Source of the DNA: Haliotis rufescens
Lineage: Eukaryota
Assembly (NCBI RefSeq): GCF_023055435.1
Contig: NW_025964334.1
Location: 48,980,001-49,044,000 of the forward strand
Direction: 5' to 3'
DNA length: 64,000 nucleotides
Of the stretch, positions 1 to 64,000 are shown in pieces; position 1 is the stretch's first letter; every line of letters begins with the position of its first letter. Position numbers and translations under genes: made by a program. The notes beneath the pieces were generated by a model. That model was not told the origin of the DNA, did no database searches, and was given only the letters and a program-made list of their open reading frames with translations.

Positions 1-654
1 GGTTTTCGTTGGAAGGATCTTTGAGAAAAGTCATTGTGGTGATCTCAAGCTTTACGTGCCTTTGCACTGTGTGAAAGAATGGTTTAAATCTCCAGACAAC
101 ACATTGTGTTCAGTTTCTCAGAGAACGAAAACTATCGGAGCACGGTTATGAAAAGAGTGAAGCTTTTCTTATTTAACTTCAGAGCCCAAGCCGTCTCCCT
201 TATCTTTGGCAAAGGAGCCGCAGTCCGTGCTGATTGTATTAACTATATTAAATTATATCCATCAATATCGTGGATTTGCTGCTGATAATATTTCCGTAAG
301 GCAATTGGCCTGAGTCTTTAACTACATGGAAGAGTTGTCTACACGTGTTATTGTATGTATACAGGTGTTAGATATGTTTAGGGTCGTGTTCGTATACTTC
401 ACTCGAACCGTCACGTGGCAGTAACAGTATCAGACAAGGTGTTGCGCTGTGACCTTCTGATCCCTTCAGGTAAGAAACGCATGTACGTGACCAATAAGTG
501 GTCATATTTGTTATTAATAATTTACTTATGTATAGTTGCCTGTTTATTTTCCTTGAACACATTATGTTCTAATGTGTATCTTTTTCTTACTGTTTTTTTT
601 TATAAATTTTACATGAAATTCATTCAAAGATCCATTATCTTGTTCCTTCATCTA

Positions 655-776
655 GTGTAGCGTAGTAGTATAGCGTTCTCTCCTCGCGGTGTAGACCCGG
701 TTCTATTCCCGTCGTGGTATCCCCCGCCGTGATATTGCAGGAATGTTGTTACAAACGGCGTAAACGTTGACTCAAC
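655..776 (+). mobile_element. Degenerate tRNA-derived SINE (family A)
   Basis: tRNA-like head (gtagcgtagtagtatagcg...gacccggttctattcc) and a tail cccccgccgtgatattgcaggaatgttgtt..cggcgtaaac matching the intact copy at 17868-18033. Confidence 0.7.
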
Positions 777-3124
777 ATAAATAATATGCTAATAAACATT
801 AAATGAAGCTGATTTCCGTGTTTGCAAGTAACAGTAACAGTAACAGCTGTATCATGTCATTGATATTCATTTCACACAATAACACATGTTTTAATTGATT
901 GCAAAAAAAATATTTGCTCATTTTTATATTTATTTTAAATATTCACTTTATGGTCCACTGTGCGCCGATCGAGATGTTGCGAGTCACCGCTGATGTATGT
1001 AAGTCAGACATGTGAGGTCACCGTCCTGTATTGCAACGACTTTCGCCATCTTAAGATTTTATGTGCGCTTCTACAGTTTATTTGTGTTGCACAAGACAAT
1101 TGTCTGAAACGACGAAATCATTTTGCGAAAAAACAGGGGACATATAAAGATAACGCAACTCAGTGGTAAATAAAATGACCCATATAATATCTGCGTTGTT
1201 AATATACCACCCCGTTGTTTGTTGCAAGTATTAACCATCACTGATGATAGGGAACACCCAAGGCAGGTATATTGTTAAACTGTTCTATTTGCTTGAATAT
1301 GTGCAGTCAGGAATGACATTCATACTTCGTCAGTGTTAAGCCGGAGTAAATTCACTCATTAGGTGACATGATGTCCCTAACTCGACTTGATGTTATGGAC
1401 ATGTTTGTAGATGGACATTTTGGGGACATTAGAAAGCATTATCGTGTCCTGATCGTCAACTGGCATGCAGTAGTAGGCACATTATGTTTCGTCTCTCTAA
1501 TATAATCTGCCTCGTTGCAATATCACGGCGTGTTAACATGTCCTTTGTATAAATATCGATAGATCGTTAGTTGAACTTTTTTTTATCAATATTAATAGAC
1601 CTTAAAAACAAACTTAATTCATTTGTAAACTGAAAATAAACACCGACGATAAACGGATCAAGATTCAAAAGAGATTAGTTCTTTACAGAGAATAGTAAAC
1701 ACCGTTTCAAAAGAAACGGGTTTTATTTTTTTCACTTTAAACAACCACCTAGCTTGAAATAATTTGTATTTATAGAAAACAGGGTCAGGCATAGTGGTGG
1801 TTTCGCGTACAAGGAAATACTGTAGTAACGAGGCCGAAAAAGGTTTGATTGGTTCCTTGTAAAGATTCCTATCAAAATCAACTAGTGAACAAATACAGTG
1901 AATATTGTTAAACTTAGTTGATTCTATTAATATACTGTATATTAAGAAAATCAGATAAGCTTAACAATATAAAGAAAAACGACTTAACAGGATAATAACA
2001 CAGGTTTTAATTGATTAAAGAAACTGATTTGTCAACATTTATTAAAAACGTAAGAAACTCTCAGAAAAAAGGTCTGAATTTATTGAAAAGCAAAAATATT
2101 CACGGAACATAAATAATTTTTACTTACAACAAATTTATTCAATCTACACAAATGCAAGTGAAATGCAAATCAAGCAAAAAAATCAACCAACAAAAAATAT
2201 AAATACAATGCATATCAAACTGACAAAAAACAACGTACAAAAATGCAAGTAAAATGCATATCAATCTGAAGAAACTCGGGTGTTGATAAATCCTAGTAAG
2301 CTAAAAATAACCACAGAGTCTAAATAAATCTGGATTGTTACAGGATGTGATGCATGCCGGTATTTCTGTGCCCATTCAGTGCTAGAGGTTCCCGCCAAAA
2401 CGGTCGGTACAATATGGCCTGGTACTGACGCTATTGTTAACGTTGACCCTAAACACCCACGGGGATTGTCAAATAAATGTACCGAGAAATCGCGCAGCTT
2501 CCCGTCCAAAAGTGGTTGAAATAATATACACCCTCCTTGCACAATATTTTCTTTCGCATTGAAATGAAACTGAAAAATGGCGATGTATGCTAAGAATTCT
2601 TTCATTTTGTAAAGTTGTTTTAATTCACGGTGTTAATGTTGGCAAGCGGAATGAAACTATATGACAAAATTTCCAAATATTGTCAACGTTATGTAGTATG
2701 CATGTGTATTTTCTTATTGTATATTTAATTTGTAATAATATAAGAAATAATTCCTAGATGCGATGTGTTATTATAATTGTAATTAACCGGGGTATAATTA
2801 ATTAATTAATAAATTATATTTGTCTATAAAATATTTTTTTTATAAAGCATAGTTAGATTTTAGCTTAAATACATAATTTTGTTACTGTTAGCAGTAGAAA
2901 TGATGATGATGATGATGACGATGATGATGATGATGGGTACATTCATAATCCGAATTCGTTTTTCATTAGATTCGCAGAACCAGAGAATTATAAACTCAGT
3001 TACATTCTTTGCATAATGTCAGTTGAATGACGAGCAATTATGTCTTTTGAGAACTTTTGATTACGCTTCCATTTGCAACAAGAGCGTACGAAGAGAAATT
3101 CCAAAAAGGGAAATGGAATTGAAA

Positions 3125-3195
3125 GTAGAACCGGAAGTGACAATACCGTCGCTCTTCACGCTCAAAACATGGCGGCGTGAATTGACGTGAAGACA
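3125..3195 (+). promoter_or_regulatory. CpG-rich housekeeping-type promoter/TSS region
   Basis: ETS motif CCGGAAGT at 3131-3138, YY1-type AAACATGGCGGC at 3165-3176, CRE half-site TGACGT at 3183-3188; CpG is frequent here and visibly depleted after ~3.9 kb. Confidence 0.7.
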
Positions 3196-3251
3196 TAACT
3201 CGAACTTTTTCGACAGCTATTTCAACTACCACGCCGGTTACAGACATGAAA
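3150..3251 (+). other. Probable first exon of an unidentified gene (start approximate)
   Basis: Follows the promoter motifs and ends ...cagacATGAAA|GTAAGT (consensus donor at 3252). Possible start codon at 3246 (Met-Lys, phase 0); uORF ATGGCGGCGTGA at 3169-3180. Confidence 0.6.
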
Positions 3252-4802
3252 GTAAGTAGTTTGGTTACATGAGGGTTGGAGGGTTTGTTTAATGCACACC
3301 TGGCCGGTTGTCATTGTTGAGCAACTTAGATAACCCGACGGGACTGAGTTAGCGAGCTAGATATTAATGGCGTGGGCCAGGCCAACGCGATTCATGGCTA
3401 TTGTTTGCTATTGTACCTCTATCGATTAGGTCCACACGGCAGACATTCGACAGCACAACTTCAACATTTTATAACACGATGTGGCATAATATCAGATCTA
3501 CCTCCACCATAATTGGTAAGATTTAGTTTTCAATCAACTCCATTGATTTTTACCTCCACTCTTATCAGCCCACCCCATTGTTATTCGCCGATATCTTGAC
3601 GGTCTGTGCTGTCAATGTTAGTCTTCTTTTTGTATTGTTTGTTCGTCTTTATTATTTTGACAGTCGGCCCACCCCGTGCATACCACGGTTACCGCTCAGG
3701 ACCTAGCGACACACGGTTTGCTATTAAAGAAAGTAGAAATGATCTTTCTAAGTGTTTGTTGAACATGGGGCCCCTTGGTACGTGCGTCTATGACTATTGT
3801 TTTACACAGGGTTACGCCTAAAGGGTTCAATGTTTATTTTTCTGATATCTATTACTGATAAAGGGAATTGTTAACGTACGGCAATGCTAGATAATGAATT
3901 GATTTTGTTGTGATTGGGCCTAGTGGCAGGCAAATACAGCCCTTCTCCCAGCTACTCAAGATTCAGACTTTTTGTGTGTCTATTATCTGGGTAGACAAAG
4001 TGTACCTCAATATTTGGGGACTATGTGTTCATGCTACTGGCCTGCTCTATGATATGTTGGCATTGTAGGCCATTCTTCACTGGAACCCATAGACACTGTA
4101 AAGTTTGCCTTGCAAGTTTTCCATCTTATTTGAAGGACAATTCCCCGGGCTTATAGAAAACAGAGGTCAGACCATTATTTCAAACAAAAGGCACCACACC
4201 CCCTATTTGAATGGGGACAGGGTGTTGAACGCATCAGAGCTTATATTCATACACAAAGATAGGCACATTGTGTATCAGTTATATATGCAAGTCACCCTAT
4301 GCATGAACCAGGTTTTAAGCTTTCGAAGGAAAAGACCAGGAGAGAGTGTTTGACCTTGTCTTACCCCAGCACGTGTAGCTAATGTGGGATTTAATACTAC
4401 AAGGCAAGTACAACTCTCACGTAGACCAAGATTTCGTCACTATATATAGATGTTAAATATAGGTTGTGTCGTGTGGCCATGTGTCGCTGTATATTTAGTT
4501 TTTCATGGTAGATGATCACAAACCGGCCGTATGACAAGCATGATGGGCAGGTGAAGCTTTCAAACATGTCATTGTTGCATGACATACTTGGGTACACTCT
4601 CCTACCCTACAAATACCCACATAACTTAATAATGTACGAGGGGACTGTTTTTGTAGCAGTTGTGACCGACATGGTGTTTGTACTATGATGCTAGTATGAA
4701 AGCATGAAGAGGATGAATTGAAGGTTTCAATGTGTCTGATGACTAATTTTGTAACGTTGCTCAAATGAAAGGTTGAAACTAAATGTGTGAGAGATTTTTA
4801 GG

Positions 4803-5001
4803 TGAGTACATCACTGTGGGAATTCGTTGGATACATTTCGATTTGTTCTAAGAGTGTCATCATCAATTATGGGTATTTTTCGTATTTCAGAAATTATATG
4901 TTGAGTACATCACTGTGGGAATTCATTGGATACATTTCGATTTGTTCTAAGAGTTTCATCATCAATTATGGGTATTTTTTGTATTTCAGAAATAATATGT
5001 T
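4803..5001. repeat. Two-copy 99-bp tandem duplication
   Basis: tgagtacatcactgtgggaattc... at 4803 and 4902. Confidence 0.9.
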
Positions 5002-5429
5002 ACAAATTTGATTTATAATGTTAAAAGTATATTTAATAAATATAATACTTTACCTTAGATGTTGATGATAAATGTTTGTATATAATCAGTCAGAGATCAA
5101 AGGAATGATTGAACTTTTAGAAGAAAGAGTTGATATCAAATAGCACTTCGTCAGCATTATATTGATTGACAATAACAATTGAATGTCGAATGGGTAGAGG
5201 GTAAATTATGATCAGTCATCTTGAATTATATCTTTGATAATAAAACACAGCCACTAATCATGGACTTGTGGCCCATTGTCATGTACATGATTATAATGCT
5301 AAATTCAAATGTTCTTCGATTTGATCAAATACATGTATAAAACATATTTTTTTCTATTTTCAAATCATGAAAACAAATATAAATGCACATGTTATTTCTA
5401 TCAAATATCAAATAAGATGGAAAATGATG

Positions 5430-5740
5430 TGATGAGAGGTTACAAGGGGTTTAACGTCACGTCCAAGATTATTGCACTTATATAGCGACGTGCATGCACG
5501 AATGAGTGTGGCTGCTTGTACTGGTCCAGACTGATGCCGATTTATAGTGCTAGCACACTAAGATACCACGACGCAGTTTAACATGAATACCCCACTCAGA
5601 CACAGTATACTAACTCCGAGCCAACCAGTCCTTCTTTTAGCCCCTTAATGCCGAGCGCAGGTAGGGTAACAAGTACCATCTTTAACGTCTTTTGGTATGA
5701 CGGCCGTGGATCAAACCACGGACCTTCCGCTCTCCGGCGA
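5430..5740 (-). mobile_element. tRNA-derived SINE family B (Meta-domain-like), 5'-truncated
   Basis: Near-identical to 31557-31932; minus strand has gtcataccaaaagacg..ggtacttgttaccct..gcgctcggcattaa. Confidence 0.85.
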
Positions 5741-6518
5741 GATTGAAGATGAAATACGAACAGATCCTTAAAACAAGGTCCACTCAGACATGGGGCTATG
5801 TTGTTACTCTTTGGTTAGACGTGATCATTACAGAATACTGATCTACTGGTTTGGAATTGAAACCATCTTTCAAAAAATAGATATAGATGTTCTAGAGGGT
5901 GAGTACATCTATATTGTTTGTTATACAGCTGTTGACATGAGACTGAAACATTTTAGCCTGATAGTAATGCCATGTAAGGACACTTTTAAACATGACATTC
6001 TACAACCCCTTGGGATATCATTAACCAGTGTAACAAATTGGCACTGGTCCTGTAGTCCTTGCCAAAGTGCCCAATAGTTAAAGTATCATTAGGACCCTTT
6101 TTAAGGGTTTTGCTATATGTTATCATTATAAGGACTAGTGGACTAAAAAATGTTTCTACTGCTGTTAACATTGCACATTACACAGGCTGATTCTGATGGA
6201 TGGTCTAGTCTATACTTATGTGCCTTTAACTGGAAAGGTTACATTTTTATATCTCAAATACTAAATCTCAAACAATTTTGGTGCTGTGATTTTATGCAAC
6301 TTCATTCAGTCTGGTCTGTGTGTAAAGAAATGCTTGCGGTGTGAAGGTATTTGTTTGAATGTGGGTGTATCATGTGCATGTCAATAGAGTAGAAAAATAT
6401 GGATATATTTAGCACTGAAATTAGGGGTCCTTGGTGTGACCTTAATAGAAAAAAATGATATAAAAAGACTTAGGGCTACTTGCTTAATAATACTATAGCA
6501 TCAAGTCTCAAGAACCAG

Positions 6519-6625
6519 GACCCACTTGCACAAAGTGATCTTAGCACTACAACTATTGTAAGCCTATGTTAAAGTATTGGAGTTACAAACATCTTAGCGC
6601 TAAGATCGCTTTGTGCAAGTGGGCC
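6519..6625. mobile_element. Palindromic MITE, PIF/Harbinger-like
   Basis: About 30-bp inverted arms (gacccacttgcacaaagtgatcttagc / gctaagatcgctttgtgcaagtgggcc); 3-bp TSD CAG at 6516-6518 and 6626-6628. Confidence 0.8.
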
Positions 6626-7042
6626 CAGGATCCCCCTAATTTCCATGTGTGACATTGTTTATCATAGAGATGACATGAGGTGGGTAGGTTGAGTGTCAAG
6701 ATGGGTAGGGTGTGTATGTACGTACTAAGTGGGTGTGGGTAATTGTGTAATATGCCCATGCTCAATATGATCATGACGCGTTACTATAGTATTGTTAGCC
6801 TGACATGGTTGTACATGATTCAGACATGTGCATCCAGTACATACAAATGTATAGAAAAGACACACAAAAAATAATTGCATCCCGAGGGTCGCACAATATT
6901 TATTGTACCAAATTCATCACAAGAAATATAAAGGTCCTTTAATTAAAGTAATTGTAAAACTTACAGTACAGTTTATTACACAATTTGATTGCTATAGGAC
7001 TCTTGAAATTGATTGGGGTCCCTGACCACTAATTATGTAGAT

Positions 7043-7577
7043 CAAGGTAAACCCTGCTTTGACACAAGGTAAACCCTGCTTTAACACAAGGTAAACCCTG
7101 CTTGATAACAAGGTAAACCCTGCTTGATAACAAGGTAAACCCTGCTTGATAACAAGGTAAACCCTGTTTGATAACAAGGTAAACCCTGTTTGAACACAAG
7201 GTAAACCCTGCTTGAACACAAGGTAAACCCTGCTTGATAACAAGGTAAACCCTGCTTGAACACAAGGTAAACCCTGCTTGATAACAAGGTAAACCCTGCT
7301 TGAACACAAGGTAAACCCTGCTTGATAACAAGGTAAACCCTGGTTGATAACAAGGTAAACCCTGGTTGATAACAAGGTATACCCTGTTTGATAACAAGGT
7401 AAACCCTGCTTGATAAGAAGGTAAACCCTGCTTGATAACAAGGTAAACCCTGCTTGAACACAAGGTAAACCCTGTTTGATAACAAGGTAAACCCTGCTTG
7501 AACACAAGGTAAACCCTGCTTGATAACAAGGTAAACCCTGCTTGAACACAAGGTAAACCCTGCTTGATAACAAGGTA
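7043..7577. repeat. Minisatellite, 22-bp unit, ~24 copies
   Basis: Unit caaggtaaaccctgcttga(ta/ac)a; explains the three overlapping repetitive ORFs at 6992-7608. Confidence 0.95.
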
Positions 7578-8989
7578 TTGACACCTGGTGTCCTGAATTT
7601 AAATGCACAGAACTATTTTGGAATTCTATTAATGTCTGTGGATGTTTGGGAAATAATTATTTCATTGACACGTATTGTGTAATGTGTGTTCCTTCAAAAA
7701 TTTATACCTTTTATTCTGTGTATTGATATGATTAATAAGTGTACTACTAAATTCTATGTTGAAAAATCTTGAAAGACAAATTTAAAATAATGAGATTTTG
7801 TGAATACATCTTTGGAAAGCCTAGATAAGTGATTGAAATTCTCAGCGATTTTTGATATTCTTCTTCAGTGGTCAACTGCAGGATATAACTGGAATAGTTC
7901 CGATATAAAAACAAAAAGCAACCAGATTAGCCCTGAAGATACCTAAAACCTATGTGGACTTGCACCAATGTTTTTGTTGACGAAAACTGTCTCTTTCTGC
8001 AACATGTTCCTATATTACCCTTTGCTGTTAAAGTTTTCTGAAAAATATGTTTCTTAAAAACAGATCAACATTCATGTTTATAATCCATAGTTTTTACAAT
8101 CAATAATATTATTATTGTTATCAAATAATAATGATGATGATGATGATTGAAGATGATGATGATAATAATAATGATAATTGTTATTGTTTGTTCTTTAAGA
8201 CCCATTCAGCAATATTCCAGTTGTATGACAGTTATTTAGTCTGTTATTTGCTTTCTGAACATAGTGGATTTATCCTTGCATAAAGTAAACAATAATTACG
8301 CTGGCCGTTTCTTTGCAGTGATATGCACCAGAGAGTGTTTATAAGTCATATTCTCCATACACACGGACATGTACATGAATTGACTATTTTTACTTAGTTT
8401 TACATCCTTTTCATATGGCCATGGTAAAAATAGTGATGGGTTTTGTCCTGACTTTCGTATTGCAATTTATTGCAGCAATGATTCATGTATTGTGACCACA
8501 ATATTGTGTACGTCTTTCATCTGTAATTTATGAACCTGAATGAACATGGACCCATAAATCTGACTTCCCCCGCACATTACTGACTATTTCATGTTGTTGG
8601 ATGATGTTATGTTCACAACGCATATGTAACAGGCATACTATATACAGGAAGCTGGGTGCGAATAGTTTCACCTATTTGATCACATGAATCAAGTTTTGTT
8701 CAAAATTAAAAACAAACAAATAAAAGTATTGACTTGTCGCCTCTGTAAACTTTACAAGATGAAGATATTCATGATTTTGAAAAACACAAGATATATTGCA
8801 TTTTCTAATTGTATTGGGATACGTTTTCAGTAGCATTTCAAATTGTGGTACACGGGAATCCTGGGAATACTGCTCACGTTACTTTTTCCTTCAATGTCTG
8901 AAATACAGAAATGTCTTCAGGTAGTATGGATGATTATTTATGATTAAATTATCACTATGCATGAACAAAGTTACCTCTTAATGTCTAGC

Positions 8990-9303
8990 TGACATTTATG
9001 AACAGCAGCCTCTGTGATTGACATTTCATGAACAGCAGCCTCTGTGATTGACATTTCATGAACACCAGCCTCTGTGATTGACATTTATGAACAGCAGCCT
9101 CTGTGATTGACATTTATGAACAGCAGCCTCTGTGATTGACATTTCGTGAACAGCAGCCTCTGTGATTGACATTTCATGAACAGCAGCCTCTGTGATTGAC
9201 ATTTCATGAACAGCCGCCTCTGTGATTGACATTTATGAACAGCAGCCTCTGTGATTGACATTTCGTGAACAGCAGCCTCTGTGATTGACATTTCATGAAC
9301 AGT
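8990..9303. repeat. Minisatellite, 30-31-bp unit, ~10 copies
   Basis: Unit tgacattt(c)atgaacagcagcctctgtgat; abuts a SINE tail. Confidence 0.95.
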
Positions 9304-9442
9304 AAGTGAGTGAGTATAGTTTTACGCCGCTTTTACCAATGTCACGGCAGGGGACACCAGAAATGGGCTTCACACATTGTACCCATGCATGTTTGGCATT
9401 ACGAGTGAACTCTTTAACCACTAGGCTACCCCACCACCCCCA
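9304..9442 (-). mobile_element. SINE family A, internally deleted
   Basis: (GAGT)n tail, ttttacgccgctttta, ggggacaccagaaatgggcttcacac, and tttaaccactaggctacccc head. Confidence 0.85.
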
Positions 9443-9467
9443 TAAGCAGAAAACAGCACAGTAAACT

Positions 9468-11219
9468 ATACTGCTCGAAAGAAGTTAAAGAACACCCAAA
9501 TGTTTCACATGACTATGACATTTCAACTGTCATGCCATAACACCTGATTGTTTCATATGACTATAGTTAATCTGTCATGCCATGACACCTGGTTGTTTCA
9601 TATGACTATAGTTAATCTGTCATGCCATAACACCTGATAGTTTCATATGACTATAGTTAATCTGTCATGCCATGACACCTGGTTGTTTCATATGACTATA
9701 GTTAATCTGTCATGCCATAACACCTGGTTGTTTCATATGACTATAGTTAATCTGTCATGCCATAACACCTGGTTGTTTCATATGACTATAGTTAATCTGT
9801 CATGCCATAACACCTGATTGTTTCATATGACTATAGTTAATCTGTCATGCCATGACACCTGATTGTTTCATATGACTATAGTTAATCTGTCATGCCATAA
9901 CACCTGGTTGTTTCATATGACTATAGTTAATCTGTCATGCCATAACACCTGGTTGTTTCATATGACTATAGTTAATCTGTCATGCCATAACACCTGGTTG
10001 TTTCATATGACTATAGTTAATCTGTCATGCCATAACACCTGATTGTTTCATATGACTATAGTTAATCTGTCATGCCATAACACCTGGTTGTTTCATATGA
10101 CTATAGTTAATCTGTCATGCCATAACACCTGGTTGTTTCATATGACTATAGTTAATCTGTCATGCCATAACACCTGGTTGTTTCATATGACTATAGTTAA
10201 TCTGTCATGCCATAACACCTGGTTGTTTCATATGACTATAGTTAATCTGTCATGCCATAACACCTGATTGTTTCATATGACTATAGTTAATCTGTCATGC
10301 CCAAACACTGATTGTTTCATATGACTATAGTTAATCTGTCATGCCATAACACCTGGTTGTTTCATATGACTATAGTTAATCTGTCATGCCATAACACCTG
10401 GTTGTTTCATATGACTATAGTTAATCTGTCATGCCCAAACACCTGATTGTTTCATATGACTATAGTTAATCTGTCTTGCCATAACACCTGATTGTTTCAT
10501 ATGACTATAGTTAATCTGTCATGCCCAAACACTGATTGTTTCATATGACTATAGTTAATCTGTCATGCCCAAACACTGATTGTTTCATATGACTATAGTT
10601 AATCTGTCATGCAATAACATCTGGTTGTTTCATATGACTAGAGTTAATCTGTCATGCCATAACACCTGATTGTTTCATATGACTATAGTTAATCTGTCAT
10701 GCCATAACATCTGGTTGTTTCATATGACTAGAGTTAATCTGTCATGCCATAACACTTGATTGTTTCATATGACTATAGTTAATCTGTCATGCCATAACAC
10801 CTGATTGTTTCATATGACTATAGTTAACCTGTCCTAGCCATAACACCTGAATGTGTCACATGACTATAGTTAATCTGTCATGCCATAACACTTGATTGTT
10901 TCATATGACTAGAGTTAATCTGTCATGCCATAACACTTGATTGTTTCATATGACTATAGTTAATCTGTCTTGCCATAACACCTGATTGTTTCATATGACT
11001 ATAGTTAATCTGTCCTAGCCATAACACCTGATTGTTTCATATGACTATAGTTAATCTGTCATGCCATAACACTTGATTGTTTCATATGACTATAGTTAAT
11101 CTGTCATGCCATAACACCTGATTGTTTCATATGACTATAGTTAATCTGACATGCCATAACAGATTAACTATAATCATATGAAAAAATCAGGTGTTGTTTA
11201 ACTTATTTTAAGCAGTATA
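9468..11219. mobile_element. Tc1/mariner-like palindromic MITE carrying an internal satellite
   Basis: TIRs tatactgctcgaaagaagttaaagaacacc and ggtgttgtttaacttattttaagcagtata with TA at both ends; the right arm is the reverse complement of the satellite unit. Confidence 0.85.
9501..11160. repeat. Satellite, 45-bp unit, ~37 copies
   Basis: Unit tgtttcatatgactatagttaatctgtcatgccataacacctg(a/g)t. Confidence 0.95.
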
Positions 11220-11934
11220 TTCCTGGATCAAACCTTGCATGTTGCTGTAATATTAAAAGAACTTGCGCTGTTATCTTATATTATCTTGGCGGCAATTGTT
11301 TGTTTGAAGACGCGTCATGCGGTACGATCTATTGTAGTTGCCATGTAAATCTGAGCCAGTCATGAACACCTGGATAGATCCAACTCGCCATTGTTGTTTG
11401 AGCTTTCATATGATTAGGGCAACAAGATCAATAAACGATTGTACCAATAAAGTGATTGATTGTATACCCCAAACCATAATCCCTTTTATATATCCACTGC
11501 TTTCTCTCATATGCAGTTATAATAATATGATGAAATTTGGGCCAACTGCTTTGAGACTAGTCCTGCTTAGCACTATCTCAAAGTGCCTGTGATTGTTAGT
11601 TCGTATTGTATTGAGCAATGGATAAGCGTGGCAATGAATTGTATCGTGAAGTTGCGAGAGATAAGCCCAGTGGTGAGATATGTTCACAATACCATGTCGT
11701 GCTAGCTGCCCGCATGGAGGCCAGACGTTTTAGTTGTACAGGTAACAATGATATGTGTGATAAGATCGCAACACAATTACTCTGTTCATTTACCTGTGAT
11801 ATACATTGTAATTAGTCTTTTGAAAGGTAGTTGTTTCTTATAGCTCTTTGGACCACATGCTCGTGTTGAAATTGACCCACTGATGGATGATTTATTCCGC
11901 TGTGCAGTTAGTATTAGGCTGTGCTTTAGGCCTG

Positions 11935-12590
11935 TTCCTGATGATGTGGAATATATCTTTGGGGAAGTAGTATCTACAGTGTTTTTAGTGAATATTCCTG
12001 ATGATGTGGAATATGTCTTTGGGGAAATAGTATCTACAGTGTTTTTAGTGAATATTCTTGATGATGTGGAATATGTCTTTGGGGAAATAGTATCTACAGT
12101 GTTTTTAGTGAATATTCTTGATGATGTGGAATATGTCTTTGAGGAAATAGTATATACGGTGTTTTTAGTGAATATTCCTGATGATGTGGAATATATCTTT
12201 GGGGAAGTAGTATCTACAGTGTTTTTAGTGAATATTCTTGATGATGTGAAATATCTCTTTGGGGAAGTAGTACCTACGGTGTTTTTAGTGAATATTCTTG
12301 ATGATGTGGAATATGTCTTTGGGGAAATAGTATCTACAGTGTTTTTAGTGAATATTCTTGATGATGTGGAATATGTCTTTGATGAAATAGTATATACAAT
12401 GTTTTTAGTGAATATTCTTGATGATGTGGAATATGTCTTTGGGGAAGTAGTATCTACGGTGTTTTTAGTGAATATTCTTGATGATGTGGAATATGTCTTT
12501 GGGGAAATAATATCTATGATGTTTTTCTTTAGTGAATATTCCTGATGATGTGGAATATGTCTTTGGGGAAATAGTATCTACATTGATTTT
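11935..12590. repeat. Minisatellite, 60-bp unit, ~11 copies
   Basis: Unit gatgatgtggaatatgtctttggggaaatagtatctacagtgtttttagtgaatattc(c/t)t; produces the 220-aa repetitive ORF. Confidence 0.95.
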
Positions 12591-12767
12591 TTGGAGTTAA
12601 TAAGCATTCTTAATTAATTGTATTAAAAGGGCTCGATGATAGTGATTATACATGGTAATTGAACAATGAACCTTACTTCTTTAGCTTCAATAGCTTTATC
12701 TGCCTGAAGAAAATAGTATTTATTGTTTCATTGCCTAACATGTGTGAATGTTGTTTTGCGCCACTAT

Positions 12768-12972
12768 TGGGATTCAGGTGAAATTAATCTACTGTGACCT
12801 ATGCTGGTCGTAAGGAGTTACTTAATGGATCTATGTCAGGCTAGGTGACTTGGTTGATTGTGTGTCATCTACACCCTATAGTGTGGATCCAAGCTCATGA
12901 TATCAATCACTGGATTGTCTGGTCCAGACTTGATTATTTACAGGCCACCTTCATATGGCTTTAATATTCCTC
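12768..12972 (+). mobile_element. SINE-like family C, old copy
   Basis: gggattcaggt..gacctatgctggtcgtaagg..gctcatgatatcaatcactggattgtctggtccagact. Confidence 0.8.
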
Positions 12973-13755
12973 CAGTGACAACTGTAAATGGTGTGTGTCT
13001 CATGTTATAGACCCCTCCCCCTCATGTTACAGACTTGATCTATGGATGATTTCAGTGATTACAGTTATATGAATCTAAAAAATGTATCCTAGTTATTGTC
13101 TCATCTTTTTTTACAATTCTTTGTAAGAGCATGTCAACTGCATGTTAAAAATATCATCTCATTTGAAAGTTTTGGGTCGTCAGTGAAAGGCTTGGGTGGG
13201 GCTACTTCTGTTTTTTGTAGGTAATTCAAACACCTTTCTGGTTTATCATATATTTGACTGTCTCAACCACTTCCAGTTAATGAGGTATGGCTGTAGAAAG
13301 GAATCTTTGCTTGTCCACATTTTATCAATAAGACATTAGTAAGATAATTATCTTTTTCATCAATTACAGGCTTTTCTTTGGTCTATGCCTCTAGGTGTGT
13401 GATTGTGTTTGGACTCAAATGTTATATTTGGGGTGTGTGTGTGAAACTGGCGCTGATTGTTCTCTCAGCTCAAACAGACATTGTCCGTACAAGTTGATGT
13501 CAGAATTGCTCCCTCTCATGGCTGCCTCTTTGTTTCGCTCACACAGATACAATCGGTGTCCCGCGAACTACCATCTATTCGCAGGATATTCCTGCACTTG
13601 TGTCTCATGCATGCAATGTTATACTGATGTTAGTCATGTGTGCATGAGTCTTGGAACTCTTGTTATGATGCATACGAGATATGAATGTGCAGTGTTGAAA
13701 TAAAGCTTGAAAGAAAAGGTGCCCTTGACATGACCCACTGCAGGAAAACTCAAGG

Positions 13756-13914
13756 AGTGAGTGAGTGAGTGGTATGGTTTTTCTCCGCTTTTAGCAATAT
13801 TCCAGTAATATTGCGATGGGGGACACCAGAAATGGGCTTCTCACATTGTACCCATGTGGGGAATCAAACCCGGGACGAGCGAATGCTGTAACCACTAGGA
13901 TACCCCACTGCCCC
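13756..13914 (-). mobile_element. SINE family A
   Basis: tRNA-like head, (GAGT)n tail, TSD aaaact(c/g)aagg. Confidence 0.9.
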
Positions 13915-14489
13915 AAAACTGAAGGGACCCAGGATTCCCTTAAATTTCAAACACTCATGCTATAATGGCTGTTTGATATGATGCATGCTACATGTTACAT
14001 ATTATGCATCTGTCATGCAAAAAGGCCATATGTAATACAATCAGTGTCTGAAATAACTGCCTGCCCACCTGCCCGGGGCTAGTAACTTTTTTCTCAGGCT
14101 GCATGAGATTTTCCTCCACCTGCCGACTGTCTGGATAATTTTAATGATAATTTTTAGACGACTAACATATTCAGTTTTATAACAACTCCTTGTAGATTCT
14201 CAAGTAAGTGTTAGCATTATTTCAACTGAATCAAGATGTGATTTGTTGCTATTTGTTTTGCAATATTTATAATGTCTGAATGCGAGCAGGTAATTTTGAA
14301 GATGGGCAGGCAACATTTAGGGGTCACCTGCCAGGCTGTCGTGTTGGGTTTTAAAATGATATCAAACACTTTATACAAGCATGTGTGTACATGTGGGTTC
14401 CAAGATTTGGTGATATTATGCATGCCATGTGAATATGAGATACAATGTATAAGTGATATTATGCATGTTTAATATGATACCTCTCAAAT

Positions 14490-15423
14490 ACGATGCATGT
14501 GTGATATTCATGTGTGATATGATGCATATGTGATATGATGCATATGTGATACAAATTAACAATTCATGAACGATACAATGCATGTGTGATATTCATATGT
14601 GATATGATGCATATGTGATACAAATTAACAATTCATGAACGATACAATGCATGTGTGATATTCATATGTGATATGATGCATATGTGATACAAATTAACAA
14701 TTCATAAACAATACAATGCATGTGTGATATTCATATGTGATATGATGCATATGTGATACAAATTAACAATTCATGAACGATACAATGCATGTGTGATATT
14801 CATATGTGATACAAATGAACAATTCATGAACGATACGATGCATGTGTGATATCCATATGTGATATGATGCATATGTGATACAAATGAACAATTCATGAAC
14901 AATACAATGCATGTGTGATATTCATATGTGATACAAATGAACAATTCATGAACAATATGATGCATGTGTGATATTCATGTGTGATATGATGCATATGTGA
15001 TACAAATGAACAATTCATGAACAATATGATGCATGTGTGATATTCATATGTGATATGATGCATATGTGATACAAATGAACAATTCATGAACGATACAATG
15101 CATGTGTGATATTCATATGTGATACAAATGAACAATTCATGAACGATACGATGCATGTGTGATATCCATATGTGATATGATGCATATGTGATACAAATTA
15201 ACAATTCATGAACAATACAATGCATGTGTGATATTCATATGTGATACAAATGAACAATTCATGAACAATATGATGCATGTGTGATGTTCATATGTGATAT
15301 GATGCATATGTGATACAAATTAACAATTCATGAACAATATGATGCATGTGTGATGTTCATATGTGATATGATGCATATGTGATGCAAATTAACAATTCAT
15401 GAACAATACGATGCATGTGTGAT
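14490..15423. repeat. Minisatellite with 69-bp and 53-bp units
   Basis: tacaaat(t/g)aacaattcatgaac..tgcatgtgtgatattcatatgtga, with or without a 16-bp subunit. Confidence 0.95.
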
Positions 15424-16440
15424 AAAACGTATGTAAGATTGACCATTATGTGGGTTCAAATAATACACAAACAAATTTTATGACTCAGATTGTCAGATGT
15501 CCCCAATAACATTAGCCTCACTTTGACTGCTATGAAAATGAAAATAGCCAAGAAATATATCCATCTTTAATAACTGACTTATAGTGTTATTGTTTCATAA
15601 ACATCAGCATAAATTTACCTACTGTTCCGAAATGCAAGATACACGCATGGATTATTTCCTAAACAATATAGTTTTAAGCTTGGCCTTTATACTTTTTAAT
15701 GAATTAATATCATTTGGAGCCATTTGTGTTTAATGGTTATGAGCGGCAATGTTTTCCAATCCCAATTCTGTAAATGTTTGTGTATTCAAACTTCCAAATT
15801 ATCACTGACAGTTTTTGACATTTCTAAAATGTTATGATAGCGTTTGATTGTAGCATGAACAATATCGGAGCGTTTTAGAATGTTGTATCACAAACAAGGG
15901 GCCATTGTTTTACGGTACAGATGATCATGGCTAAGTTTATAAACTTTCTAGACATAAACTGTGGCAGTTGATAAGGGCTTGATTCACGAAGGTCTGCACA
16001 AAGACAAGGGGATTTGAAGTTCCACTCCAGAAACAATAGCAAGCACAACCAGGTCATGTCTGTGACAGACAACATGAAAACTCAATAAGGCTCTATTGAT
16101 TACTGATCCCATAGCTTAAAGCAACACTGACAATCATTTTTCAAGAATATTGAATCATTTCCTTTTTTGGTCTTGATGTAATAAGTGACAAATTGATGTC
16201 TTAATCTTGAAAAAATACTACTGCTTGAAAAAATTCATTTGACAAAATTGGATACTTTTTGCTTTTTTTTAGATAATTGTGTGGCAGTGCCCTGAAGCCT
16301 TTGTTGAGCTTATATTCTCAGTAGGTGCAGAGCAGAGTAGTGTTATCTCCCTTACCAATTCCAGGATCAGCTGAACATTGGTTCAGATCCCAGATCACAC
16401 AATCATTGGTTTCATGAAAAACAGTGTTTATCTATCACTT

Positions 16441-16535
16441 TGGAGATTCCAGGTTAGAATAGGTCCCCAGTTACCTTTGCTTGTTGTGTGAGCAGCTAAA
16501 TGTGTCAGCTAGGCAGACTCGGTCTTGGCTGATGG
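16441..16535 (+). mobile_element. Diverged family C head
   Basis: ggagattccaggttagaataggtccccagttacctttgcttgt aligns to the family C 5' end. Confidence 0.65.
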
Positions 16536-16680
16536 CTTGGAATGTCCCCAGCCTTAGAAATTCCCTTAAGACTAGTCTAAAGATCTAGTGTAAACCTTTT
16601 TCCACTAGTCCTCAGAGTTTGTATCTAGTCCTACTTGAAAAGGACAAGAATGATTATTCTGTTTACTTTTATATCAGTTT

Positions 16681-17044
16681 TACCGTATTCAACGTAATAA
16701 GCGCCCCGCTCTAATAAGCGCCCCCTGCGATATTTGCTAATATATTGGCTAGTGAATAATCCCAATTAGCACCCTTCCAATGGATCAATGTACACCAGAC
16801 TTATTTATTATGTATAATACACATTCGTGTGTTATATGCACCCATTAATTACGGGCAATTAAATTCTGGAAAAATATATCTGTCGTGTATAATACGCACC
16901 AACTTTTCTTTTGTATCATTTCAGGCTGTCAGCATATAGCACGAAATTTACGATCTTTCAACTCTTTCACCAAATTATATTCTAATAAGAGCCCCCTATT
17001 TCTAATTTTGAGAGCGCCCTGGGCGCTTATTATGTCGATTATGT
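16681..17044. mobile_element. Tc1/mariner (pogo/Tigger-like) MITE
   Basis: TIR taccgtattcaacgtaataagcgccc / gggcgcttattatgtcg; homologous to 38927-39304 and 41252-41595 in opposite orientation. Confidence 0.85.
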
Positions 17045-17231
17045 CAATTTGTAGCAGAATTGAAGCATTAAAAACGGGTTCAGAAGTTGAGCCCTCATAT
17101 TCTACTGGTCAGCGAGGACTACCCTCACTGGATTTTCTCTTGTCCACCGCACAATTTAGTCGTCTCAGGCTCAGAATTTTGAGGGCTGATTCACTGACTA
17201 GCTTAATCCTGAAACAAAGCTTAGTATAGAG

Positions 17232-17642
17232 TAGAGCTGGGATGGGTAGCCTGTGTACTCGGGTCAGGTGGGTCCCTGGTAGGACCCGGGTACCCACAGG
17301 GTATCTGGAACCATGGCTAGTCATGTGATATATGGTTAAATGACAATAACAATAAAATTCCATGGTTACACTAGTACAAGTCGCTAATGTTCACATTTCT
17401 TTCTGACTATGAACACATTCCTTCTGATTTTTAGATGTTTGAGTAAAGACAAAGCTTCAGTCAACTTCAGTCGATCAGATTGTTTTATACTATTCCTAAC
17501 ACTTTTTGCCAGGTCTCTGGTAAAACAATTCCCAATTGAACATTTTGTTCCAACTCTAGAGACCTACAGTGGGTACCCAGGTAGGGTAGGGTAATAGGGG
17601 GTCGGGTACCCGGGTAGTAAATTTGGACTCGTTCCAGCCGTA
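17232..17642. mobile_element. hAT-like MITE
   Basis: Imperfect TIRs tagagctgggatgggt / actcgttccagccgta; exact 8-bp TSD gtatagag at 17224-17231 and 17643-17650; gggtaccc subterminal repeats. Confidence 0.9.
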
Positions 17643-17867
17643 GTATAGAGCGATATTACCATGGACATCCTACATTGGTAAGATTATTGACACAACACAC
17701 ACCAGAAATTGGGAATCGAACCCAGTTCTTCACAGCATGATGTATGAACGCTTCAACCACTAGGCTACTGTAAGTTTTGGAACTTGTGGTTTGGACTGTG
17801 ATGCACTGTGCCTTTAAGACTGAATGGTTGTTATGTGTGGGAGAACTTTTTAATGTTGCAATGGATG

Positions 17868-18033
17868 AGTGAGTGAGTGAGTATGGTTTTATGCCGCTTT
17901 TAGCAATATTCCAGCAATATCATGGCGGGGGATACCAATAATGGGCTTCACACCTTGGACCAATGTCGGGAATCGAACCCGGGTCTTCGGCGTGACGAGC
18001 GAACGCTTTAACCACTAGGCTACCCGACCGCCC
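17868..18033 (-). mobile_element. SINE family A, full length
   Basis: Minus strand has A box gtagcctagtggtt, B box ggttcgattcc, tail ctggaatattgctaaaagcggc plus (ACTC)n; TSD tgcaat(g/a)gatg. Confidence 0.92.
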
Positions 18034-18364
18034 TGCAATAGATGGGATCATTGAAGTCTTTTGTTTCTCGTATCCATCATATTCCACCCTCAGTTATTTG
18101 TCATGTGTGACAAGGGCAGGTTGTGTTCATCGTTTGCTTCTACAGTAGGGTCCTTCTTTATTTGTGACATTAAGTTAACCCCAAGTTGCATTGTTTGACC
18201 ATATTTACATGAATATAGAATACAATACCTATATCTTGATACCGCTACCATACTTGTTTATTATTTATTGAAAACTAGTTACATGATTGAACTACATTGA
18301 ATTATCATATTTACCGAAATATTGAAACAAAATCACCCCATCATATACTGTCTTGTTTATTCTT

Positions 18365-18862
18365 ACCCCATCTCACCATCCACCCAGCCTCCACCTCACC
18401 ATCCACCAAGCCTCTCATCCTCGCCTAACCCCATCCTGCCTTCCACCTCACCATCCTCCTCACCCCCACCTCACCCTCCACCTCACCCTCCACCTCACCC
18501 TCCGACTCACCATCCACCTCACCCTTCACCTCACCCTCCACCAAACCCTCCGACTCATCATCCACCTGGCCGCCACCTACTTCCCACCTCACCCTCCACC
18601 TAACCCCTACCTCACCCTTCACCTCACCCTCCACCAAACCCTCCGACTCACCACCCACCTAACTCCCACCTAACTCTCCACCTCACCCTTCACCTTGGCC
18701 TCAACCAAACCCTCCGACTCATCATCCACCTGGCCGCCACCTACTTCCCACCTCACCATCCACCTAACCCCTAACTCACCCTTCACCTCACCCTCCACCA
18801 AACCCACCTAACCCTCCACCTCACCATCCACCTAGCATCCCATCTAACCGTACACCTCAACC
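18365..18862. repeat. C-rich low-complexity repeat (CCACCTCACCCT-like)
   Basis: 12-bp periodicity with a duplicated block at ~18541 and ~18706; the Pro/His-rich ORFs are artefacts. Confidence 0.9.
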
Positions 18863-19413
18863 TCCAGAAAACCAACAATGAGGGGCTATCAAAATCTGAT
18901 ACTGTCTGTGTTCAGCAGAATGAAATCTGCTTTTCGTTTCAATCAAACATCAAACATTATGAATATTAATGGAACAAACTGAAGTTATTTGAACAATGTG
19001 ATGAATAATATTTGTAACATTAGTCACTATGCATAACAACTAACAAGATGAATATTATGTCTGTCTAATGTAAAAATTATGAATTATTAATAGTAGAATG
19101 TGTTTGTCATGTACATGTAAGTAAAATGGCAGGATAATGTGCATACCTGCAAGTAATCTATAATGGCTACAGACATTTAATACACTGGTATCCATACTCT
19201 CAATTATTAACAATAGAGACAGGCTGGGCTTATTGTTCATCTACAACCTAATTATTGAAACATATATTTAAGGCCTGGTCAATTGTAGCTGTATTGGCTC
19301 AAACTTAAGGAGTGGGTGGGTGGGTGAGTGAGTGAGTGGGTGGGTGGGTGGGTTTGGGAGTGGGTGAGAGTGTAGAAAACACAATAAAGTTGCTAGATGC
19401 CTTCAGTTGACAC

Positions 19414-20130
19414 GTCCATCTGATTCACCCTTCAGCAGCCATGTTGTCCATCTGATTCACCCTTCAGCAGCCATGTTGTCCATCTTATTCACCATTCAGC
19501 TGCCATGTTGTCCATTTGATTCACCATTCAGCTGCCATGTTGTCCATCTGATTCACCCTTCAGCAGCCATGTTGTCCATCTGATTCACCATTCAGCTGCC
19601 ATGTTGTCCATCTGATTCACCATTCGGCTGTCATGTTGTCCATCTGATTCACCATTCAGCAGCCATCTTGTCCATCTGATTCACCATTCAGCAGCCATCT
19701 TGTCCATCTGATTCACCATTCAGCTGCCATGTTGTCCAGCTGATTCACCATTCAGCTGCCATGTTGTCCATCTGATTCACCATTCAGCTGTCATGTTGTC
19801 CATCTGATTCACCATTCAGCTGCCATGTTGTCCATCTGATTCACCATTCGGCTGCCATGTTGTCCATCTGATTCACCATTCAGCTGCCATGTTGTCCATC
19901 TGATTCACCATTCAGCAGCCATGTTGTCCAGCTGATTCACCATTCAGCTGACATGTTGTCCATCTGATTCACCATTCAGCTGCCATGTTGTCCATCTGAT
20001 TCACCATTCAGCTGCCATCTTGTCCATCTGATTCACCATTCAGCAGCCATCTTGTCCATCTGATTCACCATTCAGCTGCCATGTTGTCCAGCTGATTCAC
20101 CATTCAGCTGCTAGTTGTCCATCTGATTCA
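19414..20130. repeat. Minisatellite, 32-bp unit, ~22 copies
   Basis: Unit gtccatctgattcaccattcagc(t/a)gccatgtt. Confidence 0.95.
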
Positions 20131-21106
20131 CATATTTCATTTATCACTGACATTTTTAGCATTTTTTCTGTGTATGGGATGGCAGATTCTGTAACTCTGA
20201 ATTCAGCATGGTTTGATCATAATTTTATTGAAACATTGAGCAGTGTTCAGAATAAAGGTTCCCTTGAGGTTTGGTCCCTTGTATTTGAATCTAAGGACAC
20301 CCTAAATATTTAACTTGTAAACGGAGTTGGACATGAGTACCCTTTTTGCAAACACCTGGTGTCATCACTGATTTTCAATGATCAATTCATATTATTTTCA
20401 CTGTTATGTCGCCTTTTACACTCGTCGGATGTTTCGTCAGATAATCAAGACTGGATAATCTCTGGCATTGACGTTTTATATATTGTACCATGAGGGCTAG
20501 ACATGACCCTTTTGATTTTTTTTCTTTATTTTTAACCACGTAGAGTATTATGAAAGATTAGTTTATAAGGTGTTCAGGACACAGTGTTGATGATTCAGAA
20601 ACAGAAAGTGATGATTCAGCAGTTTTTGCTTTTACTAATGACCACACAGGACAAGACACAAAGCATACAAGTAAACAAACTCATCAGTCTTAGGACTACA
20701 ACGTTTCAGATGTTGCTCTCACATATTTAAACATTTCTTCATTCAAAGGATACTTTGACGTTTGAACTTGACCAGTTCTCACAACAGTGGGAGACAAACA
20801 CCAGATTTGAACAGCGTAACGCAATATCAGGGCGAGCGACAAGGTAGATCTACTCAGTGGTACAATGTTTGTTTTGACAGCGTAGATTTGTTAAACTACA
20901 ACTCTTAACTAATCATACAATTGGTTTCCCTGCGATTCGATGAATCACGACTTCCTTGCGCATGTTGACATTTTGGGAGGGAATCATAATCTAGCTATCT
21001 ATTGTCAGGGTTTGGTGATGACAATGGTAACTTCTTGTCGGTAAACACGGCATTGTGCCTTGCACCCACTGACAACTAGCTCCTTCACAAGCTTCCCCAG
21101 TTGGGA

Positions 21107-22150
21107 GTATACACGGACATATACCAGCGGTTGTACCATAGTTTTCAGCAGTTGGAACTGTTGCCTGAATGGTTGAACGAGGTGTGAAGTTATTCCCCAT
21201 CATTTTGGAGTATACATGGACATATACCAGCGGTTATACCGTATTTCATCTGTTGGAACTGTTGCTTGAATGGTTGAACCGGGTGTGAAGTTATTCCCCA
21301 TCATTTTGGAGTATACATGGACATATACCAGCGGTTATACCGTATTTCATCTGTTGGAACTGTTGCTTGAATGGTTGAACAGGGTGTGAAGTTATTCCCC
21401 ATCATTTTGGAGTATACATGGACATATACCAGCGGTTATACCGTATTTCATCTGTTGGAACTGTTGCTTGAATGGTTGAACAGGGTGTGAAGTTATTCCC
21501 CATCATTTTGGAGTATACATGGACATATACCAGCGGTTATACCGTATTTCATCTGTTGGAACTGTTGCTTGAATGGTTGAACAGGGTGTGAAGTTATTCC
21601 CCATCATTTTGGAGTATACATGGACATATACCAGCGGTTATACCGTATTTCATCTGTTGGAACTGTTGCTTGAATGGTTGAACCGGGTGTGAAGTTATTC
21701 CCCATCATTTTGGAGTATACATGGACATATACCAGCGGTTATACCGTATTTCATCTGTTGGAACTGTTGCTTGAATGGTTGAACAGGGTGTGAAGTTATT
21801 CCCCATCATTTTGGAGTATACATGGACATATACCAGCGGTTATACCGTATTTCATCTGTTGGAACTGTTGCTTGAATGGTTGAACAGGGTGTGAAGTTAT
21901 TCCACATCATTTTGGAGTATACATGGACATATACCAGCGGTTATACCGTATCTTATCTGTTGAAACTGTTGCTTGAATGGATGAACAGGGTGTGAAGTTA
22001 TTCCCCATCATTTTGGAGTATACATGGACATATACCAGCGGTTATACCATATTTCATTTGTTGTAACTGTTGCTTGAATGGTTGAACGAGGTGTGAAGTT
22101 ATTCCCATCATTTGGTATCATACACGGACATATACCAGCGGTTATACCAA
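21107..22150. repeat. Tandem repeat, 101-bp unit, ~10 copies
   Basis: gtatacatggacatataccagcgg at 21210, 21311, 21412 and onward; internal copies nearly identical, terminal copies diverged. Confidence 0.95.
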
Positions 22151-22483
22151 ACTCTCTGACATGATGAAGGAACTGTTTCTTGAAGGGTTGAACTAGGATT
22201 CAGAGTGTGAGAGTTGGAGGAAGTACAGGATCACCTGGAAGAGGAACCCTGTGGAAGAAGTAAGGCCTTGAGACTTAAGTGATGACTTGAGTATATGAGC
22301 AATTTATACCCAGTTGGCTGTATTGTACATATTCTATTGATAGAAATGTCTGTCTGAAGTATTGTGGTGCTGTAATTAATTAAAAAGTTGGTTGGAAGTT
22401 TCACAGAGCTGTTATGAATTGAAACTGAGGGCTGTTATTAACAGAAAATAGCTGGAAATATTGTACAGCTCTAATTAATGGAA

Positions 22484-24220
22484 AGGAAGTATTTTAGAGC
22501 TGTAATTAACAGACCTGTGAGTGGAAGTATTTTAGAGCTGTAATTAACAGACCTGTGTGTGGAAGTATTTTAGAGCTGTAATTAACAGACCTGTGGGTAG
22601 AAGTATTTTAGAGCTGTAATTAACAGACCTGTGAGTGGAAGTATTTTAGAGCTGTAATTAACAGACCTGTGGGTAGAAGTATTTTAGAGCTGTAATTAAC
22701 AGACCTGTGAGTGGAAGTATTTTAGAGCTGTAATTAACAGACCTGTGTGTGGAAGTATTTTAGAGCTGTAATTAACAGTCCTTGAATTGGAAGTATTTTA
22801 GAGCTGTACTTAACAGACCTGTGAGTGGAAGTATTTTAGAGCTGTAATTAACAGTCCTTGAATTGGAAGTATTTTAGAGCTGTAATTAACAGACCTGTGA
22901 GTGGAAGTATTTTAGAGCTGTAATTAACAGTCCTTGAATTGGAAGTATTTTAGAGCTGTAATTAACAGACCTGTGAGTGGAAGTATTTTAGAGCTGTAAT
23001 TAACAGACCTGTGTGTGGAAGTATTTTAGAGCTGTAATTAACAGACCTGTGAGTGGAAGTATTTTAGAGCTGTAATTAACAGTCCTTGAATTGGAAGTAT
23101 TTTAGAGCTGTAATTAACAGACCTGTGAGTGGAAGTATTTTAGAGCTGTAATTAACAGACCTGTGAGTGGAAGTATTTTAGAGCTGTAATTAACAGACCT
23201 ATTGGTGGAAGTATTTTAGAGCTGTAATTAACAGACCTGTGAGTGGAAGTATTTTAGTGCTTTAATTAACAGACCTGTGAGTGGAAGTATTTTAGAGCTG
23301 TAATTAACAGACCTATTGGTGGAAGTATTTTAGAGCTGTAATTAACAGACCTGTGAGTGGAAGTATTTTAGAGCTGTAATTAACAGACCTATTGGTGGAA
23401 GTATTTTAGAGCTGTAATTAACAGACCTGTGGGTAGAAGTATTTTAGAGCTGTAATTAACAGACCTGTGAGTGGAAGTATTTTAGAGCTGTAATTAAAAG
23501 ACCTGTGTGTGGAAGTATTTTAGAGCTGTAATTAACAGACCTGTGAGTGGAAGTATTTTAGAGCTGTAATTAACAGACCTGTGTGTGGAAGTATTTTAGA
23601 GCTGTAATTAACAGACCTGTGAGTGGAAGTATTTTAGAGCTGTAATTAACAGACCTGTGTGTGGAAGTATTTTAGAGCTGTAATTAACAGACCTGTGAGT
23701 GGAAGTATTTTAGAGCTGTAATTAACAGACCTGTGTGTGGAAGTATTTTAGAGCTGTAATTAACAGACCTGTGAGTGGAAATATTTTAGAGCTGTAATTA
23801 ACAGACCTGTGTGTGGAAGTATTTTAGAGCTGTAATTAACAGACCTGTGTGTGGAAGTATTTTAGAGCTGTAATTAACAGACCTGTGTGTGGAAGTATTT
23901 TAGAGCTGTAATTAACAGACCTGTGAGTGGAAGTATTTTAGAGCTGTAATTAACAGACCTGTGTGTGGAAGTATTTTAGAGCTGTAATTAACTGACCTGT
24001 GAGTGGGAGTATTTTAGAGCTGTAATTAACAGACCTGTGAGTGGAAGTATTTTAGAGCTGTACTTAACAGACCTATTGGTGGAAGTATTTTAGAGCTGTA
24101 ATTAACAGACCTGTGAGTGGAAGTATTTTAGAGCTGTACTTAACAGACCTGTGAGTGGAAGTATTTTAGAGCTGTAATTAACAGACCTGTGAGTGGAAGT
24201 ATTTTAGAGCTGTAATTGAC
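22484..24220. repeat. Satellite, 38-bp unit, ~45 copies
   Basis: Unit ggaagtattttagagctgtaattaacagacctgtg(a/t)gt; degenerate copies extend back to ~22340. Confidence 0.95.
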
Positions 24221-24256
24221 ATAAATGTGGGTTGAAGAAGTTTAGAGCTCTAGGGA

Positions 24257-24467
24257 TTTGGATTGTTTGTTTGTTGTTTTATGCCGCACTCAGCAATATT
24301 CCAGCTTTATGACGGCGATCTGTAAATAATCAAGTCTGGACCAGATAATCCAGTGATTGACATCATGAGCATCGATCCACGAAATTGGGATCGCCTCTTA
24401 CGACAAGCATAGTCGCCTTTTACAGCAAGCATGGGTTGCTGAAGATCTATTCTACCCCGGATCTTCA
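24257..24467 (-). mobile_element. SINE-like family C
   Basis: 13-bp TSD agagctctaggga at 24244-24256 and 24468-24480; head tgaagatccggggtagaatagatcttc; (AAAC)n tail. Confidence 0.92.
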
Positions 24468-24894
24468 AGAGCTCTAGGGAAACAGGGATGCTTCTAAGAA
24501 CAATACCTTTCTTTAAAGGATGCTCCATGATTTTGCAAAATGACAGATGTTAACGTGTATATTAATGTAAGGGGAGTAATTATAGCGTATAGACTTAACA
24601 GCATTAATGTTGATGTCAGGAGGCTACTGTTGTTAGAATTCTTCACAAGAAAGGGTTAATTGAATTGCATTACAAGAGTTTCATTGCCTGAGGGACTGAA
24701 TGCGACCATTATGCATCTGCTGCACACTGTATTAGGTGCATTGCCAAGGGTTGTTATCTTGGTGTCAGGATTGTTTTTAGACCTGGAATATTGATGCAGA
24801 TTGTAGGAAACTTCCTCCAGGAAAACATTACAGAACTGATGGATGCATTCAGATGCATAAACACGTGATGTTTATGTGGCAGAGAAACAGTGTA

Positions 24895-25600
24895 ATTGGT
24901 GATAGAGAAGGGTGGTGATATCTGTTTTATGACCATTGGTTACAGAAAGGGGTGGTGATATCAGTTTTATCCCATTGGTTACATAAAGGGTTGGTGATAT
25001 CAGTTTTATCTCCATTGTTACAGAAAGGAGTGGTGATATCAGTTTTATCCCCATTGGCTACAGAAAGGAGTGGTGATATCTGTTTTATCCCCATTGGTTA
25101 CAGAAAGGGTTGGTGATATCAGTTTTATCTTCATTGGTTACAATAAGGAGAGGTGATATCAGTTTTATCTCCATTATATACAGAAAATGTTGGTAATATC
25201 AGTTTTATCCCATTGGTTACATAAAGGGATGTCAATATCTGTTTTATCCTCATTTGTTATGGAAAGGAGTGGTGATATCTGTTTTATCCTTATTGGTTAC
25301 AGAAAGAAGTGGTGATATCAGTTTTATCCCCATTGGTGACTGAAAGGATTGGTGATATCAGTTTTATACCAACGGTTACAGAAAGGGCTGGTGATATCAG
25401 TTTTATCCCATTGGTTACAGAAAAGGTTGGTAATATCAGTTTTATCCCAATAGTTACAGAAAGGGTTGGTGATATCAGTTTTATCCCATTTGTTACAAAA
25501 AAGGATGCTTATATCTTTTTTATCCCCATTGGTGATAGAAAGAGGTGGTGATAAAAAGGGTTGGAGATATATGTTGTATCCCCCATTGGTGACAGGAAAT
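24895..25600. repeat. Degenerate minisatellite, ~39-40-bp unit
   Basis: ggtgatatcagttttatccccattggttacagaaagg recurring. Confidence 0.9.
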
Positions 25601-25826
25601 ATGAGATATAATGACTAAAACTTAAATTTATGTAAAAGTGAATTTTTTGTATCACAAATACTGTAAGATCACAAAACTTGAGTTTTCTGTTCACCCAGTA
25701 GGTTGTTCCCTGAAGAAACTCCACAACGAAAAACCTGCTGACCTTTCACCTGATTACTCTGCAATTAAACTGTAATATGGCCATTGTCATTGTACTGGAT
25801 GTAGCCATGAAAGACATTTTGCCGTG

Positions 25827-26520
25827 TCATAGCACACAGAATACTTCAGGGGACTCTAGCTTTTGTCGCATGTGGATCGGAGTGTGCTTTGTGTTTTCAA
25901 AAGGTTCCTCTGAGTGTCGCTGCTGAAGAATAAAATATTGTTCATGACGTTTCTTAGAATAGATGCGCTCGCGATAGAAGCTGACACTACCAGGCACACA
26001 TATAGAAATATATCTTTTTTTCTCGCCATTTTCAAATGGACTATATTGTGTACTGGCAAATGGGTGAGCTAATACGATTGTTCTCATTGGGAGTTCACCC
26101 TTCCTCTGTCAACCTATAGCAATGGTTTATCAATTGGTAGCCATGTTTGGCAGGGCGGCTAAACATTTATTTTCTCGCTTGACTATTCTTAAAACAGGAT
26201 TTCTGAAAATATGAATTTCAATGTCTCATTCTTCTGGAAAAATGTCTGTGTTTGTGTTGAGGTTGCGTTCAGTTTGTAGCCATGTTGTGAAAAGAAAGGG
26301 AGTTGAGATTCAAATATTGATTGTAGGGAGATGTTCCTAGAAAACTTCTTCACTTGCCAAACTTTATCTTCCTCTTGGATGTCTATGCTTCGTAACATTT
26401 CATCGTAATGTTGACTCGCTTGGAAATTTACATATATTTTTTTATTAAATATCATTCTATGAGGTCAACGCTTTTTGATACTTATCATATTCAAAAAGTA
26501 TTTCTGAATGAATTTTCTTC
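25827..26520 (-). pseudogene. Possible decayed coding fragment, identity unknown
   Basis: Two consecutive non-repetitive same-strand ORFs (88 and 86 aa) with protein-like composition, linked through frameshifted sequence. Confidence 0.3.
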
Positions 26521-26771
26521 AGTACTTCCTGTTTGGACACTGATGGATAGATATTTTGTACATTAAGTGTTCCATTTGCTTAAGCTCTGTTGTTAATCAT
26601 GTAAATGAAAAAAAAAAATATTCACTTGATTTTACTTTACCTCCAAGAGGTTATTACAGAAAATGATCCAACTACAGATAAGATCAGAAACTATTGCCAT
26701 GGTTACACTAAAGTGACATTTGTCATGACAAATGTTTCAATATTGATGTTCACATTATGTTGCAAAACTAA

Positions 26772-26905
26772 TGTCAGAACTGTAAATGTTGCAATACTAA
26801 TGTCAGAACTGTAAATGTTGCAAGACTGCTGTCAGAACCGTAAATGTTGCAATACTGCTGTCAGAACCGTAAATGTTGAATACTAATGTCAGAACTTTAA
26901 ATTTT
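26772..26905. repeat. 29-bp tandem repeat, ~4-5 copies
   Basis: tgtcagaac(t/c)gtaaatgttgcaatact. Confidence 0.85.
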
Positions 26906-29247
26906 AATGTCAACATTGCAAAAATTGCATTGTAAATGTTTCAATGTGCAGTAAAAATATCTACTACAAATGATTTCAATACAACACGATATTGAAATAC
27001 CAATGTCCAGCTGAGGAGAAACACACAAATGCAATACAACACCCTCTGTCAAGTCTACAATTTCAGCAAGTCTACATCTTTGTGGCTTCAGTACTCTTTT
27101 TGAAGGCTCCCGTCATTAAAATTAAAAATTTAAAGTCTAATTTGCATATGTAAATAAAATGCTGATATTCTTCATGATCTACCTGACACGAAACTGTCCG
27201 ATCTTCCTCAAACCTTGGCTGTTCTGCAACAAGCAGGGGATGTAGTAAGGCAGCCACACACGAGAAAATGTTCACCTGCCAAATATTCAAGTTTGACACA
27301 ATTCTGGGTCATAACATCCATGGGAACCATATTAGGGATATCTAAAACATGTTCCCTACAACTGTTCAGCACATTTTGTCTCGCGACAAGGGAAAAATAA
27401 CAGAACACTATTTTGTTCAAAATAGAATTTTGCAATAATCCCACAAATGTTTCACTGATTTTGTCCAACCAAGCCTCAGAATGCCACTTAACCCAACCAG
27501 TCTGCTTGATAAAATTTTAGGTATAAATAAATAAATAGTGGCCTGAGAAAAATAAAAACAAAATTAGTAAAATCGGTCAATTCTTAATTTGTCAATCCTT
27601 AATTTGTTGAAATTTTTTAACACAAATTAAAATTGTATTACATTTTGCAAATTTATCAAAAATTTAAATCATGACTTGTTTAAGTGCTGATGACATTTTG
27701 ATGACATGATCATGGAGAAATTATTATTATTATGATGACCGATCTTCTCCATGTGGATATACATGTATGTCTACAGCTATTAATAAAACAATAAGGTTGG
27801 GGACAAGTGTAAGGAGATACAGGATTGTTGTCCGCTATTAATAAAATAATAGATGTATAGGTTCACGGATAACCATCCATTGGCGTGCAGGGACCGTTGA
27901 AGGCATTGTTCTCATCTCGTGAGAACATTTAATTGTCCGGACAGAAATCACATGCAGTTTGTAATAGATCTATTCACTGATGATTGGCGAGGAGTAACAA
28001 CGAGGTGGGGACTACCTACATATCACCACCGCCTGTACTCACCGTTATATAGATCGTATTGTTTGTACTGTTTGTAGTTCTAGATTGTGTGGTAGCTCAG
28101 TGCACACAGCTGTAGCCACAAGCGGTAAACTTGACTTAACTGATTTCCGACACCATTGTTTTGGCTGGCATAACAATACGTAATACATATTTTTCTATAA
28201 TTCGCCTTCTCATGGGGGGACGGAGTTGGTGGAAGGGATAAATGGTGTTGCGTGGTGAAACGATGGAGGGTAAGTTGTTACTGTATGTATGACAGGCTGG
28301 AGGATAAAGTTTATAATTAGGTTGTGTGTCCATTCACTGTTATCATGCTGCATTAACTGGTGATTTATAGCTGTCTGTGGCTTGAAAAGACTGACAGAAT
28401 TATGTTAGGAATAAGACTGTCATGGAGTGCCTATGGATGGTTGAGGAGTTTGAAAGAAAAATTCTTCTTTTTGTGATTTTATTGTATATTTGTAAGGGGA
28501 TTTGTTGAGTTATTGTTCCCAGATTGAACAACGGGGTCATTGTTGGCGATATTTATGGACAATCTGTCATAAATGCATCTCATTCTATCGTTGTTACAGG
28601 CATTCTTGTATCCGAGCCCCTTTTTGGAATAACCACTGTGTCGGTGGTGAATTGTCACATTCTATTAAGTGATATGTCAAATTTTGTACCTTAGGTATGT
28701 ATTTAAAATTATTTAAAGCATGGAGTATATAATTTAAATACACATCCCCACTTTGTTTGCCTTTTTTCACCTTACGGGTTCAGGTGGAGACTTATATACA
28801 CAATATGTATATCATCTTGTATTGATTGAGCAAAGTCCACTCTGAAGGAAATGACTACCAAAACTAAGTGTATGGGAATATTTATAGATATTTTATAGAC
28901 AGCTTTTGAAATGGAAATGAAAGTATAGGGGTACTTGTCTTAAAGGAGGACGAGGCTCAGGTCATTAGGTAGTCACAGCAAGGTTGTTTCAAGTCATTCA
29001 ATGCCTACATTGTGTGTAAGTTATATTTCATACCCCTGTATCCGACTAGTTATAATGAGTGCCCTTGTTCTCCAGAGACAAATGCAGGGCTCAGACATAA
29101 GTTCCAATAAGACCTGATACGTTCATACGCTTTAGTGTCGACATTACAGTTATGGATAGAAATCTTGGAAAAAAATTCTATAGCTTTTTAAAAAAACTAC
29201 TCACAGTCAGGGAGTGGTTTAAGTCTATATCAACACTGATGAGTCAT

Positions 29248-30750
29248 CATAATATGGCCCTAAACAAGTGAAGTAGATTTGATAATATGGCCCTAAACAA
29301 GTGAAGTAGATTTGATAATATGGCCCTAAACAAGTGTAGTAGATTTGATAATATGGCCCTAAACAAGTGAAGTAGATTTGATAATATGGCCCTAAACAAG
29401 TGTGGTAGATTTGATAATATGGCCCTAAACAAGTGTGGTAGATTTGATAATATGGCCCTAAACAAGTGTAGTAGATTTGATAATATGGCCCTAAACAAGT
29501 GTAGTAGATTTGATAATATGGCCCTAAACAAGTGTAGTAGATTTGATAATATGGCCCTAAACTGGTGTAGTTGATCTGATAATACAGTCCTAAATAAGTG
29601 TGGTATAATTGATAATATGGCCCAAAACAAGTGTGGTAGATTTGATGATATCACCCTAAACAAGTGAAGGAGATTTGATGATATCACCCTAAACAAGTGT
29701 GGTAGATTTGATGATATCACCCTAAACAAGTGTGGTAGATTTGATGATATCACCCTAAACAAGTGAAGTAGATTTGATGATGTCACCCTTAACAAGCGTG
29801 GTAGATTTGATAATATTGCCCTTAACAAGTGAAGTAGATTTGATGATATCACCCTAAACAAGTGTGATGGATTTGATAATATCACCCTAAACAAGTGTGG
29901 TAGATTTGATGATATCACCCTAAATGAAAGGGTAGATTTGATAATATCACCCTAAACAAGTGTGGTAGATTTGATGATATCACCCTAAACAAGTGTGGTA
30001 GATTTGATGATATTGCACTAAACATGTGAAGTAGATTTGATGATATCACCCTAAACAAGTGTGGTAGATTTGATGATATTGCCCTAAACAAGTGTGGTAG
30101 ATTTGATGATATTGCCCTAAACAAGTGTGGTAGATTTGATAATATCACCCTAAACAAGTGTGGTAGATTTGATGATGTCACCCTAAACAAGTGAAGTAGA
30201 TTAGATGATATTGCCTAAACAAGTGTGGTAGATTTGATGATATCACCCTAAACAAGTGTGGTAGATTTGATGATATCACCCTAAACAAGTGTGGTAGATT
30301 GGATGATATCACCCTAAACAAGTGAAGTAGATTTGATGATATCACCCTAAACAAGTGTGATGGATTTGATGATATCACCCTAAACAAGTGTGGTAGATTT
30401 GATGATATCACCCTAAACAAGTGTGGTAGATTTGATGATATTGCCCTAAACAAGTGAAGTAGATTTGATGATATCACCCTAAACAAGTGTGGTAGATTTG
30501 ATGATATTGCCCTAAACAAGTGAAGTAGATTAGATGATATTGCCTAAACAAGTGTGGTAGATTTGATGATATCACCCTAAACAAGTGTGATGGATTTGAT
30601 AATATCACCCTAAACAAGTGTGGTAGATTTGATGATATCACCCTGAACAAGTGTGGTAGATTTGATAATATCACCCTAAATAAGTGTGGTAGATTTGATG
30701 ATATCACCCTAAACAAGTGTGTTAGATTTGATGATATCACCCTAAACAAA
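29248..30750. repeat. Satellite, 33-bp unit, ~45 copies
   Basis: Unit gat(g/a)atatcaccctaaacaagtgtggtagattt; source of the RVISSNLPHLF ORFs. Confidence 0.95.
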
Positions 30751-31556
30751 TGTTGCAAAGTTGTCGATACAGACCTGAGCATCACTCTTGGTTGGTATAT
30801 AAATACATTTTAAATAATTTATTTTCTCACTTCAGCTGAAGAACATGGTAAACATAGTAAAAATGATTCACGAGTGTTAAAAAAAGTGAGATTGTTTGTA
30901 CAGGTATATTGTATTCCTTCTCATCAGCGCTAGACGGATTAGAGCCGAAGTTGGTTTGAAAGAATAAAAAATCTTTCAAGATAGATAACCTTGTGAACAA
31001 TAGTTAATGGACACAGAAAGATCTCCGTCAGCAACTGCTGTACTGGTTTATGTAATGGTAGACAATTATTACAGATCAATTTCAACATCACAGAAAAAAT
31101 AAGAATTCCATGGCTCTTTTACAGCCAGTTGTTTATTGGGCTTATCAAAACGCAACAGTATCGGGTGGCATGATAAGAATATGATAATACGATTAGAAAT
31201 AGGATAGTTTCATTTACTGTGTGATAACAGAGATCCTAACGATATGGAACTGTCTGAGAGTAGTGTGACAATGGGCTCACGGTACCACTGTAGATGTAAT
31301 GCGAGACTTGCATTTACCATTCTTTCTGGTGTTATGTAAATGGAGTACAAAAAAATATAATTTGAGAAAAACAAGAAAAAAAATTTTTCCTCAAGGTTTT
31401 GCCTTGTTTTGGTTATTATAGATATACATCTCAAATCTAACAGTGGCATCTCATTGTCATTTCTATTGTAAAAAAAACAATCTTACCACTGACAGTATAT
31501 AAAAAACCTTGTCACTCTTCTTGATTTTAAAGGTTGTCTGATCCTTAAACCAAGGA

Positions 31557-31932
31557 GGTGAGGTGAGGTGAGGTGAGGTGAGGTGAGGTGAGGTGAAATG
31601 GGGTTTAACGTCGCGTCCAAGATTATTGCACTTATATAGCAACGTGCATGTACGTGTGCGTAGGGCTGCTTGTACTAGTTCGGACTGATGCCGATTTATA
31701 GTGCTATCACACTGAGATACCATGCCGCAGTTTAACATGAATACCCCACTCAGACACAGTATACTGACTCCGAGCCGACCAGTCCTTGTTTTAGCCCTTT
31801 AATGCCGAGCGCCAGACAGGGTAACAACAAGTACCATCTTTTAACGTCTTTTGGTATGACACGGCCGGGGATCGAACCCCAGACCTTCCGCTCTCTGGGC
31901 GGACGCTCTACCACTAGACCACGGAGGCGGTT
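31557..31932 (-). mobile_element. SINE family B (tRNA head plus Meta-like domain), full length
   Basis: Minus strand has A box tggtctagtgg, B box ggttcgatccc, (ACCTC)n tail; 12-bp TSD ttaaaccaagga at 31545-31556 and 31933-31944. Confidence 0.92.
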
Positions 31933-33261
31933 TTAAACCAAGGAAATGAAATAAGGCCTTAAACTGACAAGCTTAAATCATGTATTTATCATGCATGTAT
32001 GATGCATATATGATGCATGTATTGTTTTCATGTTGTGAAATCTTGCATGAACAGGACTTTAACCAAAGGGAACTTGATATAAGATGGAGATAAAATCATT
32101 TCAAACATGGTGTTTTGCTCCAGTGGTTTAACTTTTCCCTCCCATCCCACTGTGCCCCTGTTCTTGATGGTTGCTGTTGGGCTGAAAAGTCCTGACGTGA
32201 CATAAAATTAAAGATGTTCAACGTATACAGGCAAGTTGTTAGTCATGAAAATGTCTTGACTTCCATAACTGTTTTAAAACATTACCTTAACTTTGATATT
32301 TGCCATTTCTTGAGGTCTTTAACCTTTAACCACTTTCAACAATTTATAGTATGGTACCGACAGACAATAATGAACATTTGATGCTAAAATCTTTTTGTTG
32401 AGAGCTCTAGTTTCTTTTCAGTTTCCTTGTTAGTGATCCCCATGTTTAAACGACTGTCACCCTGTATAATATATTCATGGGCTAGAGACTAGTCGTCAGA
32501 TTTGCTTCGTGTGACAAACACTAGATTAGCTATTGTTATCTCTCTCCTTGTCCTGTCTTCCGTCCCCGTCCCGTGTCGTCCTCTTCTTGGTCCTCTACAT
32601 ATTTCTATCACCCCTTTCATCTCGAGACGGGTGGAATTCTCCCCGATCCCCCCTCAGAAATACAGACCAGCCCCACAGCTCGAGAACAATACCTTTATTT
32701 TTTCACTTGGCTAAGCAGAGTCAAGCTTGTATAAGAACAGAATACATTGTATACCCGAGTTTTTGTGTAGTTTTAACAAAAGTTCACAGTAGGACTGCTA
32801 GAACAAATGTTATTATTTTCGTCATGGCTGTAAATCTCGACCAGTGGCCAACTATGCGGAACATATTTGATATAATTTTAGACTGACAATTTTAGTCTGA
32901 ATGGATAAGTGCTTTTTCCTCATTTTTTGTAGACATGAAATAATTTGAGTATTGTGGAAACCGGTCCATATTGCATAGTCATTCTGTGGAGAAAGCTGGA
33001 GTTCATATCACATGGCTGGAGATATGGGAGTATGGAGACCCATGTGTTACATCTAGCGGAGTGACACATGCAAAGAAGTGGTGCTTACTTGTTTGGTTTA
33101 ATTGCTGTTTAAGGTAAATAGAGGTAGGTAGGAAAACATCAGTAGTCATAGTAACAATTGAATAGTTATTAAATTTGTTTATCAAGTTTGTGAAAAGTTG
33201 ACAGAACTATTTATTTATGAATGTTTATCGAGGGAGATGAGCTGATGTAATGCAATGAAAC

Positions 33262-33585
33262 AATGATGATGATGATGATGACGACGACAACGACGACGAC
33301 GACGAAGAAGATGATGTATATTGTATTGACGTTGATGACGATAATTGTATTGGTGATGACGAAGACGATGTATATTGTATTGACGGTGGTGAATATGATT
33401 GTATTGACCATGATAAAGACGATTGCATTGAAGATGATGAAGATTGTGATGATGCAGATGGTGGTCGTTATTGTTTTATAAGGATGTTGCATTGTTGTGA
33501 TGATGATAACGGTTGATGAAGATGCTGCTGCTGATGATGATGATATGGTTGATGGTGATGATATTTTTGTTACTGCTGCTGGTAT
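33262..33585. repeat. (GAT/GAC)n-rich low complexity
   Basis: Imperfect trinucleotide runs. Confidence 0.9.
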
Positions 33586-35184
33586 TTAATTATAAATCTG
33601 TGATATATGATTGAGTGAGTAAAGATATTTAAGGCAGTGTTTCAGCCATGTCGTGACAAGCAATGTCAGTCATATTCCATTCCTTACTTCCATCACATAC
33701 ATCGCATTGATATCACTGCGTGTGAATGAACAAACAAACTATTGTTTGACAAGGCTGATGAATAAATGAATTTCTTAGCGAAAACAAATAAGATAAATGT
33801 AAGAAAAATATTTTGTCAGACAGCCTAATTTCATGACAATAAATCTTCAGAGGTCAAAAGTCATCGAAAGAGTCAAACAAATGTTCCGCATCAGAATGAT
33901 AAAAGTAACATTGTAACGCAATATCAGTTATAGTGCTCGTGTATATCTCTATCTGATGGGTTTTATTCATCAGTTGATAACATGCAGGATCTTCCCACTC
34001 ATACACCAGATAAGGTTTAATGTACTAACAGAGGGGGCAGATAAAAACCAATAATGACCAGACATTCTGAGAATGGTTCTCAGAACGGTTCCACATGGCT
34101 CCAAGACAAAACGCATAACTCCTACCCAGCCAATCAAATGACAGCAATAAGTGCTCTCTGTGGAAACCGAATCACCAGATATCATATATAGGTGCTCCAC
34201 TGAAAAGATTACAGTGCATAAAGAAGGTTTGGTTACCAAGTGGAAGGATACATGTCCTGGAAATGGGAACTTGTACATTTGGAGAAATATATAGCGTGTA
34301 CTTTGACAGTAATGTCTCTCTCCAGTTGTCATGCCTACACTTTGTGTTGAAGTATTGTGAATCCGGAAACACATGGTCGAGAATATGGGGGTGGTTAAAA
34401 TGCGTTTAATGTCAGTGGGGCTGTCATTGATAAAAAGTAGTTCCATATCTCAGACGGACATATTTAGCCAAGACGCACATGTTGTTTGTGTTATATCTTT
34501 CTTTTCTTTCATTCAGTAGTAGAACACTTGCCTGTGTGTTTGGGTGAGATTTGTATTTTTTGTTGGATAGGATTAGTGATACGGTGTTGAAAAGTGTTGA
34601 GAATTAAGTTTATATTAGTGATTTTTAATTATTCGGGTGATACAAAATTGTGCACCTTATCAATCTTGTGATAATTTCTTTTATATATTTCACATATATC
34701 TCTCAAAACGAACAAAAAATCTCTTCCTGATATTAATAAAGGTCACTTCAAATGACACTTTTTCACACATGCCTGTCTCCTTATTGAGTTTTCATGCTAT
34801 CATTGTTGAAGTGATTGTTTAATTCTTTCAATGGCTTTCAGTTCAACATGTTAAGCATGTCAGTTACTTTGGCGCTTAGATATCCATGCTCAAATGTTTT
34901 TGTGTGATTTATGAAAACATAATTCAATTCTTCATGTCCTGATTTTCATCTGAACCTGTTTGGCATGACAATGGCCTCGGTGGAAACATGCCGTGGTTGG
35001 TTTCATCCAAGATTAAGGCCACAAGTCCTGACTGAAATATGTTTATGAATCTTAATTTCCCGACACACTTTAATAAAATGGTAATAATTTCAGTTATTCA
35101 ATCTGCTCCATATCATAGCATTGATGATTTCGACAGAATGAATCTAAGAAAAAATGGCTAAATGGTATCTTATACTGATATCAA

Positions 35185-36056
35185 ATAGATCATAGATGTA
35201 GTTGTGTTAATGGCTGTTGTTATTCATAGATCATGGGTGTAGTTGTGTTAATGGCTGTTATTCATAGATCATAGACGTTGTGTTAATGGCTGTTATTCAT
35301 AGATCATGGGTGTAGTTGTGTTAATGGCCGTTATTCATAGATCATGGGTGTAGTTGTGTTAATAGCTGTTATTCACAGATCATGGGGGTAGCTGTGTTAA
35401 TGGCTGTTGTTCATAGATCATGAGTGTAGTTGTGTTTATTGCCGTTATTGTTATTCATAGATCATGGGTGAAGTTGTGTTAATGGCTGTTGTTATTCATA
35501 GATCAAGGGTGTATTTGTGTTAATGGCAGTTATTCATAGATCATGGGTGTAGTTGTGTTAATGGCTGTTATTCATAGATCATGAGTGTAGTTGTGTTTAT
35601 TGCCGTTATTGTTATTCATAGATCATGGGTGAAGTTGTGTTAATGGCTGTTGTTATTCACAGATCATGGGTGTAGTTGTGTTAATGGCTGTTATTCATAG
35701 ATCATGGGTGTAGTTGTGTTAATGGCTGTTATTCACAGATCATGGGGGTAGCTGTGTTAATGGCTGTTGTTATTCATAGATCATGGGTGAAGTTGTGTTA
35801 ATGGCTGTTATTCATAGATCATAGACGTTGTGTTAATGGCTGTTATTGTTATTCATAGATCATGGGTGTAGTTGTGTTAATGGCCGTTATTGTTATTCAT
35901 AGATCATGGGTGAAGTTGTGTTAATGGCTGTTATTGTTATTCATAGATCATGGGTGTAGTTGTGTTAATGGCCGTTATTCATAGATCATGGGTGTAGTTG
36001 TGTTAATGGCTGTTATTCACAGATCATAGGGTTAGCTGTGTTAATGGCTGTTGTTG
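35185..36056. repeat. Minisatellite, ~36-44-bp unit
   Basis: ttcatagatcatgggtgtagttgtgttaatggctgtta with variable tt(g/a) triplets. Confidence 0.95.
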
Positions 36057-36779
36057 GACAACATCTCCAAACAGTCAATGATGATCAGTTCTCACCTGGA
36101 GCCCCAAAATAACCCTACCAAACATGGAGCAGTATATGAACACATGCTCAGTGAACAACAAGCATTGATTTCTCTCAGCATTGTATGCAAATAAGGATAC
36201 AACTCTCGGATATAGAACCAATTTGCTTTGTTGTTTTTTCGGTCTATTCTTACCAACATTGATAGGTTACCACAGCTGGGAATTGTCTGAAAGTATCAGT
36301 TCGGTCATGTCACAACAGCTGTTACTATGACTTCTGGGATAAATATAGGGGAATATGACAAAAAGAATAAATTTAGGATATTTGGATATTCTTTTATGAA
36401 CAAAATTTTGGATTTGGCGAGAATATTCATTTTGGTTTTTATTTTTTATTTGATGCATTAAATCTTCAGTTCTCTAAATTGTTGTTACTGTTATAGACCA
36501 GGCATAACAAAATTTGGACGTTATTTTGTGGATAACAAATAAACCACTCCTATTTTTATCCGAAAGGAAAATAATAAATCATTTTTGCATTATTATTTTC
36601 CTGCTGACATCACCAAAATTTATTATGTTGTGATTAGTAATTTAATCTATTTTCATGTTGGATTTGGGATAGATTGGGGCCATTGTATTGGTATAGGTAG
36701 GATCAATCATCCATTGAATTAGTGAGTGGAACATCATTTGGGTTAATACAGCATTGGTTTATATCAGGGCTACTCAGGG

Positions 36780-37190
36780 TTGATAGGGTGTGGAATGGAA
36801 GTAGATTAGGTGGTAAGGATTGGGTGTAGATTTGGTGGGGGGTGGGCGCAGGTAGTTTAGGGGAAGACTAGGGTTAGATTTAATGTGTGGGGGCTGATTG
36901 GGGGAAGAATTGGGTGGGGGTGGATTAGGGATGGATGAGGGGGTATAGATTGAGGGATGTATAGAGTGGTAGATTTGGGGGGGGGGGAGGGTGGAATGGG
37001 GGTATATTTCTTGGTAGAAGGGAAGGGGTAGACTGGAGGGTAGGTTGGAGGGTAGATTGTTTGGGACAAGGGGTAAGGGGGATGAAAATTTGTGGTAGAA
37101 TGGGGGTGGTGGAGATTGTGAGGCAGATTGGAGGATTTTTGGGGGACAATTGGGCGCAATTTCAGGAATAAATTAGAGGATAGATTGGAC
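36780..37190. repeat. G-rich low-complexity tract
   Basis: Many GGG(G) runs with recurrent tagatt. Confidence 0.8.
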
Positions 37191-37277
37191 TCATATTAGA
37201 CACAAAACATATGCAAGTGAGTGTTACTTCCATACATTGCTAATGACACTGCCTATGTATGGAGTCAGTCAGCTCAA

Positions 37278-37504
37278 TTTGTTTGTTTGTTGTTTAACAC
37301 CGCACTCAGCAATATTTTCCCATCATATGACAGCGGTCTGTAAATAATCAATTCTGGACCAGACAATCCAGTGATTGATATTATGAACATCGACCCCGCA
37401 ATTAGGATGCGATGACATGCATCAACCAAGTCAGCAAGCCTGACCACCTAATCCCGTTAGTCGCCTCTTACAACAAGCATAGTCGCCTCTTACGACAAAC
37501 ATGG
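37278..37504 (-). mobile_element. SINE-like family C, 5'-truncated
   Basis: (TTTG)n tail, ctggaccagacaatccagtgattga, duplicated agtcgcctcttac(a/g)acaa hairpin module. Confidence 0.9.
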
Positions 37505-37813
37505 TCGTAGTTACTTGTGACATATTTGAGTTGGGTAACCTGCACAGTGTTTTCATGTTGTAACAGTTTCTTAGATAAGGATACAATGGCATTAAATGGG
37601 TTAAAATCAGTGTTCTATAGTATAGTTTGACCTGAATAGATACAAAATAAAATTAAGGTTATACCTCACCGAATGACTTGATGAAAGTAATTTTCTAGGT
37701 CAGTTGTTCATTGTGGTGTTATATATGTTGATCGTTGACAAACTTATACAGTTTTACGTGACCTACCTACAGGTAATTTTAGGTTGAATACTGGGTTCTA
37801 TGACCTCTTTTTG

Positions 37814-37831
37814 GTAGTAGTAGTGGTAGTG

Positions 37832-37874
<43 letters not shown>

Positions 37875-37875
37875 C
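37814..37875. repeat. (GTA)n microsatellite
   Basis: Direct observation. Confidence 0.95.
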
Positions 37876-38926
37876 TGCTGTTAAGGCTTGCCTCACTTCC
37901 CAAACTGATTAACTTTGTCAGGAAGAAAAAAATTATTATGCGCTATGTTTTCTTTTATTTCTGTAAAATTCTTGGTCAACAAATCTGTAAACCAGGTAAT
38001 TAAAAATAACATAACTATTAATGAAATAATGTTTTTATGTTGTAGATTCAAAACAAAATGGGTTAATATGACTTAAGGCTTCTTCAAACTTGATTTGGAC
38101 TTGACAGTTTAAAGAGAAGGGAGTAGTTTGGCCACATCGGAGTCAGTGTGGCGTGCATTGTATAGCGGTGCCCCCTTCCCCCCTATCTGAACCCCCCCCC
38201 CCCCCCCCCCCTCTCGCTGCCCTGTGCCCCAAGTTCAGTTCAGCCTTTGTCAAATTTACCTCACAATTGGATACATATGTATTCTGGTGTAATTGATGTA
38301 TGGGGACTATTTGCTTGTCTCAGACATTTGCAAACATGATGGTAGTGATTTGCACTGAAACTGTTTGATATACAGTATCAATACTAGCTAGCTGTTTGAA
38401 AACATTGTTGATTTTACCAAACATGGAGGGTAGGAGTAAGTGATTTAAACCTGTCCGTCATCTTTGGTCATTCTCCTTGGTTTTATCATTGTTTAAAGAG
38501 AACAAAAGTCGTATTGTTTAAGTGACAGGTTTATGGGTTTGCTGATAAAGTGAACGATATTATGTCGATAATATTGCTACCGACACAAGCATGGAGGGCT
38601 GAGAGTGTTATTCAAACAACAGGTGTTTCAGCGTACAATCGGTTTTATGCATGTTTTTTTTAGAATTGAATGAATTTTTTCGGGAATATTTTTTTAACAG
38701 TGACGTGAAATGAGATAATCTTTAGTGTAAATCTTTTTGTAATATTCTTTATTCAGTATGAAATTATGATTATTATGATTATTTGAACTCAGTTGCAATT
38801 GTAATTATATTCAGCTTCATGTGTTTATTTCTCAATGTTTTCATGTTTAGGAATATTTTACAAGGATGAGAGGGTACATCGACATAATGATGACAGGTAT
38901 TTGTATTTGTGTGAGTTCTATGACGG

Positions 38927-39304
38927 TACCATATTCGACATAATAAGCGTCCAGGGCGCTCTCAAAATTAGAAGTAGGGGGCTCTTATTAGAATATAATT
39001 GTGGTGAGAAAAAAAAAACAGGGTTGAAAGGTGTAAATTTTGTTGTTTATGCTGACTGCCTGAAATGATATAAAAGAAGAATCTGTGCGTATTATACACG
39101 ATAGATATATTTTCGAGAATATAATTGCATATAATTAAGGGCACATATAACACACGAGTGCGTATTATACACGAATAAATAAGTCTTGTGTACATTGATC
39201 AATCGGAAAGGGTGCTAATTTGGATTGTTCACTAGACAATATATTTGCAAATATCGCCATGGTCGCTTATTAGAGCGGGGGCGCTTAATATGTCGAATAT
39301 GGTA
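38927..39304. mobile_element. pogo/Tigger-like MITE, intact
   Basis: TA-ccatattcgacataataagcg ... cgcttaatatgtcgaatatgg-TA. Confidence 0.92.
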
Positions 39305-40040
39305 TTTGAAATTGAAAATTTAAAAGTAAAGAAAAGTCTGTCTATATTAGCTTTTACTTTATTCAACAGTACACAACCCCCAGTAGTAAGTGTCCTGAAC
39401 AAAAAATGAGCATTCATTTGTTTGAAGTCTTTGATAGGCATTTAGGAGTTGGAGGAGCAGGAATACAGACACTTTTTATGGACAAAACTTCTTTTGTTCT
39501 TTGTCACAAAGTTTCAGAGCTACTTCTTGCTCCTTCAGGTGAATAAAAGAAGTTCTATCCTTAAAAAGTGTCATGTTTTACCATTCATTTTTATTGACAA
39601 CACATGCAGTTTTCTTTCCCACTTTCAGTTTTTATCTTTTTTATATCGTAATGAAGTATTCTGAACTTCGGTAAGTGAAGCACCCTTTGAAATTCATGCT
39701 AGTCCACTAGCCTGAGACTAATGAATTACAGGTAAAAATCCAAAGATAGTTCTCATGGACTTGTAGTATTTGAGGGCTGTGAGTCTGATTGATTTCAATG
39801 CCTTAATTTTGATACAAATTGGTACTGAATAAATCTGACAGAAAATGTAAACATCGTAAACATCGTAAACATTTTGTCCCAATCAAGCAGGACGAGCTGC
39901 AAACACTGAGGACTTGGGAATTATAGTTTCCACTAGTGCTCTGGAGTAGTCTTGAAGAAAGTGAATTTCTCTCGGCTGTGAAGTGGGTATTTGATCCTCC
40001 CCCCATTTAAAACCGTTGCACCCTGGGCAGGCACTTATAG

Positions 40041-40397
40041 CAGGGATGTGTTAAGGATTCTAAACTCAGTGCCCCTGGCAGGCAAATTGGGGAAAAAATA
40101 GTTATTTTGTTCAAAAATGGGATTTTATTTAAATTTTTATTGATAAAATTCGGAAGTATTTTAGCTTTGTATTTTGAGATTACATTCAATGCAATACTAT
40201 AAAACTATACATAAAAACCTCATCCAATCTATTGGTCCTGTTATCAGTTAGGTACAGGCTACCTCTACAAAGCTATACAATTGACTTGATTAGCATGAAT
40301 TGGGAATTTTTGTATTCCAATTTGGTAATTTTTAATGACATTTGCTGCAGACTTGGGGCTGAATATTAGGCTCTGAGCAGGTCCAGAAAAATCCCTG
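40041..40397. mobile_element. Non-autonomous DNA element (cagggat...atccctg)
   Basis: Short TIR; a second diverged copy lies at ~40679-40888; no clear TSD. Confidence 0.6.
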
Positions 40398-40888
40398 TAG
40401 ATGTCTTTCTCTGTATTCTGTATTGTGTGCAATATCATATCTTTTGCTCCGATTTGATACCCCTCTGCTTTAAGAACTGACAAAGCTTCCATGTTGGGTC
40501 CAGGGTATTTATCCTGATAGAATGGAGATATTATACCCTAGATCATCGAGGATGAGTTGAGATATACTTAGATACATTTCCTATACTGTGATTACCATAG
40601 TTCCTGAGGTAATCTCTCTGTTCCCTGTATCGTTACATCAACATTGCCCATGGGGATTCCAAGCTAGAATACTCCAGCCAGAGATTTATCTAGGATTCTG
40701 AACTAAGTGCCTTTGGCAGGCAAATTTGGAAAACGATTGTGACGTAATTCAAAATTTGACTTACTTAATGGTCTTATTTGTGTGAATTATGAGGTATTGG
40801 GATTTTTTTATTCAAATTGTTTATTGACTGTCATTTCGGCAGACTTGGGGCCGAATATCACCCTCTGAGCTGATCTACATAAATCCCA

Positions 40889-41085
40889 ATGTTGGTTGTA
40901 AGAGGTGACCAAATTGATCAGGTGGTCAGGCTCAGTGACTTGGTTGATAGTGTGCTGTTATAACTCGACAGCATGGATGGTTGCTAATAATATCAATCGC
41001 TGTACTGTATGGTCCAGACTTGGTTACCTACAGGCCACCATCATATAGCTAGAATATTGCTGGGTGTGGCGTTAAACAACAATCT
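40889..41085 (+). mobile_element. SINE-like family C, old truncated copy
   Basis: gtaagaggtgacc..ggtggtcaggctc..ggtccagact..gaatattgctgggtgtggcgttaaacaac. Confidence 0.85.
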
Positions 41086-41251
41086 CATTCAAATCAGTGA
41101 CCTGTAATGCGATGTCCTCAAATTTTTGTTTAGCGATAGTGAGAACTAAGATCTGGTATTAAATGAGACCACTTTAAACAAGAAAAAAACCAAACTATAT
41201 CAACATCAGTGTCTCACCTGCATTTTACTAAGTCATAAAATGAATTATTAA

Positions 41252-41595
41252 TACCATATTGGATATAATAAGCGCCCAGGGCGCTCTCAAAATTAGAAAT
41301 AGGGGGCTCTTATTAGAATATTATTTTGGTGAAAAACAACAGTTGAAAGACTGTAAATTTCGTGGTTTATGCTGACAGCCTGAAATATTTGTATACGACA
41401 GATATATTTTTCCAGAATTTAATTTCCCATAATTAAGGATGCATATAACACACGTATTATACACAAATAAATAAGTCTTGTGTACATTGATCAATCGGAA
41501 GGGATGCTAATTGGGATTGTTCACTAGCCAATATATTAGCAAATATCGCCGTGGGCGCTTATTAGAGCAGGGCACTTATTACGTTAAATACGGTA
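41252..41595. mobile_element. pogo/Tigger-like MITE
   Basis: TA-ccatattggatataataagcgccc ... cttattacgttaaatacgg-TA. Confidence 0.9.
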
Positions 41596-42281
41596 TCTGA
41601 AATTTGGATTAAACATTAAAACAAGGCTTCATAAATTTCCACCGAGTATTTGATTGGTGACAATATTCTACATGTCAGTGTCACGTGTGGTTTATAAGTG
41701 TTATTGCACAATGGTGTTATTTACTCACTGGGGGACTGGCCATTGTATTTGATTCCCACGTGAGTGAGATCATCCACAATGTACTGTCTGGGTGTGACAG
41801 TTCGTATTCAGTGAAATCCACACACAAGGAAGAACTCCAGTAGAAGCGATTGTTCAACTACAGCAGAGAATAGCTGTACAATTGCTGATGTGGTGTTGGG
41901 CAATAGCTCACTCACTCATTCAGTGTTCAAATAACATGTGATGTGAAGGGGCTGTCACGAATCTAAGGTTCGTGATTAAAATTTTTGTGAGTCACGATTA
42001 ATATCTCGCCCAGATTATCAAGGACCTGACACCTCTCTTAATGACAGGCACCTCTCTTAATTATGAACTCTGTCATGAATCTAATGTTCGTGATTCAAAA
42101 TTTTAGGAGTTACGATTAATACCTCACCATATAACTGGAATATTGTTTAGTACGGCGTTAAACAACAAACAAACAAACAAACTCTCTTTTAAGTGTGAAT
42201 TGTAAGACAGATCCTGATATTTTTTAGGTTTTTAGAGTATTGTATTTGATCTAACACCCCCTTGACATTCATTCTGTTTTT

Positions 42282-42522
42282 AACCTGTGAACATCTGGGT
42301 TCGAATTGGTCTTCAGCAGTCCATGCTTGTCGTAAGAGGCGACTAACGGGATCAGGTTGTCAGGCTCGCTGTCTTGGTTGATGCATGTCATCGTATCCCA
42401 ATCACGTGGATCAATGCTCATGATGTCAATCTCTGGATTGTTTGGTCCAGACTGGATTATTTTCAGACCGTTGTCTACAGCTGGAACATTGCTGAGTGCA
42501 GCCTTAAACAACAAACAAACAA
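42282..42522 (+). mobile_element. SINE-like family C, full length
   Basis: acctgtgaacatctgggttcgaattggtcttcagcagtccatgcttgtcgtaagaggcgactaacggg ... (AAAC)n; approximate TSD tcattc(t/a)gt. Confidence 0.9.
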
Positions 42523-43879
42523 TCATTCAGTGTCTCATACTTTCTGGTACCGAGTTTCATTGCAGATAAAGACACATTACCTAGTCACAAGAAAATTAGA
42601 AAAATTGTCTTCATGTAATTAAGCATTCCTTTATCTTTATATTGATCTAGGTCCAGTCGAGTAGATGGCACTCCACATGTTGTTTGAACTCATAAAACTT
42701 TCTAGGACTTCCTATTGGCCCAAGGAATTTGTTTACTTGTGTAAAGCTAGACTTTAATGAAATCATTAAATCTTTAAAGCATACCACGGCTTCATATTTC
42801 TGAGAGCCCCATATCCGAATTTTGAATACATATTGATGACAGTAAGACCTGGATACAATCTTGGCCATGAGGGAAATTTGAAAATAGGGAAAAAAAGTAG
42901 TTTAACTTAATTAGGGACAGAGTGATCTTTTATATATTTTGTATGTTCAGTCAAGTCAAAAACTTTATGAATTAGTAAACTATAGATTAAACGTCCTAGG
43001 TATTTACACTTAATATTTTGAAGTGCATTTTGTAAGTAAATCCACAATTATTGATAGATTCTTGTTAAAACTTTATTAAAAATGAATTGAAAACTTTGAT
43101 TAAATTAGAAGTTTTGTGCAGTAGCCGTTGTGATGTTTTATTTGTGATCGAGTTGCAAAAGCAGCTGTACTGTGTATTGGGAACGTGAAGCGAGCCAGGT
43201 TAAGCTTCTAGGAGTTGTCTCCCTTACATCTGTCCCAAGGCTGTGGAGTGTGCAACTGCCAGTGTGTAAAATCAGGCAGACCAGGAATTCCTCGTACATT
43301 GTACATTAGTACCACCTGACATAAGGGTACGTACCAGTTTGCATGGATACTCAGAATCTACTAATACTGCCAGGTCTAGAGAGAGAAACTATCATGTCAG
43401 TTATATATCTCATGATTAATATTATAGTAACGTGAACCTTTTTATAACTTGGATCATAGATGTATTCAGGATGGGGTGGAGTTTTGGGGGTGGGTGATAG
43501 GGTTGGGGGGGTCCTGCATTTGTAGGTGCAGAAGTTGAGATTAGTTAATATGGTAGGCCATTGACAGATGTTCTAAAATACAATGACATAAAGGAAAGGA
43601 AAGTGTCCTAAAGAAATGTTTGATTAAGATAAATTAGTGACTATTGCTTAATGCTGCATCAACAATCCTGCAACTATGCACGACATAAATTCATAAAATA
43701 AAACAACATAAACATGTCCAAAACAATTTCTAAAATGTGTTAATAATTAGGAAACACCATGTTATATATTGTTAAAATCATGGAAATGTCTTATAACCCT
43801 TGGACCATTTGTCTGTAGCAGGGCTTCTGCATGAAGGTAGAACAAATGATTCTCTCAGCCTCATTGTAAAAACACAAAA

Positions 43880-44635
43880 AAGTATTGAACACCAAAAGTA
43901 TTGGACACCTGAACTATTAAATACAAAAATAAGTGAATATCAAAACTACTCAACACCTCAACTATTAAACACTCAAACTATATGGGAACCTGAAATACTG
44001 AACACCCAAAGTAATGAACATCCAAAGTATTGAACATTGAACACCCAATCTCTTGAACATCCAACACATAAACTGTCGAACACCAAAACTAATTAAGAAC
44101 ATGAAATATGGAACACCCAAACTATTGGACATCGAACATCTGAAACAAAGAACATCCAAACTATTGAACACCCAAACTATTGAGCCTCGAACATCTGAAA
44201 CAAAGAACACCCAAACTATTGAACACCCAAACTATTGAACCTTGAACATCCAAACTATTGAACCTTGAACATCCAAACTATTGAACACCCAAACTATTGA
44301 GCCTCGAACATTCAAACTATTGAACATCCAACACTCAAATATTGAACATCAAACCCCCAAACTATTGACCATCGAGCACCCAAACTATTGACCATCGAGC
44401 ACCCAAACTATTGACCATCGAGCACCCAAACTATTGACCATCGAGCACCCAAACTATTGAGCCTCGACCATCTGAAACAAAGAACACCAAACTATTGAAC
44501 AACGAACATCCAAACTATTGAACATCCAACACTCAAATATTGAACATCCAACACCCAAACTATTGAACCTGGAACACAAACAATTGAACATCCAGACTAA
44601 TAAACAAAAATTAATAAACACCCAAACTACTGACG
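43880..44635. repeat. Degenerate short-period repeat (ccaaactattgaaca core)
   Basis: Recurring motif with 14-22-bp periods. Confidence 0.9.
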
Positions 44636-45124
44636 TGTGTGCACAAACAATTAAATGCCAGAACTATATTTCATGACTAATTTTAAGCATTTTATTTGAA
44701 TTATTCTACCGAGTCATCGTTTTTTCTTGTGAACTTGTGCACTAAGAAATTATCTGTACTATTAGCTACACTGAATGGTAATTGCTATTGATTCCCATTT
44801 TTAATACAATTGTTTAATTATACAGTCCTGTTGAGTTTTCAGTAGAATTTCCCTCATTTTTTCCGTACCTAATTATTAGGGGGGCTATCTTTAGATTTAA
44901 TTTCAGAGTTACCTCATACCAGGAAATTGGGGGTTTGTCTGAAATCTGATTTTAGATGGGTGACCGAAATTTATTGAGATCTCAAAATTTGTTTGTTTTG
45001 AAAAGATTTGAACTTGATTTGAAAGTTACCACTTTCATTTGTGTGAAATCAACAGACGATCGAAATGGTGTAAAGAATTTCAGCACCACCTGTTGAGGAG
45101 AACTGGTTAGATGTATCAACAACG

Positions 45125-45352
45125 TGGGCGTTTCGGATCAGAATAAGTCGTCAGCAACTTAGAGGAGACCAAATGGATCAGGTGGTCGGACACAGTGACT
45201 TGGTTGATGGCGTGTTCTCGTACCCTGACGGTGTGGATCGTTTTACGCATTATTGATCACTGGATTGTCTGGTCCAGACTTGTTTATTTACAGGCTGCTG
45301 TCATATAGCTGGAATATTGCTGAGTGCTGTGCAAACAAGCAAACAGCAAACA
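45125..45352 (+). mobile_element. SINE-like family C, old copy
   Basis: ggatcaggtggtc..cactggattgtctggtccagact..ctggaatattgctgagtgc. Confidence 0.85.
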
Positions 45353-46869
45353 ATTAACAGACAGATGTATGAAGCCTCTCAAATATTAGAGATGGCAAAC
45401 CAACACTGGCCTTCAGTCACAAGTTCCACATTTTGTACTGCCTTCCTAACACTGTATGTGAAGAGTGGTTGTCTTACATACATCATTTCCTTAATTAAGT
45501 GAAGAATAGTTGTCTCATATACAGTATTTTATACAGTACTTGTTGAGCAGTTGTCTCCTATACAGTATTTCATACAGTAATTAATTAACAGTTTTCTTGA
45601 ATACAGTATTTCTTATAGAACATGGTGAGCAGTTGTCTTGTATACAGTATGTCATACAATAATTAATGGGTAGTTTTCTTGAAAACAGTATTTCTTATAG
45701 AACATGGTGAGCAGTTGTCTTGTATACAGTATTTCCTATTAAACATGAAAATTAGTTGTTTTAAGTGCAATATTTCATCCCTTCATCATTATTTGTGAAT
45801 TGATCTTGATTGGTCAAGGCAGAAATTGATGTTTTTCACGATTTTAGTAGAAATGACTACAGGAAGGTAACTATCTGACAGTACATGCTTGTACATGTCA
45901 GAAACAAAAACCTGCCGTTGACCTCTCCTTGAGAATATTGAAATAATGTTTTCCTCATCATTAATGATGCAGTACTATACCCAAAAATATAAAATTAAAG
46001 AGGAAATTAAACAATAATTCATTCAAAATGTAAAACTTTTGTTTGAAATGTTTAAATATTTATGTAATGACTCACACAGGAAAAAGTAGATAGCATCTCA
46101 CAATACACTCCAGCTTTACACCGAAACCAAGTACAAGTTACTCTTTTATTAGTTAAGTTATTGTAATTTCCTTTTGAATAAAAATATGGGTGTATAAAGA
46201 ATTTGTTTTTGAAATGTCAAACTTATGGGAACAGGATACAATAGTTGCCATTTTCTCAGAGGAAGACCGGGAGGGAGCCGGTATTGTGAGATACTTGACT
46301 CATTTCAGTAGGTAGCGATTTGGTGCAAATCTCTAACGCCTGACAGGCCCTTCAAAAGACAGGCGAACCAACTAACTAGACTTTCTACATCCTGTTTTTA
46401 AAAAATCTAATTTTAAGTTTGGAAGAACTTTGACAACTCTCTTTGGTCTAGTATTGTACTAGGGAAGTTATTTAGAAGTTGCTTGTGTGAAAACGGTGTT
46501 CAAGGCTACTGTTTTCCTCAATGTGTGATATTAATGCATATTTTTTAATGCATAGGATTTAACCAAATATTTGTTTATGATTGATCAGATTATTATTTTG
46601 TATATCTTACTGAAACATTTTCATGTATATAATGCATATATATTAATGCACAAGATTAAAACAAATACTTTTTTATTATGAAGCTTATCATTTCGTATAT
46701 TTTACTGAAACCTTTTCATGTATTTAAATGCATATATATTAATGCACAAGATTTGCACAGTTTGTTGATCATGAAGGAGAATTGGAGACTTGTATGTCCA
46801 TGTGTACAACAAAATATGAGAATATGTAGCATTGTTCTGAGACCCTCCCCAAATTGTGTTCATGGCCTT

Positions 46870-47215
46870 CATTAAAACCACTAATATTTGTAGTTTAACA
46901 GTTAACTCAAGTTCATGAACATCACTGATATTTGTAGCTTAACAGTTAACACAAATTCATTAAAACCACTAATATTTGTAGTTTAACAGTTAACTCAAGT
47001 TCATGAACATCACTGATATTTGTAGCTTAACAGTTAACACAAATTCATGAAAACCACGGATATTTGTAGTTTAACAGTTAACACAAGTTCATGAAAACCA
47101 CGGATATTTGTAATCTAACAGTTAACACAAATTCATGAAAACCACGGATATTTGTAGTGTAACAGTTAACACAAATTCATGAAAAGCCCACAGAAGTGTG
47201 TAGTTAACAGTCAAC
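46870..47215. repeat. Minisatellite, ~43-bp unit, ~8 copies
   Basis: aaaccac..atatttgtagtttaacagttaacacaaattcatg. Confidence 0.9.
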
Positions 47216-48124
47216 ACGACTACAGTTTTTCATGATCTTGCAAGGTATATTTTTTACCCTGTTCAGTCCACCCCTTTATTTATCAATGACCATGCTAAAT
47301 AATCAAGTCTTATGATACAAATCACTTCTTAATATCTTACAGTTCTGTCCCAAGTTTGTGGTATTATATTCTTCTACCACCCCAAATAACCAACCCTCAT
47401 ACGTGATAATATTCTCATAGTTAATAAGTCTGCAGTTAAAGATTTTCCTAAGATTTCTAAATGTTTTCCGCTTTTTGCCTGATAGGGTCATAGCCCTTCG
47501 ACTACCAGCTGTTGAATGAGCAAGATTGTTTTCTGCGGGATCAATATCGGACAATAGGCGCTGATTGCGTGCCCCGGGGTGCTCCGTGCTTTCTGCTCAT
47601 CCCCTTGTACCCTTGTCGTCGCGTCCGCGCTTTAATGACGGTCACCGCTACAAAAATACAATACAGGGTAAAGATTGCCTGAGCGCTGAGATTGTACGAG
47701 ATGAGAAATCATTTACAAGAATACTCTTATGTTCTCTCCTCGGGATGATGGATACCACGATTCTACCCAGAAATTTAAATTGGAAAAAATTATGTCATTA
47801 AAATCTGCACTTACATGATGGTGAGAATTCAGACAGAATTTGGTTCACCGCTTGTTGTGGATTTTGTAATGCATTGCACAGAAACGATGCAGTAAGGACG
47901 GGGTTTGTTTTTCGGTTCCCTGTAGTTTGGACAACGTTGTTTTCTCTTTGCTGCTTGTTGGGAGTGATTGATGATTGGGGATTAATTGAAAAGAATATTC
48001 TGTAATCATCAATGTCCATTTTGAAAATTGTTTCTATGATTCTTTTTTTCTAATTGCTTTTCCAATAATTTTGTCAGATTGGTCCCGATGCTTCTCTCCC
48101 TTTGCTCACTTAAGTAATACCAAG

Positions 48125-49545
48125 TCCCCAGTACCCCATGCTTGTCTCCCCAAGCTGATTCAGGACGCTCCCCAGTACCCCATGCTTGTCTCCCCAAGGG
48201 GGTTCAGGACACTCCCCAGTACCCCATGCTTGTCTCCCCAAGCCGATTCAGGACGCTCCCCAGTACCCCATGCTTGTCTCCCCAAGCCGATTCAGGACGC
48301 TCCCCAGTACCCAATGCTTGTCTCCCCAAGCCGATTCAGGACGCTCCCCAGTACCCCATGCTTGTCTCCCCAAGCTGATTCAGGACGCTCCCCAGTACCC
48401 CATGCTTGTCTCCCCAAGCCGATTCAGGACGCTCCCCAGTACCCCATGCTTGTCTCCCCAAGCCGATTCAGGACGCTCCCCAGTACCCCATGCTTGTCTC
48501 CCCAAGCTGATTCAGGACGCTCCCCAGTACCCCATGCTTGTCTCCCCAAGCTGATTCAGGACGCTCCCCAGTACCCCATGCTTGTCTCCCCAAGCCGATT
48601 CAGGACGCTCCCCAGTACCCCATGCTTGTCTCCCCAAGCCGATTCAGGACGCTCCCCAGTACCCCATGCTTGTCTCCCCAAGCCGATTCAGGACACTCCC
48701 CAGTACCCCATGCTTGTCTCCCCAAGGGAATTCAGGACACTCCCCAGTACCCCATGCTTGTCTCCCCAAAGGGAATTCAGGACGCTCCCCAGTACCCCAT
48801 GCTTGTCTCCCCAAAGGGAATTCAGGACGCTCCCCAGTACCCCATGCTTGTCTCCCCAAAGGGAATTCAGGACGCTCCCCAGTACCCCATGCTTGTCTCC
48901 CCAAAGGGAATTCAGGACGCTCCCCAGTACGCCATGCTTGTCTCCCCAAAGGGAATTCAGGACGCTCCCCAGTACCCCATGCTTGTCTCCCCAAAGGAAA
49001 TTCAGGACGCTTCCCCAGTACCCCATGCTTGTCTCCCCAAAGGGAATTCAGGACGCTCCCCAGTACGCCATGCTTGTCTCCCCAAAGGGAATTCAGGACG
49101 CTCCCCAGTACGCCATGCTTGTCTCCCCAAGGGGACACAGCACACGAAGTCCTCAGTACGCCATGCTTGTCTCCCCAAAGGGATTCAGGACACTCCCCAG
49201 TACCCCTTGCTTGTCTCCCCAAGGGGATTCAGGACACTCCCCAGTACGCCATGCTTGTCTCCCCAAAGGGATTCAGGACGCTCCCCAGTACCCCATGCTT
49301 GTGTCCATAGTACGCCATGCTTGTCTCCCCAGTACCCCATGCTTGTCTCCCCAAGGGGACTTTAGTCAAAGTACCAGTACCCCATGCTTGTCTCCATAGT
49401 ACGCCATGCTTGTCTCCCCAGTACCCCATGCTTGTCTCCCCAAGGGGACTTGAGTCAAAGTCTTCAGTACCCTATGCTTGTCTCCCCAAGGGGACTTGAG
49501 TCAAAGTACCAGTACCCTATGCTTGTCTCCCCAGTGCCCCATACT
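48125..49545 (+). repeat. GC-rich satellite, 44-45-bp unit, ~30 copies, resembling the family C head
   Basis: Unit ccccagtaccccatgcttgtctccccaa(gccg/aggga)attcaggacgct; source of the 442-aa and overlapping ORFs. Confidence 0.95.
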
Positions 49546-49947
49546 TGTGTGGCCAAGAGGACTCAAGGCAGACAAATACTGTCAACCTCCCCTATATATA
49601 CACAGGAAGACAGAGTTCCATGTGAAGGTTGAAATGTCTCTATCCCTGCTCCAATCTCATGTTCATTATGTCTAGATGTGGTTAGGGAGTTTAATGCTTG
49701 AATGTAATAACATATTTTCCCCCCACAAGATCAAGGGTTGCATCCAACTTAATTACTCTTTAATTAGTCATTAAGACCATGGGTAACATGAAACAATAGT
49801 ACTGACGTGAACTGACATTGATGAAGGGTGTGCACAGCAGCTTCAAGTGCAGCATGGCATATGGTGGACTTTGGGGACAGACTATTTACTTTCAACACTT
49901 GGCATCACTTACTGACAGGTGTTAGGCAGTCCTTAATAGTATTAATA

Positions 49948-50372
49948 TGTGAGTGAGTGAGTGAGTGAGGGAGTGGGTGGGTGGGTGAGTGAGTGAGTGA
50001 GTGAGTGAGTGGGTGGTTGGGTGAGTGAGTGGGTGGTTGGGTGAGTGAGTGAGTGAGTGAGTGGGTTAGTGAGTGAGTGAGTGGGGGGTGAGTAAGTTAG
50101 TGAGTGAGTGAGGGGGGTTGAGTGAGTGAGGGAGTGGGTGAGTGAGTGAGTGGGGGGGTGAGTGAGTGAGAGAGGGAGTGAGTGAGTGGGTGGATGAGGG
50201 GGGTGAGTGAGTGAGTGAGGGAGGGAGTGGGTGGATGAGAGTGAGTGAGTGAGTGGGTGGTTGAGTGAGTGAGTGAGGGAGTGAGTGGGTGAAAGAGTGG
50301 GTGGAGAGACAGAAACATATATCATGAGAGAAAGAGAAAGAGAGAGAGAGAGATAGCGAGAGAGAGAGAGAC
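49948..50372. repeat. (GAGT/GGGT)n followed by (GA)n microsatellites
   Basis: Direct observation. Confidence 0.95.
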
Positions 50373-50917
50373 ACACAGTGGTAACAGACCAAGTATCACA
50401 ATCAGTGCGAACATGTGAAAGCATAATACTGGTTTGTGGAAAGAAAGAAAATGTTTGTGATAACATCATAGCCAATCTACGCTGTGAGAGTTGGTTCCAT
50501 TGGAAGCAAATCCTCCTACATACTAAGGGAGATAACTCCTGTATTTCAATGGCACATATTAAAGTACCCTTACAGTAACATGTAGTGTAACATGTAGTGT
50601 ACCCTACACTTTGTGTGCAACTGTGAATCACCAAGAAGCACCTAATAAGAGCCATAGAGGGACCATTTCTGTGGTATGTATTTCACTGGTGAAAAACTGT
50701 GATATGGCTTGATATAAAAGAAATATGGTTCAAGGCAGCAATTAACCAACCCATTAACTCCTCAAACGACAAAAAAAAAGAATAAAAGACAAACATATTT
50801 CAGTTTCATGCTTCATCGATGCATGGTAGATATTTGTCAGTGGGTATTTTAATTTTAATTTTATCTTACTCTTCCTTTAGTTTTACATCACAAGTCCAAT
50901 ATAGTTGCTAGAGGAGT

Positions 50918-51109
50918 GGGACTGGTTTTAATTTCCTGAAAACAATTGTAACAGTTCGAAATCTTTCTGCACATTACTTTCAAGTAAATAAATTCTGGTT
51001 CTAATTTCCTGAAAACATTTGTTACGTTTAGTAAATAAAAATTAAGGACGGAGACAATTAGTATTTGTTAGGAAAATAGTTTCTGGAAATAGAAGTTAAA
51101 ACAAGTCCT
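50918..51109. mobile_element. Small MITE
   Basis: TIR gggactggttttaatttc / gaagttaaaacaagtcct; internal duplicated ttcctgaaaaca. Confidence 0.6.
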
Positions 51110-51229
51110 TGTTTGTGAGGCTTGTGCTTGTGTTTGGTTTGTCTTATCTGGTTTGTCTGTTCTTTTCCTTGTGGACTGTCTCTTAACGGGAACAAGAGGG
51201 AGATCTTCCTGGGAGTACTTCAATACTGT

Positions 51230-51440
51230 TTGGTAGCTTTGTGGTTAAAGCATTGGCTTATTAAGCATGAAGTCTAGGTTTTAATCCCCAGTGTGCCAAC
51301 CTTGAAACCCACTCGGTCACTCACTCGGTCACTCACTCGGTCACTCACTCACTCGGTCACTCACTCACTCACTCACTCACTCACTCACTCACTCACTCAC
51401 TCACTCACTCACTCACTCACTCACTCACTCACCCACTCAT
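51230..51440 (+). mobile_element. Degenerate family A head plus (ACTC)n
   Basis: ggtagctttgtggttaaagcattggc..ggttttaatcccc followed by a long ACTC run. Confidence 0.65.
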
Positions 51441-53179
51441 CGGTATAAAGGTAATAATCGTTCATTTCAATAATTTCCCAGAATGCAGAGTTTCAAGAAT
51501 AAAAATACAACATTGTTATTAAAATAATGAAATTGTATGTCCTTTTTACTGTCAAACAAATTAGAGCATAACCTTTAGGATAACATCGGATGCTATTCTC
51601 ACTTATTAATGGACATCTTAGGGGACATATTTAAATATAGCTTCATAACCTTTGTGTTAATTAGTAAACTTGTGGATCTGAAACTGTTACTGTTTGAAAC
51701 TGTTTATGAAATTCTATTCCCGAGGAATCACAACGTGACTCTTTTAACATTCTTGTTTGTCACGTACCTGTTAGACAAAAGCCTCTACAATACTTTTGTA
51801 TAGCAAGGAAACAAAGCAACGCTTTAAAATATGCCTTTCCCCTAATACTTCCGCAATTTCAATAAACTTGAATCATTTATGTACATTTGAAATTGTGTGA
51901 TGTTGTTGGTCTAAAACTTGACAAAAATCCTTGGCTCGTTAGAAGTTTGCAAGAATGTCGCTAGTCGCCTTTCACTGGATACGGAATAGGGCTCAGGAAG
52001 TATTGTCTTCCAATTTGACCGGGGGAGAAAGATTGCATGGATTGTTTGTGTGTTTGACAAGCACTGCCTTTTTAAATACTCTTCAGTGGCGAGCGAAATT
52101 AAGAAATGAATAAGCAAATAATGATTTATTTAAACGGGAATTTAGCCGAATCTTGGTAAATACACGTTGACAACTGAGGATAGCGGTGATTGAAGTGTGG
52201 CTTCGAAGGGGCTTCAACTTACCAGTCGCTTCCTAATTCGGAACCAGAAAAGAGAATAGCGAACATAAGACAAGGATTGAAGTGCTGCTACAATACCTAG
52301 ATGAAAACACAAGTTAGAATGACAAGCATGGTGCCATGGCGTGCCCGCATGTTTAAGAGCATGTGCAGAGAGCGTCGTGATCCCTTGGTGTGTCTGGTGC
52401 TGCCGATAGGGCCCCGGCTTACTAGGCATTACCTTCATGCATTCCTCTGATACCGTTGTGTTTCTGCTACTTTGAAGAGCAGACTCGGGGACCTAATGCT
52501 GTCATACGCAATCCCTCACATACAAGCAGCCAAAGGCATTGTAATCGGGGTATTTGGTGGCAACAGAGGCTGGTGTTTGTTTTCTAATGTCCCAGTTGTT
52601 AAAGGATCATTACTCCTAATCACGGTCCTTACACCAGATGAAAGACCATACGGAAAATACGCAAGTTAAATTTTAGCAATTTGAATTGAAACCATGTTAA
52701 CGATTTTCCATGTTTCCAATTTTAGCCTGAATTGCATTGTGGGTGTTATGACAGGTTCGGTCGGATCAATGTACATGATATATCATGAGAGCGTAATCAC
52801 ACTCCATCCGATTTATGAGTGTGATCTAATTTTCTCAGACAGTGGTAAGTAACTCAGTTCATAGTTTTCAATAATGGGGTTTTATGAAATCAAACGAAGG
52901 CGACAAATCCCCCTGTAGATCGTCTGTTGTGCATTCTGAGGTTGTGCCAAGCAAGCACGACTGTTGTGGCTTATTGTGCGTTTTGAAATCTGTGGAAGTT
53001 GGACTTTCGGAGTTAAAAGTGGAAAGTTTGGCAGATATATACAGGGACAAGATGGGGATATAACTGGAAATATGTTCCCTTGTGCCAAGAGTGAACAGTC
53101 TGCTGATAGTCTCGTGGCTCTGTCGTATGTTGATGTTCTTGTTTTACAACACTGAAGCCTGTACTTGACAACATCACGT

Positions 53180-53692
53180 GGCAACATCGCCTGACACAAT
53201 TCTGGCATCACCTGACACAATCCTGGCATCGCCTGACACAATCCTGGCATCGCCTGACACAATTCTGGCAACATCGCCTGACACAATCCTTGCAACATCA
53301 CCTGACACAATCCTGGCAACATCACCTGACACAATCCTGGCATCGCCTGACACAATCCTGGCATCGCCTGACACAATTCTGGCAACATCGCCTGACACAA
53401 TCCTTGCAACATCACCTGACACAATCCTGGCAACATCATCTGACACAATCCTGGCATCGCCTGACACAATATGGCATAGCCTGACACAATCCTGGCATCA
53501 CTTGACACAATCCTGGCAACATCATCTGACACAATCCTGGCATCACCTGACACAATCCTGGCAACATCACCTGACACAAGCCTGGAAACATCCCCTGACA
53601 CAGTCCTGGCATCACCCGACACAATCCTGGCATCACCTGACACAATCCTGGAAACATCACCTGACACAATCCTGGAAACATAACCTGACAAA
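53180..53692. repeat. Minisatellite, 21/24-bp unit, ~22 copies
   Basis: cctgacacaatcctggc(aac)atc(g/a). Confidence 0.95.
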
Positions 53693-54420
53693 CTAGACTC
53701 CTGCCAGTGCAAATACCTCACAAACCAGTACTGTAACATCAGAAACAATACTTACCAGAGCTGATATCTGAGCTGATAGAATGTATGATGAAAAGACAAA
53801 AAATACAAAGAACAAAATTAACAGTCGAAAAAACAAGTGAAGACCAAATAAACCCTGATAATGCAGATTTAAATCCAATATCTGACTAACCAAATTCCTG
53901 ATAATGCTTAATTTGTAAATTTTCTACTTAATAAGAAATTATCAGTAAACAGAACAAAAACCCTGCAAAAACGTGTTTTTATGTCTCAGTGTCTGTTTCC
54001 AAGGCTTCAGCGTCGACACAATCCTGGGTGTAACATGTGAGTCACACTCTGAAATATGGCTTTCATTAATCAACTTATTAAGTAATGAGGAAACTGAAAG
54101 ATGCTTACGAAGAGATATCTATAGGGTATTCAGAACAAAGTGAAAATGTCAGGGAAAAAGATGTCAATCCAGTGATGATGGTGATGATGATGATGATAAT
54201 AATCCATTTATTTGGCACTGTACTCCCTGCATTAAGCATGCTCTGTGCGCTTAGACATTATTATCATTCTCAGCTCCCTGGGGAGTATACCACCCGAACA
54301 AAGTCGCTTGCTCGAGGAGACACCACATATGTTACATGTGCTTCATGATAGATCTGGCGTTGAGAGCAACTTAAATCAGTCTCTGATTTTAGCCACTAGT
54401 CCAAAAACCTGAGTCTGGTG

Positions 54421-54680
54421 GGTGAAGATCCGGGTTCCAATTGGTCTTCGGCTAGTCGTAAGAGGCGACTAACAGGATTGGGTGGTCAGGCTCACTGACC
54501 TGTTTGATGCATCATATCCCAATTGCGTGGATTGATGCTCATGATGTCAATCACTGGATTCCCTGCTCCAGACTCCATTATTGGTAGACACCGTCAAAAA
54601 GTGTGGCGTAAAATAACAAACAAATCTCACTCACTCACTCACTCACTCACTCACTCACTCACTCACTCACTCACTCACTC
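54421..54680 (+). mobile_element. SINE-like family C plus (ACTC)n
   Basis: gtgaagatccgggttccaattggtcttc..gtcgtaagaggcgactaac..gtggcgtaaaataacaaac. Confidence 0.88.
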
Positions 54681-54714
54681 TTCCAGCAATAATTCCCACT
54701 GACAACATCAAGAA

Positions 54715-54963
54715 TGTACCCGTGAAGATTCCGGGGTAGAGTAGGTCTTCAGCAACCCATGCTTGCCGTAAAAGGTGACTATGTTTGTCTGGATCGGGTG
54801 GTCAGGCTCGCTGACTTGGTTGATGCATGTCATCGATCCCAATTGTGTGGATCGATGCTCATGATATTAACCACTAGATTGTCTGGTCCAGACTTGATTA
54901 TTTACAGACCGCCGTCATATAGCTGGAATATTGCTGAGTGCGGCAATAACAACAAACAAACAA
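54715..54963 (+). mobile_element. SINE-like family C, full length
   Basis: acccgtgaagattccggggtagagtaggtcttcagcaacccatgcttg ... (AAAC)n; TSD aa(c/t)atcaagaa. Confidence 0.92.
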
Positions 54964-55488
54964 AATATCAAGAACAGGTTTCACACATTGTTTGTTTGTT
55001 GTTTAACGTTGCATTCAATAATATTCCTGCTATATGACAGCGGTCTCTAAGTACTGGGCTATTCAAGCCCCTCCTTAATCCTTAATTATCTATTAAGTAG
55101 TTGTCTTACAGTGGTTATTAATTGGGTACTCTGTTCCCTAGATGCAATGTTTTCATGGTTGAAAGGACGATTCCGTGGTCTGTACTTGACAATATCGTGA
55201 ATGTTTACGCTGCACGAGCATTCTATCGGCTGTGCGTCGTGATCTCAACTACAGATAGGTATCACTCTCTTCCTAATGATTGAATCAGGATTGAGGCAAA
55301 TTGTGGATGATCTATAGGGCTGAGTTTGTGTTACGATGCGATTTCAGCTGACTTTTGCTCTTACTGCGTGAGTCAGGTATGACTTGTCTCCCTTGGCTGA
55401 CTAAAGGTGAAATTGTGTTTTAATGATTGTGTTTTCGACCATTATTAATACTATGTCTATGATACGAGAGCAGAATAGGTTACCACTC

Positions 55489-56830
55489 ACTGTGGGGGTT
55501 CTGGGCAGATAAGGTTCCCTGTATCTGAATCTGGTCTTCCTGTGGGGATTCTGGGCAGATAAGGTTCCCTGTATCCTAATCTGGTCTCCCTGTGGGGATT
55601 CTGTGGCAGAAAAGGTTCCCTGTATCCTAATCTGGTCTCCCTGTGGGGATTCTGTGGCAGATAAGGTGCCCTGTATCCTGAGCTGGTTTCCCTGTGGGGA
55701 TTCTGGAGCAGATAAGGTTCCCTGTGTCCTAATCTGGTCTCCCTGTGGGGATTCTGGGCAGATAAGGTTCCCTGTATCCTGAGCTGGTTTCCCTGTGGGG
55801 ATTCTGTGGCAGATAAGGTTCCCTGTATCCTAATTTGGTCTCCCTCTGGGGATTCTGGGCAGATAAGGTTCCCTGTATCCTAAGCTGGTCTCCCTGTGGG
55901 GATTCTGGGCAAATAAAGTTCCCTGTATCCTGAGCTGGTTTCCCTGTGGGGATTCTGGAGCAGATAAGATTCCCTGTATCCTGAGCTGGTCTCCCTGTGG
56001 GGATTCTGGGCAAATAAAGTTCCCTGTATCCTGAGCTGATCTCCCTGTGGGGATTCTGGGCAGATAAGGTTCCCTGTATCCTGAGCTGGTCTCCCTGTGG
56101 GGATTCTGGGCAGATAAGGTTCCCTGTATCCTAATCTGGTTTCCCTGTGGGGATTCTGTGGCAGATAAGGTTCTCTGAATCCTAATCTGGTCTTCCTGTG
56201 GGGATTCTGTGGCAGATAAGGTTCCCTGTATCCTAATCTGGTCTCCCTGTGGGGATTCTGTGGCAGTTAAGGTTTTCTGAATCCTAATCTGGTCTCCCTG
56301 TGGGGATTCTGGAGCAGATAAGGTTCCGTGTATCCTAAGCTGGTTTCCCTATGGGGATTCAGGGGCAGATAGGGTCCCCTGTATCCTGAGCTGGTCTCCC
56401 TGTGGGGATTCTGGGCAGATAAGGTTCCCTGAATCCTAATCTGGTCTCCCTGTGGGGATTCTGGAGCAGATAAGGTTCCGTGTATCCTAAGCTGGTTTCC
56501 CTGTGGGGATTCAGGGGCAGATAGGGTCCCCTGTATTCTGAGCTGGTTTCCCTGTGGGATTCTGGGGCAGATAAGGCCTCCTGTGGCCACCCCATTGGCA
56601 TTCCGAGTTAGAAAAGGTCTCCAACAATGTGTGGTGGTCTCCCCATGGGGATTCCAGTTTAGAAAAGGTCTCCAGCTACGAATGCTGGTCTCCCTGTGGA
56701 GATTCTGCTTAAGAACAGGTCCCTTGCAACCTATGCTGGTCTCCTGTCAAGGATTCCAGGCTAGAACAGGCCCCTAGCAACCTCGCTTGTGATAGGAACA
56801 GACAAAATGAAAGGGTGGTCAGGTTCTTGA
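55489..56830 (+). repeat. Satellite, 50-52-bp unit, ~25 copies, derived from the family C head
   Basis: Unit ccctgtggggattctgggcagataaggttccctgtatcct(aat/gag)ctggtct; the last copies run into gggtggtcagg of the element body. Confidence 0.95.
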
Positions 56831-59800
56831 ACCCTGTAGTTTTGACAGTGAAAAAGACCTCTGACCTTCACCCAAGAGGACATCAGATGGTGGCTCACAA
56901 GGGTAACAAGCCTATATGAAAACTTGCCAAAATCGATCAATAAAGCAATTTCTAATAGGCAATCAAACAAGTATGTTACTGGATTGAACTTACGTTGTTT
57001 GTTTGGATGTGGCGAGTACAAAGAGTTAAAATGAGGGAGTACTTCGAGTGCAGAGTGTGAAGCTAAAACTTATCAGAAAACAATTTTCTTTAAGATCCTT
57101 CAGACGAAAATTCCAAATTAAGAGCGTAATAAGGCAACAATATCAAGGAAGCTGTGTGAAATAATGACTGTTGACTTGTATGAAGATGAATCTCTCCGTG
57201 CGGGACAAAAACGCGTCAATATATAGATCATAATATTGTATCAAGCGGACCTAAACCAAACCCTACTCATTGGTCTCTCAAGCGTTTAATCTGTTTTGAG
57301 ATAATAAAAGATTTGTAAAGATTCTTTGATAAAAGCATGAAAGTTATTAATTGCATCTTGCTCATTTTATAGATACAAATTACTGACTGAGGACTCATCG
57401 CAATGTAAGATTGTTTGTGGCTCTAGTTAAGCCCAGAGGTCCAGTTCAGAGATGGCGAAGTGAAAAATCTATAATAAACTATAATAGGTGTCATGCCATT
57501 GGTTTGATATTTCTCACAAGTTGACACAATTCCTATAAATCTTTTGCACGCTCGATCTCACCGCTCAAAGACAAATTCGGCCATGGGAAGAAAATTGAAC
57601 AAAAATCTTTGGTTCTGTTGGCATCTATTATCTGTAATAATTTGGAGTTGGGGAAATTTTGGGCCAAATTGATCTGAAGTTGATGAACACTATGACAAGG
57701 GATGCATTTGGGCTGGATTTAGCATTGTGGTTGATTGATTTTTGCAGTAATAATGCACATTTGCATCAGAGCTTTGGGAGAAAAAGATAAATCAATAGCC
57801 CTTTTTCTTTCATTGTTGGACTGTATTTCACCCCAGCGTAACCCAGGGGCATGTATGGATTCCATCGTCCGCCCGCTCCGAGCTGCCAATACCCCTGCTG
57901 CAGACAATGGCCACTAATCTGTTATTATTCAGAGTGGATTAGAGCTTTCGTTCCTGTAGGTTTCACCATCGGTGGCAAAGATGCACCTATAATGGCTCAA
58001 GAAATCAATGCCCCTCTCTAGCATGTCAAGCGGCAATTCTTGCACATTCTGAAATTTCCATACCCGTCTAATTCCTGCGTCAGATGACAAAAAGCACTTG
58101 GTGTTTATGAAGTGCTTCTGTAGGTTTTAATTAACCACTCTGCTCCTTTCTGGCTTGCGCCATGCAATAAACCCACAGGGCTTTCACAGACAAATTCTCT
58201 GATTCTCAGGCCAAGCCTTATCTACTTTATTGTTTCCCGTATATGTAATTTATTAAAATCAACACAAATTACTTCAAGAAGAGCGAATTTTCCATTTGTT
58301 CGTGGATCATAACAGCTAAAAATAGCCCCAGAATTTTTGTCAACTTTGAGCAAGATCGTGGTCAAATTCGACCTTTTACTCGGCTGGCAAAGCTCTTAAG
58401 TGAACAGAGGCGACTATACTTCCATTCAGTGGCACTTATTACTGAAGCATTCAATTTTAATTGAACAGGTCACAATCAGAAGGAAACAAAGCCAGAGTGG
58501 CCGTGGGTACCAGGTTGTGCGAGCGTCTACTCCATGAGAACCTCTGCGGTGAGTTTTCTCTTTTATGATGGGGTTCATTTCCTTTCTATTGGAATCAATT
58601 GATGTCAAAACTTCACATGTCTTCACACTTAACAGATTTTTCTGGTCCTTGTGCTGTTACCATGGAAACCTGTCAAGCCCAGTCACCAGGAATTGCAACA
58701 AAATTAAAGAAAAGTTTTGCCATCTTTTTCTCAAATCAAGTTCAAAATCTTTGGTTCTTCTTGCGGAGAAAACAACATTTGTCCAATACAAAAAGAATCT
58801 GCTAGCCATTAAAACATTCATGGCTTATTAACTCGATCCTTTTAGCGAAGTTTACCATATTAGGAGGGATTAGGCTAGGGCACAAAGCAATAACCTGTGT
58901 ATTTTTCAATGCTTAAGGTTGTTATCGAGGGAACCCATTTTGATTAAGCAACTTGACTGGATGTCTTGACAGACATGGTATCCAGACCGTCTTAGCTTAT
59001 TTTGTTTGAAGCTATTGTCAACGTTCATTTGAGAATGATTTTAGTATTTCTTTGCGAGTGGACCTATGTTTCTCCGACAAATGGCTTTCAATTTAACATT
59101 TATCGTTTGCTGATGTTGCATGTAGGCTGACTTGCCGTTGATGAGCTCCATAGAGTTTTTTCGCGAAAACAAAATTTGTTGTTTCACGCTCAGATAAAAA
59201 CTCAATCTTGTGGTATAATGAGCCTTTGGGCTCTCTGTGATGGCATTTAGATTACTTAACTGACCATGATTTTCTTGGTCCGCCATTAGTGGATTTTGAT
59301 TGTCACATGACAAGTTGAAAGAATACATATCCGGTATTCAAATCCATTCTAAATAATAATTGCAACCGAAGAAGCCCAATGTTGAAAGACATTTCGTCAA
59401 ATCAAAGAGTGCGCACATTTAACTTTTATGTCAGGTCTCGAAAAGGGAACCTATGTGTCCTTATTTGGACACTGTTAGAGTTCTTTATTCATTCTCTGGA
59501 TCTTTATCTGGATCTAGATGTTCGAGAAGGCATCTTTAAATGCAAAAATCAATAACGAACAGATCATAATTTTACATTACAGATGATTGTATGGTTGTTT
59601 CAAGATTTTTCTGAAATGAGAACTCAAATTGTTTAATTTCTCAAGAGGAATGAGTTTTGGAGTTTTGTGCAAGTTTTATTCAGCATATTGTCATATTATT
59701 TAAAATAGTGTTAACCCTGGTTTCCATGCCTGTTGGAAGGACAGTTAGAATTAGTTGCAGGTCAGTAGTTTGTTGTAATACATTCAGAAGTCAGCCATCT

Positions 59801-60557
59801 TGGATTTTATTTCAGCTTGATTCTTGTCCAACATGTTAAAACACAGTATTCAAAATAAAATGTGCTGTTTTGGTGTTAAAAACCAAATGACTTTGTTTAG
59901 TCAGCATTATTATACTTTACAAAGTTTAATATACTGTGATAAATAATTTTAGTAGAATTGATAATGTTCTTATTAGCAAGGTAATGTGACAAAATAGAAA
60001 CTGCTTTTTATTTCGAGTTTGTGTAAAATTATGTGATTAAATATAAACGATACAATACTCGTAAAGATACAAAACATTTTGTGAAGAACTGAATCTTCCC
60101 TAGAATAACACCATCAATTTGATCAAAACTTTTCAAACAATATTATAAATATGTGACATTCAGGTCTATGCAAAATGGATAATACACTTTGAAATGTTTA
60201 AAATTGTTATAGCAGTAAGACAGTGAAAATTTCATCACTTATTTCAGCTTCCAAAAAAATGCTGTTGTAATTCAACCTGTCTGGGTATGAGCATCAGAAT
60301 GGCATTATTGTCTTAACACACCTGTGTGTTGGTACGCTGTCATCAGACACAATCATAATCAAGACATTGAAATAGAAAAACGCAAGAAGGAATACCATTA
60401 CAAAAGATTACATAATCCTTCCTTCTGACAGTGCCTGTTGAGATATGTAATTTGATGTAAGTGTTCGTTGAGTTACCTGAATTGGCAACGACAGTCTACC
60501 TGACCTGTAAACCAGGAAGTCTCATATGTTTATTTTCTACAGACTCTCATAGTTTCA

Positions 60558-60845
60558 AGGACACCTTTAAAATAAGGAGAAAAATTAAAGATAAATATGA
60601 AATATGTATTTTACGCAGACTGTCATTGTTTCAAAGGCACCTTTATAATAAAGTGTCAAATTTAGGATAAATCTGAAATCTGAAATATTTATTTTATACA
60701 GATTGTCATTGTTCAAGGGCACCTTTATAAGAAAGAGTAAAATTTAAGATTAATCTGAAATATCAAATATTTATTTTTTACAGATTGTCATTGATTTAAG
60801 GGCACCTTTATAATAAGGTGTAGAATTGAAGAGAAATCTGAAAAA
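60558..60845. repeat. Degenerate ~82-bp tandem repeat, ~3.5 copies
   Basis: cagattgtcattg..ggcacctttataa at ~60616, 60699, 60781. Confidence 0.85.
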
Positions 60846-60999
60846 TGAAACAATTACACATTTATTTTATACATCACTTTTGTATCAGTTTTCCTAATCT
60901 AGATGCTTGCATGATATACAAAACAGCCCCGAAGTAACCTGTCCGAAATATGGTTAAACTTCTCTTGGTCAAGTATGAGACAGACCATTTGATATTCTT

Positions 61000-61285
61000 G
61001 TGGGGGGGGCACGGGTGGCCCCGTTGTCTAAGGTGCTGTGCAGAGTTGCGTCCCTTGGGCATGCCAGAAACCTATGGTTGTGGGTTCGAATCCCGGTTTG
61101 CCCCGATTATGTTTCTAGGTTTGTCAGCACCATACCTTTGCTCGTGGGTTTCACGTCTGGTTTCACGTCACGAGTGGTAAACGTCTGAGACCTGCATCAC
61201 TTCAGGCTTTCCTCCCACATTAAGCTGACACGCCGCGATATAACTGGAATACTGTTAAAAGCGGCGTTAAACCCAACTCACTCAC
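61000..61285 (+). mobile_element. tRNA-derived SINE (family D)
   Basis: A-box-like gtggccccgttgtctaagg, B box ggttcgaatccc, V-domain-like tttcctcccac, shared tail ctggaatactgttaaaagcggcgttaaac plus ACTC; TSD tattctt. Confidence 0.85.
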
Positions 61286-61414
61286 TATTCTTTCAGAGGT
61301 GGATTTGTATAAAAATCTCTTTCTTTTCATCAGGTTTTTCAAAAGAAGAAGTAATTGCTCACTGAGAAAAGTTCAGTATTCTGAATATTTTGTTGTCGAT
61401 CCTCATAAATCTGT

Positions 61415-61540
61415 GTTTGCTTGTCATGCCGGAGGTCCTGGTTTGATCCCCAACATAGGTACAATGTCACGTGTTCCCCCCTGTCATATTGCTGGAATAT
61501 TGCTTAGAAGGGCGTAAAATCATACTCACTTACCCACTCA
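61415..61540 (+). mobile_element. SINE family A, 5'-truncated
   Basis: 13-bp TSD ctcataaatctgt at 61402-61414 and 61541-61553. Confidence 0.85.
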
Positions 61541-61986
61541 CTCATAAATCTGTCAGAAAAAGCAGTTGTGTCTTGGAGAAGTGACATAAAAAATATTTAT
61601 GCCAATATATAAGAAGTAAGACCTACTCAAGAGATGAGGAAGTTCAAGTTTTTTGTACTGTCGGAATAAATGGTGAGACGCATCACACCTTCAAGCACGA
61701 GATTGATACTTAGTGGCTTGCTGGAGAAAAGGGAAAAAAACAAGCAAATTAAGTGACGGAGTTGTTTTTAGTTGGCAGTGAAATCCTCTCATAATAGGGT
61801 CTGATATGGGGAATATTGGTAATAATAAGGAACCATTCCATAAGCATTAGTGAGCAGACTTTAACATGATTGTAACAGTATATTATGGCCATGTGTATTT
61901 AAAGCCATAATAAGTCAATTATCATATTTTACCTGCCTACCTCACTACCAAACACTCCTTCTAGTATCCACCTGAAAACACCAAGA

Positions 61987-62900
61987 TAATCTGGACCAGA
62001 CAATTCAGTGATTGATATCATGAGTAGATATCCATGCAGTCTGGTGTGATATATGCATTTGAAGTCCCTGACCAACTGGTCCATTTGGTCGCCTCTGACG
62101 ACCAGCCTAGGTTTCTGGGGATCTATTCTTATCTAAAATCACTGCTAGGATTATGAGAACATCTCCTGATTCATTTGGTCGCCTTTTACAACCAGCCTAG
62201 GTTTCTTTGGATCTATTCTTACCTAAAATCACTGCTAGGATTGTGAGAGCATCTCCTGATTCATTTGGTCGCCTTTTACAACCAGCACAGGTTTCTTGGG
62301 ATCTATTCTAACCTAAAATCACTTCTAGGATTATGAGAGCTGGATCTATTCTGCTGGAGTTGTTCCCAGTGAGAACCCAGGCACTGTTGTAACAGGATCC
62401 TGTAGCCCAGTGAGTGAGTTGGGGTTAATGCCGCTTTTAACAGTAAAAAAACTAAAATCACTGCTAGGATTGTGAGAGCATCTCCTGATCCATTTGGTTG
62501 CCTTTAACGACCAGCACTGGTTTCTGGGGATCTATTCTAATCTTAAATCACTGCTAGGATTGTTAGAGCATCTCCAGATCCATTTGGTTGCCTTTAACGA
62601 CCAGCACAGGTTTCTGGGGATCTATTCTAACCTTAAATCACTGCTAGGATTGTGAGAGCATCTCCAGATCCATTTGGTTGCCTTTAACGACCAGCACTGG
62701 TTTCTGGGGATCTATTCTAACCTAAAATCACTGCTAGGATTGTGAGAGCATCTCCTGATCCATTTGGTTGCCTTTTACGACCAGCACAGGTTTCTGGGGA
62801 TCTATTCTAACCTAAAATCACGACTAGGACTGTGAGAGCATCTCCAGATCCATTTGGTTGCCTTTTACGACCAGCCTAGGTTGTTGGGGATCTATTCTGC
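61987..62900 (-). repeat. Family C body followed upstream by 90-bp tandem head copies (3 + 5)
   Basis: catttggt(c/t)gcc at 62082, 62172, 62262 and at 62491, 62581, 62671, 62761, 62851; body at 61987-62080. Confidence 0.92.
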
Positions 62901-63205
62901 TGGAATTGTTCCCAGGGAGAACCCAAGCACTGTTGAAACAGGATCCTGTACCCCAGTATTGGTCGGGCCCAAAACAGGGAAACCAGTGACTGATAGTGTG
63001 AGCATTGAACCACTCCACGGTGAAGGGTTGAGATATTGCTGATGCAGTGGTCTGTTTTAACTTGCTCATTCTGTTCAACAGATACCCTTGTTTGTGTGTT
63101 TAACAGGTCACAAATAAAGTCAGATGTTATAAATTTAACATGATGTATCAGTCTTTCAACAATTTCCATTATGAGAAAGTTTCCAAAATATCATTTTATA
63201 TTTTA

Positions 63206-63999
63206 TATATGCCTGAAAAAAAGGTTAAGGGTCACCCGGTTCTTTCATATTACTATGGTAAATCTGTCATGGACCACCCAATAATTTTCATATTACTATG
63301 GTTAATCTGTCATGGACCACCCAATAATTTTCATATTACTATGGTTAATCTGTCATGGACCACCCAATGATTTTCCTATTACTATAGTAAATCCGTCATG
63401 GACCACCCAATAATTTTCATATTACTATGGTTAATCTGTCATGGACCAACCAATGATTTTCATATTACTATGGTTAATCTGTCATGGACCACCCAATGAT
63501 TTTCCTATTACTATAGTAAATCTGTCATGGACCACCCAATAATTTTCATATTACTATGGTTAATCTGTCATGGACCACCCAATAATTTTCATATTACTAT
63601 GGTTTATCTGTCATGGACCACCCAATGATTTTCATATTACTATGGTTAATCTGTCATGGATCACCCAATAATTTTCATATTACTATGGTTAATCTGTCAT
63701 GGACCACCCAATAATTTTCATATTACTATGGTTAATCTGTCATGGACCACCCAATAATTTTCATATTTTATTCATGGTTAATCTGTCATGGCATTTACAA
63801 GTCAAAGAAATTTAGGGACCTCATTATTCTTTCATATTACTATAGTTAATTTGTCATGACAGATTAACTATAGTAATATGAAGGACCTTCTTTCATGGAA
63901 TAATTCTTCATATTAGTATAGTTAATGTTTCATGGCACGACAGATAAACTATAGTAATATGAAAAAGTCGGATGGTCCTTAACTTTTTTGAGTAGCATA
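63206..63999. mobile_element. Tc1-like palindromic MITE with an internal 43-bp satellite (~12 copies)
   Basis: Left end tatatgcctgaaaaaaaggttaagggtcacc, right end ggatggtccttaacttttttgagtagcata; unit ttttcatattactatggttaatctgtcatggaccacccaat(a/g)a. Confidence 0.85.
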
Positions 64000-64000
64000 T

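Follow-up and report, generated by a model that had tools for sequence, protein, structure and literature searches.

A predicted double-pseudoknot RNA at the 5' end of an abalone LP-type SINE, shared with LINEs and viruses, is a candidate exonuclease-resistant element

Haliotis is reported to carry 255-bp LP ('LINE promoter') SINEs, Hdi_LP and Hmi_LP, and the LINEs Nimb-17_LMi, I-3_DR, and RTE-9_CPB have 5' ends that match the SINE head of about 70 bp (Matetovici, 2016; PMC4758252). A promoter function was proposed for this head, with Pr77 as an analogy, and the expression of the LP-SINEs was left open; the SINE family, the head sequence, and the promoter idea have already been published. Ribozyme-bearing LINE clades are listed in the available portion of PMC5786205 as R1, R2, R4, RTE, and Ingi as well as LOA, a list from which I/Nimb is absent. 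Exonuclease-resistant RNAs (xrRNAs) were characterised only in viruses according to the consulted sections of a 2021 review, which describe cellular ones as not yet found (PMC8374639).

The window analysed here is a stretch of 64,000 nucleotides from the genome of Haliotis rufescens. As the initial annotation had recognised, it contains a SINE-like family with a characteristic head: a repeat of about 230–255 nt was retrieved by blastn and a covariance model, with about 10 copies that are dispersed and two arrays in tandem (Table 1). The covariance model of the head gave 18 matches at E<=0.1, the best at 42282-42358, 54717-54794, and 24397-24473, and two of these three had already been part of its training alignment. 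In the 1.33-Gb genome the SINE 18-mer has 23,648 exact matches (reversed control 0) and a 31-nt head pattern has 9,461. This SINE is very likely the abalone LP-SINE, as judged from a comparison with scallop rows. Like the described family, it has a non-tRNA, LINE-derived head, a length of about 255 bp, variable target site duplications (TSDs), and a short tandem tail. In the supplementary figures of that article, as far as available, the scallop 'Nimb-17 homology' rows (Fig. S2) contain the same 17-mer at the same spacing with, by eye, compensated stems, and Pan_3 (Fig. S7) has the same 17-mer and, again by eye, the same helices; the hexamer before the tail is given as AATATA for Haliotis, whereas the copies here read AATATT (PMC4758252).

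In the copy at 54715, hereafter the focal copy, the last part of the head including the 3' pseudoknot strand is gone, and one third hairpin remains in degenerate form; a duplicated third hairpin marks the commonest subfamily (26/30 loci). TSDs had been claimed for three copies, and those of 8 bp (focal copy) and 13 bp (24257-24467) were recovered, but 42282-42522 is flanked only by degraded repeats of 6–10 bp. Isolated SINE 3' tails, which represent 5'-truncated insertions, lie beside the focal copy (54988-55053, minus strand) and at 42128-42176 (plus strand). The former constitutes an inverted repeat with the tail of the focal copy, which explains weak microRNA-like Rfam matches in this region. 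The head recurrently seeds minisatellites of 44–90 nt, mostly from its 5' pseudoknot half, both in the window (55486-56744 and 62073-62920) and elsewhere (L239, L253, L255, and L378-L395). Unrelated minisatellite arrays occupy 7043-7577, 9491-11161, 19414-20131, 21098-22197, 22428-24252, 29249-30769, 35185-36056, 48125-49563, and 63233-64000, the 45-nt array at 9.5–11.2 kb being related to that at 63.2–64.0 kb.

Table 1. Copies of the SINE, derived repeats, and predicted parts of the focal head, in window coordinates.
Feature	Position	Strand	Basis or remark
Focal copy of the LP-type SINE (decayed; subfamily with duplicated hairpin)	54715..54966	+	TSD 54707-54714 / 54967-54974 (8 bp)
Copy of single-hairpin subfamily; most complete head of the window (42282-42358)	42282..42522	+	Covariance model
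Copy with 13-bp TSD; leader absent, internal deletion	24257..24467	-	
Adjacent decayed SINE copy	54417..54625	+	blastn, covariance model
Head of older subfamily (GGRGA/TCCCC arms)	16435..16511	+	Covariance model
Tandem array, ~90-nt units, older-subfamily heads	62073..62920	-	blastn, covariance model
~51-nt minisatellite from 5' half of older head	55486..56744	+	blastn, covariance model
Copy with multiplied third hairpin, without 5' half	37279..37550	-	blastn, covariance model
3' tail like 3' end of Nimb/I-like LINEs, then (CAAA)n	54905..54966	+	18/21 nt, weak E 0.5; likeness over ~40 nt judged by eye
Leader CCCG, 5' strand of Pa; the single-U linker comes next (54723)	54719..54722	+	Covariation
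Pb 5' strand, 7-bp main stem	54724..54730	+	Double changes in 7/7 pairs; 94% paired
Pa 3' strand, CGGG at start of loop 1, closing the 5' H-type pseudoknot	54732..54735	+	92% paired; double changes in 2/4 pairs; p 5e-5 in fixed register
Conserved AGAAUW linker, mutated to AGAGTA in focal copy	54738..54743	+	MAFFT alignment
Pb 3' strand	54744..54750	+	MAFFT alignment
Pc hairpin; loop ACCCA = 5' strand of second pseudoknot Pd	54751..54763	+	Covariation
Degenerate copy of near-invariant hairpin Pe and CNAA linker	54766..54782	+	Second Pe and Pd 3' strand deleted in focal copy

The first ~75 bases of the SINE head are predicted to form a double-pseudoknot RNA with an almost invariant hairpin. Its elements follow each other in the order leader (Pa), U, Pb, Pa', AGAAUW, Pb', Pc, loop (Pd), Pc', UG, hairpin Pe, CNAA, 0–3 nt, and Pd'. 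Support for this fold is comparative, the folding of single copies being no better than that of shuffles (z -1.1, -0.9, +0.3). In a MAFFT alignment of 15 natural sequences, which was not fitted to the structure, Pa is paired in 92%, Pb in 94%, Pc in 93%, and Pe in 98%. Both sides change in 12/18 pairs, and covariation amounts to 0.67 versus 0.21 in shuffled and at most 0.14 in slid alignments, values that have to be read in view of a small set, of anchors used for selection, and of region borders set after the by-eye model. Conservation of the AGAAUW linker within the set is also partly due to selection, because it served as a search anchor. Pd shifts in register, was tested by permutation only, and is weak or absent in L041, L050, and L053. 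Label permutation yielded z 3.84 for leader:loop1 and z 3.76 for loop2:3' strand with 24/27 family representatives, and z 3.74 and 3.81, respectively, with 17/21 representatives after removal of related families; the 3 and 4 representatives left out had a weak Pb stem. For Pb itself the permutation on the 21 representatives is inflated, since its 5' strands had been picked by best match, and the MAFFT test is the fair one. Pb also covaries between SINE subfamilies of the H. rufescens genome, and among LINE subfamilies an A-U pair has changed to C-G (24 versus 6 copies, none mixed). Covariation is found in non-CpG and CpG-independent contexts, RNA viruses included. No Rfam family matched the motif in the window head or at 14 other loci, where only microRNA-like noise on inverted repeats was returned. 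Hammerhead (minus strand), twister, and pistol ribozymes, compared by eye through their consensus features, did not fit.

Parts of this structure had been drawn before. The three hairpins of the initial annotation hold, and so does the replacement of GAAGA/TCTTC by GGGGA/TCCCC (among the 100 TCCCC heads listed, many of them tandem units, 75 carry GGGGA and 9 GAAGA). In contrast, the CCC and GGG tracts had been wrongly paired: the proposed outer helix CCCGT/ACGGG is paired in 45% of cells (z -0.36/-0.44), and the supposed kiss between loops 1 and 2 is paired in 67%, with no double changes (z 0.69/0.73). The general view of the head as non-tRNA, selected, pseudoknotted, and tied to the formation of the 5' end can be retained apart from that pairing.

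The 5' end of the SINE was surveyed in 90 loci that had been chosen because their head is intact and that include 84 non-tandem copies. The common start point noted earlier for the window copies extends to the whole genome, where these 84 copies reveal a sharp 5' end. The copy ending at 24467 lacks the leader. The two positions before CCCG are G in 64/84 and A in 71/84, and further upstream the composition is that of the background. Among 60 tail-bearing copies 32 have a TSD of 9–19 bp, of which 17 end exactly at the G and 27 within 1 nt of it (null 3/400); offsets scatter from -2 to +6. The tail is (CAAA)n, and the length up to its start has modes at 227 and 249 nt. In four SINE-like families, three of which are related, conservation stops exactly 7 nt before Pb on a purine (G or A). 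Three runs of small RNA contained 7, 116, and 12 reads against one SINE copy, mostly an antisense species of ~31 nt from the body; a single such RNA (L263:1671-1701, minus strand) dominates, with 63/116 reads in X20 beginning at 1701, and suggests piRNA-like silencing. There was no small-RNA pile-up at the SINE 5' end in these three runs, and such reads are uninformative on 5' chemistry.

The earlier statement that an A box is lacking was confirmed: a loose pattern occurs in only 3/84 non-tandem copies, no more than expected by chance, and ARAGORN found a tRNA in 0/4 SINE loci. The A and B boxes and the tRNA-like head that define tRNA-derived SINEs are thus not found in this one. The ggttcgaat formerly likened to a B box is a one-base variant of the copy at 42282, and the family reads GGGKTAGAAT (9,461 exact 31-mers). 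Likewise, an HDV-type loop upstream of the head was detected in 0/84 non-tandem copies.

The suggestion to look for the head in LINE 5' UTRs was rewarding. LINEs of 6.1–6.2 kb in H. rufescens share it with the SINE (78% over 50 nt, E 8e-5). Their ORF1, which begins about 700 nt downstream, is CCHC gag-like (by eye; no Pfam match), and ORF2 encodes endonuclease, RT, and RNase H, so that the elements appear I/Nimb-like by domain content. At least 521 intact heads belong to this group. As the LINE tail resembles that of the SINE, these LINEs or a relative likely mobilise it. LINE positions 1-58 are predicted to be an HDV-like ribozyme, and the motif follows without a spacer. All HDV helices can be drawn by eye in the order P1-P2-P3/L3-P1'-P1.1-P4-J4/2-P2', with L3 YCCYCG and the catalytic C in J4/2; three HDV-type Rfam models match L212:1424-1480, all below the gathering score (best E 0.0036). 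TSDs abut G1 in 6/8 full-length copies, one of the others being confounded by a tandem repeat and one nested, and the HDV P1 motif lies upstream in 447/521 LINE heads. This predicted ribozyme is minimal, with almost no P4, and lies at the exact 5' end at L268:985-1042 (+), at L212:1424-1481, and in 29/30 of L336-L365. Over their first ~400 nt the LINE subfamilies L268-L275 are nearly identical, against only 75–94% overall; L157 and a LINE associated with bivalves (L206) also resemble them behind the motif, and together these likenesses suggest further conserved RNA elements. The first 1.5 kb of L274 holds two LINE 5' ends ~560 nt apart, the first inside a different GC-rich retroelement-like ORF.

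It had been considered that the head might be a self-cleaving ribozyme; in its present form this explanation would assume a new ribozyme whose cut lies 7 nt before Pb. The invariant core and a sharp 5' end that falls on a purine are compatible with it, and the 3' half, which consists of a helix, UG, a hairpin, CNAA, and the strand of a pseudoknot, looks by eye like an HDV fold without P3. Ribozymes, including tandem ones, moreover occur in UTRs of toti- and tombus-like viruses, as stated in the accessible part of PMC13725137. However, a separate HDV-like ribozyme would make the LINE 5' end: 29/30 LINE copies start at its G1, one starts inside it, and 0/30 start at the motif, which argues against self-cutting by the motif. 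A cut there would remove the upstream ribozyme, yet it is kept in these 29 copies. We regard a new ribozyme as improbable, also in view of the viral and prokaryotic data.

In scans of viral sequences, which gave many chance matches, eight distinct contigs carried the complete motif; pattern matches without the fold (15/22, 23/27, and 16/24, <=25 bits) were dropped. On six short RNA-virus contigs the motif starts about 5, 9, 9, 22, 72, and 99 nt after the last long ORF or stop codon and ends 27–119 nt from the contig end. Five of the six are viral by Pfam, with tombus-like and toti-like RdRP and noda-like, tetra-like, and S-domain capsids, and L053 by its near-identity to L040. L037 carries a second, tandem copy cut by the contig end. 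The motif lies between two ORFs on a DNA-virus contig of 212 kb (L041), and L417, a contig absent from the model, scored 45 bits, the motif again being at the contig end. For a ribozyme these positions are difficult to reconcile, as a cut would sever the viral 3' ends from the genome and the base at -7 is mixed (T, T, A, C, C, A).

Since RNA viruses lack a DNA stage, the motif must act as RNA. This, together with the covariation, is why a promoter alone fails to account for it. The LP hypothesis in its strictest form, a DNA-level internal promoter with incidental pairings (Matetovici, 2016), draws on the purine start and on the 5'-terminal position in SINEs and, according to the available text, in three Repbase LINEs (PMC4758252), but faces the compensatory changes, the viral copies, and LINE copies that do not start at the motif. 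As the sole function it is strongly disfavoured and in our judgment very improbable.

The metagenome scan gave at least 122 matches; among those listed, most are heads of eukaryote-like repeats of several families, and two families retain only the 3' half. The latter (L130, L164, and related loci) have only AGAAUW and the 3' pseudoknot, behind unrelated microsatellite-like DNA, and show a compensated Pd, CCAGG:CCTGG instead of CCTGG:CCAGG. Prokaryote genomes (596 Gb) contained just seven matches, all in eukaryote-like or contig-end context, and by inference these represent eukaryotic contamination. Three of them, from bins of free-living bacteria, each occur once, in a low-GC or simple-repeat stretch that lies at a contig end or close to it; L202, L205, and L207 are eukaryote-like short repeats at contig ends of prokaryote bins and probably assembly contamination. 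Unlike most small ribozymes, the motif has no true prokaryote or phage cases in these genome scans, and it has no Rfam ribozyme match.

We favour, tentatively and at close to an even chance, the reading of the head as a 5'-3' exonuclease-resistant RNA of a new class, which likely blocks Xrn1/Xrn2 and so would set and protect the SINE 5' end. This barrier is preferred because one activity would cover the SINE 5' end, the LINE behind its ribozyme, and the start of the viral 3' UTR. Promoterless SINE copies would be read through from host transcripts or introns; an exonuclease would degrade this RNA up to the knot and halt about 7 nt before Pb; and the released RNA of ~230–255 nt might be reverse transcribed by a Nimb/I-like LINE recognising the tail common to both. 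A block of this kind in viruses could leave a short 3' non-coding RNA, and in the LINE the motif may be a second barrier behind the ribozyme. The broader version, in which LINEs and SINEs across animal phyla have one xrRNA class in common with RNA viruses and with a large DNA virus, and in which the host's own Xrn carves a promoterless, ribozyme-less SINE from host transcripts, is possible but falls below an even chance. By analogy, position, tandem copies, and pseudoknot match traits given for xrRNAs in the accessible sections of PMC8374639.

Several observations speak against a barrier. The purine at +1 is likewise compatible with a start of transcription or with a cap that was copied, and 0/30 LINE copies start at the motif, so that elements in which the structure is still under selection show no trimming to it. 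The 5' strand of Pa pairs into a loop 1 of 12–17 nt closed by Pb, where the xrRNA ring measures 15–16 nt. In the commonest subfamily the third hairpin is duplicated, two metagenome families have the 3' half only, and the TSD offsets scatter. A near-invariant hairpin of 17 nt is unusual for xrRNAs, coremin excepted; its character is similar to that of the 17-nt core in the translation enhancer BTE. Alternatively, the motif may be a 3'-CITE-like element for cap-independent translation or recruitment of a host factor, and an internal promoter residing in that DNA would set the SINE 5' end, comparable to the dual use of Pr77. Such an element would translate uncapped virus RNA and ribozyme-cleaved LINE RNA and take SINE RNA to ribosomes like the Alu domain. 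The motif sits directly behind an HDV-like ribozyme that would leave an uncapped end and in 3' UTRs of tombus-like and toti-like viruses, its loop sequence is nearly invariant, the +1 base is a purine, and the fold is under selection in the LINE although no copies start there; viral ribozyme-linked cap-independent translation is described in the available text of PMC13725137. On the other hand, the fixed SINE 5' end requires a second function, the distance to LINE ORF1 is about 700 nt, non-coding SINEs retain the whole fold, and there is no A/B box. We consider a translation element unlikely, though more probable than a ribozyme.

Whatever its function, it is unexpected that the head of a mollusc SINE and the 3' UTRs of RNA viruses have, almost letter for letter, a common fold that is absent from Rfam 15. 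If the barrier interpretation is true, the motif would be an xrRNA encoded on chromosomes and, beside promoters and ribozymes, would offer a third route to a retroelement 5' end. It would also be a module swapped between viruses and retroelements by which a SINE has reached tens of thousands of copies, and a compact nuclease barrier useful for stabilising laboratory template RNAs. The 75-nt motif, of which SINEs, LINEs, and viruses provide natural variants, opens the expression of LP-SINEs as well as the question of cellular xrRNAs to testing.

Compared with viral xrRNAs (flavivirus classes 1/2, xrRNA-LT, coremin), which in the accessible text are likewise compact pseudoknots at the start of the viral 3' UTR with tandem copies and a 5' strand in a loop (PMC8374639, PMC10520033), the motif differs in sequence and topology and lacks an Rfam match. 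None of the known classes was recognised in it, that is, no class 1/2 three-way junction, no xrRNA-LT fold, and no coremin 20-mer. Unlike the xrRNAs covered in the consulted part of the review, it is present in SINEs and LINEs, and its resistance is predicted (PMC8374639). The HDV-like 5' ribozymes of LINEs and Pr77 do the same job at the 5' end, but the SINE head lacks the P1/P3/P1.1 order, has no P1 strand after the small hairpin, and matches no HDV model in Rfam. The 3' cap-independent translation enhancers of the BTE/PTE type also occur in tombus-like 3' UTRs and have a short invariant core, with a different sequence and fold. Enhancers of this type are not known from retroelement 5' ends. 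A literature search, limited mainly to freely accessible text so that an earlier description is possible, returned no paper with the head 15-mer and no account of the fold, its viral copies, or a LINE with HDV-like ribozyme plus motif. The LP-SINE article proposes a promoter and, in its accessible parts, does not mention RNA structure, viruses, or a partner LINE (PMC4758252); the present analysis adds to it the predicted double pseudoknot, its copies in viruses, and a LINE in which an HDV-like ribozyme precedes it.
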